The notes below the pieces were generated by a model. That model saw only the letters and a list, made by a program, of their open reading frames with translations. It was not told the origin of the DNA and did not search any database. Positions 1 through 64,000 of a stretch of DNA of 64,000 bases are shown here, one piece after another. The stretch comes from a candidate division WOR-3 bacterium (GTDB lineage Bacteria > Hydrothermota > Tepidihabitantia > SM23-42). The stretch covers positions 23,986 through 87,985 of the forward strand of contig JALVOT010000014.1 of assembly GCA_027026255.1 (NCBI GenBank). Reading direction: 5' to 3'. How positions within the stretch are numbered: the stretch's first letter is position 1; every line of letters starts with the position of its first letter. A program made the translations under genes and the position numbers.

Positions 1-302
1 AAATTTTTATAGATTGAACCAGGTAGTACAATCGGAATGGCAAAGATTAATCCGATGCGGCGGCGCAAATCATTTATGGGAAGTTCCATAATGTTTTTAC
101 CGTCCAATAATATTTCACCGGTGATTGTGGCACCATCAAGTTCAATCAGGCGATTTATCGCCCGTAAAAGTGAACTCTTACCGGAATTTGCCGGGCCAAT
201 TATTCCCAGAATTTCATTTTCCGTAACATCGAGATTGATATTCTTTAATGCCTGAAAATTTTTATAGAATAGGTTCAGATTTCTGATTGATATCTTTGCC
301 AT
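1..302 (-). CDS. pstB: Phosphate ABC transporter ATP-binding protein PstB, 5' part only (runs off window start)
   Basis: Minus-strand translation from ATG 300-302 reads MAKISIRNLNLFYKNFQALKNINLDVTENEILGIIGPANSGKSSLLRAI..., an ABC ATPase N-terminus with Walker A-like GPANSGKS. Sits directly after pstA in canonical pstSCAB order. Absent from ORF track because no stop lies in the window. Confidence 0.75.
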   Translation of the reverse strand, partial: MAKISIRNLNLFYKNFQALKNINLDVTENEILGIIGPANSGKSSLLRAINRLIELDGATITGEILLDGKNIMELPINDLRRRIGLIFAIPIVLPGSIYKN

Positions 303-308
303 AATATT

Positions 309-1151
309 TTAATAGTATCGGGCAATGAAACGATGCACCAGACGATAGGCGATGAAGTTAATTAAAAGGATGATGATTATCAAAACGGTTGCAGTAGCAT
401 ACGCCTTGGGCATTGAGATGCCTTCCCGTGCAAGGATATAAAAATGGACAGCGAGGGTGCGGGTTGATGAGAATATTGAGGTCGGTAATCCCAAGGAAGA
501 GCCAGCAGTAAATATCACCGCAGCAGTTTCACCGATCGCCCGACCAATACCCAGAATAACACCGGTTAGGATACCGGGCAGAGCAGTAGGAAGCACGACC
601 TTTAAGATTGTATCAAGTTTTCCTCCACCTAAGGAGTAACTTATCTCACGGTAGGCCCGGGGGACGGTCTTTATTGCCTCTTCTGATGTTCTTATGATCG
701 TGGGCAGAATCATTACTGCTAAGGTGAGTCCTCCGGAAAGCACACTCCAGCCAAAGTTGAGGGTAATTACAAAGAAGATGAATCCAAACAATCCAAAGAT
801 GATTGAGGGCACACCATTCAGGCAGTCTGCACCAAAACTGATTATCCGACGCACAAATCCTGCTTTTGTATATTCGACTAAATAGACCGCACTTCCCACC
901 CCAATTGGTGCAGCAATGATTATTGCGAGCAGGGTGACAAACAGGGTTCCTAAGATTGACGGAAAGATTCCACCTGCCTTTCCCATATCCGTTGTTCTTT
1001 CGGTTAAAAATTTCAAAGAGACCTGACCAAGTCCGTTTTTCAGGATGAAGCCGATGATAAAGAAGAGGACGAATATTGTAATGACCGTCATTATCAGGAG
1101 TGCGGTATAGGCGATAATCTGGTTTGTGCGTGGTCCTACTCTGAAGGTCAT
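309..1151 (-). CDS. pstA: Phosphate ABC transporter permease PstA
   Basis: 280 aa polytopic membrane protein with the ABC permease signature region (GIGRAIGETAAVIFTAG); position after pstC. Confidence 0.8.
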   Translation of the reverse strand: MTFRVGPRTNQIIAYTALLIMTVITIFVLFFIIGFILKNGLGQVSLKFLTERTTDMGKAGGIFPSILGTLFVTLLAIIIAAPIGVGSAVYLVEYTKAGFVRRIISFGADCLNGVPSIIFGLFGFIFFVITLNFGWSVLSGGLTLAVMILPTIIRTSEEAIKTVPRAYREISYSLGGGKLDTILKVVLPTALPGILTGVILGIGRAIGETAAVIFTAGSSLGLPTSIFSSTRTLAVHFYILAREGISMPKAYATATVLIIIILLINFIAYRLVHRFIARYY

Positions 1152-1984
1152 TATTCCTTCCCTTTAAATCTTATTGCAATGATATTGAGAATCACGATGA
1201 TAATAAAGAGAAAGGAACCACAGGCAAAGAGGGCAGCCCTGTGATCACCGGTTGCATAACCGAGTTCTAAGGCAATGGTTGAGGTCAGGGTTCGGACTGA
1301 ATCGAGTATTGAATGGGGAATCTTCAGGGCATTGCCTGCGATCATAATCACTGCCATTGTCTCACCGATCGCCCGACCCATCCCCAGAATAATCCCGGCG
1401 ATGATGCCGGAACGTGCCGCCGGTATCAAAAGCATCACAACGGTCTGCCATTTTGTCGCCCCGAGGGCAAATGAACCTTCGCGATAGGTTTTGGGTACAG
1501 CCCTTAATGAGTCATAAGAGATGCTGACGATGGTTGGTAAAATCATTATGCCGAGGATTATGCTTGCGGTGAGCACTGAAAAGCCCGGGCCACCAAAATG
1601 GGTGCGGACAAAAGGAACCAGAATAACAATACCCATAAAACCATAAACCACGGAAGGAATGCCGGCCAGAAGTTCAATAATGGGTTTAAGGGTTTTCTGG
1701 ATTGTTCCTGAGGAAAATTCAGAGAGGAAGATTGTGCAGGCAAGTCCGAATGATACACCGATAATCAATGCCCCGGCAGTCACCATTATAGAGCCGACAA
1801 TCATTGAAAGAATTCCGAAATGTCCCCGGGTTGGAGCCCAGTGGGTTGAAAAGATATTATGGAGTCCGGCTTTAAATATCAGGGGTAATCCCTGCTGGAA
1901 GATAAAGAAGCTAATAAGGGCAAGGGTGAGGATTGCCGAAAAGGCGACTACCATCAAGAACTTTTCAGCAATCTTATCTTTCAT
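1151..1984 (-). CDS. pstC: Phosphate ABC transporter permease PstC
   Basis: 277 aa permease paralogous to PstA (GMGRAIGETMAVIMIAG); start overlaps the pstS stop. Confidence 0.8.
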   Translation of the reverse strand: MKDKIAEKFLMVVAFSAILTLALISFFIFQQGLPLIFKAGLHNIFSTHWAPTRGHFGILSMIVGSIMVTAGALIIGVSFGLACTIFLSEFSSGTIQKTLKPIIELLAGIPSVVYGFMGIVILVPFVRTHFGGPGFSVLTASIILGIMILPTIVSISYDSLRAVPKTYREGSFALGATKWQTVVMLLIPAARSGIIAGIILGMGRAIGETMAVIMIAGNALKIPHSILDSVRTLTSTIALELGYATGDHRAALFACGSFLFIIIVILNIIAIRFKGKE

Positions 1985-2774
1985 TATTAAATGGAACTGC
2001 GGGGATTAAACCATTCCCGGCAAGAATTTTCTGGCCCTTTGGGGATAAGACATAATCAATGAATTTTTTGACTTCACCTTTTGGTTCCTCAAGAAGTAAT
2101 AATAAAAATGGTCGACAGAATTTATAATGGTGGGAGATAAGATTTTCCGGGGTGGGTTTTATGCCATCAATGGCGATAGCCTTTTCCCGTTCATCAACCA
2201 GACCTGCAGATATATATCCGATACCGTTTGGTGTTGTGGCGATAATCTCTCTCACCGAGCCGTTAGAGTCCTGGACAAGGCAGCGGTCACTTATTTCTTC
2301 TCCCTCCATTATCAGTTCCTCAAATGAACCCCGGGTGCCGGAACCTTCTTCACGGGTAACCGGGATTATTATCTCATCCTTTCCTCCGACATCTTTCCAG
2401 TTTCTTATTTTCCCGGTAAAGATACCCCGAATCTGTTCAACCGTTAGATTATCCACGGGATTGCTCGGATGGACTATGACTGCAACGCCATCCATTGCGA
2501 TTAATATCTGTTTAAGCCGTTTCTCATCGCCAATCAGATGTCTTGATGAGGTGCCGATATTGCAGATGCGATTGAATGTCGCCTGGATTCCTGCGGTTGA
2601 ACCACCACCCTGGACAATGATTGCGATGCCGGGATGTTCACGCATATAATTGTCTGCGACCTGTTCAATAAACGGCTGGACCGAGGTTGAACCGGCGATA
2701 ATAATGCCGGAGCCTGCCTTTTTCTGGGTGCAGGTAAGCATAGTAAAGGTTAAAAGCATCAGAAAATATCGCAC
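1974..2774 (-). CDS. pstS: Phosphate-binding protein PstS (probable lipoprotein, GTG start)
   Basis: 266 aa with signal peptide and periplasmic-binding-protein motifs (SGTRGSFEE); first gene of the pst operon. Confidence 0.75.
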   Translation of the reverse strand: MRYFLMLLTFTMLTCTQKKAGSGIIIAGSTSVQPFIEQVADNYMREHPGIAIIVQGGGSTAGIQATFNRICNIGTSSRHLIGDEKRLKQILIAMDGVAVIVHPSNPVDNLTVEQIRGIFTGKIRNWKDVGGKDEIIIPVTREEGSGTRGSFEELIMEGEEISDRCLVQDSNGSVREIIATTPNGIGYISAGLVDEREKAIAIDGIKPTPENLISHHYKFCRPFLLLLLEEPKGEVKKFIDYVLSPKGQKILAGNGLIPAVPFNNER

Positions 2775-2783
2775 GGTCAGGTT

Positions 2784-2811
2784 ATTATAATCAGAATAAC
2801 CAAATCGTCAA
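2784..2811 (-). promoter_or_regulatory. sigma70-type promoter for pstSCAB: TTGACG, 16 bp, TATAAT, 9 nt before the GTG start
   Basis: Read directly on the minus strand: -35 at 2806-2811, -10 at 2784-2789. Confidence 0.5.
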
Positions 2812-2850
2812 TAAAATAATTCATCACTCAGGTAAATGATTCGATAACCT

Positions 2851-3033
2851 ATGATTTTTTCTAAACTTCTTAACATCAATCTTTATTCTGGATTTAAAAA
2901 TCGCCATTCAGGAGGGGTGGCGAGTTGTGGTTCAAGTGTTGAGGAGGCATTTAAAAATCTGAAAGAGGCAGTGGAGCTTTATCTTGAAAATGCCCGTGAA
3001 TTAGGATTACTGGAGCAAATTGAAGCTGAATGA
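2851..3033 (+). CDS. HicB-like (UPF0150) antitoxin-family small protein, no HicA partner
   Basis: C-terminal stretch SCGSSVEEAFKNLKEAVELYLENARELGL resembles the HicB/UPF0150 motif (GC.SQG.TLEEAL.NAKEA.ELYLE). No toxin ORF adjacent. Confidence 0.35.
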   Translation: MIFSKLLNINLYSGFKNRHSGGVASCGSSVEEAFKNLKEAVELYLENARELGLLEQIEAE

Positions 3034-3078
3034 TTTTTCAAGGGGAAATTTCATAATTGTATTATTAAAATATATGAA

Positions 3079-3513
3079 TTATTTGCCAAAGTCAATTTTT
3101 ATATTTATATCAGAAGGCACACGAAATCGTAATAAAATTTTAGAATCACCACTTAAGCGTTGTTTTTCAGCTCTAAATAGTATATTGAGATGTATAGAAT
3201 TATCATTTGTTTTTTCTGCTTGATTAGTAGTATTAGAAGAAAAATGATGTAGGTGTGCTTTTATATTGAGATATCCAGAAAAAGTGTTGTTCAATTTATC
3301 GATTGTTAAATAGCCAATAGCATCGGTTGTTCCTTCTGACAAGGAATATAGAAAACCATTAGCTTTATGGTAAAGAAATGATTTTATGGAGTCAGATTCA
3401 ATATTTACTGAGTCCATCAGGCAAGTATTAAATTTAATACATAAGAAATAATTATGTTGTATAACATCAAGATCATACATACTTGGTGATGCATAGTATC
3501 CATAGATTACCAA
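3079..3513 (-). CDS. Hypothetical protein, possibly an orphan toxin-tip remnant (TTG start)
   Basis: 144 aa ORF lying directly 3' of a degenerate Rhs core-end relic (3522-3545) but out of frame with it. No recognisable motif. Confidence 0.3.
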   Translation of the reverse strand: MVIYGYYASPSMYDLDVIQHNYFLCIKFNTCLMDSVNIESDSIKSFLYHKANGFLYSLSEGTTDAIGYLTIDKLNNTFSGYLNIKAHLHHFSSNTTNQAEKTNDNSIHLNILFRAEKQRLSGDSKILLRFRVPSDINIKIDFGK

Positions 3514-3521
3514 TACAGAGT

Positions 3522-3545
3522 AGTTTCCTTAAGGGGTTATTGATA
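3522..3545 (-). repeat. Degenerate relic of the Rhs core 3' end (encodes ..NNPLR..)
   Basis: ccttaaggggttattga matches the block encoding VNNPLRF at 7555-7571 and 5624-5640. Confidence 0.4.
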
Positions 3546-3562
3546 CCTTTAGTAACATAGTA

Positions 3563-4024
3563 TCAAATTCCTACAACCAAAAGCTGCAGGAATTTTGGCC
3601 CCATCCATAGAGCGAACCAGGTATTATCACCCTTAATTCGCAACCAGAACCACATAAGTAGAATTACCGCTATTGAACCAAGTAAACAATACCAGCCACT
3701 GATGGTTAAAATTAAACGTAATAACAATGGCGGTTCGAATTTCTTGCTGGCCTTACGAAGTTTAAGAGAAAATATAAAGATGAATATTCCGATCAGAACC
3801 AGAGGTGTTAAACCGATACGCAAAGGGGTAGTATCAGCAACCGTTGGGAATAAATCTGCATACCGTGACCAAGCATCCCAGAGTCTTAATACATATTCAA
3901 AAATGGTATTGAAAATAAAACGTGCGAGTATAGAGTATGGGAAATAGAAAGCAAAAGCACTAAAGAGAATTATAACTGCCCCTAAGAGAAATTTTTTAGT
4001 GAAGAAGTCTTTTATTTGCAGCAT
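3563..4024 (-). CDS. Small polytopic membrane protein, candidate Rhs-toxin immunity protein (paralogue of 4556-5050)
   Basis: 153 aa with about 4 TM segments; shares blocks with the 164-aa protein (PLRIGLTPLVLIGI vs SLRIALTPLLLIGI; ISGWYCLLGSIAVILLMWF vs ICGWYCLVMTSIVILAMWF). Lies just 3' of a cassette-junction relic carrying an intact promoter. Confidence 0.5.
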   Translation of the reverse strand: MLQIKDFFTKKFLLGAVIILFSAFAFYFPYSILARFIFNTIFEYVLRLWDAWSRYADLFPTVADTTPLRIGLTPLVLIGIFIFIFSLKLRKASKKFEPPLLLRLILTISGWYCLLGSIAVILLMWFWLRIKGDNTWFALWMGPKFLQLLVVGI

Positions 4025-4112
4025 TAATGCTCCTATTTATAAAAGTGTGAATTGACCCATTTTTTAGCAAAATAATATTCATCTTAGAGCGAATTTTCAC
4101 ATATTTCCTATC

Positions 4113-4225
4113 TGATAAGTAGTTTATCCCATTTTCGTCAAGTCTGCTGCCCGTAGTCTTTAATTTCTTCTCCATCTTTCCTTATTGATAATTATAGCAA
4201 AATTATCAAGGATTTCAAGATTTTT
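4113..4225 (-). repeat. Degenerate relic of an orphan Rhs-CT cassette 5' junction (leader plus first ~25 codons, no toxin domain)
   Basis: About 75-80% identical by eye to 5733-5840. Minus strand reads MEKKLKTTGSRLDENGINYLSDRKY, compare orphan cassette MKNELKTFSKELDENNLNYFCQRYY. Confidence 0.55.
4191..4218 (-). promoter_or_regulatory. Conserved cassette promoter (TTGAAA, 16 bp, TATAAT, 15-nt leader) in the relic cassette
   Basis: Same box sequence and spacing as the orphan-cassette promoter at 5803-5830. Confidence 0.5.
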
Positions 4226-4247
4226 TTTGATTCTTACGCATTTTTAT

Positions 4248-4532
4248 TTAGAATAAGAATATGTTGTAAATGTCTGTATGAATGCGGTTTAGCAATGTCC
4301 TTATGGATAAAACAATGCCTGTCAATCCAAATATGAAGTTTATTAATCTAACATAAGATAATTTTCTTTTGTCTTTATATGTCAGACCATACATTACTGC
4401 AATTATACTGAAAGGAATGCCTAACACAGGCTGGGTAGATAAAATCAAACCCATAATTACCCATACAAATTTATCAAAAATATTACTACTTGAATAATTA
4501 GTATCCATATTTTTTTTCTTGTTGATGAACAT
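4248..4532 (-). CDS. Small membrane protein (2-3 TM), function unknown
   Basis: 94 aa hydrophobic ORF between the two immunity-candidate paralogues. Confidence 0.4.
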   Translation of the reverse strand: MFINKKKNMDTNYSSSNIFDKFVWVIMGLILSTQPVLGIPFSIIAVMYGLTYKDKRKLSYVRLINFIFGLTGIVLSIRTLLNRIHTDIYNIFLF

Positions 4533-4555
4533 TATATATTAAATACATAATTATC

Positions 4556-5050
4556 TTAAGGCCCAGCTGGCATATAAATTGGCGCTCCGCTTAAATAGCC
4601 ATTCAGAAAATGGCCATAAACCATTATAAAAACGCTTGATTTATCAGGCCAAGTAAATGCACGAATTTGTATATCAAACCACATCGCAAGAATTACTATG
4701 CTTGTCATAACTAAACAATACCAACCACAAATCAATGAAATCCATCTAAGATTTATTAAACGATTAACTTTGCATATTGAAGATAATTTCTGTAACAAAA
4801 GAAAAAGTAGTATACCAATGAGTAGTAAAGGTGTAAGAGCGATACGTAAAGAATTTATACTGTTGGGAAGTGCTGATGTTGACAACCAGAACCTGGTTGT
4901 ATAATTCCATATAGTAACAAAGATGAACTTGGCTAAAATAGGGTATGGCAAATACCCGGCGATAAAAGCAATTATTATTGTAATTATGCCGATTGCAGCT
5001 CTATTCAGAAAAAGCTTATGTTTTGCGACTTCACCCAGTGCATTTATCAT
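4556..5050 (-). CDS. Small polytopic membrane protein, candidate immunity protein for the orphan Rhs toxin
   Basis: 164 aa; start overlaps the stop of the orphan toxin ORF (5047-5050), the usual toxin-immunity arrangement; paralogue of 3563-4024. Confidence 0.5.
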   Translation of the reverse strand: MINALGEVAKHKLFLNRAAIGIITIIIAFIAGYLPYPILAKFIFVTIWNYTTRFWLSTSALPNSINSLRIALTPLLLIGILLFLLLQKLSSICKVNRLINLRWISLICGWYCLVMTSIVILAMWFDIQIRAFTWPDKSSVFIMVYGHFLNGYLSGAPIYMPAGP

Positions 5051-5787
5051 TTTCTATAGAAATAAAAATAAACCCATCTATTTGCGAAGAGATGGCCTGA
5101 ATTATTTGCTTTTCTGTGAATTATGTTCCACCAAGATAGGTCAGTCCTTGTCCAACCGTGGGCACGTAGCCAAATAATTTCAGCAAATTCATGGGCAAAA
5201 GATTTTCGTAGACTCCAAGTCTTATTCCATTGCATTTTATTAATTTTAAACTCCCATATTGTCAAAATCTCATTTTTTGGATTACCTGCAACAGATTTTC
5301 CCAGGTGTTCAACAATCATATATTCAAATTTAGACACTTCAGCCCAATAATCTATTGTGGCAAGAAATCCAGAATTTTCTTTTAACCAAGATATTGCATT
5401 AAGAATATCATCTAAGGTTATTTTTCCCCCCGGATGATAACTTTCCCAATCATCATATGTAATTTGATCCAGCATCTTTTCAAGACTGCGCATTGCGTTC
5501 ATTAACTTACTTTGTCTTCTCAGTTGTTCCATATGAATAAATGTCCACCATGAGGGGTCGCCAGCGTCTACGGGACTTTCTTTTTTAGATTCCATCATTC
5601 TTTCACCAGTAGGGTCGGTAAACCTTAAGGGGTTATTGACACAATAGGCATAGGGAGATGATGCAGGGGAATTCTCAGGGTCCAACCTCAAAAACCTCCC
5701 AATCTCTGCCTCATAATACCGCTGGCAGAAGTAGTTAAGATTGTTTTCATCAAGTTCCTTGCTAAAGGTCTTTAATTCATTCTTCAT
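5047..5787 (-). CDS. Orphan Rhs C-terminal toxin cassette (Rhs core tail plus unrecognised toxin domain)
   Basis: 246 aa. N-terminus MKNELKTFSKELDENNLNYFCQRYYEAEIGRFLRLDP...YAYCVNNPLRFTDPTG duplicates the end of the full-length Rhs core (FDENNLNYFCQRYYEAEIGRFLSLDP...YAYCVNNPLRFTDPLG), then diverges completely. Confidence 0.65.
   Translation of the reverse strand: MKNELKTFSKELDENNLNYFCQRYYEAEIGRFLRLDPENSPASSPYAYCVNNPLRFTDPTGERMMESKKESPVDAGDPSWWTFIHMEQLRRQSKLMNAMRSLEKMLDQITYDDWESYHPGGKITLDDILNAISWLKENSGFLATIDYWAEVSKFEYMIVEHLGKSVAGNPKNEILTIWEFKINKMQWNKTWSLRKSFAHEFAEIIWLRAHGWTRTDLSWWNIIHRKANNSGHLFANRWVYFYFYRK
5612..5762 (-). repeat. Direct repeat of the Rhs core 3' end (orphan copy)
   Basis: 41-bp block 5612-5652 is identical to 7547-7587; about 70-bp block 5690-5762 is near-identical to 7640-7712. 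The spacer between blocks differs. Confidence 0.8.
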
Positions 5788-5802
5788 TTTTCCTTCTTGA
5801 TA

Positions 5803-5830
5803 ATTATAGTAAAATCAAGTGATTTTTCAA
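5803..5830 (-). promoter_or_regulatory. Internal promoter of the orphan toxin cassette (TTGAAA, 16 bp, TATAAT, 15-nt leader with AAGGA)
   Basis: Read on minus strand: -35 at 5825-5830, -10 at 5803-5808, ATG at 5785-5787. Confidence 0.5.
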
Positions 5831-5955
5831 GAAGATATTTCATCGCCCGGTATTTTATTTTTCTGGAAAAGTTGTGTATTAACAGAGGAAAATAATTGTG
5901 GAATCGAAACAAGTTGAAGGAAAATAAATATAAGTTAATTATTCCACAGCGTTTG

Positions 5956-6747
5956 TTAATGAAACACACCTCGTATATTCAATATTACCGATATTAATAC
6001 GAAAATATTAAAGCTCACAAAATAACCAATCGGTAATAACAAAGAATGTCGTTTCCAATATAAGTAAATTACGAGCAGTCCATTAAATAAAATCCAGATT
6101 GTGTTAATGATACTAAACTGATTGTGCGAGAATATTATCCCATGGCACAATGTGAAAATTATGGTAGTAACTATTGCACCAGTTTTAATACCCATCTTTT
6201 TAGCAAAAGCAGGGAATGCAAATCCTATGAAAAATATAGATTCTCCAATTGGTCCTATGATACTTACAATAATTGCGCGTGAGAAGTTTATGTAATAATT
6301 AATTTGATTGGAGGCAATAAACTTTGGTACTTTTGGTAAAATATTGTTGCCTGTAATTATGATTGGTAGTAATAATATAAGTTTTAAACATAAAGCCAGG
6401 ATAAATCCAGTAAAAAAATAAATTAGCCACCTATCGGATCGTAAACCTAAAGTTCTTAGTGATCCAAATTTTCTCAGTTTTATCCATAATATAGGCACAA
6501 ATGTGTAGAGAAGTTGATTAATCATTAAGCATAATATAACTATATACCAACGTTTTTTAAGATAAGTTAATAATATTGAATAAAGTTCTGAATTTTTTTC
6601 GAAATGTGAGAAATCTATATGTGTAGGTGAAAAGATTTTAAATGAAATTATGACCAAACTCAAATATATTAAAATAATAAGAAAAAAGGTCACGACGACA
6701 TCAGTTATACCCCATTTTACATTAAGTATCTCATTAGATTTGTTCAT
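5956..6747 (-). CDS. Polytopic membrane protein with degenerate CPBP/Abi-like motifs, candidate immunity protein for the full-length Rhs toxin
   Basis: 263 aa, about 7-8 TM. GPIGESIFFIGF and FTLCHG...SHNQF loosely match CPBP motifs (EExxxR, FxxxH, HxxxN) with catalytic positions substituted. First gene 3' of the Rhs toxin; extremely AT-rich. Confidence 0.4.
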   Translation of the reverse strand: MNKSNEILNVKWGITDVVVTFFLIILIYLSLVIISFKIFSPTHIDFSHFEKNSELYSILLTYLKKRWYIVILCLMINQLLYTFVPILWIKLRKFGSLRTLGLRSDRWLIYFFTGFILALCLKLILLLPIIITGNNILPKVPKFIASNQINYYINFSRAIIVSIIGPIGESIFFIGFAFPAFAKKMGIKTGAIVTTIIFTLCHGIIFSHNQFSIINTIWILFNGLLVIYLYWKRHSLLLPIGYFVSFNIFVLISVILNIRGVFH

Positions 6748-6951
6748 ATTTATCTTATGCTGGCAATAATTGTACAGCGATATTTCGATTGAAGAAAATA
6801 ATAATCAATGGTCTTGATACGATATTCGATTTGAGGTTATCTGTAATGAATAATCGAACTTATTCAGAAATTTATAAAAATGCAAACTGTATAGGTGGTA
6901 TCGCATCTGTAGTCCTGGTTAAATATCTATATCTGATGTGATATATAGCCA

Positions 6952-9900
6952 TTAGCTTAAGCCCCTGGGAATAGGAAGAATTTCTTTTTCCTCTTTTTTG
7001 GTGGGTTCAGACGGTTTTCGCCACCAGGCTGGTGGAAACATATTTTTATAGTAATCATCGTTCCACATTTCATCGAGTTCCTCGATTGGTAATTTATTAT
7101 AACCACGAGGAGGATAAACGATATTCTTCGGATGATGTATATTCTCAAAAGCAGGCTGCCTTTCTTTATGTTTTTCTGGTTGAGGTAGATTAGGTTCGTT
7201 CGGATAGAAAGATGATTTGGGGATAATCTGTTCTAATGATTCGATGAAGTTCTCGCCAAGAATTATGTATCCAGACAATTGGAGTATAATACCTACGTAA
7301 TGTGTTATGGGGTGAGGGTACGCTTCAAGCATTACTCCCAAATTAATTAATTCTATTTCAAGCTGTGAGCCTTTCACAGTTTCTAACGCTTGACTGCCCA
7401 AATTTTTTGTTGTATTATAGAACACTTTTATTTTTGTTTCAATATTTGCTTCAGAATTTTCAAAAAATAGATTCAACCCTGATTCATGGCCAATGAATTC
7501 GTAATAATCGTTTGGCGACATAAAGAGAGGTACCTGCAGCCCCAATGGGTCGGTAAACCTTAAGGGGTTATTGACACAATAGGCATAACGGTTCTGGGAT
7601 TGAGGAACTTCAATATAACCACCAAAGGGATCAAGAGACAAAAACCTTCCGATCTCTGCCTCATAATACCGCTGGCAGAAGTAGTTAAGATTGTTTTCAT
7701 CAAATTCCTTGCCGGTGAAGGTATGGGTGTTATCAGCAGTACCTGATTTTGTTATTTCACCGAATGGATAATAATATGCAGTCCAGACCACTGAACCCGA
7801 TTCATCGGTCATCTTCCTTGATGAACCTAAAACATCACAATGATAAAAGGTGGTATCTGCACCATCAATCCTTGCAATATGTAATCCACCGGCATAGACA
7901 TACCTTGCCAGTATTGAACCATCCGGGGAATATTCAATAAGCGGATTTATACCGTCATAAACATAGTAAATCGTATAGTCAGTTGTTGTATTAATTCCGG
8001 ATGTAGTTATCTCACCATAGCCGTTGATTTCACCACCGAATGTTTTATTGGTGCCGGGAAAGACATCAACTGCATTTGAACCACCCTGATGCAGGGTATC
8101 AACATTCACAGGTAAACCAGGGTCAAAGGTTGAGATGGTCCACCGCAGGGGACCATAATGATTTAATAACTGTTTGGAGATCTTTATCTGGATACTGCCA
8201 TCAGGACCAATAATCCGTTCCACTGTCATACCAGAGGGCATTACAGTCTTTGTGCCGTCTGCCCTGTAAAAACCGTATTCTCCATCGTCTATATATAGAC
8301 AGTATTCCCAGGCAGCATTTTTTGGCACCTTTGTCTTCATATCTTCTGGTAAGGTAATTCTACCCGAATTTGGAATCGTGTCAAGGTCTAAGGTGATAAA
8401 GAGCTTTAATCGGCTGACCTGGGCAAAGATATATCGGTTGACGACGGTAAAGATATAATACCGGGCGGTATTTTTTATGTAGACTTTTTCAATATCAAGT
8501 CCTTTATTATATACTGTATCCGGACCGGATGATTTGAATCCTAAGTCGTTTGCTGCATCAGTGAATAGGGTTCTTGAAGTTATCCCTGTGCCGGGAGTTA
8601 ATTTATGATAATGTTTTTTGACCCTGAGGCCGGAACTGTTATAGGCATAATCAATGGTTTCAGGACCTTTTTTATAATAGATTAGCCGATTATTCCAGTC
8701 ATAGGCAAATGAATCGACCAAACTGCCTGAGGAATTGTTGCGTTTAATAATATTACCATTGTCATCATAATAATACTCATAATCTCTGTGGTCGGTTTTT
8801 AGCCGGTTGGTATTTGACCAGTATGAATATGAGTTACCATTTTTTGCAGTGCGGTTTCCTGTTTTGTCATAGCTGAATGATTGGATACCTGCTAATTGGG
8901 TGACCGCGGTGAGTCGATTCAGGGCATCATAGGTAAAGGTCTGGGTGTATCTGCTGTTAAGATAGTCGGTAATTGAATGGATATTGCTGTTATCTTCGTA
9001 AGAATAACCGAGTTTTAGAATATCACCGGTTTTATAAGCCCTCACCAGGATTGGACGAAGCCGGGAATCATAGGTTATTGTATCCACTACCCCGTTATCA
9101 TAACTTAGCTTTACAATCTGACCTGCAGGATTATATTTAAAGGTTGTTAAAAGACCGGGGACGGATTTTATCTGGCCGAGTCTATTGTATCGGTATTTTA
9201 TTTTGTCGTCTGTTGATAAATAGATCAGGATGCACTGGTTCGCATAATTAAAATTATAGGTAAACGATTTTTCACCACTCAGACCTACAATATTAACCCT
9301 TTTGAGTCCTAATCTGCCTCGATCATCATAGTAGTATGTTATTGAATCTATTCCGCAGGTAACAACTTTACTCAGTCGACCCGTAGGATTAGCCAGTTCA
9401 TAAGGAGTTGGTCCTCCGGTCGTAATATCATAGGTCAGTCTGACTTTATCTGCCCAGGTGGAGCCATTATCGGTTGAAAGTTCTATTTTGGTCAAACGGT
9501 TGATATTATCATAGGTATACCGAACCCATCCATTCGGGTCTTTTTTTAGCGTTAAATTTCCCAGGTCATTATATTCATCATAGAGCACATCAACTGGGTT
9601 ACCATTGTAATAATATGAAGATGTTGCATCCGGACCATCCACACCACGCAATCTGCCAAGGGTATCATAATAGTATTTTGTCACCCTCCCTTCGGCATCG
9701 GTCACTTTTGTCAATCTGCCGAGGGTATCATATTGATAACAGGTGCGGTTATTATTGGCATCAATGATTGTATCAATTGCGCCGTAGGCATTATAAATAT
9801 GGATGGTTTTATTACCCTTTTCATCAATGATGGTGTCGGTATTGGCATAGTATTTTACCTGAGAATATTTACCATCAGGATGGGTTATTTTTATAATGCG

Positions 9901-10257
9901 TCCCAGAGCATCATACTCATAGGTGGTAATTTGAGACCAGGAAGGTGAACTATAACTGTATGATGTACCGAAGATTGTATAGGGGTTACAAACTGAATCT
10001 TTTTTACTGTTTTTATTATAAGAAATATTCCGGATAATCGTCCGGGCGTTATCAAAATCAAATTTTTTGGTTTGAATCAGTTTACCAAATCCATCATAGA
10101 AGTTTTTACTTACTATCCAGTATGTAGCCCCAGCTTCGTCGATGAAGTCTATTTTTATCGAATCAATAACTGCAGATGGAATTTCAAAGTCTTTATAGGT
10201 AATTCTCCGGGATGCTGAAGATTCATTGGGCTGGAAGGTTTTTATTAATCGGCTCAT
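6952..10257 (-). CDS. Rhs/YD-repeat protein with C-terminal polymorphic toxin domain of unrecognised family
   Basis: 1101 aa with many YD repeats (YDALGRII, YDTLGRLT, YDALNRLT). Rhs core end FYHCDVLGSSRKM...YAYCVNNPLRFTDPLGLQ, then about 210 aa unique C-terminus ending in a Pro/Lys-rich tail. No signal peptide or PAAR-like N-terminus visible. Confidence 0.85.
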   Translation of the reverse strand: MSRLIKTFQPNESSASRRITYKDFEIPSAVIDSIKIDFIDEAGATYWIVSKNFYDGFGKLIQTKKFDFDNARTIIRNISYNKNSKKDSVCNPYTIFGTSYSYSSPSWSQITTYEYDALGRIIKITHPDGKYSQVKYYANTDTIIDEKGNKTIHIYNAYGAIDTIIDANNNRTCYQYDTLGRLTKVTDAEGRVTKYYYDTLGRLRGVDGPDATSSYYYNGNPVDVLYDEYNDLGNLTLKKDPNGWVRYTYDNINRLTKIELSTDNGSTWADKVRLTYDITTGGPTPYELANPTGRLSKVVTCGIDSITYYYDDRGRLGLKRVNIVGLSGEKSFTYNFNYANQCILIYLSTDDKIKYRYNRLGQIKSVPGLLTTFKYNPAGQIVKLSYDNGVVDTITYDSRLRPILVRAYKTGDILKLGYSYEDNSNIHSITDYLNSRYTQTFTYDALNRLTAVTQLAGIQSFSYDKTGNRTAKNGNSYSYWSNTNRLKTDHRDYEYYYDDNGNIIKRNNSSGSLVDSFAYDWNNRLIYYKKGPETIDYAYNSSGLRVKKHYHKLTPGTGITSRTLFTDAANDLGFKSSGPDTVYNKGLDIEKVYIKNTARYYIFTVVNRYIFAQVSRLKLFITLDLDTIPNSGRITLPEDMKTKVPKNAAWEYCLYIDDGEYGFYRADGTKTVMPSGMTVERIIGPDGSIQIKISKQLLNHYGPLRWTISTFDPGLPVNVDTLHQGGSNAVDVFPGTNKTFGGEINGYGEITTSGINTTTDYTIYYVYDGINPLIEYSPDGSILARYVYAGGLHIARIDGADTTFYHCDVLGSSRKMTDESGSVVWTAYYYPFGEITKSGTADNTHTFTGKEFDENNLNYFCQRYYEAEIGRFLSLDPFGGYIEVPQSQNRYAYCVNNPLRFTDPLGLQVPLFMSPNDYYEFIGHESGLNLFFENSEANIETKIKVFYNTTKNLGSQALETVKGSQLEIELINLGVMLEAYPHPITHYVGIILQLSGYIILGENFIESLEQIIPKSSFYPNEPNLPQPEKHKERQPAFENIHHPKNIVYPPRGYNKLPIEELDEMWNDDYYKNMFPPAWWRKPSEPTKKEEKEILPIPRGLS
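7547..7712 (-). repeat. Rhs core 3'-end segment repeated at 5612-5762 (master copy)
   Basis: See 5612-5762. Confidence 0.8.
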
Positions 10258-10260
10258 AAT

Positions 10261-10288
10261 AGATTACCCGGAACTTTAAGGATGTAAA
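10261..10288 (-). promoter_or_regulatory. Possible promoter of the Rhs gene (TTTACA, 16 bp, TAATCT, 3 nt before ATG)
   Basis: Correct spacing but a weaker -10 than the other promoters in this window. Confidence 0.3.
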
Positions 10289-10464
10289 TGTGTGGGATGT
10301 ACTGAGGGCGATTGGCATTCAAAGTGCAGTAAATATCGTTGTTGATAAGAATTTTGAGGGTAGTATTACAGTTTATCTGGGAAAGGTTACTTCAGAACAG
10401 GGATTGAAGAAGCTGCTTGAGGCAAACGGTTTTCTCCGAAGAAAAAAGAGAATTATTTTTTTGT
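10263..10464 (+). pseudogene. Gene fragment with secretin-N/STN-like motif; no canonical start, runs into stops
   Basis: Frame reads ..NFKDVNVWDVLRAIGIQSAVNIVVDKNFEGSITVYLGKVTSEQGLKKLLEANGFLRRKKRIIFL*, resembling the N-terminal domain motif of secretins and TonB-dependent receptors (DVLRAL...NIVVD...G.VT..L......AL..LL.ANGL). Only about 60 codons. Confidence 0.3.
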
Positions 10465-10652
10465 AAAGAAAAGATTAAAAGAACGATTAAAAAAGTTTAC
10501 AGCCGCTGATGGTAAACTCGGTTTGAATGTGAAGAATGCATCGAGAGATGAAAATTATTTCCGGTATCGGATCGGGGTTTGCATCTGAACTTTCCATCCT
10601 CCAGATTTTGTTTTTTTAACTCAGGATAAAAATTCACTGCTCCACTTATTGC

Positions 10653-10680
10653 TTGATTTAAAGAAAATTATATGTATAAT
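10653..10680 (+). promoter_or_regulatory. sigma70-type promoter (TTGATT, 16 bp, TATAAT) with 21-nt leader and AAGGAGG for the Yip1 gene
   Basis: Boxes and SD read directly upstream of ATG 10702. Confidence 0.5.
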
Positions 10681-10701
10681 AAAATACTAAGGAGGTAGAG
10701 T

Positions 10702-11259
10702 ATGTTAGAAAAGATTAAAGCAATACTATTTCAACCCAAAGAGACCTGGCCCAAGATTAAGGCCGATGGTGAGAATTTCGGTGAGGTCCTAACCAGGTAT
10801 GCGGTGCCTCTGGCAGCAATCCCTGCTTTTTTTGGTCTACTCGGTCATTCAATATTCTTCCGGATATTCTTCGGTTTTTCATTAATCTGGGCGATTGTCT
10901 ATTATATACTGATACTTATTGGACTCTATGTTGAGGGTATTGTGATTAACGCCCTTGCTCCTTCATTCGGTTCAAGACAGGATTCAACTGATGCATTCAA
11001 ACTTGCGGTCTATGCCTATACCCCGGTTTTTGTCGCCGGTATATTGAACATCTTCCCTATGTTGGGGATCCTGGCTTTCCTCATTTCTCTTTATGGATTG
11101 TATCTTTTATACCTGGGTCTGCCGGTTATGATGGAGACACCAAAGGAAAAGGTCATCGGTTATCTTGTGGTGACTATTATCGTTCTGATAATCATATATT
11201 TTATAATCGGCGCAATTTCCACGGCAATTCTTTCTATCTTCTGGAGGCCGCTCTTTTAA
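10702..11259 (+). CDS. Yip1-family membrane protein
   Basis: 185 aa, 5 TM, layout typical of Yip1/DUF1282 proteins; strong SD. Confidence 0.6.
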   Translation: MLEKIKAILFQPKETWPKIKADGENFGEVLTRYAVPLAAIPAFFGLLGHSIFFRIFFGFSLIWAIVYYILILIGLYVEGIVINALAPSFGSRQDSTDAFKLAVYAYTPVFVAGILNIFPMLGILAFLISLYGLYLLYLGLPVMMETPKEKVIGYLVVTIIVLIIIYFIIGAISTAILSIFWRPLF

Positions 11260-11269
11260 ATAGATAATT

Positions 11270-12208
11270 TTATTCTAATACAATTCTGGTTCCGGTCTGA
11301 CCAAGGATTGCCTGGCGTGCCTTGTCAAGGGATGTAATAATAACTTCTTTACCACCCTTTTCTAAAAAAGATATTGCTGATTCAATCTTGGGACCCATAT
11401 TACCCGGGGGGAAATGTCCTTCCTGTAAATATCTCTTCGCCTCAGAAACAGTCAGATTACGCAGCATTTTCTGGTCTGGTTTATTATAGTTCAGGTAAAT
11501 ATATTCAACATTGGTCAGGATTAAAAGGGTTTGAGCCTGAATATCAAAAGCAAGCACTGCCGAGGCACGGTCCTTATCAATTACTGCATCAACTCCTTCA
11601 TATGTTCCATCATTTTCTATATATACCGGGATACCACCACCACCGGCGGCGATAACAATAGTTCCTTCATCAACCAGTTCTCGAATGATACGTCGATTTA
11701 CAATCTTTATGGGTCGGGGTGAGGGCACGACCCGACGATAGCCTTTTCCTGAATCATCTTTTATCACCCAGTTGAATACCTTGGCAAGTTTTTCTGCCTG
11801 GTTTTTTGTATAGAATGGGCCAATAAATTTTGTTGGATTAATAATTGAAGGGTCGTCAGGGTCAACAATCACCTGAGTGACGATTGTAATTACATCCCTT
11901 TTAATACCCATCTGCATTAGTTTATTCTGAAGGCTCTGTTCAATCATATACCCCATACCGCCTTCAGTATCAGCAACAATCACACCCAGGGGCAGAACAG
12001 GAATGTCATGGGCGGTTCTTTCCACGCGCAAAAGGGCATTGCCCACCTGCGGTCCATTACCATGGGTAACGGCGAGGTTATAGCCTTCCTGGATTAATTC
12101 AACAATGCCCATCAATGCCTTTCTTGTATTGGCGAATTGTTCATGAATATTTTCTTTGCCGGTCTGGGCGATGGCATTTCCGCCCAGGGCAACGACTGCC
12201 TTCTTCAT
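11270..12208 (-). CDS. arcC: Carbamate kinase
   Basis: 312 aa; MKKAVVALGGNAI...VTHGNGPQVG...IAAGGGGIPV motifs of the carbamate kinase family. Confidence 0.85.
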   Translation of the reverse strand: MKKAVVALGGNAIAQTGKENIHEQFANTRKALMGIVELIQEGYNLAVTHGNGPQVGNALLRVERTAHDIPVLPLGVIVADTEGGMGYMIEQSLQNKLMQMGIKRDVITIVTQVIVDPDDPSIINPTKFIGPFYTKNQAEKLAKVFNWVIKDDSGKGYRRVVPSPRPIKIVNRRIIRELVDEGTIVIAAGGGGIPVYIENDGTYEGVDAVIDKDRASAVLAFDIQAQTLLILTNVEYIYLNYNKPDQKMLRNLTVSEAKRYLQEGHFPPGNMGPKIESAISFLEKGGKEVIITSLDKARQAILGQTGTRIVLE

Positions 12209-12213
12209 TTTGA

Positions 12214-12241
12214 ATTATAAATATAAACCGATAAAAGTCAA
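12214..12241 (-). promoter_or_regulatory. Leaderless sigma70-type promoter for arcC (TTGACT, 16 bp, TATAAT, 5 nt to ATG)
   Basis: -35 at 12236-12241, -10 at 12214-12219 on the minus strand. Confidence 0.55.
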
Positions 12242-12260
12242 GATTTTTGTGCGATCGACT

Positions 12261-14018
12261 TTACATTTTACGCCGTCCCTGAAATGTAAAGTTCTCATCA
12301 AGCCATCGCTTTACGGTCCGGGCAGATTCATATTTTTTTATTGCATTGAGATAGATATAGTTTTGCTGCGTCATTTTTTTGACCACCTCAAGGTTGAATT
12401 TCACCCTTGGATCATTTATTATCGGCGGTATTCTGATTTTCAGTTTATTGAAATTAAACGGTTGATATCCTGTAGTATCCTTTTTTATTTCGTAACAGAG
12501 ACCCCGGGGAACAGCGTGGTATGGTTTCAAGACAAAGGCAATATCATAATCAGGAAACGGCACGGCTAAGAATACACCATTGTCAAGTCGGGACCTGGTC
12601 ATAGCATTTAATAGATTGATGAATTTTTTCTGAATCAAAACAGGGTCATACTGAAGTCCATATTCAAATTTTCTCAATTCAACAAGATAGTCTTCAGTCT
12701 CTTTTTTTATCTGATTATAAAACTTTGGATATTCATTCTTGAGATATTTGATATACCAGGTTCGACGCAAAAGTTCTTTATCAACAACAATGAGGTCAGG
12801 TCTTATATTTTTTACTTTTCTCAAGTACATTATCGGTGAATAAATATCCCAGTAGGTAGTGATCAGCAAGCTGTTTTCTGGTAATTGCGAAATATGAGCG
12901 GCGCCGAATTGAAGCCCGAAGTGGTTATTTCTCAGGGTGCAGGATGCATAGTTCACGATGGGAAATATCGCGGCGATAATAAAAACAATCAGGGGTTTCA
13001 GATGGCGCGATAATAATTTTAAGCCGTATGCAGAGACAATGATTAAACCGACAAATCCTGGAATGTAATAGGATTCAATATCAGGAATTGAATAATTTAT
13101 TGCATAGAAGAGATTTAAGAGGATAGTAATTATAAAGAGCCAGAACTCTTTTCTTTTTTTAATGTATAGTGTGTAAAAACCCAGAATCGGAATTGGAATC
13201 AATACAAATAAAAAACCACGGGAGATTATTTTGAGTCCATTTAAAAGATTATTCAGTATCTCTTTAACTGATAAAGAAAACATCCATACTTGATACTGTT
13301 TGCCCGTAATATGCCAGAAAAGTCTTTGAAGATTATGTGTATTACCCCAGGCGATTTCTGCCCCGGCATTGGTTCTGATTAAAAGATAGAGATAAGGGCT
13401 TATGCCGATAAAAAAGAGGATGGATCCTGAGATGATTTTTTTTAGTCCCGGTCGCCAGGTAATTATGGTGTATAATAAGACCGGTATGGAGAGGGCAAAG
13501 ATTATAATGTGGTTTGTAAAGCTCAGGCCGATTAGATACATTATTATATAAAATGTGCGGTCGGTTTTTTCCTGATTGAGGGTATAAAAAATCAAGGTTG
13601 CAAAAAGAAGGGTGAAGGAATAGACCTCATTGGTTATCGCAATGCGCCAGACAATTGGTGCAAAGGCAAATAACGAAGTGATGATTACAGGGTGGATTTG
13701 ATTTCCAAGGATTTTTTGGGAAATTTTGTAGATAAAAAAGACTGAGATGATTGAGAAGAGAGCCGAGAGGAGGTTAAGTCCAATTATCGGTTCAGGAAAA
13801 AGATGGGCGAATGGATACGAAATGATTGTATATAATGGATAGCCAGTAGGATGGGCGATACCAAGGCAGCAGCTGACTGTGGCGAGTTCTCCGGAATCAA
13901 TCGTATAAACAGTCGGGCAGAGCGAGTAAAGATATATCAGAAAGGCAGCGCAGATAAATATAATTTCCGGAAGAAAATATTTTAATTTAATGATGACCTT
14001 TGCTGGATGGGTGCAGCC
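12261..14018 (-). CDS. DUF2723-like polytopic membrane protein (glycosyltransferase-C fold-like); 5' end anomalous, no canonical start before TTG at 13595
   Basis: ORF track gives 12261-13595, but the frame stays open and coding-like up to a TAA at 14019-14021 (...KYFLPEIIFICAAFLIYLYSLCPTVYTIDSGELATVSCCLGIAHPTGYPLYTI...). This carries the DSGEL / HPTGYPLY block I recall as the conserved N-terminal region of DUF2723 proteins. Confidence 0.5.
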   Translation of the reverse strand, partial: GCTHPAKVIIKLKYFLPEIIFICAAFLIYLYSLCPTVYTIDSGELATVSCCLGIAHPTGYPLYTIISYPFAHLFPEPIIGLNLLSALFSIISVFFIYKISQKILGNQIHPVIITSLFAFAPIVWRIAITNEVYSFTLLFATLIFYTLNQEKTDRTFYIIMYLIGLSFTNHIIIFALSIPVLLYTIITWRPGLKKIISGSILFFIGISPYLYLLIRTNAGAEIAWGNTHNLQRLFWHITGKQYQVWMFSLSVKEILNNLLNGLKIISRGFLFVLIPIPILGFYTLYIKKRKEFWLFIITILLNLFYAINYSIPDIESYYIPGFVGLIIVSAYGLKLLSRHLKPLIVFIIAAIFPIVNYASCTLRNNHFGLQFGAAHISQLPENSLLITTYWDIYSPIMYLRKVKNIRPDLIVVDKELLRRTWYIKYLKNEYPKFYNQIKKETEDYLVELRKFEYGLQYDPVLIQKKFINLLNAMTRSRLDNGVFLAVPFPDYDIAFVLKPYHAVPRGLCYEIKKDTTGYQPFNFNKLKIRIPPIINDPRVKFNLEVVKKMTQQNYIYLNAIKKYESARTVKRWLDENFTFQGRRKM

Positions 14019-14309
14019 TTACTCTTTCCGGGCGAAATTCAGGCGCAGGTTTGTTAACCGTGTCTGGATATCTTTTTTCTCCGCCGTGTCGAGTTCCGGT
14101 TCAATTATCTTGAACAGGGCATCGATTGAATCGATTGCAAGTCGTGCCTGTTTCAGGTCTTTGGTATGGCTCTGGGTTTCAGGATGGGCAACAAAATCCA
14201 TATAAGCCCAGGCCTTTGCCTCAAGCGAAAGGATATTCATTATCACCACCTCTTTTACCCGGATGGGCTTATCCAGCAATTTTTCTTTTTTTTCTTTCTT
14301 TTCAGCCAT
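14019..14309 (-). CDS. Hypothetical 96-aa Lys/Glu-rich protein; same frame as the DUF2723-like ORF, separated by one TAA
   Basis: ATG at 14307-14309 sits 6 nt after a perfect TTGACA, 16 bp, TATAAT promoter. Predicted helical and soluble, no recognised motif. Confidence 0.45.
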   Translation of the reverse strand: MAEKKEKKEKLLDKPIRVKEVVIMNILSLEAKAWAYMDFVAHPETQSHTKDLKQARLAIDSIDALFKIIEPELDTAEKKDIQTRLTNLRLNFARKE

Positions 14310-14315
14310 GGATGG

Positions 14316-14343
14316 ATTATATAAATTTATAAATTTTTGTCAA
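14316..14343 (-). promoter_or_regulatory. Leaderless sigma70-type promoter (TTGACA, 16 bp, TATAAT, 6 nt to ATG)
   Basis: -35 at 14338-14343, -10 at 14316-14321 on the minus strand. Confidence 0.55.
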
Positions 14344-14510
14344 TGCCTGATGTATCTGATTCCTCTTAACTTTTTGTCCTGATTTTTTGAGAAATATGTA
14401 AGTTACAGGGCAGTTCTTCTTTCATCCTTTATCCTGAATTTCCCCCCGCCTTTGCGGTTGTCGGTGATAATTCTATCATCATTATGAGCCTGTTTTAATT
14501 ATTTATCTTA

Positions 14511-14538
14511 TTGATTTTTTTCTGATTTCTTTTATAAT
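14511..14538 (+). promoter_or_regulatory. Leaderless sigma70-type promoter (TTGATT, 16 bp, TATAAT, 5 nt to GTG 14544) for the Nudix gene
   Basis: Boxes read directly; divergent from the promoter at 14316-14343. Confidence 0.5.
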
Positions 14539-14540
14539 CT

Positions 14541-14939
14541 TTGGTGAAGCAGGCGGTCGCAGTTGTGGTCAAAAAGGACGGCAGGTTCCTTTTAATCAGA
14601 CGGGCAAAAAATGATTCAGCACAGGATTATTGGTGTCCGGTAACCGGTGCGGTGGAGCCTGGAGAAAGTCAGGAACAGGCAGTGATACGCGAGGCAAAAG
14701 AAGAAGTTGGAATTGATGTGAAACCGATAAAAAAGGTCTGGGAATGTCCGACTGAGAATGAAGCGTATATATTACACTGGTGGTATGTAAAACTTATTAA
14801 TGAAGAGATAAAACCAAATCCTTTAGAGGTGCAGGATTATTGCTGGGTCAACTATAAGGAAATGGAGCATTTGGATAAGACCTTTAGTGCGGATTTAAGA
14901 TTCTTCAGAGAGTTTGGCTCAGATTTACCCGATTCTTAA
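14541..14939 (+). CDS. NUDIX hydrolase (TTG 14541 or GTG 14544 start)
   Basis: Nudix box GAVEPGESQEQAVIREAKEEVGI matches GX5EX7REUXEEXGU. Confidence 0.75.
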   Translation: MVKQAVAVVVKKDGRFLLIRRAKNDSAQDYWCPVTGAVEPGESQEQAVIREAKEEVGIDVKPIKKVWECPTENEAYILHWWYVKLINEEIKPNPLEVQDYCWVNYKEMEHLDKTFSADLRFFREFGSDLPDS

Positions 14940-15045
14940 GTTTTATTTAGAGCCGTTAACTGTAAACTGAATTTTATCTTTATTAGCGATATCGCCGGCA
15001 AATATTTCTTCGCTGCTTAACCAATAGCAATCGCAACAGGAAAAT

Positions 15046-15567
15046 TCAATTCAGATTCATTTTCAGGATTGGAAATTCAGGATGGTCGTGCTGAATCACG
15101 AATCCATTTTTCAGATAAAATTCTACTGGTCCGGCAGGATTATCTTCACTATTCTTTCGTGCGATGACCTGAACAGCAGTTATATTCCTCTCTTCTAAAT
15201 TTTCAAGCACTGAATTGAGAAGCACGGACCCAAATCCGGTTTCTCGATTGCGTTTTTTAAAGATAAATAAACAGGCAATTATGATTACATCAGGTTCCGG
15301 GATGACTGGATAGTTAATTAAATTGGGAAAGTATCGGGGTGGGGCATAGGTGGCATAACCGATAATTTTATCATCCACAGACAAGAGCCTTCCGCAGTCT
15401 CCAAATTCATTCCTTACATTTTTGAGCCATTCTTTTTTTATAGTTAGTAGATTATTATTTTCTTTACAATTTGCAATCTCGGGATGCTGCCAGTAAACAC
15501 AATGCTTACAACTTGATGAAACCGCATCTAATGTTTTTTCGGTCAGATTCAGAATCTGAATCTTCAA
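15046..15567 (-). CDS. GNAT-family N-acetyltransferase with N-terminal Cys pair
   Basis: 173 aa; acetyl-CoA motif A RNRETGFGSVLL; translationally adjacent to the SPFH gene (15567/15568). Confidence 0.55.
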   Translation of the reverse strand: MKIQILNLTEKTLDAVSSSCKHCVYWQHPEIANCKENNNLLTIKKEWLKNVRNEFGDCGRLLSVDDKIIGYATYAPPRYFPNLINYPVIPEPDVIIIACLFIFKKRNRETGFGSVLLNSVLENLEERNITAVQVIARKNSEDNPAGPVEFYLKNGFVIQHDHPEFPILKMNLN

Positions 15568-16509
15568 CTATTTAACCTGAAGCAGAGGGATAAAGTTTTT
15601 ATCATAGGGTGAAATCACAATTGTATTATTGGGAGAGTCATAAAGTTTCTGCAGATTTTCAAGGTATTTCCAGGAGAGATATGCCCTTCCTCTTTCACCG
15701 ATTAGAGATTGGGCAATTATGCGCTGTGCCTGAGCAATACCGGATGCCTCAATCTTCTTTCTTTCAGCCTCTTTCTTCTCCTTCTGGAGGACGAACTCCA
15801 TTTTCTGGGCTTCCTGTTCCGCCTCAAGTTTTGCCTCAATTGCGCTCTTTACCTTTGCCGGAAGACTGATATTTCTTAAAAGAACCTTTTCCAGCACTAT
15901 ACCGCGGCTTTCGTAGTCTTTCTTTAATGCCCGGGTGATTTCATTTTGAACCTCTTCGCGTTTTTCCGAATAGATTTCAACCGCCATATATCTTACTGTA
16001 GTATTTCTTATCGCTGTGCGGGCTGCCGGTCTGACAATCTTGGAGACATAATCACTGCCGATTTTCTGAAAGACAATCGCTGCCTTTTCCGGCATAAGAT
16101 GGAACCAGACCGTAAGGTCCATCTTGACCTCAAGCCCATCCCGGGTTAGTGCACTTATGGCATCATCACCGTATCTTTGACCCTCTTCAGTCGCCGCCGA
16201 CATTGTATATGCCTGGGTGCGGATACTCATAATTTTGAGGTTTATGAAGGGGTTAACAACATTGAGACCTTCACGCATGGTAGAACCGGTCAGGACCCGA
16301 CCGAAGAGTATCTGGATTCCAACTGAGCCAGGCGGCACAATGCGCAGGAGAGAAGTGATTATTAAAATAACAGCCAGGGCAGTTCCACCCATTGATACAT
16401 AGGAGCGAATTTTAAGTTTGTCCTGAAGCCGAAGATCTTCAGGTCTGACCTTGTAGGTTGCACGAAAGACAATTAAAAAAACGATGATAAGAATCCCTAA
16501 GATAAACAT
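15568..16509 (-). CDS. SPFH/band-7 domain membrane protein
   Basis: 313 aa; N-terminal TM, SPFH core, C-terminal Ala/Glu/Lys-rich coiled coil. Confidence 0.8.
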   Translation of the reverse strand: MFILGILIIVFLIVFRATYKVRPEDLRLQDKLKIRSYVSMGGTALAVILIITSLLRIVPPGSVGIQILFGRVLTGSTMREGLNVVNPFINLKIMSIRTQAYTMSAATEEGQRYGDDAISALTRDGLEVKMDLTVWFHLMPEKAAIVFQKIGSDYVSKIVRPAARTAIRNTTVRYMAVEIYSEKREEVQNEITRALKKDYESRGIVLEKVLLRNISLPAKVKSAIEAKLEAEQEAQKMEFVLQKEKKEAERKKIEASGIAQAQRIIAQSLIGERGRAYLSWKYLENLQKLYDSPNNTIVISPYDKNFIPLLQVK

Positions 16510-16559
16510 ACATACCTCCTTTCATTAAGGTCCGGATTCTCCAAATCAGATATATTATT

Positions 16560-16587
16560 ATTATAACTTAAATTCCCTTAGTGTCAA
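16560..16587 (-). promoter_or_regulatory. sigma70-type promoter (TTGACA, 16 bp, TATAAT) with about 45-nt leader and AGGAGGT for SPFH-GNAT
   Basis: -35 at 16582-16587, -10 at 16560-16565 on the minus strand. Confidence 0.5.
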
Positions 16588-16646
16588 TTGGTGTGAACAC
16601 TGACTCCTCTCCACTTTTTGTCCCGGTTTTTTGTAAGTACAATATA

Positions 16647-16758
16647 GCCGAGGGGCGTCCCGCCCCGAGGCAGGAACGCCTGGCGAGCTGCCGGAGATTC
16701 TGAAACGAGTTAAGAATGATAAACCTCCAGCGGGCGGCGGGGACGCCGCCCGCGCTGG
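16647..16758. ncRNA. GC-rich hairpin island, candidate structured RNA of unassigned family
   Basis: Two near-perfect GC hairpins (ggggcg-tcc-cgcccc; ccagcgggcggcg-ggga-cgccgcccgcgctgg) flank an AT hairpin in an otherwise AT-rich 600-bp non-coding gap. No flanking T-run, so not a plain terminator. Strand not determined. Confidence 0.25.
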
Positions 16759-16954
16759 AAAAAATTGAACCGGGCGAAGATGGCAGAGAAATTTTTCAAA
16801 TAACCAATAAATAATATAAAAAAAGTAAAACGAAGTTGTTGAGTATTTTTCGTCTTAGTTTAATAATCTCAGGGAAGTTTATTCTGTCCAGAATACCGTT
16901 GTAATTAATCAAGGAGGCATAATGAAAAAAGTGGAGAGGAATCAGGTGTGAACA

Positions 16955-17022
16955 GTTATTCGTTATACGGTGTCGATGCCCGTCTGGTTTATAGGTTGTG
17001 GTTAATCGGCTAAAAACAAAAA
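16955..17022 (+). repeat. Conserved 68-bp intergenic element, copy 1
   Basis: gttattcgttatacggtgtcgatgcccgtctggtttataggttgtggttaatcggctaaaaacaaaaa; about 90% identical to 21166-21232, same orientation. Confidence 0.7.
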
Positions 17023-17113
17023 TAAAAGCCTGTTTTATTACAGCACTTCAGTCTGACCTTTTCAATCTGCCCGGCGACGAGATTTACAGGGTATAATTAA
17101 ATATTAAAGGTCG

Positions 17114-18205
17114 TCAATAGTAAAAGAAACAGCAGGCCCGGCAGACTGAGAAGAATTCTCTGTTTTTTATCCGGATGCGGAGATTTTTATTCTTTTTGTT
17201 GTTCCAGAGGTGAAGAAATTTTTCATTGATAAGACTGCCCAGAATATAGTCAGGGCAGGATTCGACTTCACCATCAGGAAGGATTGTTGCGGTATTCCAG
17301 GGTGCCCGGCACCTGCCTTTGAATACCGAATAGAAGTCGGCACCTGGTTTATAGTATTGCAAAAATTGCTGTTTACTGAATCGGGGGAAGATGTTGATTG
17401 TTATTTTTGTGTTCTTTTTTATTTTTTCAAAAACCTTCTGGATATTAGTGAAATTTTCCGGTTTCGGGGCGACACGATATGCCTCGCGCCAGTAGTTCAA
17501 TTCCCGACCCAATATATTTTTCAAAAAATGGCGGTGTTCCTCAATCGCCTCTTTATCAGCAAAAAGTGGATAGAGAAATTTCACTTCATCTATATGAAGA
17601 GAGCGGGCGATATCAACAATTTTTTGCATCGCCAAGGGGTTTTCAAAATTTATCATTGAGTGAATCTTTATTCTGGGTTTTCTTTTTTTCTTTTTTATTT
17701 CATTGATGCCATCAAGGATTTGATTAAAGGTGCCCGCAACGCCCCTGATTTTGTCGTGAATTTCTGCCGGACCATCAATAGAGATATTTATTTGATTTAC
17801 GGTTGCAGCGATAATTGAAGTAAATTTCTTAAGGTAGGTTCCATTGGTGGTGAGGACAAGGAATAGTTTATGCCTTTTGATATATTCCAGGAGTTTATCG
17901 ATATCTGGATAGAGTAATGGTTCACCACCGGAAAGATGAATCCTCGGACCAGACCCTGAAACCTGGTCGATGATCGATTTCCACTGTTCAATTTTTAATT
18001 CTTTCTTGGGGATGCGGAATTTTTCAAAACACATCTTACACCGCAGATTACATCGGTCTGTAGGGAAGATATTGATGGTCTCGGGTGGTAGTGCCTGGTA
18101 ATTTAAGAGCGGGGCAAAGGTGTGGCTGAAGACTGCACCGACCCGGCGGCGGATAATATTAAAGAGATAGGGCGATTTTTCTATTATTAAAACAGGATCA
18201 GCCAT
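17114..18205 (-). CDS. Radical SAM protein with C-terminal SPASM-like Cys cluster
   Basis: 363 aa; CNLRCKMC (CxxxCxxC) near the N-terminus, C-terminal CRAPW...CPDY...CRACC; start overlaps the queG stop. Confidence 0.7.
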   Translation of the reverse strand: MADPVLIIEKSPYLFNIIRRRVGAVFSHTFAPLLNYQALPPETINIFPTDRCNLRCKMCFEKFRIPKKELKIEQWKSIIDQVSGSGPRIHLSGGEPLLYPDIDKLLEYIKRHKLFLVLTTNGTYLKKFTSIIAATVNQINISIDGPAEIHDKIRGVAGTFNQILDGINEIKKKKRKPRIKIHSMINFENPLAMQKIVDIARSLHIDEVKFLYPLFADKEAIEEHRHFLKNILGRELNYWREAYRVAPKPENFTNIQKVFEKIKKNTKITINIFPRFSKQQFLQYYKPGADFYSVFKGRCRAPWNTATILPDGEVESCPDYILGSLINEKFLHLWNNKKNKNLRIRIKNREFFSVCRACCFFYY

Positions 18206-19223
18206 TATTCAAATTATTTATTGCCCAGTGTGCGGTTTGGGCGATGACCGGGTCAGGATGATTGGTGAATTTTTTTAATACCGGCAGAAATCTATTGTCT
18301 TTAGTATTACTGATGCCGATGAGTGCATTCCTTTTTATCGCCCGAAAATCTATCCAGGAGGCGGTAATCTGATTTTTGGGATATTTTCGGCGATATTCAT
18401 CTTCTTCTATATCGAGTATCTTTAAAAGGGGTAAACCGGGACCAACATATCCGATATCACTCTTGGGCGGCTGCGGTTTCACATCTCTATTTTTCGGACA
18501 GACATCCTGACAGGTGGTGCAGCCATAAAGGCGATTGCCCCAGACCTTTGCAATCCTGTCCGGGATCGGACCGTACCAACCAGAGAGTGCCTGGATACAC
18601 CGGGTATTGTCAATAATATATGGTTTGATTATTGCCCCGGTCGGACAGGCGGCAATACATTTATCACAATCTCCACAGTCAATCTCAAGTTCGGTATCCG
18701 GTGTTAATTTTAGATCAGTAACAATCTCTCCGAATACCATCCAGGAACCAAATTCTTTATTTATAATGATGCCATTTTTTCCATAATACCCTACACCACT
18801 TTTCCGGGCAAGGGGTTTTTCAGGGATTGAACCGTTTGAAAAGATGCGGCATTTTGCCCGGGATTCTTTTTTTATGACCTGAGCCAGCCTCTTTAATCTT
18901 TTTTTTAATTCAAGATAGTAATTGCGCCAGGTATAACGGGCGATAATTCCATAAGGGCCATTTTCATTCAAGGGAATTTCTTCGGAGGTTAGATACCCTA
19001 ATGCACCGATGATAATGGATTTTGCCCAGGGAAATCGCACCTGAATATTACAGAATCGTTCAACATCGATATTTGACAGATAATCTGAATCCAGATATAG
19101 GCCCTTCTTTTTTTGCGCCGGGATGATTTTTGCAAGGGTTGTAAATGATCTGGCTTGAGCAATGCGAATTACATCAATTCCGAATTCCCTCCCCAGTTTT
19201 TTGAGTTCCGTTTCATCAATCAC
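18198..19223 (-). CDS. queG: tRNA epoxyqueuosine(34) reductase QueG
   Basis: 341 aa; two ferredoxin-type Cys motifs (CGDCDKCIAACPTGAI; CTTCQDVCPKN) in the characteristic QueG arrangement. Confidence 0.75.
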   Translation of the reverse strand: MIDETELKKLGREFGIDVIRIAQARSFTTLAKIIPAQKKKGLYLDSDYLSNIDVERFCNIQVRFPWAKSIIIGALGYLTSEEIPLNENGPYGIIARYTWRNYYLELKKRLKRLAQVIKKESRAKCRIFSNGSIPEKPLARKSGVGYYGKNGIIINKEFGSWMVFGEIVTDLKLTPDTELEIDCGDCDKCIAACPTGAIIKPYIIDNTRCIQALSGWYGPIPDRIAKVWGNRLYGCTTCQDVCPKNRDVKPQPPKSDIGYVGPGLPLLKILDIEEDEYRRKYPKNQITASWIDFRAIKRNALIGISNTKDNRFLPVLKKFTNHPDPVIAQTAHWAINNLNNG

Positions 19224-19229
19224 TATTTT

Positions 19230-19460
19230 TTATTTCAGTAATATTCCCAGAGGGAAGAAGACAAGGTAGCCCACGATTAATAGTATCGGAGAGATTACTA
19301 TATCCCCGGCAGCGAGAAGGATAAAACCGAGGACAACAAGAATAAGTCCGATGCCGAAAAATATAGTATTCTTGCGTGAAAATTGAATCTGGACCAGGGT
19401 CTGGGCTGGTTTTTCTTTTATCTCCTTTTCCTTCTTTTTCTTTTTGGATTTTTTTGACAT
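19230..19460 (-). CDS. Small membrane protein with Lys-rich N-terminus
   Basis: 76 aa; AAGGAG SD 6 nt upstream; preferred over the overlapping alternative-frame ORF 19216-19467. Confidence 0.5.
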   Translation of the reverse strand: MSKKSKKKKKEKEIKEKPAQTLVQIQFSRKNTIFFGIGLILVVLGFILLAAGDIVISPILLIVGYLVFFPLGILLK

Positions 19461-19463
19461 CTT

Positions 19464-21113
19464 TCACTCCTTCTCTTTTTCGCCTCTTCGGGCAATCTTT
19501 TTAAAATCACCATCACTAATTTTATAGATATCAAATGCCTGATTCTTCTTGGTGATTTCATCAATCAGGCGCGGTAGAGTTGTCCGGGTATAATTCTTTA
19601 ATACCCTTAACTGATATAGACCTTCAAAGAATCTTTTTGCCAGCTCACCAATCGAACTGATATTCTGGTCTATTATATTGAGCAGTGAGGAATCAGGTTC
19701 CGCCGGGCTGGAAAATATCGCACCCTCAACATATCTTTCACCCAGTCTCGGCACCCTTTCCTTCTTGAATGTCTTTATTCCCAGCAGCTGCACACCCTCC
19801 AGACCATAATATGCAATCTGGGGTGTCGTATTTATAATCATATCTGAACTCATTGCCAAAAATATCGCCTCGGGTTCCATTTTTTTTATTGCCTTAAGTT
19901 GATATTTCAGAGTAATGGAATCAGGGGAGAAACTTATATTTGCCACCACGGTGCGATTATTCTTTATGACCTCCTGGGCGAATGTTCGGGCGATTATATT
20001 ATAATTTTCTTCATCACTGTAGAGGATTGCAAATTTGTTAATACCAAGGTTAAAGATAGCATAGTCGGCGATTATCTTTGCCTGGGTTTCAAAGTTTTCT
20101 TTTCTGGTGAAGACAAGGGGAATCTGTTCAAACCGCGCCTCTTCGGTTATGGGAAGAAAGACAGGAACGCCTTTACCATCCGCAAATCCGCAGATTCCAA
20201 ATGCCTCTCGAGAGCTTACCGGAGCAATGAGAAAATCGACCTGTAAATCATTAATCAGTTTCCGGGCGGCAATGATTGCTTCAATCGGGTCGGATTTTGT
20301 ATCAAGAAGGTGGAGAGAGTATGGAAGTATTTTATTTTTTTCAAATGATTTTATGACTTTGAATAATTCCTTCCCGATATCTTTAAATTTTCCGCTCAGA
20401 GGCAGGAGAACACCGGCCCGGCCGGTGGTTGAACCGAGGTTTATGAATCGCTGGTATTCTTCAATCTCAAATTTATAAGCCGTTTGTGGATAGCGTCGTA
20501 TGAGCAGATTAAAATCCCTTTCGGCCTCTGCTTTTTTCCCCTCGCGGGCTTCAATCTGGGCGAGGTTGTAGAGAATATGTTCATCAACCGGTTCCGCCAT
20601 AAAGATGCGGTGTAATTTTTCCAGTTGTGAAATTGATAGGTTGGGCAGGGTCTTCAGAATGTGCTCAAATGCCTTTGCCCGGGCGATTGTGTCTTTGCTG
20701 CTTGTATAGAATTTTAGAAGATAAAATGATGCCTTATAATCCCTGGCAAGATTGTAATACGACTCTCCCAGGAGTGATAAAGTATTTGTGTAGTATTTTG
20801 AATTGGGGAATTCTTCAATAAAATATTCACCGGTTGAAACCGCCTTTTCAAACCGATTTAGTTTATAATAACAGAATGCAGTGAGGTAGAGGGCAGGTTC
20901 ATAGGCATCACTCTTTTTATATTTTTTAATTATCAGCTGAAACTGTTCTAATGCCCGGGTATATGCCTTTTTGTTAAAATAATCCTGTCCCTTTTCAAAC
21001 AGCGTTATCGCCTTTTCATTGGCATACTCGGCTTCGTATTGCTTGAGTATGCTCGGTTGTATTTGGGCACAACCAAAAAAGAGTATTGGGAGAATTAGAG
21101 ATAGTTTTTTCAT
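19464..21113 (-). CDS. TPR-repeat plus LivK-type periplasmic-binding-fold protein (LpoA-like architecture)
   Basis: About 549 aa; signal peptide with lipobox-like FFGCAQ, N-terminal TPR helices, C-terminal type-1 PBP fold. ATG at 21111-21113 preferred over the TTG at 21116 given by the ORF track. Confidence 0.55.
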   Translation of the reverse strand: MKKLSLILPILFFGCAQIQPSILKQYEAEYANEKAITLFEKGQDYFNKKAYTRALEQFQLIIKKYKKSDAYEPALYLTAFCYYKLNRFEKAVSTGEYFIEEFPNSKYYTNTLSLLGESYYNLARDYKASFYLLKFYTSSKDTIARAKAFEHILKTLPNLSISQLEKLHRIFMAEPVDEHILYNLAQIEAREGKKAEAERDFNLLIRRYPQTAYKFEIEEYQRFINLGSTTGRAGVLLPLSGKFKDIGKELFKVIKSFEKNKILPYSLHLLDTKSDPIEAIIAARKLINDLQVDFLIAPVSSREAFGICGFADGKGVPVFLPITEEARFEQIPLVFTRKENFETQAKIIADYAIFNLGINKFAILYSDEENYNIIARTFAQEVIKNNRTVVANISFSPDSITLKYQLKAIKKMEPEAIFLAMSSDMIINTTPQIAYYGLEGVQLLGIKTFKKERVPRLGERYVEGAIFSSPAEPDSSLLNIIDQNISSIGELAKRFFEGLYQLRVLKNYTRTTLPRLIDEITKKNQAFDIYKISDGDFKKIARRGEKEKE

Positions 21114-21120
21114 CAATCAG

Positions 21121-21148
21121 ATATTACTCAAAAATGCGTATATGTCAA
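21121..21148 (-). promoter_or_regulatory. Leaderless sigma70-type promoter (TTGACA, 16 bp, TAATAT, 7 nt to ATG 21113) for the LpoA-like/queG/radical-SAM operon
   Basis: -35 at 21143-21148, -10 at 21121-21126 on the minus strand. Confidence 0.5.
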
Positions 21149-21165
21149 CGGGTTAGTAAAGGATC

Positions 21166-21232
21166 GTTATTCGTTGTGCGGTGTCGATGCCCGTTTAGTT
21201 ATAGGTTGTGGTTAATCGGCTGAAGACAAAAA
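21166..21232 (+). repeat. Conserved 68-bp intergenic element, copy 2
   Basis: gttattcgttgtgcggtgtcgatgcccgtttagttataggttgtggttaatcggctgaagacaaaaa; lies between two divergent promoters; closed by a downstream inverted segment (ccacgaataacg). Confidence 0.7.
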
Positions 21233-21379
21233 ACCACGAATAACGAAACCTTACGACGAGACGGGCTTCGATGTCCAACAACTTACAACGATGTTATCCG
21301 GTGCTTGAGAAATTCTATTCGCGACAGCGTATAACTTCCAGGGCGCAGCCCGCACTTTCAACCCTTCGTGAATAACTTC

Positions 21380-21407
21380 TTGATTTTTTAAGAAATCTAT
21401 TTAATAT
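21380..21407 (+). promoter_or_regulatory. Leaderless sigma70-type promoter (TTGATT, 16 bp, TAATAT, 5 nt to ATG 21413)
   Basis: Boxes read directly. Confidence 0.5.
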
Positions 21408-21412
21408 TAGCT

Positions 21413-22573
21413 ATGCGATATTTAATGATAATCAATGTGCTTTTTGTTTCTATTCTCAGTAACTGCACCCACTACATAAAATATACTCCGGATCCGGAAA
21501 GGGATATCGGAGATTGGGTAAAGAACTTTAATTGCCAGAAATCATTTCATTATTCATATAAATTGCAGACCGCCTGGCTCTCTTCGACAGCCGAGGGTGA
21601 TTGTATTATCGGCCTCGGTGAGCATATCAAGGGGACCTGGCAAAGGCCAGAATCTACGGTCAATTTTGAATATATTGGATTAGGGGATATCGAGTATATT
21701 AAAAAGGATGGAAAATGGGAACGGGCAGTAAGGGGGGAAGAATCCAATATATTTGAGCAGATTAAGCGGATAATGGAGTTTGACAGCTTTGTATATAAGG
21801 GGTTTGAACAGGGATACTGGTATCAATTTAAACCGAATATTCCATTCCTTGCCCCAAAGAGATGGCGCGATATGAAGGGATATCTTAAAATTTCTGAGAA
21901 GACATTTTTGCCTGAATTTATCTGGGCTGGACTGCCAGATTCAACGACATTTTATCAAATAAGTTTAGAGCGGTATAATAAGATAAGAGGTATAAAACCG
22001 CCGCGCCATAATTATAATCTATTTACCGTCGATATCAATATTGAACCCCGGCATGGACTTGGCTTAATTAATAAGAGGTTGAAACTGATTGGTCTGAATT
22101 ATCAACTTAAGATTCAGGATTCGGTTCTGGTGCTGAGGGTACCGGACTATTATCGTGGGACCGACCTTGAGTCGGCACTTGCTCCCGGAAGCCTTGAGGT
22201 CTGGGGCTTAACCAAACTCAAGGCAGAATCAAAAAGGGTTATATACATTAATGAGGATATTAAAAAACCAGTCTATCTTACAGGAAAATTACTGAATAAC
22301 CGCGATATTAAGGATGCACGGATTCGTTTTGATGAACGGCACCGACCCTATATTTTACTAAAACTTAAGAAGAAGTTTAAATTTCCTGAAGAGGTCGTCT
22401 TTCTATCTGATCACCGTTTGATAGCTGCGGTAAAACTTGACACCAGAAGAAAAATGGATAAAATAAGGCTGCTGACAGAAATGGAATATTATCGCATTGA
22501 ATTCCTCAGAGCCGGAATTATCCAGCCATTGCCCCCTTTGAAACTGAAAATTTTTAAAAAGGGGAGTAGTTGA
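21413..22573 (+). CDS. Hypothetical secreted protein or lipoprotein, first gene of the GT2 operon
   Basis: 386 aa with N-terminal signal peptide (MRYLMIINVLFVSILSNC); no recognised catalytic motif; stop overlaps the GT2 start. Confidence 0.5.
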   Translation: MRYLMIINVLFVSILSNCTHYIKYTPDPERDIGDWVKNFNCQKSFHYSYKLQTAWLSSTAEGDCIIGLGEHIKGTWQRPESTVNFEYIGLGDIEYIKKDGKWERAVRGEESNIFEQIKRIMEFDSFVYKGFEQGYWYQFKPNIPFLAPKRWRDMKGYLKISEKTFLPEFIWAGLPDSTTFYQISLERYNKIRGIKPPRHNYNLFTVDINIEPRHGLGLINKRLKLIGLNYQLKIQDSVLVLRVPDYYRGTDLESALAPGSLEVWGLTKLKAESKRVIYINEDIKKPVYLTGKLLNNRDIKDARIRFDERHRPYILLKLKKKFKFPEEVVFLSDHRLIAAVKLDTRRKMDKIRLLTEMEYYRIEFLRAGIIQPLPPLKLKIFKKGSS

Positions 22574-24048
22574 TTACATTAATTCTAATCATCTATACCC
22601 TGTTTCTTATAATTCTCTTTGGTTACTCGATTCATGCATTTATACTTTTAAATTACTATTATAAGTTTCACAAACATCCGGTGCATCGAAAAAAGAAAAA
22701 GAAGGTTTTAAAGAATTTTCCTGCGGTAACAGTCCAACTGCCTATTTATAACGAAAAATATGTGGTGCACCGTTTAATAAAGAGTGTTGTGGAGCTGGAT
22801 TATCCCAGGGAAAGGCTGGAGATTCAGGTGCTTGATGATTCTGATGATGAAACTACGGAGATTGTCGAGCACCTTGTGCAGATTTATCAAAAGGATGGCT
22901 ATGATATAAAACATATAAGAAGGGGGTCGCGCCGGGGTTTTAAGGCAGGTGCATTGCAGTATGGGCTTGAGATGGCAAAGGGTGAATTTCTTGCAATTTT
23001 TGATGCCGATTTTGTTCCGCCCAGAGACTTTCTTACGGAGTTATTACCGGAATTTGAGGATCAAAATATCGGCGGTGTTCAGGCACGCTGGGGGCATTTA
23101 AATGATCGGGCGTCTTTTCTTACCCGGGCACAGGCAATCGGCCTTGATAATCACTTTGCAATAGAACAGCGTCTTCGTTTTTTAGCAAACTGTTTTATCA
23201 ATTTCAATGGAACCTGTGGAATCTGGAGGAAAAAAGCAATTATTGATGGTGGAGGATGGCACAGTGATACCCTTGCTGAGGACCTTGACCTTTCTTATCG
23301 GGTTCAATTAAAGGGCTGGAAGATAAAATACCGCGAAGATTTTGCGGTTCAGGGAGAATTACCTGAGAATGTTGCAAGTTTCCGCATCCAGCAGAATCGC
23401 TGGGCAATGGGCACAATCCAGGTTGCCCGTAAACTATTAATAAAGGTTTTGAAATCGAAACTCAGGCCGATTGCAAAGTTTGAGGCGTTTGTTCATCTTA
23501 CCTGTCATATAAATTTTCTTGCTATGCTTGGTCTGGCAATATTTTCGCCGATTATTGTCTATTTAAAGGTTGAAGGGCTCGCCCCGACCGGTTATTATAT
23601 ATTCGCTTCGTTCTTTACGATTGGGGCATTTGGTTATCCTATTCTCTATTATCTTTCCCAGCGTGAGCTTTATAAAGACTATATTCACAGGATTCCATTC
23701 ATCGCCGGGGTGATTGCCTACTCAATGGGTTTATCAGTATCCAACACCAAGGCGATAATTGAGGGCTGGCTTAAAAAACATCATATCTTTACCCGAACCC
23801 CAAAGTCCGGAGGAAAAAAACAGGGGTACCGTCCCGAATGTAAATTCTTTGTCCCTCTTGTTGAACTCCTTTTGGGGATTTATATGCTTTCGGGTCTGAT
23901 TTATGTCGTTGTCCACTTCCAATTAATTCTCATTCCCTTTCTACTACTCTATTGTTATGGATTTTTGAGTTTGGGTGTCCTTTCCCTTAAGGATTTAATC
24001 TTTGTTCCCAGATTTAAGGAGGTTGCATGCTCAAGAGAGAACTTTTAG
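22570..24048 (+). CDS. Membrane-embedded processive family-2 glycosyltransferase (cellulose/chitin/hyaluronan-synthase-like)
   Basis: 492 aa; N-terminal TM, D/DxD region ([13 protein letters not shown]), QxxRW motif ([10 protein letters not shown]), C-terminal TM bundle. Confidence 0.8.
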
Positions 24049-24197
24049 ATATTCTGGTCTGTCCAAAGTGTAAGGGTGAATTGGAATATGACCAGAAAAA
24101 TCAGGAGTTAATTTGTCACAAATGTAAACTTGCCTATGCAATAAAAGATGATATTCCTATTATGCTTATTGAAGAGGCAAGGAAATTGAATGATTGA
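24027..24197 (+). CDS. Trm112/YcaR-like small zinc-ribbon protein (56 aa; below ORF-track cutoff)
   Basis: [56 protein letters not shown]; AAGGAGG SD at 24016-24022. Confidence 0.6.
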
Positions 24198-27100
24198 CCT
24201 TGCACTGATAGTTTTCGTTATTGCAGGGACAGATATCCGAACAGTTGAAGACGGTGTTATAGTATCATTTTCAATGACAAAGGTTGAGGCGGAAAGTCTT
24301 AAAATCCCTGATGCGCGGTGGTTAAATAAGGTCGGTGATCCGGCACTGCCTTGTTTACACTATAAATTCGGTATCCCACAGAATGGTGAGGTTGCGGTTT
24401 CGATACTGGAGAATGATGAGGCGGTGATCGATGGTCAGAAGATTGACCCAGTGGTTGAGTTGGGTATTAAGGAATCGGCACCCCGGGATACAGAATTATT
24501 CCGCAGTGAAGTCTATAAAGAAAATAAGTTTTTCCCTCACAATTTGGTTGTTGTTTCCGAACCGGGATATCTGCGTGATCTCTATACAGTTGATGTGCGG
24601 ATTAATCCGGTCCGTTATAACCCGGTGAAGAACCGGGTGCGTTATTCGAGAAGATTTATTATAAAAATAAAGTTTAAAGGTAAGCCGTTCATTAATGCTC
24701 CTTTTGATACTACATTTGAAAGGGTAATGCGCCATCTGGTTGATAATTATGAGCAGTGCCGTCTCTGGCGTTTGACACCATCACGGAATGGGACAAATCC
24801 ATTTGCCCAGGGAACCTGGTTTAAGATAGCGGTTGAAAAAGAGGGGATTTATCGGATTGGCTATAAAGAGATTAAGAATGCCGGGATCGACCCTGCCCAA
24901 TTTGACCCCAGGACGATGCGGATTTATACGGCAAAATTTGACCTCTTAACACGGAGCGTTCCATTGCCTGATTCACTCGATTCATTGGTTGAAATCCCCT
25001 GTTTTGTTCAGGGTGAATCAGATGGGGTGTTTAATAAAGATGACTATCTTGTTTTCTACGGCTATCCAGCAAGCCATTTTATTCCTGATACCTCAATTTC
25101 CTGGTTTTATAATGGATATGCAAAAAAGAATATCTACTGGTTTACATTTGGTGGAAAATATGGTAAGAGGATGTCGAGGGTAGATGCCCGTTATAATGGA
25201 GACCCTGTCGATACCCTGGTACAGGAGGTGCTGCATTTTGAAGAGGATAATGGTAATCCGACGCGTTCTGGCATAAACTGGTACTGGCAGGAGGTTTCCC
25301 CGGGTGAGGGTCAGGGCGCTGAAACCTCGGTTAATATTGAACATCCCTTTGCAGCGGGAGATGCCCGTATCAGCGCCAGCCTTTTCGATTCAATCGGGGT
25401 GAGCGGTCCATTTATTTATCGTTTTTCCGTAAATGATAATATAGCTTATAATGAGACCTTATCGCTCAGTTCTCACTGGTCATTTCCTCCCCAGTATTTT
25501 AATATCGAGACATCCTTAAAAGGTGATTCCTCTATTTTTAAGATTGAACTCATCCGACCCCAGGGGGTGGAAGGCAAGATGCTTGCCTGGTTTAATGCCC
25601 TTGATATTCTTTATCAGCGCCTCACCCGATTGACAGAACCTTTCCATGCATATTTTTCGGCACCCGAAGATTACTCTATCAAATGTGATGATGCAGAAGA
25701 ACCGGTTTTTGTCTTTGATATTTCTGATATACAAAATCCCAGGATGTTGTATAATTTAAAGCTGGATAATGGAAAACTTTATCTTTCAGGAACCTGCGAT
25801 TCTTTTCAGCTGCTCTATTTTTGTAAACTTGGTTCGACTGAACCGGTTAAATTGATTCCCGCCAAACCGGGAAAATTACGCGAGCATTCTTCTGGATGCC
25901 AGTATCTTATAATCACCCATCCGAAATTTTCTAAGGCGATAATGCCCCTTGTGCACTACCGCAGCCAGGACTATACAGTTAGGGTGGTGAATATTTATGA
26001 AATCTATGATGATTTTTCATACGGAAAGTTTGACCCCTTAGCGATTAAGCATTTCTTTTATTATGCCCTTAATAACTGGGATGTCTTTCCGAGTTTTGTG
26101 CTTTTGGTGGGTGACGGCACATACGATTATAAGAATAATCTTCATAAAGAAAATCCTCCCAATTATATTCCGATGTATGAAACAGGGAGTCTTTTAATCG
26201 GTAATCCCGGAATTCCTCCGAATACAATTTATGAAGGTGAATATACCGATTTTGGAGGCGGCGAGTCAGTTGCCTCAGGCAGAATCACGGTCAGGACCAA
26301 TGCCGAGGTCAGGGACTTTATTGATAAGTTAATTACCTATGAGACGAAAAATATTGACGGTATCTGGAATCAAAGGATTATCCTTGCCGGTGATGATGAG
26401 TATGCGGGAAACCACTGGGAAGGACCGGATATGCACTGTGGCGCCTGTGAGGCTATATTCAGGAATGTCCCGGATTCTCTTTATAACTTCGCCAAGATTT
26501 ATATGATAAGTTATCCGCCGTTTCCACCCTACGGAGGTCAGGTCAATAAGGTGAATGCCCGCAAGGCATTTATTCGGGAATTGAATAAGGGCGGTTTTGC
26601 CGGAGTCTATTTCGGCCATGGCAATACTCATCAGCTTGCCCATGAAGGGCTCTTCTATGATATTTATATTCCCGAAATAAATAATGGGAGACGATGTTAT
26701 TTCTTTTATTTTGGTTCCTGCACCGTAGGAAGGTTTGATGATTCGGATTATGAATGTATCGGTGAGGAATTTGTGCGGATTAAAGACGGCGCAATCGGCA
26801 CGATGGCATCAACCGGTGGCACCTATGTGCAGGGTAATGTGGCTATCGGTAATACTCTTTTTAGACTGATGACCTCACCGGATAGTGATTTGACAATGGG
26901 CGAGTGTTTTCGCATCGCCAAGGTGTATGGAAGCCCGTCATATCTTCTTATCGGTGAGCCGGCAACGAGATTAAGAAAAATAAAGACAAAAATGACATTG
27001 ACTGCCTTGAGTGATTCATTGAAGCCCCTTCAAAGGTTGAAAGCGGTCGGGTCTGTCCCTTATTATTATCTTGACGCCTTTGTTCGTGATACTACACATA

Positions 27101-28023
27101 TCGAGAAGTTTGATGCTACAACCCAGGATAAGATTAGTGGTCATGTCTATCGGTTGGTCCAGACCGGACGGAATGCCTGGAAACCGTTTGATTATCAAAT
27201 AGATGGTAAAGAGATATATTCAGGATTCTGGGATGATGATACTGCGAAGATGATTGTTCCGCAGGTATCTACGGTAAACCGCCCGGTAGTAAAATTGACC
27301 TATTGCGCCAATCGCAAATCTGGTTCGCTCGATTCAATTCTGATTTATGGGGTGGCATCACCTTCATCTGATGATCAGGGACCGCAACTAAAACTTTATG
27401 ATCAGGCAAGGGTTTTACAGAATGGGGATTGGGTGGATAAGGATTTTATCCTTACCGGTCGGGTTGCTGATATGAGCGGCATTAATCTGCTAAATTCAGT
27501 TGAGGACATCAATCGCGGTTTTTATCTCTATATAAATAATGATATCGATAATAGGATTGATTTAAGAGACTATTTTACCTATGATAAGAATTCCTATACA
27601 GATGGAACATTTAATGTGAAGATTAGCCTGCCTAATCCGGTTGATACAATTAAGATAAATGTTGCGGATAATAATTATAATCAGACATATCAGAAACTTA
27701 TATTAAATACCGATATTTATGAATCGGTTAAGATTTCTAATTTTCTGGTCTATCCAAATCCGATTACAAATGACGCCGGGGTGTGGTTTACATTTAACCT
27801 TTCAAGTTCAGCCCTGGTTAATTTAAAGGTCTTTACAATTGCAGGACGACTTGTAAAGACAATCGATGATTTCTACTGTCGAGCCGGTTATAATCAGAAA
27901 TTCTGGGATGGTCTTGATGATTCGGGTCAGCCTCTTGCTAATGGAGTTTATCTGGTCAGGGCATATTGTGAGAAGGCTAACGCCCGGACTGAAGTGATTG
28001 AAAAATTTATTATCGCCCGATAA
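24190..28023 (+). CDS. Gingipain-like cysteine peptidase (family C25) with T9SS-type C-terminal sorting domain
   Basis: 1277 aa; C25 catalytic dyad context [10 protein letters not shown]...[15 protein letters not shown]; C-terminal about 80 aa ([20 protein letters not shown]...[10 protein letters not shown]) resembles the T9SS CTD beta-sandwich. Confidence 0.7.
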
Positions 28024-28045
28024 TTTTACTGTAAGGGAGTGAAAG

Positions 28046-28513
28046 ATGGAAAAATTGATCGACCGGGTGGAGTTCAACACCCGGGTGGCAAAGGTTACAT
28101 TGCAGAAGGTTACAGACAAACCCGGTATTGCTGCGGAGATATTTTCTCTGCTGGGTAAACATGGCATAAATGTTGAACTGATTTCGAGTTGCTCGGTAGG
28201 CCAAAAGAAGTCTGATATTTCACTGGCAGTGCTGGAAGATGACCTTGATGAGGTGGTGAGAATTCTAAAGAAATTTAAAGAAAAGTTTGGTATGAAGGGG
28301 ATTTTGGTCGATAAAGATGTTGGAATGATATCGGTCTTTGGTGAAAATCTTTCCCGGCAACCGAATGTTGCCTCTTATATCTTCCATATGATTTCTGAGG
28401 AGGGTATTAATATTAAGATGATTAATGCCTCAATGCTGGTTATGACCATTGTAATTGATGAGAAGAGGATTATGGATATAGTCGCCTCTTTAAGGGCCGA
28501 ATTTATGATTTGA
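28046..28513 (+). CDS. Tandem ACT-domain protein
   Basis: 155 aa; two ACT-like repeats (VTDKPGIAAEIFSLLGKHGINVELI; QPNVASYIFHMISEEGINIKMI); AGGGAG SD. Confidence 0.55.
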   Translation: MEKLIDRVEFNTRVAKVTLQKVTDKPGIAAEIFSLLGKHGINVELISSCSVGQKKSDISLAVLEDDLDEVVRILKKFKEKFGMKGILVDKDVGMISVFGENLSRQPNVASYIFHMISEEGINIKMINASMLVMTIVIDEKRIMDIVASLRAEFMI

Positions 28514-28547
28514 TTATGATTATAAAAAAATTTAAAGGAGGTAAGGT

Positions 28548-28730
28548 ATGAGGATGTTGAAATATTTCAGCCTTCTGGTTGCCGTGGTCTGTATGGGACT
28601 GGCCATTACTGCACGATTGTTTTTACCCGGCAAGATATTATTCGGCTTGGCTGCCCTCAGCTATCTCAGGTTAACAATGATAATGCTGCTTTTCGCCCTG
28701 ACCTTTCATTTCTTATTTTCGGAAAGATAG
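28548..28730 (+). CDS. Small membrane protein (60 aa)
   Basis: Strong SD (AAAGGAGGT) 7 nt upstream; two hydrophobic helices. Confidence 0.4.
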   Translation: MRMLKYFSLLVAVVCMGLAITARLFLPGKILFGLAALSYLRLTMIMLLFALTFHFLFSER

Positions 28731-28733
28731 CAT

Positions 28734-29048
28734 TTAAACGGTCGGGGGTTGAGATTTTAAAGCACGGGTATTCTCTTCAATCGCCAGGATTACCAGGATC
28801 AGGTCGGCACCGGCGAGTAGACTGATAAACCAGATGGCACCGATAATCAAAACATAAAAGGCCATACCAACCGCACTGATTGAGCCCAATGACGGCATAT
28901 TCCCATAACGAGAACCAAGTCCGGCTAATGCTGCCCCGCCAACGAGCATCGCCAGAAATCCGATAACCGTGAATACGGCTACAATCCAGGCGATTATTTT
29001 TAATACAATACTTATGATTCTTAATGCCCTGAATTTGTTGTCCATCAT
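28734..29048 (-). CDS. Small membrane protein (104 aa, 3 TM)
   Basis: Hydrophobic ORF immediately 3' of mfd. Confidence 0.45.
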   Translation of the reverse strand: MMDNKFRALRIISIVLKIIAWIVAVFTVIGFLAMLVGGAALAGLGSRYGNMPSLGSISAVGMAFYVLIIGAIWFISLLAGADLILVILAIEENTRALKSQPPTV

Positions 29049-29056
29049 ACCTCCTT

Positions 29057-31873
29057 TTATGTGATTATATTTATAAAATCGGTTGTGTCAATGTGGTCGG
29101 AAAAGTGGAAGAGGAGTTTATCGCCTTTTTGGGTAACTTCAGTTGCCCCAAGTTCTCTTGCCCGCAGTCTTATGCGTGCGATCAAAAATAAGTTTTCTAC
29201 AGTTTTCGGGAATTTACCGAAGCGGTCAATCAATTCTTCTTTTATTGAATTAATCTCAAATCGGGATTCGGCATCAAGTAATCTTTTATAAAGGGCGATC
29301 CTTTCATAGGGGTTCTTTATATAATCTGAAGGAAAGAAGGCATCAATCCTGAGATTGAGGATGGGCTCGGCCGGGGTTGGAATGCCTTTGAGGCTGTGCA
29401 CCGCCTCGGTAAGCATTTTTATGTAGTGATGATACCCGATTGCCGATACACAGCCGGACTGCTCTTTGCCTAAGAGATTTCCAATGCCCCTTATTTCCAT
29501 ATCCCTTAGTGCCAGTCTGAAGCCGGAACCCAGGGATGAATATGTAACAAGTGCCGAAAGGCGTTTGTGTGCCTCATCAGAGATCGATTGATTTGAGGGG
29601 ATGATAAAATAGGCATATGCCTGTTTATCACCGCGACCGACCCGACCCCTTAATTGGTGAAGGTCAGCAAGGCCAAATTTATGTGCTTCATCAATGATAA
29701 TTGTATTAACCCGGGGCATATCCAATCCTGATTCAACGATTGCGGTTGAAAGGAGAAGGTCATATTTGCCGCTGAGAAACTCCATAATTCTCTTTGTGAC
29801 AACCTCTTCTTTCATTCGGCCGTGGAGAAGGCAGATTCTCAATCCGGGGAGAATCTTTAAAAGCCTCTTTCTTGTCGATTCAATGGTCTGAATCCGATTG
29901 TGCACATAAAAACATTGACCTCCCCGGGCGATTTCAAATTCTATAATCTTTTTAATCTCTTCTTGTTCAAAAAAGATGACCCGGGTGATGATATCCTGTC
30001 TGCCCGGCGGCGGGGTATAGATATTAGAGATTCCCCGTATCCCGGTGAGTGCCATATAAAGGGTGCGGGGAATCGGTGTCGCTGATAGATAAAGGACATC
30101 GAGGTTCGGAATCAAATGTTTTAGTCGTTCTTTCTGCCGCACGCCAAAACGCTGTTCCTCGTCGATGATGAGCAGGCCAAGGTCTTTGAATTTTATATCG
30201 GATTGGAGCAGACGGTGGGTTCCAATGATGATATCAATCGTGCCCCGGGCAAGTTCTTTGATTATCTTTATCTGTTCTTTTTTCTTATTAAGCCGAGAGA
30301 GCATTGCCACCTTTACCGGAAATTGTTCTAATCTTTTCTTAAATGTATTGTAGTGCTGGAGCGCAAGGATTGTTGTTGGACAGATTAAGGCAGATTGTTT
30401 TCCATCAAGGGCAGCCTTGAACGATGCACGCAGGGCGATTTCAGTCTTACCATATCCAACATCGCCACATATCAAACGGTCGGCAGGATGTGCTGATTCC
30501 ATATCCCTTTTTACATCATTTATTGCTTGAAGCTGGTCCGGGGTCTCTTCATAGGGAAAAGAGATTTCGAGTTCTTTCATTTCAAAGGTATCTTTACTAA
30601 AGGCAAATCCTTTTTCTTTACTGCGGCGTGCATAGAGTTTTAATAATTCAATTGCAAACCTCTCGGTTGCTTTTTTTACTTTATTTTTTGTCTTTGCCCA
30701 GACACTGCTGCCCAGGCGTGAAAGTTTTGGTGGCCGATTATCCGGGGTGATGTATCTTTCCAGTAGATTCAGCTTTTCCACGGGTAGATAGACGCGGTCG
30801 GTTCCTGCATAATTAATCTGTAGACATTCAATCCTTCGGCCTTCAATTTCCAGCACGGTTAACCCTTTGAACTGACCAATCCCATATTCAGAGTGAACCA
30901 CATAATCTCCAGCCCGCAACCCCAGAAGGTCATCAATAAATGGTCCTTTATAAATTTTCTTTCTTCTTTTTAAGGGACCAAATATATCGGTTTCACTGAG
31001 ATATACAGTTCTGTTTTTAATGTCGATAAAACCGTTTTTTATAGGCCGGGGAATGATTTCGGTTTCTTTAAACAGGGTGTGCAATTTTTCTGCCAGGGAA
31101 GCCGGCACCAGAAATTTGAATTGATAGTTTCCCTTTTTTATGTCGTTATGTAATGCACTCAAATCACCATAATATTTGCGTGCTGAAGAGAGCTGGTATT
31201 CAATTCCTGTCTGGCTGGTGAATATGATTGCGGGTAAGGGCAGGTCGATGTCGTTCTCACTGACAAATATACCTCTGTTTCTAATTAATTCAAGGAGTGG
31301 TTCGGGTTTATCAAAAAGCTCGACAATTTTTATTTCAGCATTCTTGATGGTCTGGACCGAGCGCTGGGTCTGGATATCAAATTTTCTTAGGGAGATGATT
31401 TTCTCACCGAAAAATTCTATTCTCAGGGGAATATTTTCCGATTCATAGATGTCGATAATTCCACCGCGCCGGGCGAATTCATTTTCCTCTTCAACATTTT
31501 CAACCCGGTTGAATCCTGTTTCAATGAGTGCCCTTTCAAACTTTTCGACATCAAGCTCTTTGTTCAGGTAAATTTTTAATTTTTTCTTTATTCTTATGTT
31601 TTCTTTCAGGATTTCTGGAGTGATTATGATTAAATCTGAGGGTAGATAAAAGGGATGTTCTCTGGTAATTAATCCCACATTTCGGGTTAGCCGTTTGCAT
31701 TCGCAGAAATAGTCAAGTGCATCTTTATCACCGGATACGAAGATAACCGGTGTAATATTTCTTTGGAGTTCAAGTATGAAAAGGGTTTTTGCTGAGCCGA
31801 AGAGCCCGGAAACATAAATTTTTTTTTCCGTCTTTAACCGATTGATTATATTATTTATACCGAAATCTAACAT
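29057..31873 (-). CDS. mfd: Transcription-repair coupling factor Mfd (short form)
   Basis: 938 aa; CarD/TRCF RNAP-interacting domain (YVVHSEYGIGQFKGL), SF2 helicase motifs (GDVGYGKTE, DEEQRFGV), TRG region. Confidence 0.85.
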   Translation of the reverse strand: MLDFGINNIINRLKTEKKIYVSGLFGSAKTLFILELQRNITPVIFVSGDKDALDYFCECKRLTRNVGLITREHPFYLPSDLIIITPEILKENIRIKKKLKIYLNKELDVEKFERALIETGFNRVENVEEENEFARRGGIIDIYESENIPLRIEFFGEKIISLRKFDIQTQRSVQTIKNAEIKIVELFDKPEPLLELIRNRGIFVSENDIDLPLPAIIFTSQTGIEYQLSSARKYYGDLSALHNDIKKGNYQFKFLVPASLAEKLHTLFKETEIIPRPIKNGFIDIKNRTVYLSETDIFGPLKRRKKIYKGPFIDDLLGLRAGDYVVHSEYGIGQFKGLTVLEIEGRRIECLQINYAGTDRVYLPVEKLNLLERYITPDNRPPKLSRLGSSVWAKTKNKVKKATERFAIELLKLYARRSKEKGFAFSKDTFEMKELEISFPYEETPDQLQAINDVKRDMESAHPADRLICGDVGYGKTEIALRASFKAALDGKQSALICPTTILALQHYNTFKKRLEQFPVKVAMLSRLNKKKEQIKIIKELARGTIDIIIGTHRLLQSDIKFKDLGLLIIDEEQRFGVRQKERLKHLIPNLDVLYLSATPIPRTLYMALTGIRGISNIYTPPPGRQDIITRVIFFEQEEIKKIIEFEIARGGQCFYVHNRIQTIESTRKRLLKILPGLRICLLHGRMKEEVVTKRIMEFLSGKYDLLLSTAIVESGLDMPRVNTIIIDEAHKFGLADLHQLRGRVGRGDKQAYAYFIIPSNQSISDEAHKRLSALVTYSSLGSGFRLALRDMEIRGIGNLLGKEQSGCVSAIGYHHYIKMLTEAVHSLKGIPTPAEPILNLRIDAFFPSDYIKNPYERIALYKRLLDAESRFEINSIKEELIDRFGKFPKTVENLFLIARIRLRARELGATEVTQKGDKLLFHFSDHIDTTDFINIIT

Positions 31874-31893
31874 CAGGGGCTTGAGAATATATT

Positions 31894-32799
31894 TTAATTA
31901 TTTTTTTTGTCTGCGATTGCCACACCAAGGGCGATTGAATTTAATTTTGCCTGAGGCTTGTCAGCCCGCGACAGCATCACCACCGGCTTCTGGGCACCCA
32001 TTACGATTCCTCCGGGGATTGCCCGGGCAAAGTAGATTAAACCTTTTGCCCATATATTTGCTGCGGCAATATTCGGCATTAAAATAAAATCAACATCACC
32101 GGCAACCCGGCTCGGGATCTTTTTATGTTCGGCAGCCGGTTTGGAGATTGCGACATCAAAACCAAATGGTCCTTCAATAATACAATTCGGAATATGGCCG
32201 GCTTTATTTAATTTTACAATCTCAACGGCATCTATGGTTTCAGGCATATCCGGATGAATACTCTCGCTGGCCGCGACCAGGGCAATTTTGGGCATTTTGA
32301 TATGCAGGGCATTGAGAAGCTGAAGACCATTTTTGATTATCTCTATCCTCAGTTCAAGATTAAGTTTTGGATTCATTCCGCCATCCGACATAAATATGAG
32401 CTTATGATAGCCGGGGATTTCAAGGACCGCAATATGACTCAGAATCCGACCGGTGCGCAGTCCCCATTCTTTATTCAGCACACCTTTAAGAAATGTTGAT
32501 GTTGGTAGCATTCCTTTCATCAAAATTCCGTTTCTTGCCCTGACAATTGCCGTTCCCGTTTTCATCGCCTCATTTTCTTCAGCGACATCAATGATTTCTA
32601 ATGAAGTTGAATCTAAGTGGACCGAATCAGCACATTTGAGCACTTCATCTTTTTTGTCAACGAGGATTGGATTAATCAGGTTTAATTCATAAGCCAGTCT
32701 GATGCCTTCGAGGACAACCGGGTCTGCCGCTTTTACAACAACACAATTTATCTTTCCTTTTTTTCGGGTAAAACTAATCAGCTCAGAAAATGATTTCAT
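31894..32799 (-). CDS. Phosphate butyryl/acetyltransferase family protein
   Basis: 301 aa; Pta/Ptb-fold similarity along the full length. Confidence 0.7.
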   Translation of the reverse strand: MKSFSELISFTRKKGKINCVVVKAADPVVLEGIRLAYELNLINPILVDKKDEVLKCADSVHLDSTSLEIIDVAEENEAMKTGTAIVRARNGILMKGMLPTSTFLKGVLNKEWGLRTGRILSHIAVLEIPGYHKLIFMSDGGMNPKLNLELRIEIIKNGLQLLNALHIKMPKIALVAASESIHPDMPETIDAVEIVKLNKAGHIPNCIIEGPFGFDVAISKPAAEHKKIPSRVAGDVDFILMPNIAAANIWAKGLIYFARAIPGGIVMGAQKPVVMLSRADKPQAKLNSIALGVAIADKKNN

Positions 32800-32800
32800 T

Positions 32801-33886
32801 CTAAATAATTTCTTTCAAAACCCTGATTACTCTTTCGTTCTGTTGCGGTGTACCGATTGTAATCCTTAGGTGATGGGAAAGACCATATTCATAGATGGTT
32901 CGGAGAATAACACCCCTTTTCTGAGCCAGATTGAATATCTCCATCGCTTCCTTAGAAAATTCAACCATAATGAAGTTTCCGTAGGTAGGTACATATTCTA
33001 AACCCAATTTCTTTAATTCTTTATAAAAAAATTTCTTGCCTTCTTCGTTATTGGCGATACTTTTTTTTACAAAATCCTTATCATCTAATGCCGCTGATGC
33101 AGCAGCCTGACCGGCGCGATTGACATTGAAGGGAAGCCTGACCTTCATCAATGCGGTGATGATATCCGGACTGGAAAATCCATATCCAATCCTGAGACCG
33201 GCCAGACCGTAAATCTTGGAGAATGTATGGAGTGCGATCAGATTACTGTGTTTCAATAGATAATTCGGTGCCTTAGGATAGAATTCATCTTCAATATACT
33301 CATTGTATGCTTCATCAATGACCAGTATAACATGGTCCGGAATCTTTTTGATGAATTGGTCAAATTGCTCTTTTGTGATTATGGTGCCGGTGGGATTGAT
33401 CGGGTTATCAATAATTATGATTTTTGTCTTTGTATTAATCGCCTGAGTTATTTTTTCAATATTGTGTTTGAAGTCCACCAGGGGTATTGATACCATTTTG
33501 CCGCCGAATATCTGACAGGCGATTTTGTACATAATAAACGAGGGCTCGCTCATTATAACTTCATCTCCGGGGTTCACATATGCCTTAAAGATAAGTTCAA
33601 TCAGTTCAACGGAGCCGTTGCCGATGATGATTTGATTGATAGGAATTTTATATTTTGTGCTGAGTCGATGCTTCAGATGAAAACAATTATCATCCGGGTA
33701 AATGTTCAATTTATTGAGACTCTTTTTTAAGGCCGCGACCGCCGTTGGTGGAGGGCCCAGGGGATTTTCATTTGATGCAAGTTTCAGAATTTCACCGGTC
33801 AGACCCTGTTCACGGGCTATATCTTCAATCGCCTTACCGGGTTTGTAGGGTTTTATATTTTTAACAAAATTTCTCAGTTCAATCAT
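32801..33886 (-). CDS. hisC: Histidinol-phosphate aminotransferase (class II PLP aminotransferase)
   Basis: 361 aa; NENPLGPPP, IIDNPINPTG, PLP-lysine context FSKIYGLAGLRIGY. Confidence 0.75.
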   Translation of the reverse strand: MIELRNFVKNIKPYKPGKAIEDIAREQGLTGEILKLASNENPLGPPPTAVAALKKSLNKLNIYPDDNCFHLKHRLSTKYKIPINQIIIGNGSVELIELIFKAYVNPGDEVIMSEPSFIMYKIACQIFGGKMVSIPLVDFKHNIEKITQAINTKTKIIIIDNPINPTGTIITKEQFDQFIKKIPDHVILVIDEAYNEYIEDEFYPKAPNYLLKHSNLIALHTFSKIYGLAGLRIGYGFSSPDIITALMKVRLPFNVNRAGQAAASAALDDKDFVKKSIANNEEGKKFFYKELKKLGLEYVPTYGNFIMVEFSKEAMEIFNLAQKRGVILRTIYEYGLSHHLRITIGTPQQNERVIRVLKEII

Positions 33887-33900
33887 ATTAACCTCATCAT

Positions 33901-33928
33901 ATTATACCCAGAATTTTAAAAAATACAA
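33901..33928 (-). promoter_or_regulatory. sigma70-type promoter (TTGTAT, 16 bp, TATAAT) with 14-nt leader (GAGGT SD) for hisC/pta-like/mfd
   Basis: -35 at 33923-33928, -10 at 33901-33906 on the minus strand. Confidence 0.45.
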
Positions 33929-34055
33929 TATTTTTCTATGTTGTCCGTCAACGGTTGATTTTTTAGCTGCTTAATCATTTCCACGGTTTATTTGAATCTG
34001 TGATTATTTTATCCTGCAATAAAATGCCTTTGATGGATGAGTAACTGCCGGATGA

Positions 34056-34083
34056 TTGACTTTGTCCGGATTTTGTCTATAAT
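34056..34083 (+). promoter_or_regulatory. Leaderless sigma70-type promoter (TTGACT, 16 bp, TATAAT, 6 nt to ATG 34090)
   Basis: Boxes read directly. Confidence 0.55.
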
Positions 34084-34089
34084 AAGAAT

Positions 34090-34320
34090 ATGCTGAAGCG
34101 TGTTTATGTTTCTTTAGATGAATTTACTGCGATAACACTTAAGACAATGCTTGAGGGGAAAGGTATTAAGGCGATGGTTCGCAGGTTTGAGACAACCTGG
34201 CTTAACGGTTTACCGAAATTTATGGAAGGCGGCTGGGGAGAAATTTTGGTTCCGGAAGATGATAAAGAACTGGCTGAAAGATATATTCAGGAATTTCTCA
34301 AAGACAGCAATCAGGATTAA
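34090..34320 (+). CDS. DUF2007-like small protein
   Basis: 76 aa; family assignment from overall pattern only. Confidence 0.4.
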   Translation: MLKRVYVSLDEFTAITLKTMLEGKGIKAMVRRFETTWLNGLPKFMEGGWGEILVPEDDKELAERYIQEFLKDSNQD

Positions 34321-34885
34321 ATTTTTTACCAAATTTATTGTAAGAAACGATTTCTTTGAGTTTTTTGCGCGGTCGGGCATTAATTCCTCCGATACCTCTT
34401 TTGTTTGATGGTTCTGCAGGATATCCCAGTGCCAGAAGCACTGCAATACGATAACGACGCGGAATATCGAGCAGTTTTTTTATGTAGGGTTCATTAAACC
34501 AACCCACAAAGCAGGTTCCAATACCAAGTTCGGTTGCCGCCATAACCATATGGGTCATCGCGATGGAAATGTCAATCAGATGATTTTCGTGTTTGAATAT
34601 CTGGGCGATATAATGGGTCAGTGCCTTTTGATAACAGCCCACGATTACCAGAGGTGCATCCTTTATCCATTTAATTATACCCCTTGTTCCCGCCGGAACC
34701 CTATCCGGAATCTTGTTGATAATCTCTTTATCGTCAATTACTACAAAATGCCAGGCCTGACGATTACTTGATGATGGGGCAAGCCTTGCCGCTTCGAGAA
34801 TCTTTAATATCTTATCCGCTTCAATTTTTTGTCGGGAAAATTTTCTGATACTACGACGCCATTCAATTGCTTCAAATACATTCAT
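34298..34885 (-). CDS. Nitroreductase-family flavoprotein
   Basis: 195 aa; nitroreductase-fold motifs (RRSIRKF near N-terminus; GIGTCFVGWF). Confidence 0.7.
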   Translation of the reverse strand: MNVFEAIEWRRSIRKFSRQKIEADKILKILEAARLAPSSSNRQAWHFVVIDDKEIINKIPDRVPAGTRGIIKWIKDAPLVIVGCYQKALTHYIAQIFKHENHLIDISIAMTHMVMAATELGIGTCFVGWFNEPYIKKLLDIPRRYRIAVLLALGYPAEPSNKRGIGGINARPRKKLKEIVSYNKFGKKFNPDCCL

Positions 34886-34916
34886 AAAATATTTTTTGAA
34901 TTTTAATTATTTTAAT

Positions 34917-35501
34917 TTATGTGAGGCCGAACAGTCCGCTGAATCCGAGGAATGCGAGAGAAACAAGGCTGGCGGCAATGAATGCGATTGGATATCCTTT
35001 TAATGATGGGTTTATCGGGGCAAGATCAAGTTGTTCTCTGATTGCAGCAAAGGTGATGATGACCAGGATGAATCCAAGTCCGGTACCGATTGCGAATATA
35101 GTAGCATTGAGGAGATTGAAGTTGTTGTCAATATTTAAAAATGTTACGGCGAGGATTGCACAATTAGTTGTAATTAATGGTAGATAGATACCGAGTGCAT
35201 CATAAAGATTTTTATATGACTTTTTTAAAAACATCTCAACCAGCTGCACTAAAGAGGCGATCGTGAGAATAAAAGTAGCCGTCCTTAAGAATACTAAATT
35301 CAGGGGTAAAAGAATGAGATGAAAGACAATCCAGGTAATCCACGCCGCCAGGGTCATTACAAAGATTACAGCCATTCCCATTCCGGTTGCGGTCTCAACC
35401 GCCGTGGAAACTCCAAAGAATGGACATAATCCAATGAAACGCATCAGTATTATGTTATTTACAAGAAACGCACCGAGAAATATTAACGCAGGATTCTTCA
35501 T
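34917..35501 (-). CDS. rnfA: Rnf electron-transport complex subunit A
   Basis: 194 aa, 6 TM; GLCPFFGVS signature, paralogous to RnfE. Confidence 0.85.
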   Translation of the reverse strand: MKNPALIFLGAFLVNNIILMRFIGLCPFFGVSTAVETATGMGMAVIFVMTLAAWITWIVFHLILLPLNLVFLRTATFILTIASLVQLVEMFLKKSYKNLYDALGIYLPLITTNCAILAVTFLNIDNNFNLLNATIFAIGTGLGFILVIITFAAIREQLDLAPINPSLKGYPIAFIAASLVSLAFLGFSGLFGLT

Positions 35502-36100
35502 TATTGCCCCTTTCTTACATATTTATTGATTAATGCCTTTAATATTCCGATTACCAGAAAGGCACCGGGTGGAAGGATCATAAATATAACCGGTGACTTT
35601 TTGAAGCCTTCACCAAGCACCACCATTCCCAGGAATGTGCCGTTGCCCAGAATTTCCCGAATCGTGCCCATAATAGTCAGGGCTATGGTGAACCCCAGTC
35701 CGGTTCCCAAGCCGTCAAGTGCTGCATCAAGGACCGAATTCTTGGAAGCAAAGGCTTCGGCCCGGCCCAGAATCATACAGTTTACAACAATCAAAGGGAC
35801 AAACACACCCAGGGCACGATAAAGTTCGGGTTCGTATGCCTGCATAAAGTAGTCAATAATCGTAACAAATGTCGATATGATTAATATGAATATGGGTATC
35901 CTTACCTGATTCGGGATATTCCTGCGCAGCACCGATATTATAACATTTGAGAAGAATAGAACAAAGGTTGCGGCCAGACCCATACCAAAACCGTCGCGCA
36001 CTGTCCCTGAGGTGGCAAGGGCTGGACAGAGTCCAATCATCAGGACAAATACTGCATTCTCTTTCATTAATCCCCGGGTAAAGATATTTATTCGTTTCAT
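35501..36100 (-). CDS. rnfE: Rnf electron-transport complex subunit E
   Basis: 199 aa; LMIGLCPALATS signature. Confidence 0.85.
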   Translation of the reverse strand: MKRINIFTRGLMKENAVFVLMIGLCPALATSGTVRDGFGMGLAATFVLFFSNVIISVLRRNIPNQVRIPIFILIISTFVTIIDYFMQAYEPELYRALGVFVPLIVVNCMILGRAEAFASKNSVLDAALDGLGTGLGFTIALTIMGTIREILGNGTFLGMVVLGEGFKKSPVIFMILPPGAFLVIGILKALINKYVRKGQ

Positions 36101-36993
36101 TTCAAATACTCCTTAAACCGTTTAATGCCGTTCTTCACGCCATTGATTAATGCCTTAGATGAAATTGTCGCACCGGTTATCGCTTCGGGCATTCCTTTTT
36201 TAAATTTATTGAGAAAATTCTGGTCTTTGATTTTGTCACCAAAGCCGGCGCTTTCATTTATATAGAGAATATCGACCCCGGTGATTTTCTTTTTCTTATT
36301 TAATCCCACAATGAACTTAATCGTATCAAGATAGCCGGATGTTGCACCGATAAATACGATACCCAGGGTATCGGTATCACTCAATGCATACCAGAGGGTA
36401 TCTTTTATAATAGGAGAAAATGATTTTGCCCCGGGGAAGAGCTTCTTTTTATCGTATGTGGGGCCTAAATATTTTGAATAGGTATCAATGCCCTGTTTAA
36501 TACCATTGCAGACCGCCCTTGATGATATCGTTGCGGCGGTAATGCCATCGATTGTGCCGCCGTCTTTTTTCAGTAATACATCATTACCACATTTTCCGAT
36601 AAATTGTCCGGTAAATTCCGGTTCCGTGGTCTTGACACCCAAACCCGGAGTCTCTTTCAGACCTTCAGCTGCACTGGCAATCTTTATTCCGGTAATCTTA
36701 CCATCCGGGCCTAAACCTACGGTTATGGGGATAGGTCCACCATAGCCGCGCGGAAATACCCGATAAACAATGCCTACTCTGTTGCCGGCCGAATCAAATG
36801 CCTGCCATAGGGTATCCGGGATAATATTCTTAAATTCCCGGGCTTCGATAACCTGTCTTAATCCTTCAAGACTCAATTTCTTTTTGGTTTCTTTTATCCG
36901 GGGCGAAGTAAATGCATAAACAAATGATAATACAACAGCACAGACGAGTGCAACGATAAACAGGGTCAGAACCATTTTCCTCGTGTCGTTCAT
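36097..36993 (-). CDS. rnfG: Rnf subunit G with tandemly duplicated FMN-binding domain
   Basis: 298 aa, about 100 aa longer than usual. Two homologous modules, each ending in the FMN-attachment motif (IDGITAATISSRAVCNGIKQGI; EAITGATISSKALINGVKNGIKRF) and each starting with DTLW. Confidence 0.8.
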   Translation of the reverse strand: MNDTRKMVLTLFIVALVCAVVLSFVYAFTSPRIKETKKKLSLEGLRQVIEAREFKNIIPDTLWQAFDSAGNRVGIVYRVFPRGYGGPIPITVGLGPDGKITGIKIASAAEGLKETPGLGVKTTEPEFTGQFIGKCGNDVLLKKDGGTIDGITAATISSRAVCNGIKQGIDTYSKYLGPTYDKKKLFPGAKSFSPIIKDTLWYALSDTDTLGIVFIGATSGYLDTIKFIVGLNKKKKITGVDILYINESAGFGDKIKDQNFLNKFKKGMPEAITGATISSKALINGVKNGIKRFKEYLK

Positions 36994-37985
36994 TTCTTTC
37001 CCTTTCTGATTTCTCCAAAAACCCGTTCCCTGGTCAATCGATCAATAAGCGGCGTGAAGACATTCATTAAAAGAATTGAATATGATACACCTTCAGGATA
37101 TCCACCCCAGACTCTTATCACCATTGTGAGCACACCACAACCAATCCCAAAGATCCACCTGCCCTTTTTGGTAATGGGCGAGGTTACCCAATCGGTTGCC
37201 ATAAAGAAGACACCAAGGAATAGACCGCCCGAAAACAGGTGGAAGAGAAGGCTGCCTCTGGTTGGGAGAACCAAGGCGAGCAGGATAAAACTGCCCAGAT
37301 ATCCTACAACAATGCGGTAATCAGTAATTCCAATGATAATTAAAAATATTCCCCCAATTAATAATAATAGGGCAGAGGTTTCTCCAATGCATCCTCCGAC
37401 CTTACCGATAAAAAGGTTCTTAATCGTTGCGAATTCATTCAAATGTTTGATAACAAAATGGGGATCACCATAGTTTGCCGCATTTTTCAAGAGATTGAGT
37501 GGTGTCGCCGAGGTTATACCATCAATACCCGATAGAGTTCCGTTTACCGGGGCAAGCCATTCCTTGGTCATCGCCCAGGGCCAGGATGCCATTAAAAATG
37601 CACGGCCGGCCAATGCCGGATTAATGAAATTGTAACCCAGCCCACCGAATAACTGTTTTGCAAAGATTATGGCAAATGCGCTTCCTACAATCGGGATCCA
37701 GAAAGGAACCCCGGGCGGCAGGTTGAATGCAAGTAGTATTCCGGTGAGGATTGCGCTGCCGTCGGTGATGCTGATATTCCGACCCAACATGCGCTCCATT
37801 ACTGCCTCACACACAACACTTGTGATAATACTTAACAGCACAATAATCAATGCCCTGATACCAAAGAGATAAGTGCTGAAAATCAAGGTTGGGATGAGGG
37901 CGATAATAACCAGACGCATTGCCTTATTGATATCTCGCTTTGACCTTATATGAGGAGATGCAGATACCTGTAATAATTCTTTCAT
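36990..37985 (-). CDS. rnfD: Rnf electron-transport complex subunit D
   Basis: 331 aa polytopic NqrB/RnfD-type protein; conserved GGxxxN/P regions. Confidence 0.85.
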   Translation of the reverse strand: MKELLQVSASPHIRSKRDINKAMRLVIIALIPTLIFSTYLFGIRALIIVLLSIITSVVCEAVMERMLGRNISITDGSAILTGILLAFNLPPGVPFWIPIVGSAFAIIFAKQLFGGLGYNFINPALAGRAFLMASWPWAMTKEWLAPVNGTLSGIDGITSATPLNLLKNAANYGDPHFVIKHLNEFATIKNLFIGKVGGCIGETSALLLLIGGIFLIIIGITDYRIVVGYLGSFILLALVLPTRGSLLFHLFSGGLFLGVFFMATDWVTSPITKKGRWIFGIGCGVLTMVIRVWGGYPEGVSYSILLMNVFTPLIDRLTRERVFGEIRKGKK

Positions 37986-39274
37986 TTTTTCTCGGTTCTC
38001 CTTATCTCTGCTTTACCATATTTAATATAATGAACAAGCGGGATTCTTGCCGGACAACTGTAGGCACAACATCCACATTCAATACAATCCAAGGCGCCAA
38101 ACTCCTTTGCCGTTTTGAACCGGCGGTTTTTGACAAATTTATAAATTTCCGTAGGCATCAAGCCCATAGGGCAGACATCAATACAACTGGCACAGCGCAC
38201 ACATGGACCTTCAGGAAATGTTTGTGCCCTGGCCCGGACAATTATCCCTGATGTGCCTTTGATTACCGGGACCTCGTCGGTGAATTGGGCAATGCCCATC
38301 ATCGGGCCGCCAAAGATAATCTTCTTTGGTGGGTTTGTGTATCCGCCGCAGTGGTTTATTACATCTATCGCCCGGGTTCCAATACGGACGAGAAGATTTT
38401 TCGGTTCTTTTATACCATCGCCAGTAACCGTAACAACCCGGTCGATCAATGGTTTACGGTATTTTGCCGCTTGGAATGCAGCATAGGCAGTTCCAACATT
38501 CTGAACCACACATCCAACATCCATCGGCAGGCCTCCCCTGGGGACCTCACGATTGAGCACCGCCTTAATCAACTGTTTCTCTGCACCTTGAGGATATTTT
38601 GTCTTTAAAATTACCACTTCAACGCCTTCTTTTTTTAAGACATCGGCGGCATCAAGTTTATTATTTTCAATTGCGAATATGAGCCGGGGTGCATCTAAAA
38701 CACGCTGGAATAAACCGGCGCCTTCAATTATGCCAATCGGGTATTCCAGAATTAATCGGTGATCAGCAGTAAGCATTGGTTCACATTCACAGCCGTTTAT
38801 AATAATGGTATCTATCTTTTTACCCTCAGGTGGAGATAGTTTGACATAGGTTGGAAATGCTGCACCCCCCAGACCCACGATACCGGCTTCTTTAATGATC
38901 TCAATAAGTTCTTTGCGGCTTAAGGATTCATAATTCTGCTTTACCTTAACGCCTTGTTCCCATTCATCCTGATTATTTGATTCAATAATACAGCAGAGTG
39001 ACTCTCCGACAACCGGGTGGGGATATTTTTTGATATCCACCACCGTGCCTGAAATACTTGAATGGACCGAACTGGAAATAAAGCCATCTGCTTCACCGAT
39101 CTTTGTGCCTACCTTTACCTCATCGCCCTTTTTTACCAGGGGAAGTGCTGGTTTGCCAGTATGCTGAGAAAAGGGGATATAGACCCTTTTTGGTAAGGGC
39201 ATCGCCTCAATAGCAATCTTTTCAGTATATTTTTCTTCGTGGGGATGAACTCCACCAGAAAATCCCTTTGCCAT
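37982..39274 (-). CDS. rnfC: Rnf electron-transport complex subunit C (start refined to ATG 39272-39274)
   Basis: Two 4Fe-4S motifs (CASCIDVCP; CIECGCCAYSCP) and NADH-binding fold. The internal ATG (MAKGFSGGVHP...) lies 7 nt after a consensus promoter, so the TTG at 39292 in the ORF track is rejected. Confidence 0.85.
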   Translation of the reverse strand: MAKGFSGGVHPHEEKYTEKIAIEAMPLPKRVYIPFSQHTGKPALPLVKKGDEVKVGTKIGEADGFISSSVHSSISGTVVDIKKYPHPVVGESLCCIIESNNQDEWEQGVKVKQNYESLSRKELIEIIKEAGIVGLGGAAFPTYVKLSPPEGKKIDTIIINGCECEPMLTADHRLILEYPIGIIEGAGLFQRVLDAPRLIFAIENNKLDAADVLKKEGVEVVILKTKYPQGAEKQLIKAVLNREVPRGGLPMDVGCVVQNVGTAYAAFQAAKYRKPLIDRVVTVTGDGIKEPKNLLVRIGTRAIDVINHCGGYTNPPKKIIFGGPMMGIAQFTDEVPVIKGTSGIIVRARAQTFPEGPCVRCASCIDVCPMGLMPTEIYKFVKNRRFKTAKEFGALDCIECGCCAYSCPARIPLVHYIKYGKAEIRRTEKK

Positions 39275-39281
39275 ATCAAGC

Positions 39282-39309
39282 AGTATAGTCAATTTTTTTC
39301 CAAAGTCAA
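39282..39309 (-). promoter_or_regulatory. Leaderless sigma70-type promoter (TTGACT, 16 bp, TATACT, 7 nt to ATG) for rnfCDGEA
   Basis: -35 at 39304-39309, -10 at 39282-39287 on the minus strand. Confidence 0.5.
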
Positions 39310-39724
39310 TAATTTTTTAGCAATTATCATATTTTATTAAAAAAATTTTCTGGACGGTGCAGCCTTTTCTCTCTGTTGAACCTGATTTATTCTGAGCAGA
39401 TTCACTTTACAGGTTATAAACATACATAGAAAATTTCCGGTTTCTGGTTTATAGATAATCGTTATTCATTCCAGGCACCGTCGCCATTTTTTTATTTTTA
39501 ATTAATATTAATTAATGATAATATTTTTGTTATGGGGTATATCTATGAAGATAATGAGATGTTTATGATGGCCGGGGATGGTGATGGTGAAGAGACAAAT
39601 CACGGTGCGGCTGATGACCGGTTCGGTCTCTTGATGGAAATGGATTACGGCGGTTGTGCTGTTATTAAACAGGGCCAATCAGACAACTCAAATTGTGCGG
39701 CAATCTGATTTTATATAATGGGCG

Positions 39725-39752
39725 TTGACAAGTAATAGTTATTAGATATAAT
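39725..39752 (+). promoter_or_regulatory. Leaderless sigma70-type promoter (TTGACA, 16 bp, TATAAT, 6 nt to ATG 39759)
   Basis: Perfect consensus hexamers. Confidence 0.6.
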
Positions 39753-39758
39753 TTCATT

Positions 39759-40775
39759 ATGATGCTTAAGAGATTGAGTGAGTTATATGGTGTGAGTGGT
39801 GATGAGGAAGAGGTGAGAAATTTTATCAAACTACAGATTAAGGATGATGTCGATGATATGATTGAAGATGCCTATGGTAATTTGATTGCCCGTAAAGGAA
39901 AGAAAAAGCTTCCTAAGATAATGCTTGCTGCACATATGGATGAGGTTGGCTTTATGATCACTGCGGTTGAAAAGAACGGCCTTTTGAGGTTTCGTTCGAT
40001 TGGAATATTGCCCCAGGTGGTTCTGGCAAAACGGGTGGCATTTCGTAATAAAGATATCAAAGGGGTTATTGGTGCGAAACCTGTCCATCAATTAAAACCT
40101 GAAGAACAGAAAAGTATCCCAGAACCGGACCAACTATTTATTGATATCGGGGTTAGTAGCAAGGAAGAGGCAGAAAAATTGGTGCAGGTGGGTGATTACT
40201 GCACATTTGATACCCGATTCCGCAGGCAGGGTAATACCATTTTTGGAAAGGCGTTTGACAATCGGGTCGGTTGTTATGTGCTTATTCAATTAATAAAAAA
40301 TTATGACCTACCATGTTATTATACCTTCACCGTGCAGGAGGAGTTGGGATTGATGGGTGCCCGTATCGCCGGTTATCGTATTGACCCGCAGATTGCCCTG
40401 GCAGTTGATACGACCGCATCAGGAAAATGGCCGACAGAAAAGGATCTTCCTCAATATCCTGAATTAAATAAGGGACCGGCAATCAGTATCGCCGACCGTT
40501 CTGTAATCTGTGACAAAGAATTAACCGGGCTTATAATCAAAACCGCCCAGGAAAACAGTATACCATATCAGTTCAAAAGGCCGATGATTGGGGGGACCGA
40601 TGCCGGGGAGATTCATCTTGTTAAAAGAGGTGTGAAGAGTGCGGTATTATGCACACCAGCCCGATATATCCATTCACCACTCTCTATCGCTTCATTAAAG
40701 GACATTGAGGCGTTGATTAAATTATTGAACCTAAGTATTAAAAAGATTTTAACCAGGGGAGAACTATGGAATTGA
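39759..40775 (+). CDS. M42-family metallo-aminopeptidase (FrvX/TET-like)
   Basis: 338 aa; AAHMDEVGFMI, metal-ligand contexts; tandem with a paralogue. Confidence 0.8.
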   Translation: MMLKRLSELYGVSGDEEEVRNFIKLQIKDDVDDMIEDAYGNLIARKGKKKLPKIMLAAHMDEVGFMITAVEKNGLLRFRSIGILPQVVLAKRVAFRNKDIKGVIGAKPVHQLKPEEQKSIPEPDQLFIDIGVSSKEEAEKLVQVGDYCTFDTRFRRQGNTIFGKAFDNRVGCYVLIQLIKNYDLPCYYTFTVQEELGLMGARIAGYRIDPQIALAVDTTASGKWPTEKDLPQYPELNKGPAISIADRSVICDKELTGLIIKTAQENSIPYQFKRPMIGGTDAGEIHLVKRGVKSAVLCTPARYIHSPLSIASLKDIEALIKLLNLSIKKILTRGELWN

Positions 40776-41767
40776 TAAAGAAGTTGTGTGAGACCTTTGG
40801 CCCGTCCGGTCGGGAAGAATCAGTGCGGAAATTGATTCAGCATACCGTAAAGACCTATTGCGACGAATTGAAGGTTGATGCATTGGGCAATCTTATCTGC
40901 CGGAAAAAACCGCGGCGAAAGGCAAAGAATACATCGAGGATAATGTTCTGCGCCCATATGGATGAAATTGGTTTGATAATAACCCATATTGAAAAACGGG
41001 GATTTTTAAGGTTTGCTCCGGTTGGTGGTGTCTATTCTGAAAGGTGTCTTGCCCAGAGGGTAAAATTTGAATCAGGGATTGTTGGTATTATCGGTGTTGA
41101 GACAAAACCGGAAACTCCAAAACCGCCCCGGCTCGATAATATGTTCATCGATATCGGGGCGAGGAATCGCAAAGAGGCGGAAAGGTTAGTAAAGATAGGT
41201 GATATGGCGACATTTTACCAGCGAGTTGAAAAATTGCAGGGCAGGATTGTTGCCAAGGCACTGGACGATCGGATTGGTTGCTACTGTCTGATTGAGGCAT
41301 TAAAAAGGGTTAAGAAAAATAAGGATGAACTCTATTTTGTATTTTCCGCCCAGGAAGAGGTGGGAGCACGCGGGGCAAGGACCGGGGCCTATGCCATAGA
41401 ACCAGAATATGCCCTGGCGGTTGATGTGACCGGAACCGGAGATACTCCGCAGTCTCCAAGGATGGCGGTTGCTCTGGGTGAAGGGACGGCAATCAAGGTA
41501 AAGGATAGTAATTTTATTACCCATCCTTTTATTAAGGACCGTCTTATCCAGTATGCCCGAAAAAATAAGATTATTTATCAACTTGAAGTCCTTGAATACG
41601 GCACCACAGATGCTTCAGTTATTCAGATTGTGCGCGAAGGCGCATTAAGTGGTGTTCTCTCCATACCAAGTCGTTATATCCATTCCACGGGTGAGGTTTG
41701 TGACCTGGGAGATGTTGAACAGACAATCAGGTTGCTTGCCTGCAGTGCTGAAAATGGATTTGAATAA
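40766..41767 (+). CDS. M42-family metallo-aminopeptidase (paralogue)
   Basis: 333 aa; CAHMDEIGLII; overlaps the upstream paralogue by 10 nt. Confidence 0.8.
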   Translation: MELIKKLCETFGPSGREESVRKLIQHTVKTYCDELKVDALGNLICRKKPRRKAKNTSRIMFCAHMDEIGLIITHIEKRGFLRFAPVGGVYSERCLAQRVKFESGIVGIIGVETKPETPKPPRLDNMFIDIGARNRKEAERLVKIGDMATFYQRVEKLQGRIVAKALDDRIGCYCLIEALKRVKKNKDELYFVFSAQEEVGARGARTGAYAIEPEYALAVDVTGTGDTPQSPRMAVALGEGTAIKVKDSNFITHPFIKDRLIQYARKNKIIYQLEVLEYGTTDASVIQIVREGALSGVLSIPSRYIHSTGEVCDLGDVEQTIRLLACSAENGFE

Positions 41768-41773
41768 TAATTT

Positions 41774-42526
41774 ATGAAGAAAGGCTATTCGGTTGTAATA
41801 ACCTCAACTGATAGCACAAATACCCGGTCTTTTTTTCTCTCCCGGACATTCTTAAACATTTGTGTGGTAATTGCCGGTATCATAGTCATTGCCTTAGTGG
41901 TGGCTGTAGTAAATTACGGACGGGTATATGTTAGGGCGATTCAGGCCGATGCCCTGAAAAAAAGAAATCTTAAACTGGAGAAGGAGTTTGCAAAGTTAAA
42001 ACAGATAGAAAAACTCATTGCCCAGACTGAAGACTATGGTAAGAAATTAAAGAATATGCTGGGAGTTGAAAAGACCCCACCGCCCGTTGAGATAAATTTT
42101 AATGGTTTTACAACTGATATAAAGCGTCCTGATTCTCTAAATATTACAAAAGACAATATCCCATCGCTTTTGCCGGTGGTGGGTCAGATTTCACGCAGCT
42201 TTGGTATTAATCATAAAGGTATTGATATTGCTGCGCCCCAGTTATCTCCAGTGGTTGCCGCCGGTTCTGGTATTGTGCAGCAAACAGGCTGGGATTCATT
42301 ATTCGGTAATTATGTGATTGTGAAGCATAATAAAGACTATTCGACATTCTATGGACATCTCTATTCAGTGGATGTGAAGAAAGGAGATAAGATCAATGGT
42401 GGTCAGATTATCGGAACAGTTGGGTCAACTGGAAGTTCAACTTCACCCCATCTGCATTATGAGGTAAGGTTTCGAGGGAAACAGGTTGACCCAATGGGCT
42501 ATCTGCCCTTTTTTATCAAAATGTGA
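41774..42526 (+). CDS. M23-family peptidoglycan metalloendopeptidase
   Basis: 250 aa; N-terminal TM and coiled coil; HKGIDIAAP...HLHYEV zinc-ligand motifs. Confidence 0.75.
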   Translation: MKKGYSVVITSTDSTNTRSFFLSRTFLNICVVIAGIIVIALVVAVVNYGRVYVRAIQADALKKRNLKLEKEFAKLKQIEKLIAQTEDYGKKLKNMLGVEKTPPPVEINFNGFTTDIKRPDSLNITKDNIPSLLPVVGQISRSFGINHKGIDIAAPQLSPVVAAGSGIVQQTGWDSLFGNYVIVKHNKDYSTFYGHLYSVDVKKGDKINGGQIIGTVGSTGSSTSPHLHYEVRFRGKQVDPMGYLPFFIKM

Positions 42527-42535
42527 GGTGAATTG

Positions 42536-43492
42536 GTGAAGGTTTTAATTACCGGAATATCCGGTTTTGTTGGAAGCCATCTGGCTGAATACTTTTTGGT
42601 ACAGAAAAATTGTGAGGTTTTTGGAACGATTAAGTGGCGTTCAATGCGTGATAATATCGTTCATATTGAGAAACAGATAAAACTATTTGAGTGTGATATA
42701 AATGATGCCTTTGCTATGAAGATGATGCTGGCTGAGGTCAGACCCGATTACATATTCCATCTTGCTGCCCAGAGTTATGTTCCGTTCTCCTGGCGTGCGC
42801 CGCAGGAGACAATCAGTACCAATGTTATTGGTGAGGTAAATCTCTTTGAATCCGTAAGAGAATTGAAACTTGATTCAAAGATACAGATTGCCGGTTCGAG
42901 TGAAGAATACGGTCTTGTCTATCCTGAAGAGACTCCAATTAAAGAGACAAATCCCTTAAGGCCTTTAAGCCCATATGCAGTTAGTAAGGTGGCACAGGAT
43001 TTTCTCGGTTATCAATATTTTAAGAGTTACGGTCTAAAGATCGTCCGCACCCGGGCATTTAATCATACCGGACCCCGGCGTGGAGATGTCTTTGTTACCT
43101 CCAATTTTGCAAAACAGCTGGTTGAGATAGAAAAAGGAATGCGCCGGCCGGTTATCTATGTGGGAAATCTGAATGCGGTGCGCGATTTTCTCGATGTGCG
43201 TGATGTGGTGCGGGCATATGTGCTTGCCCTGGAAAAGGGCGAACCCGGAGAGGTCTATAATATTGCGTCAGGAAAGGGTATTAAGATTAAGGAACTGCTT
43301 GATCGTTTAATTGAATTATCCGGTGTTGATTTAAAGGTGGAAGCTGATCCTGCTCGATTAAGACCCAGTGATGTTGAACTTTTAATCGGTTCGCCTGAGA
43401 AGTTTCAGAAGGCAACCGGCTGGAAACCTGAGATACCGTTTGACAAAACATTAAAAGACCTGCTTGATTTCTGGCGTGAGAAACTGAAATGA
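42536..43492 (+). CDS. NAD-dependent sugar-nucleotide epimerase/dehydratase (SDR family)
   Basis: Rossmann GISGFVGSHL; catalytic YAVSK. GTG 42536 after GAGGTG SD (ORF track gives TTG 42533). Confidence 0.8.
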   Translation: MKVLITGISGFVGSHLAEYFLVQKNCEVFGTIKWRSMRDNIVHIEKQIKLFECDINDAFAMKMMLAEVRPDYIFHLAAQSYVPFSWRAPQETISTNVIGEVNLFESVRELKLDSKIQIAGSSEEYGLVYPEETPIKETNPLRPLSPYAVSKVAQDFLGYQYFKSYGLKIVRTRAFNHTGPRRGDVFVTSNFAKQLVEIEKGMRRPVIYVGNLNAVRDFLDVRDVVRAYVLALEKGEPGEVYNIASGKGIKIKELLDRLIELSGVDLKVEADPARLRPSDVELLIGSPEKFQKATGWKPEIPFDKTLKDLLDFWREKLK

Positions 43493-44406
43493 AGACCGTT
43501 CTTATTACCGGAAGCGAGGGGTTTGTCGGCGGTTATTTACTTACTGCATTAAAAGAGGACCTTTATAAGATTGTTCCGACAAGCCATCCCAGGTTGATCC
43601 CCAAAATAGGTGAGTATATACCGCTTGATATCCTGAGTTTTGAAATGACCAGGGAGATTATAAGGGAATATAAACCTGACATAATTTTCCATCTTGCGGC
43701 AATAAGTTCGGTATCGCGTTCATTCCGGGAGCCACCGGTTACATATGATACAAATATTATGGGCACAGTAAATCTTTTAGAATCCGCAAGGTCATTGAAT
43801 TCAAAAGTCCGTTTTATCTATGTTTCAACCTGTGAGGTTTATGGTGGAGGTCGTAATCTCTCTGAAGATGCACCCATTGTTTTAAAAAACCCCTATGCGG
43901 TGAGTAAATATGCTGCTGAGCTGGTATGTCAGAATTATGGACAATTCGGCATTGATTGGATGATACTCAGACCATTTACCCATACCGGACCCGGCCAGGC
44001 AGACAATTTTGTTCTCTCTTCGATTGCCCGCCAGATTGCAGAGATGGAAAAAGATAAAAAACCGCCTCTGATTGAACTCGGTAATATCAAGGCAGAACGG
44101 GAGTTTATGAATGTTCGGGATATAGTGTATGGATATCGTCTTGCCCTGAAAAAGTGTCGGGTGAAAAAAATATATAATATTTCATCAAATAAGGGCTATA
44201 CAATCGAAAAGGTGCTGCGGATATTCAAAAAGATTGCCCGTAAGAAGTTCGAGATAAAGGTGAGTGCGGAACGAGTGCGAAAGGTTGATATCCCCTATCT
44301 TATTGGCAATGGAAGACGATTTTCCCGGGCAACCGGCTGGAAACCAGGGGTGACCATTGAAAAGACGGTCGAAGACCTTTTAAATTACTGGCGCGCAAAG
44401 ATATAA
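43489..44406 (+). CDS. NAD-dependent sugar-nucleotide epimerase/dehydratase (second paralogue)
   Basis: GSEGFVGGYL; YAVSKYAAE; start overlaps the upstream stop. Confidence 0.8.
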   Translation: MKTVLITGSEGFVGGYLLTALKEDLYKIVPTSHPRLIPKIGEYIPLDILSFEMTREIIREYKPDIIFHLAAISSVSRSFREPPVTYDTNIMGTVNLLESARSLNSKVRFIYVSTCEVYGGGRNLSEDAPIVLKNPYAVSKYAAELVCQNYGQFGIDWMILRPFTHTGPGQADNFVLSSIARQIAEMEKDKKPPLIELGNIKAEREFMNVRDIVYGYRLALKKCRVKKIYNISSNKGYTIEKVLRIFKKIARKKFEIKVSAERVRKVDIPYLIGNGRRFSRATGWKPGVTIEKTVEDLLNYWRAKI

Positions 44407-44413
44407 AAAATCA

Positions 44414-45508
44414 ATGAACATTTTGCTGATTAACTGGCAGGATTGGCTCAATCCATATGCCGGCGGTGCTGAGGTTTATATGTATGAAATCTTTTCCCGT
44501 TTGATAAAAAAAGGACATCGGGTAGTGCTGCTTTGTAGTCGTGCACCCGGGCAGAGCCGATTTGAGAAACTGGATGGATTTGAAATTCATCGATTAGGTA
44601 ATCGGCAAAACTTCAACTTTTTAGCGGTCTCAGGCTTGCGGGCGATACTCAGACATAATAATATTGATATTATTGTTGACGACCTGAATAAGATTCCATT
44701 CTATTCCCCGGCATTTACCCGAAAAAGGGTCTTACCGATTGTGATGCATATCTTTCGTGGTTCGATTTATCGCGAGACAAATTTTCTTTTTGCAAGTTAT
44801 GTTTTTTTAACCGAGAGGTTGATTCCCTTTTTTTATGCGGGTTCAAACTTTGTGGCAATTTCAAAGAGTACCGCCCGGGATCTTGAGGATATCGGGGTGA
44901 AAAAAAAGGTCTTTGTTGTCCATTCAGGGATTCCTGAGATTCCCGAATTTAAAAACATCTCCCGGATTGAAAATCTTGTTGTCTATGTGGGAAGGGTAAA
45001 ACGATACAAGTCTATCGACCACTTTATCCAGGCGGTAAAGTTGATTAGTAAGAAACAGAAGATTATCGCCCGGGTCGTGGGTGATGGTGATGCCTTAGAG
45101 TATCTCAAACAACTTTCTAAGGATCTGGAGGTCGATGTTCAATTTACCGGTTTTGTATCAGAAAAGGAGAAATACAGGATATATCAAAGTGCCCGGGTCG
45201 TTGTTCAACCATCAATCAAAGAGGGGTGGGGACTTACTGCAATTGAGGCTCAGGCCTGTGCAACACCGGTGGTCTGTGCGGATGCCCCCGGTCTGAGAGA
45301 GGCGGTTTTCCATAATAAGACCGGTTTTCTTTATCCATATGGTGATATCGAGATATTTGCAAAAAGGATTTTGCAGTTGATTAATGATGATGACCTCTGG
45401 AATAAATTTTCCGCGGCAGCAAAAAACTGGGCTCAAGAATTTTCCTGGGATAGATCAGCCGAGAAGATGGAGTCGATATTAATTGAACAGATTTTAAATG
45501 AAAATTAA
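44414..45508 (+). CDS. Family-4 glycosyltransferase
   Basis: 364 aa; GT-B C-terminal motif EGWGLTAIEAQACATPVV. Confidence 0.8.
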   Translation: MNILLINWQDWLNPYAGGAEVYMYEIFSRLIKKGHRVVLLCSRAPGQSRFEKLDGFEIHRLGNRQNFNFLAVSGLRAILRHNNIDIIVDDLNKIPFYSPAFTRKRVLPIVMHIFRGSIYRETNFLFASYVFLTERLIPFFYAGSNFVAISKSTARDLEDIGVKKKVFVVHSGIPEIPEFKNISRIENLVVYVGRVKRYKSIDHFIQAVKLISKKQKIIARVVGDGDALEYLKQLSKDLEVDVQFTGFVSEKEKYRIYQSARVVVQPSIKEGWGLTAIEAQACATPVVCADAPGLREAVFHNKTGFLYPYGDIEIFAKRILQLINDDDLWNKFSAAAKNWAQEFSWDRSAEKMESILIEQILNEN

Positions 45509-47738
45509 AACTTTAATATTCATCTTATTTCTTTTAATTATCAGGGGGTTCGGTGAAAATCTTAAAGATGATTTTGAATATGCAAAAACCCAATTTTTAT
45601 CTGGAAACTGGACGGTCGCTGAGGTTTATTTTAAGCATATAAAAGAGAAAGCGCATAATCTATACGGACGCTTAAGTAGATATTACCTCATTAAGATATA
45701 TCAAAAAAAGGGTGATTTGCTTAAATTAATGGATGAGGGATATCAATTTCTTGAAGGTTTTTCCTGCGATGAACATTCTGAAGAGGTATTTAAGGTAATA
45801 ATTTCAGTATTGATTGAGCGTGGTGCATACGGATTGGCATTCGACTATATTAAAAGGTTTAATGAATTCACAATAGATGATTCCGTCATTAATAAGATAG
45901 GGATGGGTTTATATAATCAAAATCCAGAAATGGCGGACAGTGTTCTTACCCGATGTATCCAGACCGATACGATTAAGATTCTCCGGGCAATGCTCCGCCC
46001 GCCAGAAGAGAGGGCTAAATTCCTTGAGTCGGTTTCTGGAAACAGGGGGCTTGTCTATCAGATTGAGAATTTGCTGCAGATGGGTGATACAATTGAGGCA
46101 TATCTAAGATATAATAAGATTATGCATAAAAGATTGGATGATGGACTTTTATACCGTTTTTGTCGGCTTGCCGCAATCTTTGAAAGTGATAGTATCAACA
46201 AATATATTAACAAATTGGCCGGGCAAAAAGGCTATAAAGAAGACGCCAACTTTATCAGCGGTTTACTGGTGGGAAGATTATATCCTGTATCCAGATTTAA
46301 TAAAGAAATATTAGATCTGCTGTTTTTACTCTTTCCCGGCGACAGTGTTGTAAAAAAAATTCCGGATGGAGTGGATATAGACACGCTTCTGGCTGACAGT
46401 TCAAATCTTATCAGGAATTTAAGAAAATTGAAGAAAGAGTATAAAGCTAATTTCAAGATTGATTCGCTGTATTGTGAGGTTCTTATTAAGAAAAAAATAT
46501 ACTCGACCGCCTACAATAATATCAAGCCCTATCTTACATATCATAATACAAAAAAATATGCCCGGTTGATAAGGGCACTCTTTTATTATCATAATCATAA
46601 TTATAAGCATAGCGCCCGGGATATTATTTTAAGCAATACCCGAAATCCTTATTGGGTTTGTTTACTTGCTAAATCCTTAGAAAATCTTTCTCTTAATCCC
46701 GTAAAATTTTATCGTCAGGCATACGACAATGCAGAGGATGATAGTCTCAGAAGGCTTGCCTTTAAGGGACTGGTCAATGCCCTATTTAAAGAGAATGAAT
46801 TCAAAGAAATTTTGAAATTCGACCGCCAGGAGTTTCTCAGTGATACCCTACTGGTGAGGATTTATATAAGCAGTCTTTTGCGGATGGGCAGCTACAATCT
46901 TGCTGATTCCCTGCTTAATGAGTTTGATTTTATCAGACTGGATTATCGACTGGCAAATTACTATGGTGAATTTTTGATTGATAATAAAATGCTCGATAGG
47001 GCAGAGGCATTCTATGATTCTATTATTGAATCTATGGATTCTTTACAACCGGAGATTTATTATAATTATGCCCGGATTGCATTTATGCAGGGCAGGCTTG
47101 ATACCGCGCAGGAACGATTCAAATATTTTGTTGATAAATTCGCCGGTAAAAAATATTTTTACAATGCCCTGTATAAGATTGCTACCATAAATTATCTCAA
47201 GCAGAATTTCGATTCTGCAGGATACTATTATGATATGGCGAGTCAGGATACAACCCTGCGTTATGACGCCTTGAAAAATGAGTTTCTCTGCTATAAAAAA
47301 TCTGGTGCCTGGAAAAGGGCATATAAAACGGCAAAGAGATTACTCGAAATTGCCCGACCTGAAGATGAGGCAGAGATATATTTTAATACAGGCTATACCC
47401 TGCTTCAGGCTGGCAGGCCTGATTCGGCTGAGAAATATCTCGGCTGTGCGATACAGAAAAAACCGACCCCGGAATATATCTACTGGCTGGCTGAGGCATA
47501 TCTGGCACAGGCTGATTTTGCTGGTGCCCTTTATCAATATCAGCGTATCGTCAAAGATTTCCCCCGGGCTGGTATGTGGTTGCCCACTGCCCGGTATAAG
47601 ACCGGACTTATGCTCGAATTTATGGGGCGGTATGCCGAAGCGCGTAGAATCTATAAGATGCTCATAAGAAAAAGGGGAGCGGACGATACCTGGTCAAAGG
47701 AAGCGAAAAAGCGTCTGCGAATTTTGAAGGAGAAGTAG
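45498..47738 (+). CDS. Secreted TPR-repeat protein
   Basis: 746 aa; signal peptide; repeated TPR-like helices (AEAYLAQADFAGALYQYQRIVKDFP...). Confidence 0.55.
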   Translation: MKIKTLIFILFLLIIRGFGENLKDDFEYAKTQFLSGNWTVAEVYFKHIKEKAHNLYGRLSRYYLIKIYQKKGDLLKLMDEGYQFLEGFSCDEHSEEVFKVIISVLIERGAYGLAFDYIKRFNEFTIDDSVINKIGMGLYNQNPEMADSVLTRCIQTDTIKILRAMLRPPEERAKFLESVSGNRGLVYQIENLLQMGDTIEAYLRYNKIMHKRLDDGLLYRFCRLAAIFESDSINKYINKLAGQKGYKEDANFISGLLVGRLYPVSRFNKEILDLLFLLFPGDSVVKKIPDGVDIDTLLADSSNLIRNLRKLKKEYKANFKIDSLYCEVLIKKKIYSTAYNNIKPYLTYHNTKKYARLIRALFYYHNHNYKHSARDIILSNTRNPYWVCLLAKSLENLSLNPVKFYRQAYDNAEDDSLRRLAFKGLVNALFKENEFKEILKFDRQEFLSDTLLVRIYISSLLRMGSYNLADSLLNEFDFIRLDYRLANYYGEFLIDNKMLDRAEAFYDSIIESMDSLQPEIYYNYARIAFMQGRLDTAQERFKYFVDKFAGKKYFYNALYKIATINYLKQNFDSAGYYYDMASQDTTLRYDALKNEFLCYKKSGAWKRAYKTAKRLLEIARPEDEAEIYFNTGYTLLQAGRPDSAEKYLGCAIQKKPTPEYIYWLAEAYLAQADFAGALYQYQRIVKDFPRAGMWLPTARYKTGLMLEFMGRYAEARRIYKMLIRKRGADDTWSKEAKKRLRILKEK

Positions 47739-47739
47739 T

Positions 47740-48216
47740 ATGAAAAGATATTGTCCATTTTTTATTTTTATAATACTTTTATTCCTTCATTGCTGTGGTT
47801 ATTCAACCCGTTCCTTATTACCTGGATATATTAATAAAATCCATATCCGCCTCTTTGAGAACAACACAATAAAACCAGGATTGGATGAACTGGCTACAGA
47901 ACAGGTTATTAACGCCTTCCAGAATGGCTCTAATCTGAAAATCACTGATGAAGCAAGGGCTGATCTTCTCCTGGAAGGAAGGGTTTCGAAATTTAACAAA
48001 GAACCTTACACCTATACCGCAAATCAGGATGTCATTGAATATAAAATAACAATCGGATTTACCGTGCGCTGTGTGGACCGGGTTAAAAATAGTGTCTTCT
48101 GGGAAGGGACGGTGTCTGATTGGGCACTCTACTCAACCGAGGAGGATGCAGGGATAAAAAAGGCGATGAAGAAGGTTGCGGAAAGATTGGTGACTACGAT
48201 TTTAACCAACTGGTGA
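47740..48216 (+). CDS. Small lipoprotein, LptE-like
   Basis: 158 aa; signal peptide with Cys; overall similarity to LptE-type lipoproteins is weak. Confidence 0.35.
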   Translation: MKRYCPFFIFIILLFLHCCGYSTRSLLPGYINKIHIRLFENNTIKPGLDELATEQVINAFQNGSNLKITDEARADLLLEGRVSKFNKEPYTYTANQDVIEYKITIGFTVRCVDRVKNSVFWEGTVSDWALYSTEEDAGIKKAMKKVAERLVTTILTNW

Positions 48217-49061
48217 TGAAGGGATTGATGAATATTGGTTTACCAGAACATAAAAGTAAAGACTTTGAAGATTTTTTACTCAGGGCAATCGATTTTGAGA
48301 CCGGTAAACCCTTATCACCGGCAAGAGACAGATCTGTTGATTATTATATAGAGCAGGGTGATGAAAAATACTTTTTTTCGTATTATAAAGATGCCCTTAA
48401 ATGCTACGCCCTTGCCCTTAAGAAAGAACCCGGCACAATACAGGCCTGGGCTGGTCAGATAAGATGCCTGCTCGATCTGGGCCTTTATGCTTCAGCATTA
48501 TACTGGGCGGAAAGGTCTTTAAATCTATGTAGAGATAATACCCTCTTGGAATGTCTGACTGCGCTCTGCCTCAGCTTTACAGGTAATGATAAAAAGGCTG
48601 AGGAGATCATCAACCGTCCGGTAAAGGAATCAGATTCTGCAATGGTCTGGCTGATAAGGGGCGAGACATTGATAAAGTTTAAAAGGCATAGTTTCTTATT
48701 TCCCCGGCGCCATAATATCGGTCCACTCGGTGCCTTCTTCTCATTTCTGAAGGCGCTTGAGCCAGACCCCAAGGATGGTTTAATAAACCAGCGCATCGGG
48801 ATTGCCTATTTAAGGCAAAATTATCTTATGAGAGCGTTTGAGCATCTCCGTCTTGCCCTCATCGCCGCCCCCCAGAATCCACTCACGCTGTATCATCTTG
48901 CAGAATACTATCGTCGTAAAAAAAATTATCGCTATGCACGATTTTATGTTAAGAAGTCTATAGCATTCAACCTACATCTTGATTCAGCAATTGAACTTCT
49001 GCAGATTTTATCCAGCCCGATTGTCAAATTTAAAGAAAAGTTGGGTTTGGTTTTTTTATAA
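48216..49061 (+). CDS. TPR-like helical repeat protein (start refined to ATG 48216, overlapping upstream stop)
   Basis: ORF-track start 48120 overlaps the previous gene by 96 nt; ATGA overlap at 48214-48218 is the usual coupled start. Confidence 0.5.
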   Translation: MKGLMNIGLPEHKSKDFEDFLLRAIDFETGKPLSPARDRSVDYYIEQGDEKYFFSYYKDALKCYALALKKEPGTIQAWAGQIRCLLDLGLYASALYWAERSLNLCRDNTLLECLTALCLSFTGNDKKAEEIINRPVKESDSAMVWLIRGETLIKFKRHSFLFPRRHNIGPLGAFFSFLKALEPDPKDGLINQRIGIAYLRQNYLMRAFEHLRLALIAAPQNPLTLYHLAEYYRRKKNYRYARFYVKKSIAFNLHLDSAIELLQILSSPIVKFKEKLGLVFL

Positions 49062-49072
49062 AGGAGAAAACG

Positions 49073-51043
49073 GTGAGGAAAAAATTGGTTGCAATTAACG
49101 ATTTATATAAGATAAAGTTTTTAAGGGAAATCACTCTCGCCCCATCCGGGGACAGGATTGCCTATACAGTAGAATGGCTTGACTACAAAAAAAATACTTA
49201 CTACTCAAACCTCTATGTTGTTGACCTCAAGGCAGGGGTGCGCCATTATATCAGGGGTAATAAGAAGATAAGAAGCCTGCGCTGGTCACCGGATGGTAAA
49301 TTTATTTCATTCATTATGTCGGAAAAAGAGAGTCAGCATATCTGGTTGATACCGGTTGATGGTGGTGAACCATTCTCCCTTACCAGTGTCCCGGGCTCAT
49401 TTGGAAAATATGTCTGGACACCGAACAGCAGATATATAATCTGTGAATTCACCAAACATAAGGAGGATAAAGAGAGAATCCCTGAAAAGGGTAAACCACC
49501 ACTATACTACTATATAAAAAGACCCTGGTATAAACTCGATGGCAGGGGTATACTCCCGGAAGAGAAACCACATATCTGGCGGGTGCATACAAAAACCGGC
49601 GTAATGAAACAACTTACATCCGGTAAGAATGGAGATACCTCTCCTAATATTTCTCCCGACGGTAAAAAGATTGTCTTCGTATCCAATCGCCGGGAATCAT
49701 TTGAAGAGAAACTGCTCTATACTGATATCTTTGTTGTTGATATTGAAGGTAAAAAAGAAATGAAGATAAAGACCCTGCCCGGGCCCAAGGCGGCGCCATT
49801 TTTCCTGCCCGATAATGAAACGATTGTCTATGTGGGAAGAAAATATCCGAATGACTATGCCGGATGGCGTAATGACTATATCTGGGCAGTGGGGATGAAA
49901 AAGGGGAAGGTGGTGAATCTTACTGCTTCTCTGGACCGCACTGTTTCGGACCGGGTGATTGATGATCTGGGTCATCCTGAGGGAGATGAACCAAAGCCGT
50001 CCCGGGATGGCAAAAAAATATTCTTTGCCGCAACTGATTATGGAAATACAATACTCTATGGTGTCTCTGTCAAAAAGAGAAAGGTATTTAAATATTATGA
50101 TGAACCGGGAAGGGTGTATGCTTTTGATTATGATGGAAAAGAAACTTTTGTTATTGCCCGTTCTACGCCAACCGACCCCGGTAATATCTATCTGTTGAAA
50201 AATGGTAGGTCACAAAAATTGACCGACATCAACAGAGATTATCATCAGAGCCATCGCATTGCAAGTCCTGAGGAGATTCGATTCACCGGTTTCAAGGGAA
50301 GGGAGATACAGGGCTGGATATTAAAGCCCCCTGATTTTAATAAAAACAGGCGATATCCTTTATTGGTTCAAATTCATGGTGGACCACATTTTAGCTACGG
50401 CAATTCATTCTTCCATGAATTTCAGGTGCTTGCGGCAAATGGTTATATCGTATTTTACTGTAATCCCCATGGCAGTATCGGTTACGGTGAAGGATTTGCT
50501 GAGGAATTGCACAATAGATGGGGGATACCTGATTCACAGGATATATTGAAGGGTATTGCAATACTTAAAAGGCGGCGATACATTGATCAGAAAAGACTCG
50601 GGGTTATGGGGGGAAGTTATGGAGGTTTTATGACCAACTGGCTTATCGGACATACCGATATCTTCAGGGCGGCGGTCACGATGCGCAGTGTTGTTAATAT
50701 GCTTTCGTTCTTCAGCTCAGATTTCGGGTTTTCCTTAGCAAGGGAATTTAAGGGTTTATGGTGGCATCCAAAGAATTTTAAATTTTACTGGAATATGTCG
50801 CCGATAAAATATGTTGCTAAGATAAGGACTCCATTGCTCATTGTTCATTCTGAACAGGACCACCGCTGTCCAATAAGTCAGGGGGAAGAACTTTTTGTCG
50901 CCTTAAAATTGTTAAAGCGGGAAGTTGAGATGCTGCGTTTCCCTTCAGAATCCCATGGATTGTCCCGACATGGTTCACCCCGGCGCCGGGAAAAGAGGCT
51001 TGAATTCATCCTGAAATTTGTTGACCGATATTTAAAAAAATAG
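49073..51043 (+). CDS. S9-family serine peptidase (prolyl oligopeptidase/acylaminoacyl-peptidase type) with N-terminal beta-propeller
   Basis: 656 aa; nucleophile elbow GGSYGG; C-terminal Asp/His region; AAGGAG SD before GTG. Confidence 0.8.
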   Translation: MRKKLVAINDLYKIKFLREITLAPSGDRIAYTVEWLDYKKNTYYSNLYVVDLKAGVRHYIRGNKKIRSLRWSPDGKFISFIMSEKESQHIWLIPVDGGEPFSLTSVPGSFGKYVWTPNSRYIICEFTKHKEDKERIPEKGKPPLYYYIKRPWYKLDGRGILPEEKPHIWRVHTKTGVMKQLTSGKNGDTSPNISPDGKKIVFVSNRRESFEEKLLYTDIFVVDIEGKKEMKIKTLPGPKAAPFFLPDNETIVYVGRKYPNDYAGWRNDYIWAVGMKKGKVVNLTASLDRTVSDRVIDDLGHPEGDEPKPSRDGKKIFFAATDYGNTILYGVSVKKRKVFKYYDEPGRVYAFDYDGKETFVIARSTPTDPGNIYLLKNGRSQKLTDINRDYHQSHRIASPEEIRFTGFKGREIQGWILKPPDFNKNRRYPLLVQIHGGPHFSYGNSFFHEFQVLAANGYIVFYCNPHGSIGYGEGFAEELHNRWGIPDSQDILKGIAILKRRRYIDQKRLGVMGGSYGGFMTNWLIGHTDIFRAAVTMRSVVNMLSFFSSDFGFSLAREFKGLWWHPKNFKFYWNMSPIKYVAKIRTPLLIVHSEQDHRCPISQGEELFVALKLLKREVEMLRFPSESHGLSRHGSPRRREKRLEFILKFVDRYLKK

Positions 51044-51049
51044 TGTAGT

Positions 51050-51559
51050 ATGCAGATTCTGGCAATCCTGGGTCTGGTGTTTGTAATTTATATCATCTGG
51101 AAATACTGGGCGTTGTGTGTTGGTGCTGGATACGACCCAACCCCAATGGATAAGGTTCACAAGATGTTGAAACTGGCACAGGTAGAACCGGATGATATAG
51201 TCTATGATCTGGGCTGTGGTGATGCGCGTGTTCTTATTACCGCCGCAAAGAAGTTTGGTGCTCGCGGCTGCGGCATTGAGATCGACCCTTTTCGATTTTT
51301 TTTCGCCTGGTTTCTTGTATTTATTTCCGGTTGTCTCAATCGAATAAGTATCAGGTTTGGTAATTTTTTCAAAAAAGATATAAGAGATGCTACGGTTGTT
51401 GTAGTTTTCTTATATGGACCAACAAATAATCGATTGAAAGAAAAATTTTTAAAGGAACTCAAGCCCGGGACAAGGATAGTATCTTATGTCTGGAGGTTTG
51501 ATGACTGGGAAGAAAGAGACGCCCTGCCTGATGATAGGATATATCTTTATGTAATCTAA
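51050..51559 (+). CDS. Class I SAM-dependent methyltransferase-like protein
   Basis: 169 aa; motif I VYDLGCGDARVL. Confidence 0.5.
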   Translation: MQILAILGLVFVIYIIWKYWALCVGAGYDPTPMDKVHKMLKLAQVEPDDIVYDLGCGDARVLITAAKKFGARGCGIEIDPFRFFFAWFLVFISGCLNRISIRFGNFFKKDIRDATVVVVFLYGPTNNRLKEKFLKELKPGTRIVSYVWRFDDWEERDALPDDRIYLYVI

Positions 51560-51736
51560 TCATTGCATTAGAAAAAAATGAAGTTAAAAGGTTGGGTGGT
51601 TGTGAAAAAAAAATCAATCATTCGGGCATTCTGGGTTTGCCCCCGGTTACTTTTTTCTCATTCGGATTCGTAAAACTCCACTCCGATATACCGAATGCCC
51701 CCCCCCTATTTTTAACACCTGAATTTTCCTTTTATG

Positions 51737-51764
51737 TTGACATTCATTGGAAATTGGTTATTAT
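51737..51764 (+). promoter_or_regulatory. sigma70-type promoter (TTGACA, 16 bp, TATTAT, 13 nt to ATG 51778) for the trehalose synthase gene
   Basis: Boxes read directly; supports the internal ATG as start rather than ORF-track 51592. Confidence 0.5.
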
Positions 51765-51777
51765 AATAGTAGTTATT

Positions 51778-53961
51778 ATGGTCAAATTGATAATTGTTTC
51801 CAATCGCTTGCCGATTACCGTTGTAAAACGGGAAGGAAGATTAAAATTTAATCCCAGTGTTGGTGGACTGGCAACCGGACTTGAATCTTTTTATAAATCG
51901 TATAACAGTATCTGGGTAGGCTGGCCGGGGACGGCGGCGGAAAGAATAAAAAATGAGAAAGAACAGATATACGAGAGATTGACGAAAGATAATTCCTATC
52001 CGGTGTTTTTGAAACAACATGATATTGATTTATATTACCACAGTTTCTGTAATAAAACAATCTGGCCCCTTTTTCACTATTTCACCCAGCATACAAGCTA
52101 CAATAAAAAATCCTGGCAGGCATATAAACGGGTAAATGATATTTTTTGCAAAGAGGTCTTGAAAGTCGCCCGTGCTGAAGACAAGATATGGGTTCACGAC
52201 TATCAATTGATGCTATTGCCGAAGATGTTAAGGGAAAAATTACCCGAGGCGACAATCGGTTTTTTTCTTCACATTCCTTTTCCATCTTCTGAGGTCTTCA
52301 GACTTCTTCCCTGTAGAAAGGAGATTATTGAAGGTATTCTCGGTGCCGACCTTGTCGGCTTTCATACCTATGACTATGTGCACCACTTTATTGAATCGAT
52401 AAGAAGATTATTGGGTTATGAATTCAGTCTTGGCCAGATTGCCGCCCTGAATCGTATCATAAGGGTTGATGCATTCCCCTTAGGAATTGACTATGAAAAG
52501 TATGCCCGGGCCGCTGATAGCCAATCGGTCCAGAATGAGATTAAGAAGATAAGAAAAAAGGTGGGGGATAGGAAGATTATTATTTCTGTGGACCGCCTCG
52601 ATTATACAAAGGGCATTCCTCAGCGTCTTGAGGCATTCGAATATTTTCTTGATAAATATCCTGAGTATCGTGAAAAGGTAACTATGATACTTGTTGCAGT
52701 ACCCTCCCGCACCGGGGTCGAGCAGTATGCCCAGTTAAAAAGGAGTGTTGATGAATTAATAAGTCGCATAAATGGCGAATATGGAACCCTGAGCTGGATG
52801 CCCATCTGGTATCTTTACAGATTTCTTCCATTTCACAACCTGATTCCTTTATATCGTATCGCAGATGTTGCTCTTATTACACCCTTAAGGGATGGGATGA
52901 ACCTTATTGCCAAGGAATTTATTGCGACCAAAACTGATAAAAAAGGTGTTTTAATATTGAGTGAGATGGCGGGAGCAGCAATGGAGCTTGGGGAGGCGAT
53001 TATTGTAAACCCCAATAACAAAGAAGAGATCGCCCGGGCAATAAAAACCGCCCTTGAGATGCCGGCGTCGATTCAGATAAAAAATAATGAAGTGATGCAG
53101 CAGCGATTGAAACGCTACAATGTTGAACGCTGGGCAAATGATTTTATGGATAGGCTCTATCATATTAAGAAGATTCAACAGGACCTCAGTGCCAAAAGAT
53201 TTACACCAAATATAAAGGCGAAATTATTGGAAGATTATCAGCATAGTAAAAAAAATCTTATCCTGCTTGATTATGATGGAACATTGATTGAGTTTGTAGA
53301 ACAGCCGGGGCAGGCAAGACCCGACAATGATGTTCTCGGTTTACTCAGGCTTCTTACTGAAAAGAAGAAGAATGAAGTTGTCATTACCAGTGGTCGGCAA
53401 AAAGATATCTTAGATGAGTGGTTTCATGGATTACATCTAAATTTTATTGCCGAGCACGGGGTCTGGATAAAAAAGAAGAATAGTAACTGGCAATTGATTG
53501 AACCCCTGCGGAATGATTGGAAGGAACAGATAAGGCCAATCCTGGAATTATATGTTGACCGCACCCCGGGTTCACTTATCGAAGAAAAGGAATTTTCCCT
53601 GGTCTGGCACTATCGGAAGGCGGACCCAAAGCTTGCGGCAATCAGATTGGGTGAATTGAAGGATGCCCTTATGCATCTGACTGCAAACTTTGATCTTGGG
53701 GTGCTTGAAGGAAGTAAGATTATTGAAATAAAAAATATGGGGATAAATAAAGGAAGGGCGGTATTGCAGTGGTTAACCGAGATAGACTGGGATTTTATCC
53801 TTGCGATCGGTGATGACTGGACCGATGAGGATACATTCGCAATCTTACCCGAAATTGCCTATTCCATCAAGGTCGGGCTGGGGATATCAAAGGCAAAATA
53901 TAGTATTCCATCCCCACAGGAGGTCAGGAATTTGTTGCATGAACTGGTCGTCAAATATTAA
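51778..53961 (+). CDS. Bifunctional trehalose-6-phosphate synthase / trehalose-6-phosphate phosphatase (OtsA-OtsB fusion)
   Basis: N-terminal GT20 domain (HDYQLMLLP; HIPFPSSEVF); C-terminal HAD phosphatase (LLLDYDGTL; GDDWTDED). Confidence 0.8.
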   Translation: MVKLIIVSNRLPITVVKREGRLKFNPSVGGLATGLESFYKSYNSIWVGWPGTAAERIKNEKEQIYERLTKDNSYPVFLKQHDIDLYYHSFCNKTIWPLFHYFTQHTSYNKKSWQAYKRVNDIFCKEVLKVARAEDKIWVHDYQLMLLPKMLREKLPEATIGFFLHIPFPSSEVFRLLPCRKEIIEGILGADLVGFHTYDYVHHFIESIRRLLGYEFSLGQIAALNRIIRVDAFPLGIDYEKYARAADSQSVQNEIKKIRKKVGDRKIIISVDRLDYTKGIPQRLEAFEYFLDKYPEYREKVTMILVAVPSRTGVEQYAQLKRSVDELISRINGEYGTLSWMPIWYLYRFLPFHNLIPLYRIADVALITPLRDGMNLIAKEFIATKTDKKGVLILSEMAGAAMELGEAIIVNPNNKEEIARAIKTALEMPASIQIKNNEVMQQRLKRYNVERWANDFMDRLYHIKKIQQDLSAKRFTPNIKAKLLEDYQHSKKNLILLDYDGTLIEFVEQPGQARPDNDVLGLLRLLTEKKKNEVVITSGRQKDILDEWFHGLHLNFIAEHGVWIKKKNSNWQLIEPLRNDWKEQIRPILELYVDRTPGSLIEEKEFSLVWHYRKADPKLAAIRLGELKDALMHLTANFDLGVLEGSKIIEIKNMGINKGRAVLQWLTEIDWDFILAIGDDWTDEDTFAILPEIAYSIKVGLGISKAKYSIPSPQEVRNLLHELVVKY

Positions 53962-55225
53962 AAAAATATTTTTTATTTTTCTGATTTTATTTTTCAGTAG
54001 CTGTTTTCAGGAAAAGAAACACCTTACATTTATGGTGGGTGGTGCCCCAAATGAGGTTGATTACTGGGAGAAGTTGATTAAAGAATTTTATAGAAAGACC
54101 CATATCAAGGTGGAACTGATTAGACAACCAACTGATACAGATCAGAGACGTCAGGGTCTGATTATTCCTCTGCGGGCGCATAAATCGGCTCCGGATGTCT
54201 TTCTGATGGATGTGGTATGGGTTGCTCAATTTGCAGGTTCTGGCTGGCTCTTGCCCCTTGATGCATTTATTAAAAAGGATAAAATCAATCTCGGGAATTT
54301 CTTCTCGAGTATTATCAATCAGGTTGATAGGACAGAGCAGGGTCTTGTCGCCCTGCCGGTTTATAATGATTGTGGTCTTTTGTATTATCGTAAAGATTTG
54401 CTCGACAAATATGGATTATCGGTTCCCGGGACCTGGAGCGAACTGGTGACAAACGGTCTTCGGGTTCAAACCGAATTGCGCAAGGAGAACCCAAAATTTT
54501 ATGCGTTTGTCTGGCAAGGTGCCCAGTATGAGGGATTGGTCTGCACATTTTTAGAATTTGCGACTTCATTCGGCGGTGGACTTTTAGATTCAGTCGGGAA
54601 TATCACAATCGACAGAAATGAGAATATCAATGCCCTGAAATTTATGTATGACCTTATTCATACTTATAAGATTTCTCCACCCAATACATACACCGAAATG
54701 AAGGAGGAGGAGGTGCGACAATTTTTTGAAAGTGGTAATGCACTTTTCGAAAGAAACTGGCCCTATGCCTGGGGAATGCACAACCGTCTGAGCTCTCCGG
54801 TTAAAGATAAAGTGGGGGTCAGTCAGTTACCCAAGTATCCTGGTAAGAGAAGGGCATCAGCCCTGGGCGGCTGGCATATCGCAATTTCTAAATATTCTGA
54901 CTGTCCGGATAAGGCCTGGGAGCTTGTAAAATTTATTATTTCTTATAATACCGAGAAGGCATTGGCACTTGACTTAGGCTGGAATCCCGGGAGAAGCGAT
55001 TTATATGATGATGAAGAATTGAAAAAAGGGATCGCCCATATTACAGTATTAAAACGGGCATTTGAAAATTCCGTGGCCCGTCCTACATTGCCGTATTATA
55101 CAGGTATTTCCGAGATTCTTCAGCGGCATCTTAACGGGGTGATTGCGGGTCGGGAAAAACCAGAACAGGCGCTACACGATGCCCAGGCTGAGGTTGAATT
55201 GGTTGTTAAGAATTATAGTGAATAG
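53939..55225 (+). CDS. ABC transporter sugar-binding protein (family 1 solute-binding lipoprotein)
   Basis: Signal peptide with lipobox-like FFSSC from ATG 53939; the ORF-track N-terminal extension overlaps OtsAB. Confidence 0.7.
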   Translation: MNWSSNIKKIFFIFLILFFSSCFQEKKHLTFMVGGAPNEVDYWEKLIKEFYRKTHIKVELIRQPTDTDQRRQGLIIPLRAHKSAPDVFLMDVVWVAQFAGSGWLLPLDAFIKKDKINLGNFFSSIINQVDRTEQGLVALPVYNDCGLLYYRKDLLDKYGLSVPGTWSELVTNGLRVQTELRKENPKFYAFVWQGAQYEGLVCTFLEFATSFGGGLLDSVGNITIDRNENINALKFMYDLIHTYKISPPNTYTEMKEEEVRQFFESGNALFERNWPYAWGMHNRLSSPVKDKVGVSQLPKYPGKRRASALGGWHIAISKYSDCPDKAWELVKFIISYNTEKALALDLGWNPGRSDLYDDEELKKGIAHITVLKRAFENSVARPTLPYYTGISEILQRHLNGVIAGREKPEQALHDAQAEVELVVKNYSE

Positions 55226-55243
55226 AAGATTTATAAATAAAGG

Positions 55244-56113
55244 TTGAAAATGAATAATAAGGGTAGAGATGCCCTGCTCTTTATCCTGCCTCTGATATGC
55301 TTTGTAATTCTCTTCATCCTTATTCCCGTTATCGGGACTCTCTTAAACAGTCTGCGGCAGGATGTTTCTTTTATGCCCAAAAGGTTTATTGGTTTTACAA
55401 ATTTTGTAAGATTATCTGCTGACCAGAAGTTCTGGCAGTCGGTTCTCTTTACCCTTGTCTTTCCTGCAATCTCGGTTTTTCTGGAGATGGTCTTTGGAAT
55501 GGTCATCGCCATTACCCTGAATCAGACTTTGAAACTGCGTGGTCTTTTGCGGGGTATTGCACTCATACCCTGGGCAATACCCGGGGTGATTAGTGCCCGT
55601 ATCTGGCAGATGATATATCGTTATGATTATGGACTTGCAAATTATCTATTAAAATTTGTCGGGATTGGACCGGTTAACTGGTTGGGTAGTTCAAGTGGTG
55701 CATTCTTGTGTCTGGTTATGGCAGATGTCTGGCGTACTACACCATTTGTGGCAATAATACTCCTGGCGGGGCTTCAAGTTATTCCCACCGAATTGTATGA
55801 GCAGGCAAAGGTGGATGGTGCCGGTCCGATTAAGAGATTTCTTTACATCACCTTACCTTTGCTCAGTCCGATTATTATCGTTGCCCTTATCTTCAGGACG
55901 ATCGATGCCTTAAGGGTATTTGACATAATTTATGTCCTGACCGGGGGAGGTCCGGGTGGGGCAACTACTTCACTTTCAATCTATGGATACCGATTTTATC
56001 TTCTGGGCGATTTCGGCTATGGTTCAGCAATTTCCGTAATGCTCTTTATCTTCGCATTAATCTTTGCATTGATCTTTATTAAGGCAGGAAAATTCGGAAG
56101 GCTGTCGGTATGA
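55244..56113 (+). CDS. Sugar ABC transporter permease (MalF-type)
   Basis: 289 aa, 6 TM; EAA loop EQAKVDGAGPIKRF. Confidence 0.85.
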   Translation: MKMNNKGRDALLFILPLICFVILFILIPVIGTLLNSLRQDVSFMPKRFIGFTNFVRLSADQKFWQSVLFTLVFPAISVFLEMVFGMVIAITLNQTLKLRGLLRGIALIPWAIPGVISARIWQMIYRYDYGLANYLLKFVGIGPVNWLGSSSGAFLCLVMADVWRTTPFVAIILLAGLQVIPTELYEQAKVDGAGPIKRFLYITLPLLSPIIIVALIFRTIDALRVFDIIYVLTGGGPGGATTSLSIYGYRFYLLGDFGYGSAISVMLFIFALIFALIFIKAGKFGRLSV

Positions 56114-56934
56114 TGGTAGAGAGGGAAGAGGCGGTCTTAAAAAAATCAGGGGTGATTTTTGTATTGTTCTTCTCGCTGATTCCGGTCTTCTGGATGCTTA
56201 TAATATCATTAAGCCAGAGCCCTGATTTTCTTGTAAACGGCGAAATGGTATTAACTTTGAAGAATTACTTCGATATCATTGCCCGGCACAATTTACATTT
56301 TTTGGACTTTTTAAAAAACAGCATAATTGTTGCCGGTATCAGTTCACTATTTAGCACATTGATTGCCGCACTTGCCGGTTATGCAGTTTCCCGAATCAGA
56401 TTCAGGGGTAGAATGGTTTTTATGATTCTTGTGCTTACCCTTTCAATGTTTCCTCAGATATGTATTATCGGCTATCTCTATAAATTTATGAGCAGGCTGG
56501 GCTGGATTAATTCCTATCCAGGACTTATATTGCCATATATTGCCTGGAGTCTGCCCCTGGGTCTTTGGATTATGTTAAGTTATTTTTCTCAAATTCCCCG
56601 GGAACTTGATGAAGCCGCAATGGTGGATGGTGCAAACCGCTTTCAAATCCTCATCCGGGTGATTCTTCCGGTTGCCCTGCCTGGTTTTCTTTCTACAATA
56701 TTATTATTATTTATATTTTCATTCAATGAGTTTCTCTTTGCCCTTATGCTGACGACCGATTTTCATTCACAGACCGTGCCGGTGGGGATTGCACTTTTTC
56801 AGGGTCTCCACGGCGAGTTACCCTGGGGATATATTATGTCAGCTTCAACAATTTCCTGCCTGCCGGTAATCATTATTGCCCTTTTGTTTCAGCGCCAGAT
56901 TATTCAAGGATTGACCCGGGGTGCGGTAAAATAA
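56110..56934 (+). CDS. Sugar ABC transporter permease (MalG-type)
   Basis: 274 aa; EAA loop DEAAMVDGANRFQIL. Confidence 0.85.
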   Translation: MMVEREEAVLKKSGVIFVLFFSLIPVFWMLIISLSQSPDFLVNGEMVLTLKNYFDIIARHNLHFLDFLKNSIIVAGISSLFSTLIAALAGYAVSRIRFRGRMVFMILVLTLSMFPQICIIGYLYKFMSRLGWINSYPGLILPYIAWSLPLGLWIMLSYFSQIPRELDEAAMVDGANRFQILIRVILPVALPGFLSTILLLFIFSFNEFLFALMLTTDFHSQTVPVGIALFQGLHGELPWGYIMSASTISCLPVIIIALLFQRQIIQGLTRGAVK

Positions 56935-56947
56935 TTCATCAAAAGTC

Positions 56948-56975
56948 TTGAAAAATTTTCAAAAATATCTATAAT
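56948..56975 (+). promoter_or_regulatory. sigma70-type promoter (TTGAAA, 16 bp, TATAAT) with about 44-nt leader and AAGGAGG
   Basis: Boxes read directly upstream of ATG 57020. Confidence 0.5.
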
Positions 56976-57019
56976 CAAAAAATTATGAATCTTAAGCCTA
57001 TGAAAAGGAGGTTTGTCCG

Positions 57020-58234
57020 ATGAGACGCACCCTGGAGGATTATCGCAATATTGTTGGTGATGATGTCATTTATAAAATATACCATTTATCAAGGGGACTG
57101 TGCGGGAAGTCGCTTGTTCATATTAATTCAACATATTATGGTGGAGGTGTGGCTGAGATATTGAGTGCCCTTGTGCCTTTGATGAATGATGTGGGTTTAT
57201 CTGCCGGGTGGAGAATCCTGCGCGGGACGCCAGATTTTTTTAATATTACCAAAAAATTTCATAATGCTTTGCAGGGAGATACGATACATCTTACTAAAAT
57301 AAAGAAGCAGTTATATATGCAGGCAAATGAGGATTTTTCCACCTATAGTCATATTGATCATGATTGTATTATAATCCACGATCCACAGCCACTACCCCTG
57401 ATAAATTTTTATAAAAAACGGCAGCCCTGGATCTGGCGTATTCATATTGACCTTTCACATCCCGATACAAAACTCTGGAATTATCTTAAAAAATTTATTT
57501 TGAAATTTGATGTAATAATACTTTCCCATGAAGATTATCGGCGGCCTGATATTCCAGTGGAACAGGTTATTATTCATCCGGCAATTGATCCGCTGTCGAC
57601 GAAGAATATGGATGTTAGTGATAAAACGATCAGTAAAACTCTGAAAAAATTTGATATTCCCACCGATAAACCGATTATCAGTCAGGTGTCAAGGTTTGAT
57701 AAGTGGAAGGATCAGGAAGGGCTGATTGAGATTTATCATCTGGTTCGGAAAAAGATTGATTGCCGTCTGGTTCTATGCGGTAGTATGGCTACTGATGATC
57801 CGGAATCCCAGCAATATTATGAACGCATCAAGAGAAAGGCGAATAATCTGATAAAAAGCAAAGATATCATTTTGATTACCAGTGAGAATAATATTCTGGT
57901 AAACGCCCTCCAGCGCCGTTCATCGGTTGTGATTCAAAAGTCATTGCGAGAGGGCTTCGCTCTGACTGTGACCGAGGCATTATGGAAGAGTAAGCCGGTT
58001 ATTGCATCAGATATTGGTGGAATACCGCTGCAGATAAAGGATGGTGAAAATGGTTTTCTGCTTGACCCTGAGGATTATGAGGGATTTGCCGACCGGATTT
58101 TACGGTTATTAAAAAATCCTAAACTTGCTGCTAAACTCGGCGAAGCTGGAAGAGAAGTGGTGAAGAAGAAATTTTTAATCACAAGGTTATTAACTGATTA
58201 TCTGAATCTCCTCCAGAAACTTTTGATAAAGTGA
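57020..58234 (+). CDS. GT4 glycosyltransferase, TreT-like trehalose synthase candidate
   Basis: 404 aa; N-terminus EDYRNIVGDD...VHINSTYYGGGVAEIL...FFNITKKFHNALQG resembles archaeal/bacterial TreT as I recall it; linked to OtsAB and a sugar ABC importer. Confidence 0.55.
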   Translation: MRRTLEDYRNIVGDDVIYKIYHLSRGLCGKSLVHINSTYYGGGVAEILSALVPLMNDVGLSAGWRILRGTPDFFNITKKFHNALQGDTIHLTKIKKQLYMQANEDFSTYSHIDHDCIIIHDPQPLPLINFYKKRQPWIWRIHIDLSHPDTKLWNYLKKFILKFDVIILSHEDYRRPDIPVEQVIIHPAIDPLSTKNMDVSDKTISKTLKKFDIPTDKPIISQVSRFDKWKDQEGLIEIYHLVRKKIDCRLVLCGSMATDDPESQQYYERIKRKANNLIKSKDIILITSENNILVNALQRRSSVVIQKSLREGFALTVTEALWKSKPVIASDIGGIPLQIKDGENGFLLDPEDYEGFADRILRLLKNPKLAAKLGEAGREVVKKKFLITRLLTDYLNLLQKLLIK

Positions 58235-58246
58235 TACATATTTCAT

Positions 58247-58702
58247 ATGTCTGACTTTTATCGAATTGCTTGTAATATCCAGAAGCTGATTGATGAGGAG
58301 TTGAACAGGGGATACGGCAGGAAGGCGATTGAACACTGGCATAATCCAAAAAATTGGGGGATTATGAATAAGGCGGATGGTTATGCTAAAATTACCGGTC
58401 CCTGTGGTGATACAATGGAGATTTCTATTCTGGTTGAGGATAACAGGATTATAAAATGCACATTCGATACCGATGGCTGTGGTGCTACAGTCGCCTGTGG
58501 TAGTATTGTAACCGAGCTGGCGACAGGTAAATCTATTTTCGCGGCAAGGCAGATAGACCAGCAAAAGGTGCTTGACTATTGCGGAGGATTCCCCGACGAG
58601 AATACACATTGTGCACTGCTTGCTGCCAATACCCTGCAGAGGGCGATTGATAAGTATCTTCAAGATTCTAACTTACCCTGGAAAAAATTTTATAGAAAAT
58701 AG
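58247..58702 (+). CDS. NifU/IscU-like Fe-S cluster scaffold-domain protein
   Basis: 151 aa; three conserved Cys contexts (GPCGD; DGCGA; HCALLA). Confidence 0.65.
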   Translation: MSDFYRIACNIQKLIDEELNRGYGRKAIEHWHNPKNWGIMNKADGYAKITGPCGDTMEISILVEDNRIIKCTFDTDGCGATVACGSIVTELATGKSIFAARQIDQQKVLDYCGGFPDENTHCALLAANTLQRAIDKYLQDSNLPWKKFYRK

Positions 58703-58707
58703 GTTAT

Positions 58708-59688
58708 TTAAAGGGTGAACCCTGAACTCCGGGCATCGACCGATAGGCTTGAAGGCCCAAATTTTTTAAATCTTTTTGAGCCCGCCAGTCCAATCATTAC
58801 TCCGTTGTCAGTGCAGAACTGAAGACTGGTTAGATATAATTTTATTTTTTCTTTTTTGGCGAGATTTTTAAAGTATTCGCGCAGCCGTTGATTGGCTGAG
58901 ACACCGCCAACAATTCCCAGGCCCTTGACCTTTGTCTGTTTTAAACACCTTTCAGTAACTTCAATAAGATGTTTGATTGCTGATTCCTGAAAATTTGCGA
59001 CGACATCCGGCCGATTATAATAGGGATTATTTTTTACATAATACAAAACCGCGGTCTTTAAGCCTGAATAACTGAAGTTGAATTTTGATGGTCTTGGAAC
59101 AGGAAACTTTATCTTACCCAGCCTGCCTTTAGCAGCCTCTTTCTCAATATATGGTCCACCCGGATAAGGAAGCCCGGTTAATTTTGCTACCTTATCAAAT
59201 GCCTCACCACAGGCATCGTCAAGGGTTCGGCCCATAGTTTTATAGCTAAATTCCTTTTGTACAAGCACGATTTCAGTATGGCCTCCTGATACAATGAGCA
59301 CAAGATATGGATAGGCGGGTTTACTTCCATCAAGTTGCAGAGAATAGATATGTCCTTCAAGATGGTTTATTCCTATGAAAGGTTTATTAAGACTTATGGC
59401 AATAGATTTTGCAAAGGAGAGTCCAACCAGAAGTGAGCCAACCAGGCCTGGTCCATAAGTAGCCGAGACAAGGTCGATATCTGATAATTTTATGTTTGCA
59501 ATCTCAAGGGCGAGTTTTGTCAGGGGCATTATTACCTTGATATGGTTTCTTGCGGCAATTTCCGGCACCACACCACCAAATTTTGTATGTGCAATCTGGG
59601 ATGAGACGATATTCGCCAGGACATTTTGGTCCTTAATAATACCGACTGCGGTTTCATCACAGGATGTTTCAATACCCAGGGTTATCAT
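58708..59688 (-). CDS. tsaD: tRNA N6-adenosine threonylcarbamoyltransferase TsaD (start refined to ATG 59686-59688)
   Basis: MITLGIETSCDETAVGI...; Kae1/TsaD motifs. The 102-codon upstream extension in the ORF track is rejected because a consensus promoter ends 5 nt before this ATG. Confidence 0.85.
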   Translation of the reverse strand: MITLGIETSCDETAVGIIKDQNVLANIVSSQIAHTKFGGVVPEIAARNHIKVIMPLTKLALEIANIKLSDIDLVSATYGPGLVGSLLVGLSFAKSIAISLNKPFIGINHLEGHIYSLQLDGSKPAYPYLVLIVSGGHTEIVLVQKEFSYKTMGRTLDDACGEAFDKVAKLTGLPYPGGPYIEKEAAKGRLGKIKFPVPRPSKFNFSYSGLKTAVLYYVKNNPYYNRPDVVANFQESAIKHLIEVTERCLKQTKVKGLGIVGGVSANQRLREYFKNLAKKEKIKLYLTSLQFCTDNGVMIGLAGSKRFKKFGPSSLSVDARSSGFTL

Positions 59689-59693
59689 ACCCA

Positions 59694-59721
59694 ATTTTAT
59701 CCAAACTGCATTGAAAATCAA
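59694..59721 (-). promoter_or_regulatory. Leaderless sigma70-type promoter (TTGATT, 16 bp, TAAAAT, 5 nt to ATG) for tsaD
   Basis: -35 at 59716-59721, -10 at 59694-59699 on the minus strand. Confidence 0.5.
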
Positions 59722-59987
59722 GCCTGAGTTATTTAACGGCGCCGTCCTGGAATAATCGGGATTGGCGGGCTGGTTCTGCAGCGGTGCTTTTGGTAGAGAC
59801 ATTTCTCTTTTTGTCTGCTTTATTGAATGAACAGCCTCTGAAAACCCGGGTTCTGGTTTCTCATTGACTGTCCGGACGGATTTTAATGATTTATTAAGAG
59901 AAGGGATGTTTGATATCAGAGGGAGATTCAATAGAGAAATGGCGAATTCGTTTGTCCGAGCCATTGTTGAATCCTCGGTGGAAGGTC

Positions 59988-60015
59988 TTGACATTGATTG
60001 ATTTCTAAATATAAT
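59988..60015 (+). promoter_or_regulatory. sigma70-type promoter (TTGACA, 16 bp, TATAAT) with about 80-nt structured leader for the REC-PAS regulator
   Basis: Perfect hexamers; leader contains a GTCAGT/ACTGAC hairpin followed by a T-run. Confidence 0.5.
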
Positions 60016-60100
60016 ATAACCATAAATATAAATTTGGAAGGTCAGTATGTAACTGACAAGGGCGGTAGCTTATCTTTTTTCAAAACGAAGGGATGTGATT

Positions 60101-61219
60101 ATGAAAAACAAAGTTTTTCTTGTAACTCAGGATTTAAAACTGGTTGATGAAATAGTGCCCATCCTTAAAAACGAAGGTTTTGAGGTCCATACCACTGCAT
60201 CACCCGAGATGGTTTCTGAACAATGTAAAAAAGAAAATTTTGACCTTGTCTTACTCGATGTGCATCTTCGTAAAGTCCCGTATGAAAAATTGATTCCGGA
60301 AATTAAGAACGCCTCGCCGGAAACTGAGGTTGTTGTTATGACCTCTTATGCATTTCCTGAAAGTATGGCTAAAGATGATATATCAGACATCGCCGGCTAT
60401 TTAATAAAACCTTTTAGCCGGGATAAGGTAAAAAAGGTTATTACCCGGGCACTAAAGCAGGGTGAGTTGATTAGAGAAAATAAAAGGCTTCTATTAAATA
60501 TTACTGCTGCAAAAAAGGAATGGGAGGCAACGGTTGATGCAATAGATAGTCCGATATTTGTGACCGATTTCGATTATAATATTCTCAGGGCAAATCTGAC
60601 AACCTTTCAGACACTGGGTAAGGGTGTGAAGGATGTTGTGGGACACAAATGCTATAAGGTTTTCCATTGTGCGGACTATCCGCTTGATGATTGTCCTGGT
60701 AAACGGGCAATGGATAGAGGTGAACCGGTGCATGATGTCATATCATTTAAAGGCTTAAAAAAGAGGTTAAATTGCAGTGTTTATCCTCAGGTATTTGCTG
60801 AAGGCGGCGGGCTTGTCCATTATCTACATGAGCCTGATGTCAAACCTGAATTCCAGGCTGAGATGATGACTAAATATGAAAGGCTCTTTCTTGATGCGGC
60901 ATTACCGATCCTCCTTATTGATTTAGAAAATTACAAGGTGGTGGATGCAAACCAGCGGGCGATTGAATTGTTTGGTTATAACCCGGAAAATATATCAGAC
61001 CGAGATTTAGAAGAACTTTTTCCTCAAAAAGAGCGTGAATCGGTGATGTCCTGGATGATTAAAGAGGCAGAGGGGAACAGCGGTGTTATAAAGACAAAAA
61101 TTCTGACGGACGGGGATAAAGAGATTGCTGTCTATATGTTTGCCAATCCGGTAGAGATTGGGAGTCAGCGGTTTCTGGAAACCTTTATTATCCTGGAAGA
61201 TTCATTAAAATCTGATTAA
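60101..61219 (+). CDS. Response-regulator receiver domain protein with PAS-type sensory domains (no DNA-binding or kinase output recognised)
   Basis: REC motifs (DLVLLDVHL; LIKPF) then PAS-like regions. ATG 60101 preferred over ORF-track GTG 60095 on SD spacing. Confidence 0.65.
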   Translation: MKNKVFLVTQDLKLVDEIVPILKNEGFEVHTTASPEMVSEQCKKENFDLVLLDVHLRKVPYEKLIPEIKNASPETEVVVMTSYAFPESMAKDDISDIAGYLIKPFSRDKVKKVITRALKQGELIRENKRLLLNITAAKKEWEATVDAIDSPIFVTDFDYNILRANLTTFQTLGKGVKDVVGHKCYKVFHCADYPLDDCPGKRAMDRGEPVHDVISFKGLKKRLNCSVYPQVFAEGGGLVHYLHEPDVKPEFQAEMMTKYERLFLDAALPILLIDLENYKVVDANQRAIELFGYNPENISDRDLEELFPQKERESVMSWMIKEAEGNSGVIKTKILTDGDKEIAVYMFANPVEIGSQRFLETFIILEDSLKSD

Positions 61220-61471
61220 AAAGGAGCAGTATTCCGTTGAAATTGAAAATATTTTACAAATCAGAATGAAGCGAGTGGTAGGACGCAAGACCGACTTGAT
61301 GAACAGCGAAAAATTAAATGAATTGAGGCGGATATGATTGCAAAATATGCCATTGAATCAAGAGAGTTATTGCGGGTATTGGAGTGGCTAAAGTGCAAAT
61401 TACCTTTGTTTGCTATTTTAAAAGAGTTTAAACAAAGATAGAAGATGTAGAAAGGTTATGGTCTTTACAGA

Positions 61472-63496
61472 ATGAAATACAAATTTTTGGTTCCCCGTAA
61501 AATCAGACCCAAATTCAAAAATTTATTCAGAAGGTATTATGCCTTATATGGAAATGTACTATATAAGGTAAAACCTAAAACATTAACAGATTCTCAATTT
61601 CTTGAAGCCGTTAACGGGTTCAATGACCTATCCGATTTTGTTAATCATATTAAGTCAAGGGAAGAACCAAAATTTTTCATATCAGAACACTATAAACCAG
61701 AGGTGGGTAATATTTTGAAGAATAAATTTCCTGATGCGATGACCAAAATAATTGAGGCGGCAGATGATATCTGTAACCATAATTTTGACCTGCTCGGTTC
61801 AGGTAAAATAAATTTGGGCAACCGGATTGATTGGAATGTAGATTTTAAGACGGGGTACAAATGGGATTTGAAATATTATAAAGCCTATGATGTTAATAAT
61901 CTGGATTCTCATTCGGATATAAAGGTCCCCTGGGAGGTTTCACGGTTTCAACATCTTGTTACATTGGGACAGGCGTACTGGCTGACCCGGAATGAAAAAT
62001 ATGCCGAGGAATTTACGGACCAGATTTCAAGTTGGATTGAAGATAATCCTGTTGGCCTGGGTATTAATTGGATATGTCCTATGGAGATCGCGATACGAAT
62101 TATCAACTGGATTTGCGCGCTCTATTTTTTCAGAAAAGCCCCTTCGGTTTCCAGAAGTTTTATTGTTGAATTTTTGAAATCAATATTCTTACAGGGTCAA
62201 CACATATTCAATAATTTAGAACGATTTCCGAAATCAAATCATTATATTTCCGACATAGTAGGCATATTTTTTCTGGGGATGATGTTCCCTGAATTTAGAA
62301 CTGCTGAAAAATGGCGCAAATTTGCATTTCAAGAATTGCTGATTGAGATGGATAAACAGGTATATGATGATGGTGTTGATTTTGAAGCTTCAGTCTGTTA
62401 TCATCGGTTCGTTCTTGAATTATTTTTTTCATCCTTTTTACTTTGTCGATTGAATGGTATTCAGTTGCCTCAGGTATATTGGAATAAACTAAAGAAAATG
62501 TTCGACTTTGTGCTTTTTTATCTGAAATCGAATGGCTATGCGCCTCAAGTTGGTGATAATGATAACGGGAGATTGATTGTTTTTAAGAAACGAGATGCTC
62601 TTGACCACAGTTATCTTCTGACATTGGCTACTATTCTTTTCAATGATTCAAAATATAAATTGTCAGATTCTGAATTTTCTGAGGAAGGACTCTGGTTTTT
62701 TGGACCTGAGGCATATCAGACATATAAAACCCTGGATAGTAATAGTGATATTTACTCATCCGCCTTTCCGGACAGCGGTTTTTATATTATGCGTAATAAG
62801 AAGTTTTATATCATCGCAAATTGTGGACCGGTAGGCCAGGGCGGTCTGGGTGGTCATTCACATTCTGATAAGTTAAGTTTCGAGTTAAACATCGACGGTG
62901 TAGATATTATAGTCGATACGGGAACGTTTTCATATACCGGTGACTATCGAATGCGTAATCTATTCCGCAGCAGTAAGTTTCATAATACAGTTATTGTAGA
63001 TGACGCTGAGATATGCAGTTTTAAGCCACTTGAAATATTTCGGATGTTTGATGATGCACGCGTTCGCATTATTGATTGGAAAACAAAGGACGAATATGAT
63101 TATCTTGCGGCTGAACACTTTGGTTATTTAAAATTAAGCGATTCTGTCATACATAGGCGGTCCTTCATATTAGATAAGCGGGATAACATATTGAAAATTA
63201 CCGATGCTATTGATGGTAAAGAAACCCATAAGATTGAGGTTTTTTTTCATTTTCCACCCCGACTGTTGATAAAACCTGAATCCGACGGACGCAGCTATAA
63301 AATTAATCTTGATAAGAAGAAAGAATTGTTAATTACTACTCTAAGCAGGAATTTCCATTCCGAATTAAAGATGGGTCTTTATTCCCCTTCTTATGGGATA
63401 AAAGAAGAAGCTCCTTACTTGTGTTATTATCAGACCGTAAAGTTGCCAGTGGAGCTGGAGTTTTACTTTAAATATTATGAAACAAATTTTAATTAA
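61472..63496 (+). CDS. Heparinase II/III-like polysaccharide-lyase family protein
   Basis: 674 aa; overall heparinase II/III-like organisation; family assignment by pattern recall only. Confidence 0.55.
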   Translation: MKYKFLVPRKIRPKFKNLFRRYYALYGNVLYKVKPKTLTDSQFLEAVNGFNDLSDFVNHIKSREEPKFFISEHYKPEVGNILKNKFPDAMTKIIEAADDICNHNFDLLGSGKINLGNRIDWNVDFKTGYKWDLKYYKAYDVNNLDSHSDIKVPWEVSRFQHLVTLGQAYWLTRNEKYAEEFTDQISSWIEDNPVGLGINWICPMEIAIRIINWICALYFFRKAPSVSRSFIVEFLKSIFLQGQHIFNNLERFPKSNHYISDIVGIFFLGMMFPEFRTAEKWRKFAFQELLIEMDKQVYDDGVDFEASVCYHRFVLELFFSSFLLCRLNGIQLPQVYWNKLKKMFDFVLFYLKSNGYAPQVGDNDNGRLIVFKKRDALDHSYLLTLATILFNDSKYKLSDSEFSEEGLWFFGPEAYQTYKTLDSNSDIYSSAFPDSGFYIMRNKKFYIIANCGPVGQGGLGGHSHSDKLSFELNIDGVDIIVDTGTFSYTGDYRMRNLFRSSKFHNTVIVDDAEICSFKPLEIFRMFDDARVRIIDWKTKDEYDYLAAEHFGYLKLSDSVIHRRSFILDKRDNILKITDAIDGKETHKIEVFFHFPPRLLIKPESDGRSYKINLDKKKELLITTLSRNFHSELKMGLYSPSYGIKEEAPYLCYYQTVKLPVELEFYFKYYETNFN

Positions 63497-64000
63497 ACAC
63501 GGCGAACTAAATATTGAAGAAATACCTGCTCCGGTAGTTGATGAGGGAATGGTGCTTGTTGAAGTTTATTATTCTCTTATTAGCACAGGAACAGAAATAT
63601 TTGTAATTAAACAGGAAGAAAAATCTTTATTTAAAAAACTTCTGAAACAACCCGAAAAGATTTCTAAGTTGATAAGGCATCTTAATGAATATGGAATTAG
63701 GAAGACGCTTGCGACGGTAAAGGAAAAGTTAGGTACTAATATTCCACTTGGCTATTCCTGTTCTGGAAGGGTCATTGCATTAGGTGAAGGAGTAACTGAC
63801 TTTCAAATTGGTGATTATGTTGCCTGTGCCGGGGCGGGTAAAGCAAATCATTCAGAGGTGGTTGTTGTACCACAAAATCTTGTCGTCAAAGTTCCTGAAG
63901 GCTGTGAATTAAGGGATGCATCATCTGTTGCGGTAGGTGCAGTAGCATTACAGGGAATAAGAAGATGCGCACCGGATTTTGGAGAAGTTGTTGCTGTAAT
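63477..64000 (+). CDS. Zinc-binding medium-chain dehydrogenase-family oxidoreductase, 5' part (runs off window end)
   Basis: MKQILIKHGELNIEEIPAPVVDEGMVLVEVYYSLISTGTE...GYSCSGRVIALGEGV...; start overlaps the upstream stop; partial. Confidence 0.55.
   Translation, partial: MKQILIKHGELNIEEIPAPVVDEGMVLVEVYYSLISTGTEIFVIKQEEKSLFKKLLKQPEKISKLIRHLNEYGIRKTLATVKEKLGTNIPLGYSCSGRVIALGEGVTDFQIGDYVACAGAGKANHSEVVVVPQNLVVKVPEGCELRDASSVAVGAVALQGIRRCAPDFGEVVAV

Follow-up and report, generated by a model that had tools for sequence, protein, structure and literature searches.

All genes of the rhs locus described here were located on the minus strand of the window, i.e., the whole stretch of 64,000 nucleotides analysed from a candidate division WOR-3 bacterium (Table 1). 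The first gene of the locus is a full-length rhs gene, of which the product contained RHS repeats (Pfam RHS_repeat, PF05593, five stretches, E 3.4e-36; Pfam RHS, E 2.5e-11; TIGR01643, E 9e-23) and an Rhs-associated core domain (residues 829-907; TIGR03696, E 6e-20). No family could be assigned in Pfam or NCBIfam to its C-terminal tip. In addition, Pfam analysis of the main Rhs protein revealed neither a PAAR nor a VgrG domain, a sub-threshold match to DUF6443 being the only hit of note, and no type VI secretion system (T6SS) gene, secretion apparatus or PAAR/VgrG partner was present among the scanned window ORFs of at least 144 aa (about 25 of about 50). The next gene encodes a CPBP/Rce1-like, multi-pass membrane protein, for which a putative role as immunity protein of the main tip is read from its position. 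Rfam and tRNA scans of the whole window were empty, and an Mfd fragment examined for taxonomic placement reached just 51-59% identity to sequences of many phyla among the matches listed.

Table 1 Features of the rhs locus, listed along the minus strand (window positions)
Feature	Position	Strand	Remarks
Main rhs gene, 1101 aa	6952..10257	-	YD repeats and Rhs-associated core domain
Block A of main gene, encoding ..KEFDENNLNYFCQRYYEAEIGRFL	7639..7712	-	96% identical to 5689-5762
Block B of main gene, encoding YAYCVNNPLRFTDP	7547..7587	-	100% identical to 5612-5652
DPLGL of main gene, within PLRFTDPLGL motif	7537-7551	-	DPLGL, residues 903-907
C-terminal tip of main gene, 194 aa	6955-7536	-	
Putative immunity protein of main tip, 263 aa	5956..6747	-	Multi-pass membrane protein, CPBP/Rce1-like; Pfam PF02517, E 4.4e-10
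Promoter-like site of module 1, TTGAAA-16 nt-TATAAT	5803..5830	-	11/12 consensus matches
Short leader tatcaagAAGGAaaaa, then ATG	5785..5802	-	Shine-Dalgarno-like AAGGA 4 nt before start codon; leader kept in module 2
Orphan rhs-CT ORF, 246 aa	5047..5787	-	Module 1, intact
Orphan residues 1-62, head and core 3' fragment	5602-5787	-	Ends with PLRFTDPTGE
Orphan tip domain, residues 63-246, 184 aa	5050-5601	-	
Putative cognate immunity protein, 164 aa	4556..5050	-	Membrane protein, 3-4 hydrophobic segments
Small ORF, 94 aa (86 aa from internal ATG)	4248..4532	-	Two hydrophobic segments
Promoter-like site of module 2, TTGAAA-16 nt-TATAAT	4191..4218	-	11/12; TG just 5' of -10
Decayed stub, 59 aa (MEKKLKTTGSRLDENGINYLSDRKY...)	3996..4175	-	Head and degraded block A kept, toxin part deleted
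Paralogue of 164-aa immunity protein, 153 aa	3563..4024	-	Module 2; BLASTP 39% identity, E 7e-23
Third core end vestige (..GINNPLR..)	3527..3546	-	19/20 nt match to block B
ORF, 112 aa	3079..3417	-	Called as gene in ENA record

The main pair is followed by an orphan rhs-CT ORF (module 1). Its start consists of about five new codons joined to the last 55 or so codons of an Rhs core, the first approximately 61 residues corresponding to the final two-thirds of the Rhs-associated core domain. Indeed, orphan residues 10-61 matched positions 22-75/76 of TIGR03696 (Rhs_assc_core) with 49.6 bits (cut-off 32.5), and the orphan peptide TFSKELDENN aligned with TFTGKEFDENN of the core with a gap of 3 nt. 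That the main rhs gene, with its 5' end, gave rise to the orphan head, as the residues KTF in both N-termini might suggest, was rejected in view of this alignment and because the sequence upstream of the main gene is unlike the head. With the core profile matched above its cut-off and a C-terminal domain that differs from that of the main gene, the orphan Rhs-CT cassette that a first-pass annotation had recognized in this region, including the length of 246 aa given for its ORF, was borne out.

The orphan tip and the main tip were unrelated when compared, and no match to the orphan tip was found by profile search in Pfam, NCBIfam or PDB. An exhaustive HMMER search among 1.84 billion protein representatives retrieved just two clusters of relatives, P0013 (50% identity, E 4e-31) and P0014 (37% identity, E 5e-13). 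Relatives of the tip and of the immunity protein encoded downstream surfaced only by this exhaustive search and an alignment-based search; word-seeded searches with the orphan or the immunity protein alone yielded neither, and a scan of genome contigs with the orphan yielded no relative. Both clusters align over the entire orphan tip, which, judged by these alignments, is a real and intact domain. Furthermore, in other metagenomes the tip family is fused to long Rhs core sequence (loci L167, L005 and L173/174). AlphaFold models were of poor quality, both for the 246-aa protein (pLDDT 36) and for the tip modelled with a three-sequence alignment (pLDDT 44). An interpretation of the tip peptide AHEFAE as a metallopeptidase site was rejected, as it is not an HExxH motif and its His is replaced by Ser in P0014.

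The start codon of the gene for the 164-aa membrane protein overlaps the stop codon of the orphan ORF (ATGA). Tip relatives in other metagenomes are always followed by a homologue of this protein (L005, L006/L167-170 and L173/174), and the order of tip and membrane-protein gene is kept at four independent loci, which supports the immunity gene proposed in the first-pass annotation. These homologues are 34-42% identical, with the motifs PYP, LRIALTP, WYC and MWF. Homologues without a tip were found as well (L171/172 and window module 2); orphan immunity genes typically occur alone. The 164-aa protein is likely the immunity protein of the orphan tip, and both would form a previously undescribed toxin/immunity pair, with a putative toxin domain of an undescribed family. 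The small ORF that comes next was absent 3' of the immunity gene at the related loci L005 and L006.

After module 1 come another module headed by a promoter-like site and the vestige of a third, an array that had been missed before. Module 2 consists of a decayed toxin stub and a paralogue of the immunity gene, and the third core end vestige sits 16 nt after the stop codon of this paralogue. No Pfam or NCBIfam match was found for the 112-aa ORF; as a guess, it may be a leftover immunity gene of the third vestige.

Both module 1 and module 2 open with a promoter-like head. The TTGAAA-16 nt-TATAAT site reported at first pass for module 1 was retrieved as an 11/12 match, ending 15 nt before the ATG as described. 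From the -35 element to the ATG, the two heads were 76% identical, compared with 47% in the 40 nt upstream; the immunity genes of both modules were 62% identical. Hence, the homology of the heads begins at the -35 element, and the -35, -10, Shine-Dalgarno sequence and ATG were all kept in module 2, the head persisting despite toxin decay. Across the window, 18 promoter-like sites with at least 11/12 matches were found versus 2.5 +/- 1.6 in Markov simulations (about 7-fold), 17 of them with a 16-nt spacer and about 11 just 5' of ORF starts by our reading against the ORF list; such calls are consensus matches in AT-rich DNA, with the sigma-factor specificity of the host deduced only from this pattern in the window itself. 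Together, the paralogous head and the other strong sites, with the same 16-nt spacer and close to gene starts, support, at the level of sequence, an own promoter for the orphan as first annotated, and the site is probably a real promoter of the sigma-70 type. The main gene has no counterpart at the homologous position, which is coding sequence; the only sites nearby in the main gene were at 7868..7840 (9/12) and, downstream of the motif, at 7442..7414 (11/12), and its upstream region scored 8/12 at best over 500 nt. In JGI metagenomes, no exact match to the promoter-leader pattern CTATAATTATCAANAAGGAAANATG was found.

Two nucleotide blocks are common to the main gene and the orphan, as annotated before within one base of the coordinates obtained by repeat search. 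The block A pair extends over 74 nt with three mismatches and a longest perfect run of 52 nt, whereas the block B pair extends over 41 nt without mismatch; in both genes they encode the peptides (F/L)DENNLNYFCQRYYEAEIGRFL and YAYCVNNPLRFTDP. In the 105 nt coding for these peptides, the three differences between orphan and main gene were all synonymous. By contrast, in other lineages the codons for LNY[FM]CQRYY deviated from those of the main gene at 2-9 of 27 nt, and the codons for YAYCxNNP did so at 4-5 of 24 nt. Judged by these codons, the identity of the blocks is more than protein conservation, and it suggests recent common descent or gene conversion within the genome. Between the blocks, however, 13-18 residues were unrelated in orphan and main gene, with a length difference of 15 nt; the orphan linker is of the SPASSPYAYC type that accompanies the same tip family elsewhere (P0014, L167). 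An unrelated linker between near-identical blocks indicates that the orphan core fragment is a mosaic, and this mosaic, with only three synonymous differences in the sequence on either side of the linker, points to past exchange. Thus, the duplication of the core 3' end proposed at first pass is correct only in part and too simple for the fragment, of which the mosaic structure appears best explained by C-terminal displacement followed by patches of gene conversion.

A genuine orphan Rhs-CT/immunity array is present downstream of the main rhs gene. The region from 10257 to 3079 on the minus strand represents, with reasonably good confidence, an rhs locus shaped by C-terminal displacement, in which displaced tip/immunity modules follow the main pair. 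Each module would have its own transcription, starting from its head and independent of the main gene, where a comparable promoter is missing. The main selected effect of the head would be a steady output of immunity protein, protecting against neighbours that deploy the toxin concerned. The orphan toxin polypeptide, carrying neither an Rhs shell nor an export signal, would not be deliverable as it stands. The perfect identities of 52 and 41 nt would permit homologous recombination or gene conversion with the main gene, which would join the orphan tip to the main core in frame, as in the Salmonella experiments. Indeed, a simulated crossover in either block resulted in an in-frame fusion of 1086 or 1091 aa, making recombination, for which the shared segment had been annotated as a ready substrate, plausible from the sequences. 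As the homology amounts to 522 bp at 95% identity in Salmonella (PMC3967940) and to 74 and 41 nt here, with only the above-mentioned runs being perfect, such recombination would be rare. Moreover, a simple deletion-type recombination would remove the immunity gene of the main tip, so that siblings deploying the main toxin could kill the recombinant. We infer transcription, toxicity, immunity function and actual recombination of the modules from these sequence features.

Alternatively, the orphan pair may be a type II toxin-antitoxin (TA)-like module that acts inside the producer in growth regulation or locus stabilisation. Its ATG, Shine-Dalgarno sequence and near-consensus promoter make production of the toxin polypeptide probable, the overlap of the two ORFs resembles that in many TA operons, a TA-like role has been reported for Salmonella rhs-CT modules with internal promoters (Starsta 2020, PMC7043789), and promoter-headed short Rhs tips also occur away from any full-length rhs gene (L003 and L091). 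This role is nevertheless unlikely, because the immunity protein, with its several membrane passes, differs from a soluble, labile antitoxin, module 2 kept its promoter and immunity gene and lost its toxin, so that selection appears to act on immunity, and immunity homologues occur without toxin elsewhere. That the cassette is instead a decaying, functionless remnant, with hexamers matching by chance and modules that are silent or read through from upstream, is quite unlikely. Such decay would fit the visible degradation of modules 2 and 3, the AT-richness of the region, with 60 sites versus 38 expected at the loose threshold of 9/12, and the classic orphans of E. coli EC93 and Salmonella without initiation signals (PMC3150448, PMC3967940). 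It accords poorly with two 11/12 sites at homologous positions, a conserved Shine-Dalgarno sequence and ATG, the enrichment of sites at the strict threshold, mostly at gene starts, an orphan tip of full length that can be aligned with its relatives from one end to the other, and promoter-like heads that recur in other lineages far above background.

A technical origin of the repeated blocks, through a chimeric join or a collapsed repeat, deserves mention for a sequence from a metagenome assembly, as Rhs loci are repeat-rich. It is extremely improbable, as the repeats of 41 and 74 nt are shorter than typical reads, an ENA scaffold exactly matches window positions 3047-7787 (4741 nt), and the same architecture of tip, immunity gene and further orphans is present in unrelated samples, such as L167. 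In addition, a Logan contig of another run, SRR13622960, exactly matches positions 3803-5056; it ends downstream of both repeat blocks and the orphan head and does not include them.

Beyond C-terminal displacement as such, the displaced tips of this Rhs clade of uncultured bacteria may be self-contained expression cassettes, instead of silent spares, with their 5' boundary at the -35 element, some of them perhaps made, acting or exported without an Rhs shell; as a whole, this extension is rather doubtful. Promoter, start codon and short core fragment would then have been copied together with each toxin/immunity pair. The pattern was found in the window (two heads), L003 (three heads), L006, L089 and L091, and the homology common to all three paralogous heads of L003 starts a few nucleotides upstream of the -35 element. 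Among short Rhs tips of other metagenomes, seven of 11 independent tips had a site of at least 10/12 matches ending within 32 nt of the start, compared with a background of 0.5%, measured at random positions with the site ending 3-35 nt upstream; 80 of more than 600 core-end matches in public data were examined. The related short tips L127, L129 and L153 have a hydrophobic N-terminus, which could be a signal peptide. An interpretation of L006 and L167 as one head on different core positions was rejected, both being the same locus, a 50-nt deletion apart.

The locus offers a clean example of how the Rhs loci of an uncultured bacterium store alternative tips and would keep immunity genes switched on. 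It adds an undescribed, putative toxin domain, of which just a handful of relatives exist among billions of proteins in databases, together with its putative immunity partner, a multi-pass membrane protein. It suggests that a promoter can belong to the repeated cassette unit instead of being borrowed from the main gene. If these promoters are active, the expression of immunity to undeployed toxins would not depend on the main rhs gene, which, if true, bears on strain coexistence in natural communities. The arrangement is well known in bacteria, and its general principle has been demonstrated before in enterobacteria and in bee-gut bacteria; new here is that, as far as the sequence goes, the cassette itself comprises the promoter, the Shine-Dalgarno sequence and the ATG.

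As in the Salmonella Typhimurium rhs-CT(orphan)/rhsI(orphan) module STM0292, where recombination in the homologous region fuses the orphan tip to the main core (Koskiniemi 2014, PMC3967940), a displaced tip and immunity gene are found directly 3' of the main rhs/immunity gene pair, and a core 3' fragment homologous to the main gene is kept with its PxxxxDPxG region. The Salmonella orphan lacks normal translation-initiation signals and has a weak CTG start, whereas the window orphan has a Shine-Dalgarno sequence and ATG. Transcription of the Salmonella tip and immunity gene does not depend on the delivery part (PMC7043789), the promoter P2 being inside the core coding sequence, upstream of PxxxxDPxGL, in both main and orphan genes; in the window, the promoter-like site, the Shine-Dalgarno sequence and the ATG are situated in non-coding DNA and occur only at orphan heads. 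Also, the toxin and immunity families are unrelated to those of Salmonella. Similarly, tandem tip/immunity pairs 3' of a full-length gene, each opening with a fragment of the conserved motif region, are shared with the cdiA-CT/cdiI and rhs-CT/rhsI arrays of E. coli EC93 and Dickeya dadantii 3937, in which orphan immunity is expressed and protective (Poole 2011, PMC3150448) and for which C-terminal displacement has been modelled (Jackson 2009, PMC2935791). In EC93, the orphan toxin lacks an initiation codon, and its co-transcription starts at the upstream cdi promoter, whereas each window module has its own near-consensus promoter and start codon. Long arrays of orphan toxin/immunity pairs are also present in the Rhs loci of Snodgrassella alvi (Steele 2017, PMC5727410), where transcribed orphans with a retained translational start are numerous. 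Their expression drops the further they are from the 5' end of the locus, a gradient attributed to a promoter at the locus start. Those loci are T6SS-linked, a link not found among the scanned window ORFs, and no dedicated cassette promoter was described for them, whereas the window modules have promoter-like heads. Module 1 combines the features of an orphan rhs-CT/rhsI module, namely a core 3' fragment with PxxxxDPxG, a differing tip and its own downstream immunity gene, with initiation signals of its own, the lack of which is typical of EC93 and Salmonella but not universal. As S. alvi orphans keep start sites too, these signals do not exclude module 1 from the orphan modules.

The rhs locus consists of a full-length (main) gene and three displaced modules, with a stage of decay that rises along the array up to the pstSCA operon, where the array ends. 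The 1101-aa product of the main gene is a Rhs/YD-repeat protein, in which DPLGL at residue 903 is followed by a 194-aa variable C-terminal toxin domain (tip) without a family match in family-profile searches. By position, the neighbouring CPBP/Rce1-like protein is the putative immunity protein for this tip. The 246-aa orphan of module 1 begins with a Rhs core fragment, as claimed by the first-pass annotation, its residues 10-61 matching positions 22-75 of the 76-position Rhs_assc_core (49.6 bits versus a cut-off of 32.5).

Features of the rhs locus; all relevant genes lie on the minus strand
Feature	Coordinates	Strand	Observation
Main rhs	10257..6952	-	1101 aa; RHS_repeat (E 3e-36), RHS, YD_repeat_2x, Rhs_assc_core at residues 829-907
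CPBP/Rce1-like membrane protein	6747..5956	-	263 aa; next after main rhs
Module 1	5787..5047 (ORF)	-	Promoter-like site, short leader with AAGGA, 246-aa ORF; intact, in this order
164-aa protein	5050..4556	-	3-4 hydrophobic segments; start overlaps 246-aa ORF stop (ATGA)
Small membrane ORF	4532..4248	-	Two hydrophobic segments; after 164-aa gene
Module 2 promoter-like site	4218..4191	-	TTGAAA-16-TATAAT; consensus scan
Module 2 stub		-	59 aa (MEKKLKTTGSRLDENGINYL...); 3' of module 2 promoter-like site; overlaps 153-aa gene
153-aa protein	4024..3563	-	39% identical to 164-aa protein, E 7e-23
Block B vestige		-	20 nt, 16 nt past the stop codon of the 153-aa gene; 19/20 nt; ..GINNPLR..
112-aa ORF		-	3' of block B vestige; no family match

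Main Rhs residues ~560-800 (about 7860-8580) comprised a ~200-residue stretch without YD repeats (..LDLDTIPNSGRITLPEDMKTKV..TISTFDPGLPVNVDTLHQGGSNAVDVFPGTNKTFGGEINGYGE..), which was kept in the related protein P0014 and in the metagenome loci L167 and L173, and which may be a domain inserted in the shell. The 440 nt of 'intergenic' DNA just 5' of the main rhs start carried a broken opposite-strand ORF (..VNVWDVLRAIGIQSAVNIVVDKNFEGSITVYLGKVTSEQGLKKLLEANGF..; 10263-10466, plus strand, other frames to about 10650) that resembles the STN/GspD-N0 domain at the N-terminus of secretins or TonB-dependent receptors (sub-threshold Pfam hits, E 1e-4 and 3e-4) and appears to be the remnant of a gene at the border of the rhs island. 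At the other end of the array, an opposite-strand 60-aa ORF (2851-3033, plus strand) scores below threshold against HicB-like antitoxins (PF15919, E 5.5e-4) and is probably a truncated antitoxin gene.

The two blocks that the orphan was said to share with the main gene were recovered by a repeat search, namely block A (5689-5762 versus 7639-7712; 74 nt, 96%) and block B (5612-5652 versus 7547-7587; 41 nt, 100%). The peptides encoded, (F/L)DENNLNYFCQRYYEAEIGRFL and YAYCVNNPLRFTDP, are common to both ORFs, and their 105 coding nucleotides differed at three positions only, all synonymous, whereas the same two peptides in other lineages differed from the main gene at 2-9 of 27 and 4-5 of 24 nucleotides. 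This indicates that the block identity is recent and internal to this genome. In addition, an ENA scaffold equalled the window sequence exactly over 3047-7787, and a Logan contig from another run matched 3803-5056 exactly. The proposed duplication of the core 3' end is only partly right: the copy is not a plain one, as the stretch between the blocks (LRLDPENSPASSP in the orphan versus LSLDPFGGYIEVPQSQNR in the main gene) and the motif at the core end (DPTGE versus DPLGL) differ. The 'SPASSPYAYC...DPTG(A/E)' type goes with this tip family in other organisms (P0014, L167, and the related proteins P0002-P0005), and the main-gene-like 'DPF(G/R)GYI..PQ.QN' linker occurs on at least one different tip (L173). 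The simplest reading would be C-terminal displacement (PMC2935791), followed by gene-conversion patches homogenising blocks A and B. The mosaic of blocks is thus an indirect indication that the main and orphan copies exchange sequence. The blocks could plausibly serve for the tip swap proposed earlier, as a simulated crossover in either gave an in-frame Rhs protein of 1086 or 1091 aa with the orphan tip. The substrate comprises 52 + 41 nt of perfect identity, compared with 522 bp of homology at 95% in Salmonella, where recombinants of this kind have been observed (PMC3967940). Because this substrate is short and a simple deletion between the copies would also take out the main tip's immunity gene, exchange should be rare, and by analogy with Salmonella a prior duplication may be needed first.

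In word-seeded searches, homologues of the orphan turned up for its ~60 N-terminal residues only, and the 164-aa protein had none. In an exhaustive HMMER search against 1.84 billion representatives, residues 63-246 matched two relatives, at 50% identity (P0013, E 4e-31) and 37% (P0014, E 5e-13), and as both alignments span the entire tip, the copy in the window is full-length. In P0014 (locus L005) and in the L167 version of P0013, the tip sits on at least about 290 residues of Rhs core closely resembling the main core of the window, which shows that this domain truly belongs to the Rhs tips. Immediately after the tip, L005, L006/L167-170, and L173/174 each encode a homologue of the 164/153-aa proteins, 138-159 aa in length (34-42% identical; common motifs PYP, LRIALTP, WYC, and MWF), and the partner occurs without toxin in L171/172 and in module 2. 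Immunity genes typically show this combination of conserved pairing and copies that stand alone, so that the 164-aa protein is a putative immunity protein. The tip had no matches in Pfam, NCBIfam, or PDB, and 'AHEFAE' as a conserved HExxH was ruled out by the alignment of relatives. It may be speculated from the membrane-embedded putative immunity protein that the toxin targets the envelope. In a collection of 15 billion proteins, housekeeping proteins from the window were singletons at 90% identity, and an Mfd fragment was at most 59% identical to species representatives among the matches listed, which points to a poorly sampled lineage. The window also encodes a 1277-aa C25 (gingipain-type) peptidase with propeptide and C-terminal FlgD-Ig-like domain (24190-28023, plus strand).

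The proposed promoter of the cassette, TTGAAA-16-TATAAT, was located at 5830..5803, 15 nt 5' of the ATG, and several lines of sequence evidence suggest that it is real. TTGACA/TATAAT sites matching at least 11 of 12 positions numbered 18 in the 64-kb window, versus 2.5 +/- 1.6 in Markov simulations; 17 had a 16-nt spacer and about 11 (read off by eye against the ORF list) lay just 5' of ORF starts, where the leaders were often very short. This genome appears to use such an architecture. The heads of modules 1 and 2 (promoter-like site, leader, and ATG) were 76% identical from -35 to ATG and roughly 89% over -10/SD/ATG (hand count), with all four signals (-35, -10, SD, and ATG) intact in both, versus 47% in the 40 nt 5' of the heads and 62% between the immunity genes. 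As the homology begins at the -35, the promoter-like site belongs to the repeated unit. Module 2 lost its toxin and kept head and immunity gene, a pattern suggesting that immunity expression is under selection. Among 80 metagenome loci with related core ends, taken from more than 600 core-end matches, 7 of 11 independent short Rhs tips had a site of at least 10/12 ending at most 32 nt before the start codon; at random positions in these loci, the background rate for a site ending 3-35 nt before the position was 0.5%. Three paralogous short Rhs-CT genes of L003 had TTGACA-17-TACACT, 6 nt, and ATG in common, with homology across all three heads starting a few nt 5' of the -35. The best promoter-like match in the 500 nt upstream of main rhs was 8/12.

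Within the main rhs coding sequence, TTGACA-16-TAGAAT (11/12; 8357-8384, minus strand) coincides with the codons for LDTIPNSGRITLPED, and TTGACA-16-TAGACT occupies the homologous position in L005 (1024-1051), exactly at the called start of the long orphan P0014; this could be a conserved internal promoter or merely conserved coding sequence. Within the main tip, TTGAAA-17-TATAAT (11/12; 7414-7442, minus strand) lies about 100 nt past the codons for DPLGL, and the CPBP-like gene begins about 670 nt 3' of the site, which may act as an internal promoter that serves the main immunity gene. Several of the strongest promoter-like sites end 5-7 nt before a start codon, such as 12214-12241 (-), 39725-39752 (+), and 14316-14343 (-), which suggests that leaderless or near-leaderless mRNAs may be common in this organism.

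The first-pass finding is real and its interpretation largely right. Promoter-headed tips might be a general design across this clade, and they might have a role beyond immunity expression. Such tips occur far away from a full-length rhs gene in L003 and L091, and a hydrophobic N-terminus is present in L127 and L153. In the ~361-aa proteins of L127 (5821-6906), L129, and L153, a hydrophobic N-terminal segment (MITFIAKKVARPAIIITLIFTALLAWPVF..) precedes about 100 residues from the end of the Rhs core and a tip of ~257 aa, each with TTGACA-17-TAAAAT or TATATT 28-32 nt upstream and a small ORF downstream; such proteins may be 'mini-Rhs' toxins that carry an export signal of their own. In three short Rhs heads, each from a different metagenome (L089 3349, L091 5905, and L097 2213), there is a common leader peptide, ..SNF(T/S/P)LPTYYGY, which joins ENHCDALGS in L091 and FCQRYY directly in L089 and L097; TTGACT-16-TA(A/C)AAT lies just upstream in L089 and L091, and the L091 head stands alone between housekeeping genes.

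On all structural criteria tested, the window cassette is like the known orphan CT/immunity arrays, which, with the displacement model, are well established (PMC2935791, PMC3150448, PMC3967940, PMC5727410). Classic orphans have no signals for initiation and share a transcript with the gene upstream (PMC3150448), Salmonella modules have a promoter within the coding sequence of the core, a CTG start, and TA-module-like behaviour (PMC7043789), and some S. alvi orphans retain start sites and are transcribed (PMC5727410). Unlike these arrays, the window cassette has a near-consensus promoter-like site, an SD, and an ATG of its own, located in non-coding DNA, and carries a toxin/immunity family without prior description.

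What the first reader, a model, noticed from the sequence alone, without database searches (positions are those of the whole stretch)
5956..6747. Degenerate CPBP/Abi-like membrane protein immediately 3' of the main Rhs toxin, in an extremely AT-rich segment
The protein has the topology and weak motif remnants of CPBP intramembrane proteases (FTLCHG; SHNQF) but lacks the canonical EExxxR. Catalytically degenerate CPBP/Abi proteins are known bacteriocin immunity factors. The gene and its neighbours (about 5.8-6.8 kb) are visibly more AT-rich than the flanking core genes, consistent with recent acquisition.
Basis: partly seen in the sequence, partly recalled or inferred. Interest (0 to 1): 0.45.

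Follow-up and report, generated by a model that had tools for sequence, protein, structure and literature searches.

The report
CPBP-like membrane partner of Rhs toxin
The gene is a real but partly degenerate relative of CAAX/CPBP membrane proteases that, in several related uncultured bacteria, always sits just behind the same previously undescribed type of Rhs toxin tip, so it is most likely that toxin's membrane-embedded immunity protein.

Summary

Its motifs are EExxxR->E169-S-xxx-I174, FxxxH kept (H202), and HxxxN->F243xxxN247. Among 118 aligned CPBPs it is the only one without the last His.

The new result is comparative. Its roughly 12 close relatives are all from metagenomes, apparently candidate division WOR-3. 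In 7 of about 10 informative contexts they lie 200-350 nt downstream of an Rhs C-terminal domain. In six of these the domain belongs to one new family: a hydrophobic hairpin, a Pro/basic linker and a YNKFP motif, with no Pfam or PDB match.

At a syntenic locus, PstA/C are 82-86% identical, but the CPBP is only 29% identical. Near-identical direct repeats bracket the toxin-tip+CPBP cassette.

Best reading (about 0.6): a cognate, probably non-proteolytic, membrane immunity protein. This is inferred and untested. CPBP immunity is known for peptide bacteriocins; I found no report of it for Rhs toxins. Interest is moderate.

The parts
5956..6747 (-). CPBP/Rce1-like polytopic membrane protein, 263 aa, about 7 TM helices. 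Key codons: E169 at 6243-6241, H202 at 6144-6142, F243 (His in all relatives) at 6021-6019, N247 at 6009-6007. Proposed immunity protein.
6748..6951 (-). 204-nt AT-rich spacer (GC 0.30) between the Rhs stop and the CPBP start. It has no credible ORF, no terminator-like site on the - strand, and no element conserved with relatives' spacers.
6952..7536 (-). Rhs C-terminal (toxin) domain, residues 908-1101, after DPLGL. It belongs to a new family: a hydrophobic Gly/Pro hairpin (LINLGVMLEAYPHPITHYVGIILQLSGYIILG), a Pro/basic linker, a YNK(F/L)P motif and a Trp-rich tail.
7537..10257 (-). Rhs shell and core (RHS repeats, Rhs-associated core, DPxGL). It corresponds to residues 811-1716 of the 1907-aa syntenic homologue, so it lacks that protein's N-terminal ~810 aa, including its signal-peptide-like start.
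7547..7712 (.). Upstream copies of the direct repeats at the 3' end of the Rhs core: 7547-7587 and 7639-7712. They pair with 5612-5652 (100% identity) and 5689-5762 (96%).
5612..5762 (.). Downstream copies of the same direct repeats, at the 5' end of the orphan toxin gene. With the upstream copies they bracket the toxin-tip+CPBP cassette (spacing about 1.94 kb), so recombination between them would swap the tip.
5047..5787 (-). Orphan Rhs C-terminal module, 246 aa: a core remnant ('LDENNLNYFCQRYYEAEIGRFL') followed by a different, unrelated toxin tip.
4556..5050 (-). 164-aa multi-TM protein whose start overlaps the orphan toxin's stop. Candidate immunity protein for the orphan tip; not a CPBP.
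3563..4024 (-). 153-aa paralogue of 4556-5050 (39% identity, E=7e-23). It follows a 59-aa decayed orphan remnant at 3996-4175.

Best explanation
The gene encodes the cognate protection (immunity) protein of the toxin tip carried by the upstream Rhs protein.

Shown:
- It is a polytopic inner-membrane protein of the CPBP/Rce1 fold.
- It is the first gene after the toxin tip, on the same strand.
- Homologues of it follow homologues of the same tip in other genomes.
- Tip and CPBP form one AT-rich, fast-diverging cassette bounded by recombination repeats.

Inferred:
- The tip has no conserved acidic, His or Cys residues, and its most conserved core is a hydrophobic Gly/Pro hairpin. It therefore probably acts on or in the cytoplasmic membrane rather than as an enzyme.
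- The CPBP would neutralise it there by taking the hairpin or the Pro-rich tail into its intramembrane cavity.
- In this window's copy the second Glu, the Arg and the oxyanion-hole His are replaced (S170, I174, F243), so neutralisation is most likely by binding rather than cleavage. Relatives keep E/H/H/N and could still cut.
- By the positive-inside rule the C-terminus is periplasmic. The TPR domains fused to, or encoded next to, several relatives would then face the side from which an incoming toxin arrives.
For: Family and fold.
- PF02517 match above threshold for this protein and all 9 closest relatives.

Genomic coupling.
- CPBP relatives lie 200-350 nt downstream of an Rhs C-terminal domain in the window, L011 (P0002), L013 (P0003), L016/17 (P0006), L018/19/20 (P0007) and L009 (P0115).
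- In L002/3/4 (P0008) a 76-aa two-TM ORF lies between the Rhs gene and the CPBP.

The tips are homologous.
- Window against L018: 68 bits, 35% identity over 138 aa.
- Window against L013: 34.7 bits. Window against L009: 30.8 bits.
- A profile of the tips finds all six of these tips (the tips of all these loci except L002) and nothing else in the 32 fetched loci.

Specificity.
- Seven WOR-3 genome loci were fetched through the Rhs core alone. They hold about 12 Rhs ends, none with this tip and none followed by a CPBP.
- The window's own orphan tip and L002's second Rhs are followed by other proteins.

Cassette behaviour.
- At the syntenic locus L016, PstC/PstA are 86/82% identical and the Rhs shell 55%. 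The CPBP is 29% identical, and the tip is barely alignable.
- Direct repeats of 100% and 96% identity bracket tip+CPBP.
- GC is the lowest in the window, and is also low in most relatives.

The tip is not obviously an enzyme.
- Invariant residues are only G, P, K, N and W.
- No Pfam, PDB or PADLOC hit.

Precedent.
- Channel-forming polymorphic toxins are almost always neutralised by polytopic membrane proteins (PMC12744356; Tse5/Tsi5, PMC9637101).
- Abi/CPBP proteins are reported bacteriocin immunity factors (PMC9298176).
Against: - There is no functional data of any kind.
- The loci that show the coupling were found through the CPBP, so the association is ascertainment-biased. The only search starting from the tip returned a single extra protein, P0119 (= L009), which is indeed followed by a CPBP.
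- Three subfamily members are not behind an Rhs tip. P0010 and P0117 sit beside T9SS-type cargo. P0005 has no Rhs in 1.1 kb upstream.
- The 200-350 nt gap is unusually long for a toxin-immunity pair.
- In L002 a small two-TM ORF occupies the canonical immunity slot, and the tip there is not detectably of the same family.
- The hydrophobic hairpin is only moderately hydrophobic. It falls below a TM threshold in L018, so membrane action of the toxin is a guess.
- The window's Rhs lacks the N-terminal ~810 aa of its homologue, so the toxin may not be deployed at all.
Confidence: 0.6

Rival explanations
1. Relic. The gene began as the partner of this toxin tip but is now decaying or functionless. 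The Rhs gene lost its 5' ~40%, including its export signal, so nothing selects for the partner. The unique His->Phe change and the extreme AT content would then be marks of relaxed constraint.
For: - The window Rhs aligns only to residues 811-1904 of the 1907-aa syntenic homologue, which starts with a signal-peptide-like sequence.
- The window protein is the only one of 118 CPBPs lacking the HxxxN His.
- It has the lowest GC in the window.
Against: - The 263-codon frame is intact and aligns end to end with relatives.
- 12 invariant and 12 near-invariant subfamily positions are kept, except H243 and F242 (Tyr in the window).
- Orphan immunity genes are commonly kept for protection against neighbours' toxins (PMC12744356).
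- Low GC is shared by intact relatives.
Confidence: 0.15
2. Toxin-processing or export factor. The CPBP is an intramembrane protease or conduit that matures or releases the Rhs tip in the producer, as proposed for PrsW-type peptidases in polymorphic toxins and for CAAX-like proteases in bacteriocin and peptide maturation. It would not be an immunity protein.
For: - The catalytic-dyad equivalents E169 and H202, plus N247, are kept. Relatives keep the full E/H/H/N set.
- CPBP relatives are known processing enzymes (SagE, SilX; PMC9298176).
- PrsW peptidases, distant CPBP relatives, are linked to polymorphic-toxin release (PMC3482391).
- No other candidate immunity gene lies between the Rhs gene and the CPBP in the window.
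Against: - Rhs proteins release their tip by their own aspartyl autoprotease at the DPxGL core, which is present here.
- This copy lacks three residues whose mutation severely impairs Rce1 (PMC12067869).
- A maturation factor would be expected to track the conserved Rhs body. Instead the CPBP tracks one tip family and diverges as fast as the tip.
- If it were not the immunity protein, the toxin would have none.
Confidence: 0.1
3. Bystander. It is an ordinary housekeeping or scaffold CPBP, like SpdC or Abx1, that merely lies in a variable region next to Rhs genes in this lineage.
For: - CPBPs are very common, and under 1% are in toxin loci (PMC3578759).
- Subfamily members P0010 and P0117 sit beside T9SS cargo genes, not Rhs genes.
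- SpdC, the best structural match, is a non-catalytic scaffold.
Against: - The protein recurs directly behind one tip family, in loci whose other neighbours differ.
- It has cassette-like divergence, low GC and bracketing repeats.
- It was not found in any of 185,579 reference genomes by the pattern scan, so it is not a conserved housekeeping gene.
Confidence: 0.1

Closest known systems
Abi/CPBP bacteriocin self-immunity proteins of lactic acid bacteria and streptococci (SkkI, PlnI, PlnLR, BlpY-type; Kjos et al. 2010, cited in PMC9298176 and PMC3578759)
   Same: - Same protein family (PF02517).
- Encoded next to the gene for a secreted antibacterial toxin.
- Proposed to protect the producer at the membrane.
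   Different: - Those proteins guard against small peptide bacteriocins in Firmicutes and carry the canonical motifs. From memory, the motifs were required for immunity.
- Here the toxin is the about 190-aa tip of an Rhs protein in a WOR-3-like bacterium.
- The whole subfamily has E-S/T-xxx-[ITVP] instead of EExxxR.
- This copy also lacks the HxxxN His.
Polytopic membrane immunity proteins of membrane-depolarising polymorphic toxins: Tsi5 for the Rhs effector Tse5 (PMC9637101, PMC10684867) and ExiCD for EsxX (PMC12744356)
   Same: - The logic and gene order are the same: a toxin tip with no enzymatic signature, followed by an integral membrane protein.
- Orphan copies occur in arrays.
   Different: - Tsi5 has 2 TM helices. 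ExiC and ExiD belong to DUF5079 and DUF5080.
- None is a CPBP, and none descends from a protease family.
- The tip here has no detectable similarity to Tse5-CT or to glycine-zipper toxins.
- No secretion system for it was identified in the window.
SpdC/LyrA (PDB 6u0o) and Abx1, CPBP proteins that act without catalysis
   Same: - They are precedents for CPBP folds used as intramembrane binding or scaffold modules, with function independent of the catalytic residues.
   Different: - They bind a cell-wall hydrolase or a histidine kinase of the same cell, not an incoming toxin.
- They are not in toxin cassettes.
Rce1 glutamic intramembrane protease (MmRce1, PDB 4cad)
   Same: - Equivalents of the dyad Glu140/His173 and of Asn231 are present (E169, H202, N247).
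   Different: - Equivalents of Glu141, Arg145 and His227 are Ser, Ile and Phe.
- Mutation of Glu141 or His227 severely impairs MmRce1 (PMC12067869).

Membership tests
CPBP / Rce1-like family (Pfam PF02517) | Significant match to the family profile, above the curated threshold | tested here: met
   E=4.4e-10, 40.2 bits against a cut-off of 22.4, profile positions 7-92 of 93. All 10 subfamily members match. Four NCBIfam CPBP models hit weakly, all below their equivalog cut-offs.
CPBP / Rce1-like family (Pfam PF02517) | Polytopic helical fold of Rce1/SpdC, with the motifs on consecutive TM helices | tested here: met
   [not shown]
Active CPBP glutamic intramembrane protease | Motif 1, EExxxR | tested here: not met
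   The motif is E169-S170-I-F-F-I174. Among 118 aligned CPBPs, 106 have the second Glu and 102 have the Arg.
Active CPBP glutamic intramembrane protease | Motif 2, FxxxH | tested here: met
   F198-T-L-C-H202.
Active CPBP glutamic intramembrane protease | HxxxN motif (oxyanion-hole His and Asn) | tested here: not met
   The motif is F243-V-S-F-N247. The window protein is the only one of 114 sequences covering this column that lacks the His.
Active CPBP glutamic intramembrane protease | Proteolytic activity | not testable with these tools
   This needs biochemistry. Loss of the equivalents of MmRce1 Glu141 and His227 predicts severe impairment (PMC12067869).
Immunity protein of a polymorphic (Rhs) toxin system | Encoded directly downstream of the toxin's C-terminal domain, on the same strand | tested here: met
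   It is the first credible ORF after the Rhs stop, with a 204-nt gap. The gap is longer than usual.
Immunity protein of a polymorphic (Rhs) toxin system | Co-occurs with one toxin-domain family across genomes and not with other tips of the same Rhs lineage | tested here: met
   In six independent loci the same tip family is followed by a CPBP. About 15 other Rhs ends carry other tips; one of them, the first Rhs of L002, is followed by a CPBP after a 76-aa ORF, and the rest by none. Caveat: most of the positive loci were found through the CPBP.
Immunity protein of a polymorphic (Rhs) toxin system | Belongs to a hypervariable, exchangeable cassette distinct from the conserved toxin body | tested here: met
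   Identity to the syntenic L016 locus: PstC/A 86/82%, Rhs shell 55%, CPBP 29%. Bracketing repeats. GC 0.28 against 0.40 for the Rhs shell.
Immunity protein of a polymorphic (Rhs) toxin system | Neutralises the cognate toxin | not testable with these tools
   This needs a co-expression or competition assay.
Abi-type bacteriocin self-immunity (Kjos 2010) | Located in a peptide-bacteriocin locus, next to small bacteriocin precursor genes | tested here: not met
   The neighbours are Rhs modules and membrane proteins. No bacteriocin-like precursor or transporter is present in 2800-10800.

The most novel reading that the evidence does not exclude
This locus may represent an undescribed toxin-immunity system. 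A new family of Rhs toxin tips (hydrophobic hairpin plus YNKFP tail) in candidate division WOR-3 would be countered by CPBP intramembrane proteases. In their ancestral, motif-complete and TPR-bearing forms, these would capture the incoming toxin in the periplasm and cleave it inside the membrane. That is enzymatic rather than stoichiometric immunity. The window's copy would be a derived form that only binds.
Probability: 0.2. Interest if true: 0.7.

Novelty: new variant of a known kind. Interest (0 to 1): 0.45.

Why it matters
- Immunity to polymorphic toxins is almost always described as one small protein that binds one toxin. A protease-family membrane protein in that role for an Rhs toxin would extend the Abi/CPBP bacteriocin-immunity idea from Gram-positive peptide toxins to large contact- or secretion-delivered toxins in an uncultured phylum.
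- It would give a testable function to a branch of the very large, mostly unassigned bacterial CPBP family.
- It would define a new Rhs toxin domain with no known relatives.
- The natural series makes a built-in experiment on whether protection needs proteolysis: motif-complete+TPR, motif-complete, then His-less.

Tried and rejected
- **Word-indexed homologue search with the single protein.** Found only the protein itself. The exhaustive phmmer search was needed.
- **Single-sequence AlphaFold model.** Too poor to use, pLDDT 59.
- **PDB sequence searches.** The CPBP gave nothing, and the toxin tip gave only chance hits above E=1, alone or as a profile.
- **Pfam and PADLOC on the tip and on the orphan-array proteins.** Nothing meaningful. 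An anti-phage 'Abi' reading is therefore rejected.
- **Pattern scan of 185,579 reference genomes for the CPBP subfamily.** No relatives.
Rejected from the alignment.
- **Conserved RNA, promoter or small gene in the Rhs-CPBP spacer.** No conservation beyond the closely related pair L011/L013. No Rfam or tRNA hits anywhere in the window. The sigma-70 and terminator scan was uninformative.
- **Remnant of the TPR extension downstream of the window gene.** None found.
- **Literature.** No paper in the library links CPBP/CAAX proteins to Rhs or polymorphic-toxin immunity. The 'CPBP' hits in the Bodo saltans endosymbiont paper are locus tags. Kjos et al. 2010 could not be read.
- **afdb50 fold search.** The library was unavailable.

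Full report
**1. What is at the coordinates**

The - strand ORF 5956..6747 (ATG start, 263 aa) is uninterrupted, and its first residues align with the starts of its relatives. It lies 204 nt downstream of the stop of a 1101-aa Rhs gene (6952..10257, - strand). The spacer holds only 26- and 33-aa non-hydrophobic ORFs.

Downstream on the same strand is a classic Rhs orphan array:
- an orphan module (5047..5787) with a core remnant and an unrelated tip;
- a 164-aa multi-TM protein whose start overlaps the orphan's stop (4556..5050);
- a 94-aa TM protein (4248..4532);
- a 59-aa decayed orphan remnant (3996..4175);
- a 153-aa paralogue of the 164-aa protein (3563..4024; 39% identity, E=7e-23);
- a 144-aa ORF of unknown function (3079..3513).

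The array is flanked by pstSCA (309..2774) and a Yip1-family gene (10702..11259). The rest of the window is ordinary chromosomal content: Mfd, Rnf, trehalose synthesis and a C25 peptidase, among others.

**2. Base composition**

- The gene has GC 0.282 and GC3 0.254.
- For 44 ORFs outside the island, GC is 0.419 +/- 0.024 and GC3 is 0.421 +/- 0.036.
- None of 58,117 windows of 792 nt outside the island is as low (minimum 0.338).
- The global minimum of the 64-kb window lies inside this gene.
- The low-GC island spans about 2850-7100, the whole array plus the Rhs tip.
- GC3 is affected as strongly as total GC, and the membrane-protein genes pstA and pstC have GC 0.46. The effect is therefore not just hydrophobic amino-acid usage.

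**3. Family and fold**

- PF02517 (Rce1-like) matches at E=4.4e-10, 40.2 bits against a cut-off of 22.4.
- Several NCBIfam CPBP models hit weakly, below their equivalog cut-offs.
- An AlphaFold model built on an alignment of ten subfamily members has pLDDT 82 and pTM 0.80.
- Hydropathy and the model give about seven TM helices. The Lys/Arg-rich loops (92-106, 183-189, 231-235) imply N-in, C-out (inference from the positive-inside rule).

**4. Motifs**

I aligned all 118 proteins retrieved to a subfamily profile.
- The window protein reads E169-S170-xxx-I174 for EExxxR.
- It reads F198xxxH202 for FxxxH.
- It reads F243xxxN247 for HxxxN.
- Of 113 proteins with all columns present, 96 are fully canonical.
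- The Rhs-linked subfamily as a whole has Ser/Thr for the second Glu (Glu is retained only in P0007) and I/T/V/P for the Arg.
- The window protein is the only sequence lacking the last His.

[quoted passage not shown] Mutation of Glu141, His227 or Asn231 severely impairs function, and Arg145 lines the bottom of the cavity (PMC12067869). The window protein therefore keeps the dyad and the Asn but lacks three supporting residues. Canonical proteolysis is probably weak or absent.

**5. Relatives and their neighbourhoods (the decisive evidence)**

The family is rare. The word-indexed 5.8-billion-protein search found only the query. An exhaustive phmmer search against 1.84 billion representatives found 114 hits, of which only 10 were below 1e-10. 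A profile search added three more. All are from metagenomes.

| CPBP relative | Locus | Gene order |
|---|---|---|
| P0006 | L016/17 | full-length 1907-aa Rhs -> CPBP-TPR fusion, then pstSCABB-phoU (syntenic with the window) |
| P0002 | L011 | Rhs -> 56-aa ORF -> CPBP-TPR |
| P0003 | L013 | Rhs tip -> CPBP-TPR |
| P0007 | L018/19/20 | orphan Rhs module -> 46-aa ORF -> CPBP -> separate TPR gene |
| P0115 | L009 | Rhs -> 57-aa ORF -> CPBP |
| P0008 | L002/3/4 | Rhs -> 76-aa two-TM ORF -> CPBP |

Not Rhs-linked, or uninformative:
- P0010 and P0117 sit beside T9SS-type cargo.
- P0005 has no Rhs in 1.1 kb upstream.
- P0004 follows a DUF2948-like protein on a 1.7-kb contig.
- P0009's contig is too short upstream and has an Rhs gene downstream.

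**6. The toxin tips are one family**

- After the DPLGL cleavage motif, the window tip (194 aa) matches the L018 tip at 68 bits (35% identity over 138 aa), L013 at 34.7 bits and L009 at 30.8 bits. L011, L013 and L016 link to one another.
- The six-sequence alignment has invariant G67, P74, G89, K124, P142, N147, K148, P150 and W172.
- These fall in a hydrophobic helix-Pro-helix (window: LINLGVMLEAYPHPITHYVGIILQLSGYIILG), a Pro/basic linker, a YNK(F/L)P motif and a Trp-containing tail.
- No acidic, His or Cys position is conserved, and there is no Pfam or PDB relative.
- A profile of these tips finds exactly these loci among all 32 fetched loci.
- The L002 tip, a glycine-zipper-like TM region, is not detected and shares only a tail resemblance (GYNxxxxEFW...WWRxP). 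There the 76-aa TM ORF may be the true partner and the CPBP a leftover from a displaced cassette (inference).

**7. Specificity and cassette behaviour**

- A genome scan with the Rhs core end found seven loci, six of them titled candidate division WOR-3 MAGs (the seventh is an unnamed bacterial MAG), holding about a dozen Rhs ends. None carries this tip or is followed by a CPBP.
- Between the window and the syntenic L016, identity is 86% for PstC, 82% for PstA, 67% for PstS, 55% for the Rhs shell and 29% for the CPBP. The tip is almost unalignable.
- Near-identical direct repeats bracket tip+CPBP: 7547-7587 = 5612-5652 at 100%, and 7639-7712 ~ 5689-5762 at 96%. This is the arrangement expected for tip switching by recombination with the orphan.
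- CPBP genes are also AT-rich relative to the Rhs core in L002, L009, L011 and L018 (0.30-0.36 against 0.44), and less so in L016.

**8. Interpretation**

The most economical reading is a cognate toxin-tip/immunity pair in which the immunity protein is a CPBP-fold membrane protein. Polytopic membrane immunity is the rule for channel-forming polymorphic toxins (PMC12744356; Tse5/Tsi5). Abi/CPBP proteins are reported immunity factors for peptide bacteriocins.

Membrane action of this tip is inferred only from its composition. Its hairpin is only moderately hydrophobic. For this copy, the loss of three catalytic-site residues favours neutralisation by binding. SpdC and Abx1 show that CPBP folds can work that way. 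Motif-complete relatives, some with a predicted periplasmic TPR extension, leave proteolytic immunity open.

Caveats:
- ascertainment bias in how the loci were found;
- the long spacers;
- three non-Rhs contexts;
- no experiments.

**9. A complication**

The window's Rhs aligns to residues 811-1904 of the 1907-aa L016 homologue. It lacks that protein's first ~810 residues, including a signal-peptide-like start. No secretion machinery is visible in the window. The pair may therefore be a relic here, and the unique His->Phe change may be a sign of relaxed constraint. The intact frame and the otherwise conserved subfamily positions argue that the CPBP is still under selection, perhaps as an orphan immunity gene.

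**10. Novelty**

I found no paper in the library that links CPBP/CAAX proteins to Rhs or other polymorphic-toxin immunity. Zhang et al. 2012 mention CPBP only as a distant relative of PrsW peptidases. I rate this a new variant of known kinds: Abi-type immunity, and membrane immunity to Rhs toxins. It comes with a new toxin-tip family. Interest is moderate, and the evidence is comparative only.

Noticed in passing
window 6952-10257 (- strand); L016 3981-9704: The window's 'main' Rhs (1101 aa) corresponds to residues 811-1904 of the 1907-aa Rhs at the syntenic locus of a relative. It lacks that protein's N-terminal ~810 aa, including a signal-peptide-like start (MKSIVLLSMIGVAVIPATG...). It may be 5'-truncated and not exported.
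   Followed up: partly
window 7547-7587 / 5612-5652 and 7639-7712 / 5689-5762; also 4100-4203 / 5712-5815: Direct repeats of 100% and 96% identity join the 3' end of the Rhs core to the 5' end of the orphan module, bracketing the tip+CPBP cassette. A third, 71% copy marks the decayed orphan remnant. This is the layout expected for toxin-tip switching by recombination.
   Followed up: partly
L011 1682-3409, L013 829-2667, L016 10001-11710; L018 2558-3316 + 3320-4459: The closest relatives are about 570-610-aa fusions of the CPBP domain with an about 100-aa middle domain and a C-terminal TPR array. In L018 the same parts are two adjacent genes. The window copy has no TPR part and no remnant of one. 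The role of the TPR module is unknown.
   Followed up: partly
window 6952-7536; L009, L011, L013, L016, L018 Rhs ends: The Rhs C-terminal domains form a new family (hydrophobic Gly/Pro hairpin, Pro/basic linker, YNK(F/L)P, Trp-rich tail) with no Pfam or PDB match and no conserved acidic, His or Cys residue.
   Followed up: partly
window 4556-5050 and 3563-4024 (- strand): These two multi-TM proteins are paralogues (39% identity). Each follows an orphan Rhs module or its remnant, so they are a second, non-CPBP candidate membrane immunity family. They have no family assignment.
   Followed up: partly
window 3079-3513 (- strand): A 144-aa ORF at the end of the array has the lowest GC3 in the window (0.186) and no family match. 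Whether it is a real gene was not established.
   Followed up: no
L002 9539-9769 and 11231-12214: In one relative, a 76-aa two-TM ORF sits between the Rhs gene and the CPBP. The Rhs tip there is a different, glycine-zipper-like one. A Y1 (IS200-like) transposase follows the CPBP, before a second Rhs module. This looks like a cassette replacement that left the CPBP behind.
   Followed up: partly
L023-L029: All named genome hits to this Rhs core lineage are candidate division WOR-3 MAGs, so the window probably comes from a WOR-3 bacterium. No rRNA or tRNA in the window could confirm this.
   Followed up: partly
window 2851-3033 (+ strand): A 60-aa ORF ('...SVEEAFKNLKEAVELYLENARELG...') between pstS and the array looks to me like a HicB/UPF0150-type antitoxin fragment. 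HicA/HicB genes also lie upstream of the CPBP locus in L018. I did not test the window ORF against any library.
   Followed up: no
window 24190-28023 (+ strand): A 1277-aa gingipain-like peptidase (Peptidase_C25 with its propeptide) has a C-terminal FlgD_ig domain. This is the kind of C-terminus seen on T9SS-type cargo in neighbouring loci of relatives.
   Followed up: no

Follow-up and report, generated by a model that had tools for sequence, protein, structure and literature searches.

How could an Rhs toxin be exported when its gene encodes no visible delivery domain? The question is raised by a 1101-codon ORF in the 64-kb window (the whole stretch of 64,000 nucleotides analysed here, from a candidate division WOR-3 bacterium), which a sequence-only reading had taken for a full-length polymorphic toxin with an open export route. 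That the protein belongs to the Rhs family is clear. RHS_repeat (PF05593) is matched in 5 stretches with E 3.4e-36 in Pfam, the NCBIfam YD-repeat model TIGR01643 with E 9e-23 and RHS with E 2.5e-11, with YD_repeat_2x in addition. The core end reads ...NNPLRFTDPLGL, i.e., it has the form PxxxxDPxGL, so that cleavage is predicted, and it aligns with the end of the core in Rhs and TcC structures solved in the PDB. The N-terminus has no signal-peptide-like stretch (maximum Kyte-Doolittle value over 12 residues 1.19, versus 2.4-3.7 in relatives), and Pfam and NCBIfam gave no match there to a domain that could serve as a trafficking element, confirming that a signal peptide and a PAAR-like region are absent. 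Neither database matched PAAR/prePAAR, VgrG or T6SS models in the ORF, the 64-kb window or the loci of the relatives. No tRNA genes, as possible marks of an integration site, are present in the window. The features of the locus are collected in Table 1.

Table 1. Features of the Rhs locus; positions are those of the 64-kb window.
Feature	Positions	Strand	Remarks
Rhs ORF, 5'-truncated, 1101 aa	6952..10257	-	Corresponds to residues 764-820 onward of 1,800-1,970-aa relatives
Inserted domain of ~210 aa in the YD shell (~aa 556-765), glucodextranase C-terminal / CBM9 beta-sandwich-like	7963..8592	-	
Rhs_assc_core, aa 829-907; DPLGL end is the presumed autoproteolysis site	7537..7773	-	TIGR03696, E 6e-20
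CT1, C-terminal domain, aa 908-1101 plus stop, 194 aa	6952..7536	-	
CPBP/Rce1-like polytopic membrane protein, 263 aa, candidate immunity protein for CT1	5956..6747	-	PF02517
Deletion junction	10258..10262	.	Rhs homology ends at 10257-10260; secretin homology from 10263
Secretin pseudogene remnant (N0 domain), residues 22-118	10263..10552	+	48-55% identity to intact secretins
Orphan Rhs cassette 1: last ~60 core residues and a different CT (CT2)	5047..5787	-	Has the make-up of an orphan cassette
164-aa membrane protein, probable immunity protein for CT2	4556..5050	-	Start overlaps end of orphan 1 (5047-5050)
Degraded second orphan start (MEKKLKTTGSRLDENGINYLSDRKY...)	3996..4175	-	Repeat D1
153-aa membrane protein, 39%-identical paralogue of the 164-aa protein; likely orphan immunity gene	3563..4024	-	
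Third remnant: '..GINNPLRK' core-end relic, then 144-aa ORF in another frame	3079..3546	-	Repeat D4

Alignment with relatives from candidate division WOR-3 shows that the ORF is not full-length. These proteins have 1,800-1,970 aa and begin 700-800 residues further upstream; the ORF's Met1 aligns with residue 809 of P0002 (60% identity), 820 of P0005, 796 of P0003 and 764 of P0132, with no break in the alignment up to the end of the core. Met1 falls within a YD repeat ('YDNMNRLTKxYxPNE'), and the shell of the ORF is incomplete, being the equivalent of residues 809-1707 of P0002 only. A hydrophobic signal-like segment is found at the N-terminus of 9 of the 13 long or N-terminal relatives examined, and DUF6531 occupies residues 99-185 of P0002. 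The trafficking elements of the relatives are thus located 764-820 residues upstream of the position equivalent to the ORF's start. The corresponding ~800 residues, including the DUF6531 region, are absent from the whole 64-kb window: when the N-terminal 830 residues of seven relatives served as tblastn queries, nothing else was detected there, and no intact Rhs paralogue was seen in it.

These alignments leave little room for a complete, functional 1101-aa toxin using an unknown, possibly new export route. Its reading frame is intact over 1101 codons, DUF6443 is matched weakly near the N-terminus (Pfam, E 0.0026), and P0006 and P0008, both ORFs of ~1100 aa, start near the same position. Some Bacteroidota Rhs proteins begin with DUF6443, but in the full-length P0002 it lies mid-protein, at residues 850-921. 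Likewise, P0008 represents the distal portion of a gene broken by a single in-frame TAA, while P0006, with 119 nt devoid of Rhs homology between it and the end of its contig, looks like a further truncation. Together with a Met1 that falls in mid-repeat, and with a neighbouring pseudogene so close that it leaves no space for a separate 5' UTR or promoter (see below), this means that the notion of a complete toxin is already largely refuted, and we give it almost no credence. A natural short isoform and a TcB/TcC-like two-gene architecture were also considered and rejected, given the TAA preceding P0008 and the missing upstream homology of P0006. The Pfam name DUF6443 itself carries no function.

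The DNA adjoining Met1 preserves the event by which the front of the gene was lost. Two codons upstream of Met1 the Rhs frame is closed by an in-frame TAA (10264-10266), and a secretin pseudogene begins 5 nt away from the ORF. Positions 10263-10472 encode secretin residues 22-91 in frame (E about 1e-15), residues 78-118 follow in a shifted frame, and nothing beyond residue 118 remains ahead of the Yip1 gene at 10702. Intact homologues of this secretin have 574-589 aa with N0/STN and C-terminal Secretin domains, an architecture that the remnant no longer has, and the matching secretin is the divergent upstream neighbour of the intact Rhs gene in L002 and L006. On the minus strand, no sigma-70-like site was found from 10258 to 10700. 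Because Met1 lies inside the longer relatives and abuts a secretin fragment, these sequence comparisons show that a single deletion of ~2.8 kb joined the Rhs gene, at codon ~808, to the divergent secretin gene, at codon ~22, removing both 5' ends together with the shared intergenic (promoter) region. The remainder of the secretin gene and the PilM/N-PilO-pseudopilin cluster have also been lost at this locus. The sequence-only reading had named a larger parent gene as the finding that would speak against it, and the longer relatives and the visible junction at 10258-10262 now provide exactly that. Its statement that the window holds no secretion genes is correct for intact ones (no T6SS, T9SS or T2SS genes were found in the rest of the 64 kb), but it had overlooked the secretin fragment.

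The junction could in principle be a chimeric join at 10258-10262, the real genome having intact Rhs and secretin genes, since the contig was assembled from a metagenome and repeat-rich Rhs genes misassemble readily. However, the secretin remnant carries a frameshift of its own, is truncated a second time and has substitutions where the other secretins are invariant, none of which is expected from a chimeric join. Over the same stretch, intact secretins are 61-73% identical to one another (97% for the near-identical pair L009/L021). In addition, the identical protein and its neighbours are present on both an ENA scaffold (40.6 kb) and an NCBI contig (312.6 kb), metagenome assemblies that probably derive from the same reads, and 5'-truncated Rhs genes recur among the relatives, e.g. 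in L025 and L032. An assembly artefact is very improbable.

We interpret the ORF as the surviving 3' part of a ~1,900-codon gene for a Sec-exported Rhs polymorphic toxin, the front of which was deleted; for this explanation as a whole we estimate a probability of about 0.75. The delivery domain is not mysterious but lost, because the gene's front end is gone. The ancestral protein would have comprised a signal peptide, a DUF6531 N-terminal region, a long YD-repeat shell with the glucodextranase-C-like beta-sandwich insert, an Rhs core cleaving after DPxGL and the 194-aa toxin. Lacking a signal peptide, roughly half of the shell and any upstream promoter-like site, the 1101-aa product would probably not deliver a toxin as it stands, and the ORF would be a silent or decaying cassette. 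Even so, the ORF and the orphan cassettes downstream may still donate a CT/immunity module by recombination, and the immunity gene may still protect the cell. The 3.3-kb ORF is free of stops and frameshifts, while the adjoining secretin remnant has visibly decayed; the Rhs part may therefore have been truncated recently, maintained by selection or refreshed by gene conversion, and it may retain some function. This comparison covers only 67 aligned residues and is too weak to date the deletion. The finding on the Rhs gene itself matters little, and what looked like a puzzle, an Rhs toxin without an export domain, is no longer one. Most of the longer relatives start with Sec-type signal peptides.

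Downstream of the truncated gene lie further fragments of the same kind. Orphan cassette 1 shares core DNA with the 1101-aa ORF, positions 5689-5762 being 96% identical to 7639-7712 and 5612-5652 100% identical to 7547-7587, and a promoter-like site, TTGAAA-16-TATAAT, is located just upstream of it. A CT2 homologue is present in L010, where the pair formed with the 164-aa membrane protein has been kept (42% and 36% identity, respectively). For the third remnant, a homologue of the 144-aa ORF follows an Rhs fragment in L025. The 1101-aa ORF resembles such cassettes in its truncation and its repeats, yet no intact rhs gene lies upstream of it. The locus is an ordinary decaying Rhs locus, and the decapitated Rhs gene and the orphan cassettes are the expected wreckage of polymorphic-toxin turnover.

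An alternative that overlaps with the preferred explanation, and does not exclude it, is that the remnant serves as an archive, recombining with an intact Rhs paralogue elsewhere to switch toxin tips while the immunity genes are expressed. An ORF that is intact next to a decayed secretin, the 96-100% identical core DNA shared with orphan 1, the promoter-like site in front of the latter and the presence of several Rhs copies per locus in the relatives L006, L009 and L020 are all consistent with such a role. Against this stands the fact that an intact paralogue was not seen in the 64-kb window, and we regard the archive as possible but doubtful.

What the C-terminal domain CT1 does is a separate matter. 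Its N-terminal part is helical and hydrophobic, with a conserved PH..T..G.ILQL.GY motif, and is followed by a Pro-rich tail of ~70 aa with the pattern YNK.PI..L.E.W.D ... WR..P. A transmembrane helix was considered but is not convincing, as the Kyte-Doolittle value over 19 residues peaks at 1.36, under the usual transmembrane threshold. The domain had been described as ~210 aa without recognisable toxin signatures; its length after DPLGL is 194 aa, and the second part of the description holds. CT1 has no match in Pfam or NCBIfam at E values up to 10, nor in the PDB by phmmer or with a profile, and its AF2 model, predicted for the domain by itself, is too poor to use (pLDDT 37). Searches of 5.8 G clusters by word index and of 1.84 G representatives with phmmer returned the query alone. 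The impression of a singleton was overturned by a local phmmer search against the members of 90% clusters, which found the C-terminal domains of the near-full-length Rhs protein P0132 and of the short, orphan-type fragments P0131 and P0133-P0135 (31% identity over the whole 194 aa; alignment scores of 50-56 bits for P0132-P0135). A claim of no homologue among billions of proteins would have been wrong for CT1 because its homologues hid behind cluster representatives, as may happen for other proteins. CT1 differs from the C-terminal domains of most relatives. By these alignments, CT1 is a small, uncharacterised family of putative toxins without a recognisable fold, so far seen on WOR-3-type Rhs proteins only.

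The tail also prompts a nuclease interpretation, in which CT1 would be a divergent beta-beta-alpha-metal (HNH-type) enzyme using the HH ... N ... E spacing. HH, YNK and L.E.W are indeed invariant between CT1 and the P0132-type domain, with HNH-like spacing. However, no HNH family was matched in Pfam, NCBIfam or the PDB (Pfam and PDB at E <= 10), the profile included, and nuclease toxins do not typically have a polytopic membrane protein for immunity. Moreover, P0013 carries the same tail motif (YNKFPI...REG.YD) on an unrelated HExxH-like domain from which the HH is absent, suggesting that the tail is an accessory module common to both rather than the catalytic core. An HNH-type activity is highly unlikely.

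The gene that follows CT1 points elsewhere. Situated 204 bp downstream of the Rhs ORF, it encodes a protein that scores 40.2 bits against PF02517 (cutoff 22.4), with weak matches to NCBIfam CPBP models; by eye, the canonical EExxxR and HxxxN motifs look degenerate. A homologue search at E <= 1e-5 returned the query alone, a threshold that was probably too strict, because tblastn identified a CPBP homologue (31% identity, E 6e-19) downstream of the truncated Rhs gene in L025. The C-terminal domain preceding this homologue has a glycine-zipper hydrophobic segment and a similar tail (GYN..E.W..WWR.P), and beyond the short tail motif it has no detectable homology to CT1. CAAX/Abi proteases have repeatedly been tied to bacteriocin immunity, according to PMC9298176, which cites Kjos et al. 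2010. Among the possible activities of CT1 we tentatively favour, at somewhat less than even odds, insertion into and perturbation of the target membrane, which the adjacent CPBP/Abi-type protein would neutralise. Such a pair would parallel Abi/CAAX-type immunity to membrane-active bacteriocins and, if real, would extend it from peptide bacteriocins to toxins delivered by Rhs proteins.

For export of the intact relatives, the lost neighbour may be informative. In 8 of 12 informative loci, an eight-gene cluster including the secretin, PilM/N, PilO and a GspI/K-like pseudopilin is arranged head-to-head with an Rhs gene; the linkage is seen in either orientation, and at two loci the cluster is flanked by Rhs genes on each side. 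This makes the cluster a concrete candidate for how Rhs toxins with signal peptides cross a diderm outer membrane. Table 1 of the polymorphic-toxin survey of Zhang et al. 2012 (PMC3482391) gives no signature neighbourhood gene for the T2SS/Sec-dependent class. A more far-reaching and rather unlikely proposal combines the strands: in this WOR-3 lineage, Rhs toxins with signal peptides would be cargo of the secretin cluster acting as a dedicated outer-membrane export machine, CT1 and the CPBP protein a new membrane-toxin/immunity family of that system, and the window its end state, with the machine lost and the cargo gene decapitated.

Of the known systems, the Sec/signal-peptide-dependent Rhs/YD toxins (WapA-like; PMC3482391) are similar in their YD shell, DPxGL core, variable C-terminal domain followed by an immunity gene (here a candidate) and downstream orphan cassettes, and the WOR-3 relatives have signal peptides without PAAR or VgrG. 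The copy in the window differs from that class by lacking the signal peptide and ~800 N-terminal residues, and the WOR-3 family by its glucodextranase-C-like shell insert and the secretin/pseudopilin link in 8 of 12 loci. A second parallel is offered by displaced or orphan rhs-CT/immunity cassettes, which arise by C-terminal displacement (PMC3818213, citing Jackson et al. 2009 and Poole et al. 2011); they are likewise 5'-truncated and keep the core end, CT and immunity gene, with near-identical core DNA as a possible recombination substrate. Set against that account, the 1101-aa fragment is unusually long and has no intact main gene upstream; it is itself a decapitated main gene, and the deletion also took the 5' end of its neighbour. 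T6SS Rhs effectors (PDB 8H8A/8H8B, 7Q97, 8QJB/8QJC; Tse5 8CP6; Tse15 8UY4) share the core end (E 1e-32 to 1e-20), but PAAR, prePAAR and VgrG-binding regions are missing here, and there are no T6SS genes in the window or the relatives' loci. In Abi/CPBP (type II CAAX protease-like) bacteriocin immunity, too, a polytopic Rce1-like protein is encoded directly after the toxin gene, and a homologue also follows another membrane-type Rhs CT (L025); the candidate partner here is an Rhs CT in a diderm candidate phylum and not a Gram-positive peptide bacteriocin, and the catalytic motifs are partly degenerate by eye. Finally, the Bdellovibrio RHS-repeat proteins (Bd0109, bd1292, bd3309; PMC3818213) likewise combine a YD-repeat gene with linked type IV pilus/secretin genes. 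Bd0109 is a pilus-regulating protein that is not presented as a toxin (PMC3818213), whereas the WOR-3 proteins, with their variable C-terminal domains, are canonical polymorphic toxins.

The 1101-codon open reading frame (window ORF) in the table unquestionably encodes an Rhs protein. RHS_repeat matches over five stretches (E 3.4e-36), and there are further matches to RHS (E 2.5e-11), YD_repeat_2x and the RHS-associated core domain (residues 829-907, E 6e-20), bearing out the sequence-only reading on this point. The core terminates in ...YAYCVNNPLRFTDPLGL, and it can be aligned to the corresponding ends of Rhs and TcC cores of known structure (E 1e-32 to 1e-6). A whole-protein search identified close relatives in WOR-3 metagenome-assembled genomes (49-60% identity), where the proteins are 1,740-1,970 residues long. 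The first methionine of the window ORF (Met1) aligns at residue 809 of P0002, 820 of P0005, 796 of P0003 and 764 of P0132, and the alignment is unbroken from there to the core end. Met1 corresponds to a methionine inside a YD repeat ('YDNMNRLTKTYLPNES' in P0005), so the ORF starts within a repeat unit; two codons before it comes an in-frame TAA. A tblastn search of the 64-kb window with N-terminal residues 1-830 from seven relatives gave no other match. The sequence-only reading was thus right about the Rhs gene, but its view of a full-length toxin with a puzzling export route does not hold, given that Met1 falls at residues 764-820 of the longer relatives.

A charged-then-hydrophobic N-terminal segment typical of Sec signal peptides, assigned by eye and hydropathy with no dedicated predictor, is present in 9 of 13 long or N-terminal relatives. 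The maximum 12-residue hydropathy is 2.4-3.7 in these relatives versus 1.19 at the N-terminus of the window ORF, which, as originally noted, has neither a signal peptide nor a PAAR region. For two signal-less exceptions, P0004 and P0132, the ORF calls begin after the signal peptide of their 90%-cluster mates (P0130 and P0016). The N-terminal trafficking element of this WOR-3 Rhs family is therefore best described as a predicted signal peptide, and the signal-like N-termini, taken with the Met1 alignment, indicate that the window copy has lost this element together with approximately 800 shell residues.

Directly upstream of the window ORF, a stretch on the opposite strand that reads away from it aligns with residues 22-91 of a secretin of 574-589 aa (51-54% identity, E about 1e-15) with GspD N0, STN, Secretin_N and Secretin domains. 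In the loci of P0002 (L006/L007) and P0003 (L002/L003), the two closest long relatives with loci obtained, the secretin gene is divergent, with 212-380 bp between it and the start codon of Rhs; in the window, five nucleotides (10258-10262) separate the two homologies. Comparison with L002 and L006 shows one deletion of approximately 2.7-2.8 kb (size by arithmetic), which took secretin codons 1 to ~21-34, the shared intergenic region and Rhs codons 1 to 795-808. Also missing here are the rest of the secretin gene and its seven companion genes in the cluster, which span ~6.7 kb in L006. The remnant deviates at residues that are invariant among five intact secretins, and its identity to intact secretins is 48-55%, compared to 61-73% among distinct intact secretins over the same stretch; the decay is therefore genuine. 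The same protein with the same neighbours is found on a 40.6-kb ENA scaffold and a 312.6-kb NCBI contig. A consensus scan gave no sigma-70-like site on the minus strand upstream of the window ORF. In line with the sequence-only reading, which missed the secretin remnant, the 64-kb window has no intact secretion-system genes; its remaining genes are housekeeping. The window ORF is thus what is left, at the 3' end, of a Sec-type Rhs toxin gene whose front half is gone, and the toxin locus around it is decaying.

Rhs truncation is common in the WOR-3 lineage. P0006 (L032) starts ~15-20 residues further in than the window ORF, and the 119 nt that remain up to the contig end show no homology to Rhs; P0008 (L033) comes from the distal portion of a gene that a single in-frame TAA breaks; and the Rhs protein of L025 is cut back to residue ~1421, beside a secretin gene with an intact start. 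We read these as truncated or interrupted genes and therefore rejected both a natural 1,100-aa isoform and a two-gene, TcB/TcC-like architecture.

The C-terminal domain after the core (CT1) is 194 residues long rather than the ~210 first estimated. Its assignment to no recognised toxin family stands, since searches of Pfam, NCBIfam and PDB up to E 10 gave no match. AF2 without an alignment gave a pLDDT of 37. A word-indexed search of 5.8 billion cluster representatives was empty, and phmmer against 1.84 billion 50% representatives returned the query itself alone. That CT1 is a singleton was nevertheless overturned by local phmmer against 90%-cluster members. P0132 is an Rhs protein of 1866 aa, of which the part from residue 764 to the C-terminus aligns with the window ORF (54% identity). 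It has a C-terminal domain 31% identical to CT1 over the full length (50 bits); the same domain is present on the short fragments P0133-P0135 (55-56 bits against CT1) and, in part, on P0131 (25 bits). All five are masked by their 90%-cluster representative P0016, which is itself without the domain, so that neither of the large protein searches could detect them. A finding of "no homologue" for the tip of a polymorphic toxin should be treated with caution, as homologues may sit behind cluster representatives.

The family conserves a moderately hydrophobic core (PH..T..G.ILQL.GY), SL..I..P..S, an HH pair and a Pro-rich tail (YNK.PI..L.E.W.D ... F.P..WR..P ... PIP); its profile has no match in PDB or Pfam. 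CT1 belongs to this small family, which is uncharacterised and has so far turned up on WOR-3-type Rhs proteins alone. The HH...N...E of CT1 could be taken for an HNH-type active site, a reading weakened by the recurrence of the tail motif at the end of the otherwise different, HExxH-like C-terminal domain of P0013 (hhalign probability 50%, E 1.6e-4). The tail recurs on a minimum of two or three Rhs toxin tips that otherwise differ from one another, and may be a shared modular accessory element.

CT1 probably pairs with the CPBP-type candidate membrane immunity protein encoded downstream, whose domain match scores 40.2 bits (cutoff 22.4). At a strict threshold, a database search for homologues of this protein returned the query alone; tblastn against the relatives' loci gave one in L025 (31% identity, E 6e-19), downstream of the truncated Rhs gene. 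The C-terminal domain of that Rhs protein has a glycine-zipper hydrophobic segment, AVASIGAVMIVAGALTGQFEFIVIGAACGIGGTAGMLM, and ends in GYNHMVNEFWSTYGHYSGMHWWRPP, which resembles the CT1 tail by eye, the hhalign comparison being not significant. CAAX/Abi proteases have repeatedly been linked to immunity against membrane-active bacteriocins, according to PMC9298176, citing Kjos et al. 2010. These observations suggest, tentatively and at somewhat less than even odds, that CT1 is a putative toxin that perturbs membranes and is countered by the CPBP protein. CT1 has a hydropathy under the transmembrane threshold.

The region downstream of the Rhs remnant is a typical orphan Rhs cassette array. Two segments of orphan 1, 74 and 41 nt long, are 96-100% identical to the core DNA of the main gene; orphan 1 has its own promoter-like site, and its C-terminal domain (CT2) differs from CT1. 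CT2 and an overlapping 164-aa membrane protein are also paired in L010 (42% and 36% identity). GC content is 0.40 in the shell and lower, at 0.28-0.37, in the C-terminal and immunity modules. At the edge of the Rhs island, beside the pst operon, a 60-aa ORF has a weak, below-threshold HicB-like antitoxin match (E 5.5e-4).

Table. Features of the Rhs locus and its surroundings (window positions unless a relative or locus is named).
Feature	Position	Remarks
60-aa ORF	2851-3033 (+)	
Orphan Rhs cassettes	3079-5787	varying states of decay
Third relic	3527-3546	'GINNPLRK'; before 144-aa ORF
Orphan membrane protein	3563-4024	paralogue of 164-aa protein, 39% identity
Second orphan start	3996-4175	degraded; before the paralogue
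Orphan 1	5047-5787	starts MKNELKTFSKELDENNLNYFCQRYYEAEIGRFL...
Promoter-like site	5803-5830	upstream of orphan 1
CPBP protein, 263 aa	5956-6747	polytopic; Rce1-like/CPBP domain; begins 204 bp downstream of window ORF
Window ORF	6952-10257 (-)	
Pro-rich tail, ~60 aa	6955-7161; P0013 ~700-764; L025 ~2160-2245	YNK[FL]PI..L.E.W.D ... WWR.P
Secretin remnant	10263-10472 (+)	encodes ITRNFKDVNVWDVLRAIGIQSAVNIVVDKNFEGSITVYLGKV...
Frame-shifted continuation	10430-10552	secretin residues 78-118
Yip1 gene	start 10702	
444-aa membrane protein	12261-13595 (-)	
C25 peptidase	24190-28023	gingipain-like, 1277 aa; C-terminal FlgD_ig domain
Conserved 117-127-aa ORF	L002 17099-17452; L006 17722-18081; L008 ~9100-9327; L020 ~2515-2808; L025 ~7947-8255; L032 4353-4736	
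Secretin cluster, eight genes		PilM/PilN fusion; PilO; 142-aa protein; 450-aa protein with weak GspK-like start; two prepilin-type proteins with GspI-like matches; 189-aa protein; PilQ/GspD-like secretin
Rest of window		pst operon, Rnf complex, Mfd, trehalose synthesis, glycosyltransferases, LptE, C25 peptidase

The secretin cluster, from which an ATPase and a platform protein are absent, is found head-to-head with members of this Rhs family in L002/3, L006/7, L009, L021, L025, L026 and L033. Including the window remnant (10263-10552), the linkage holds at 8 of 12 distinct loci, only those with enough upstream sequence being counted. L004, L008 and L023/24 do not have the cluster, and in L020 nothing separates two head-to-head Rhs genes. 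The secretin end is proximal to Rhs in some loci and the PilM end in others, and in L006 and L009 Rhs genes flank the cluster on both sides. With 12 loci, the linkage could reflect inherited synteny, or the site could be an insertion hot spot; that it is functional, with the cluster as a dedicated route exporting Sec-translocated Rhs across the outer membrane, we consider unlikely.

Several other genes were observed in these neighbourhoods. The window encodes a C25 peptidase, and a C25 peptidase also flanks the PilM cluster in L002/L003. A conserved 117-127-aa ORF lies on the opposite strand near Rhs in six relatives' loci and is absent from the window. The matches of the 444-aa membrane protein, TMEM260-like and exosortase EpsH, are weak and fall below threshold.

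As for known systems, signal-peptide Rhs toxins fall in the 'T2SS/Sec-dependent' class of the 2012 polymorphic toxin survey, for which it lists no signature gene in the neighbourhood (PMC3482391). In Bdellovibrio, RHS-repeat genes are reported to adjoin pilus genes (PMC3818213).
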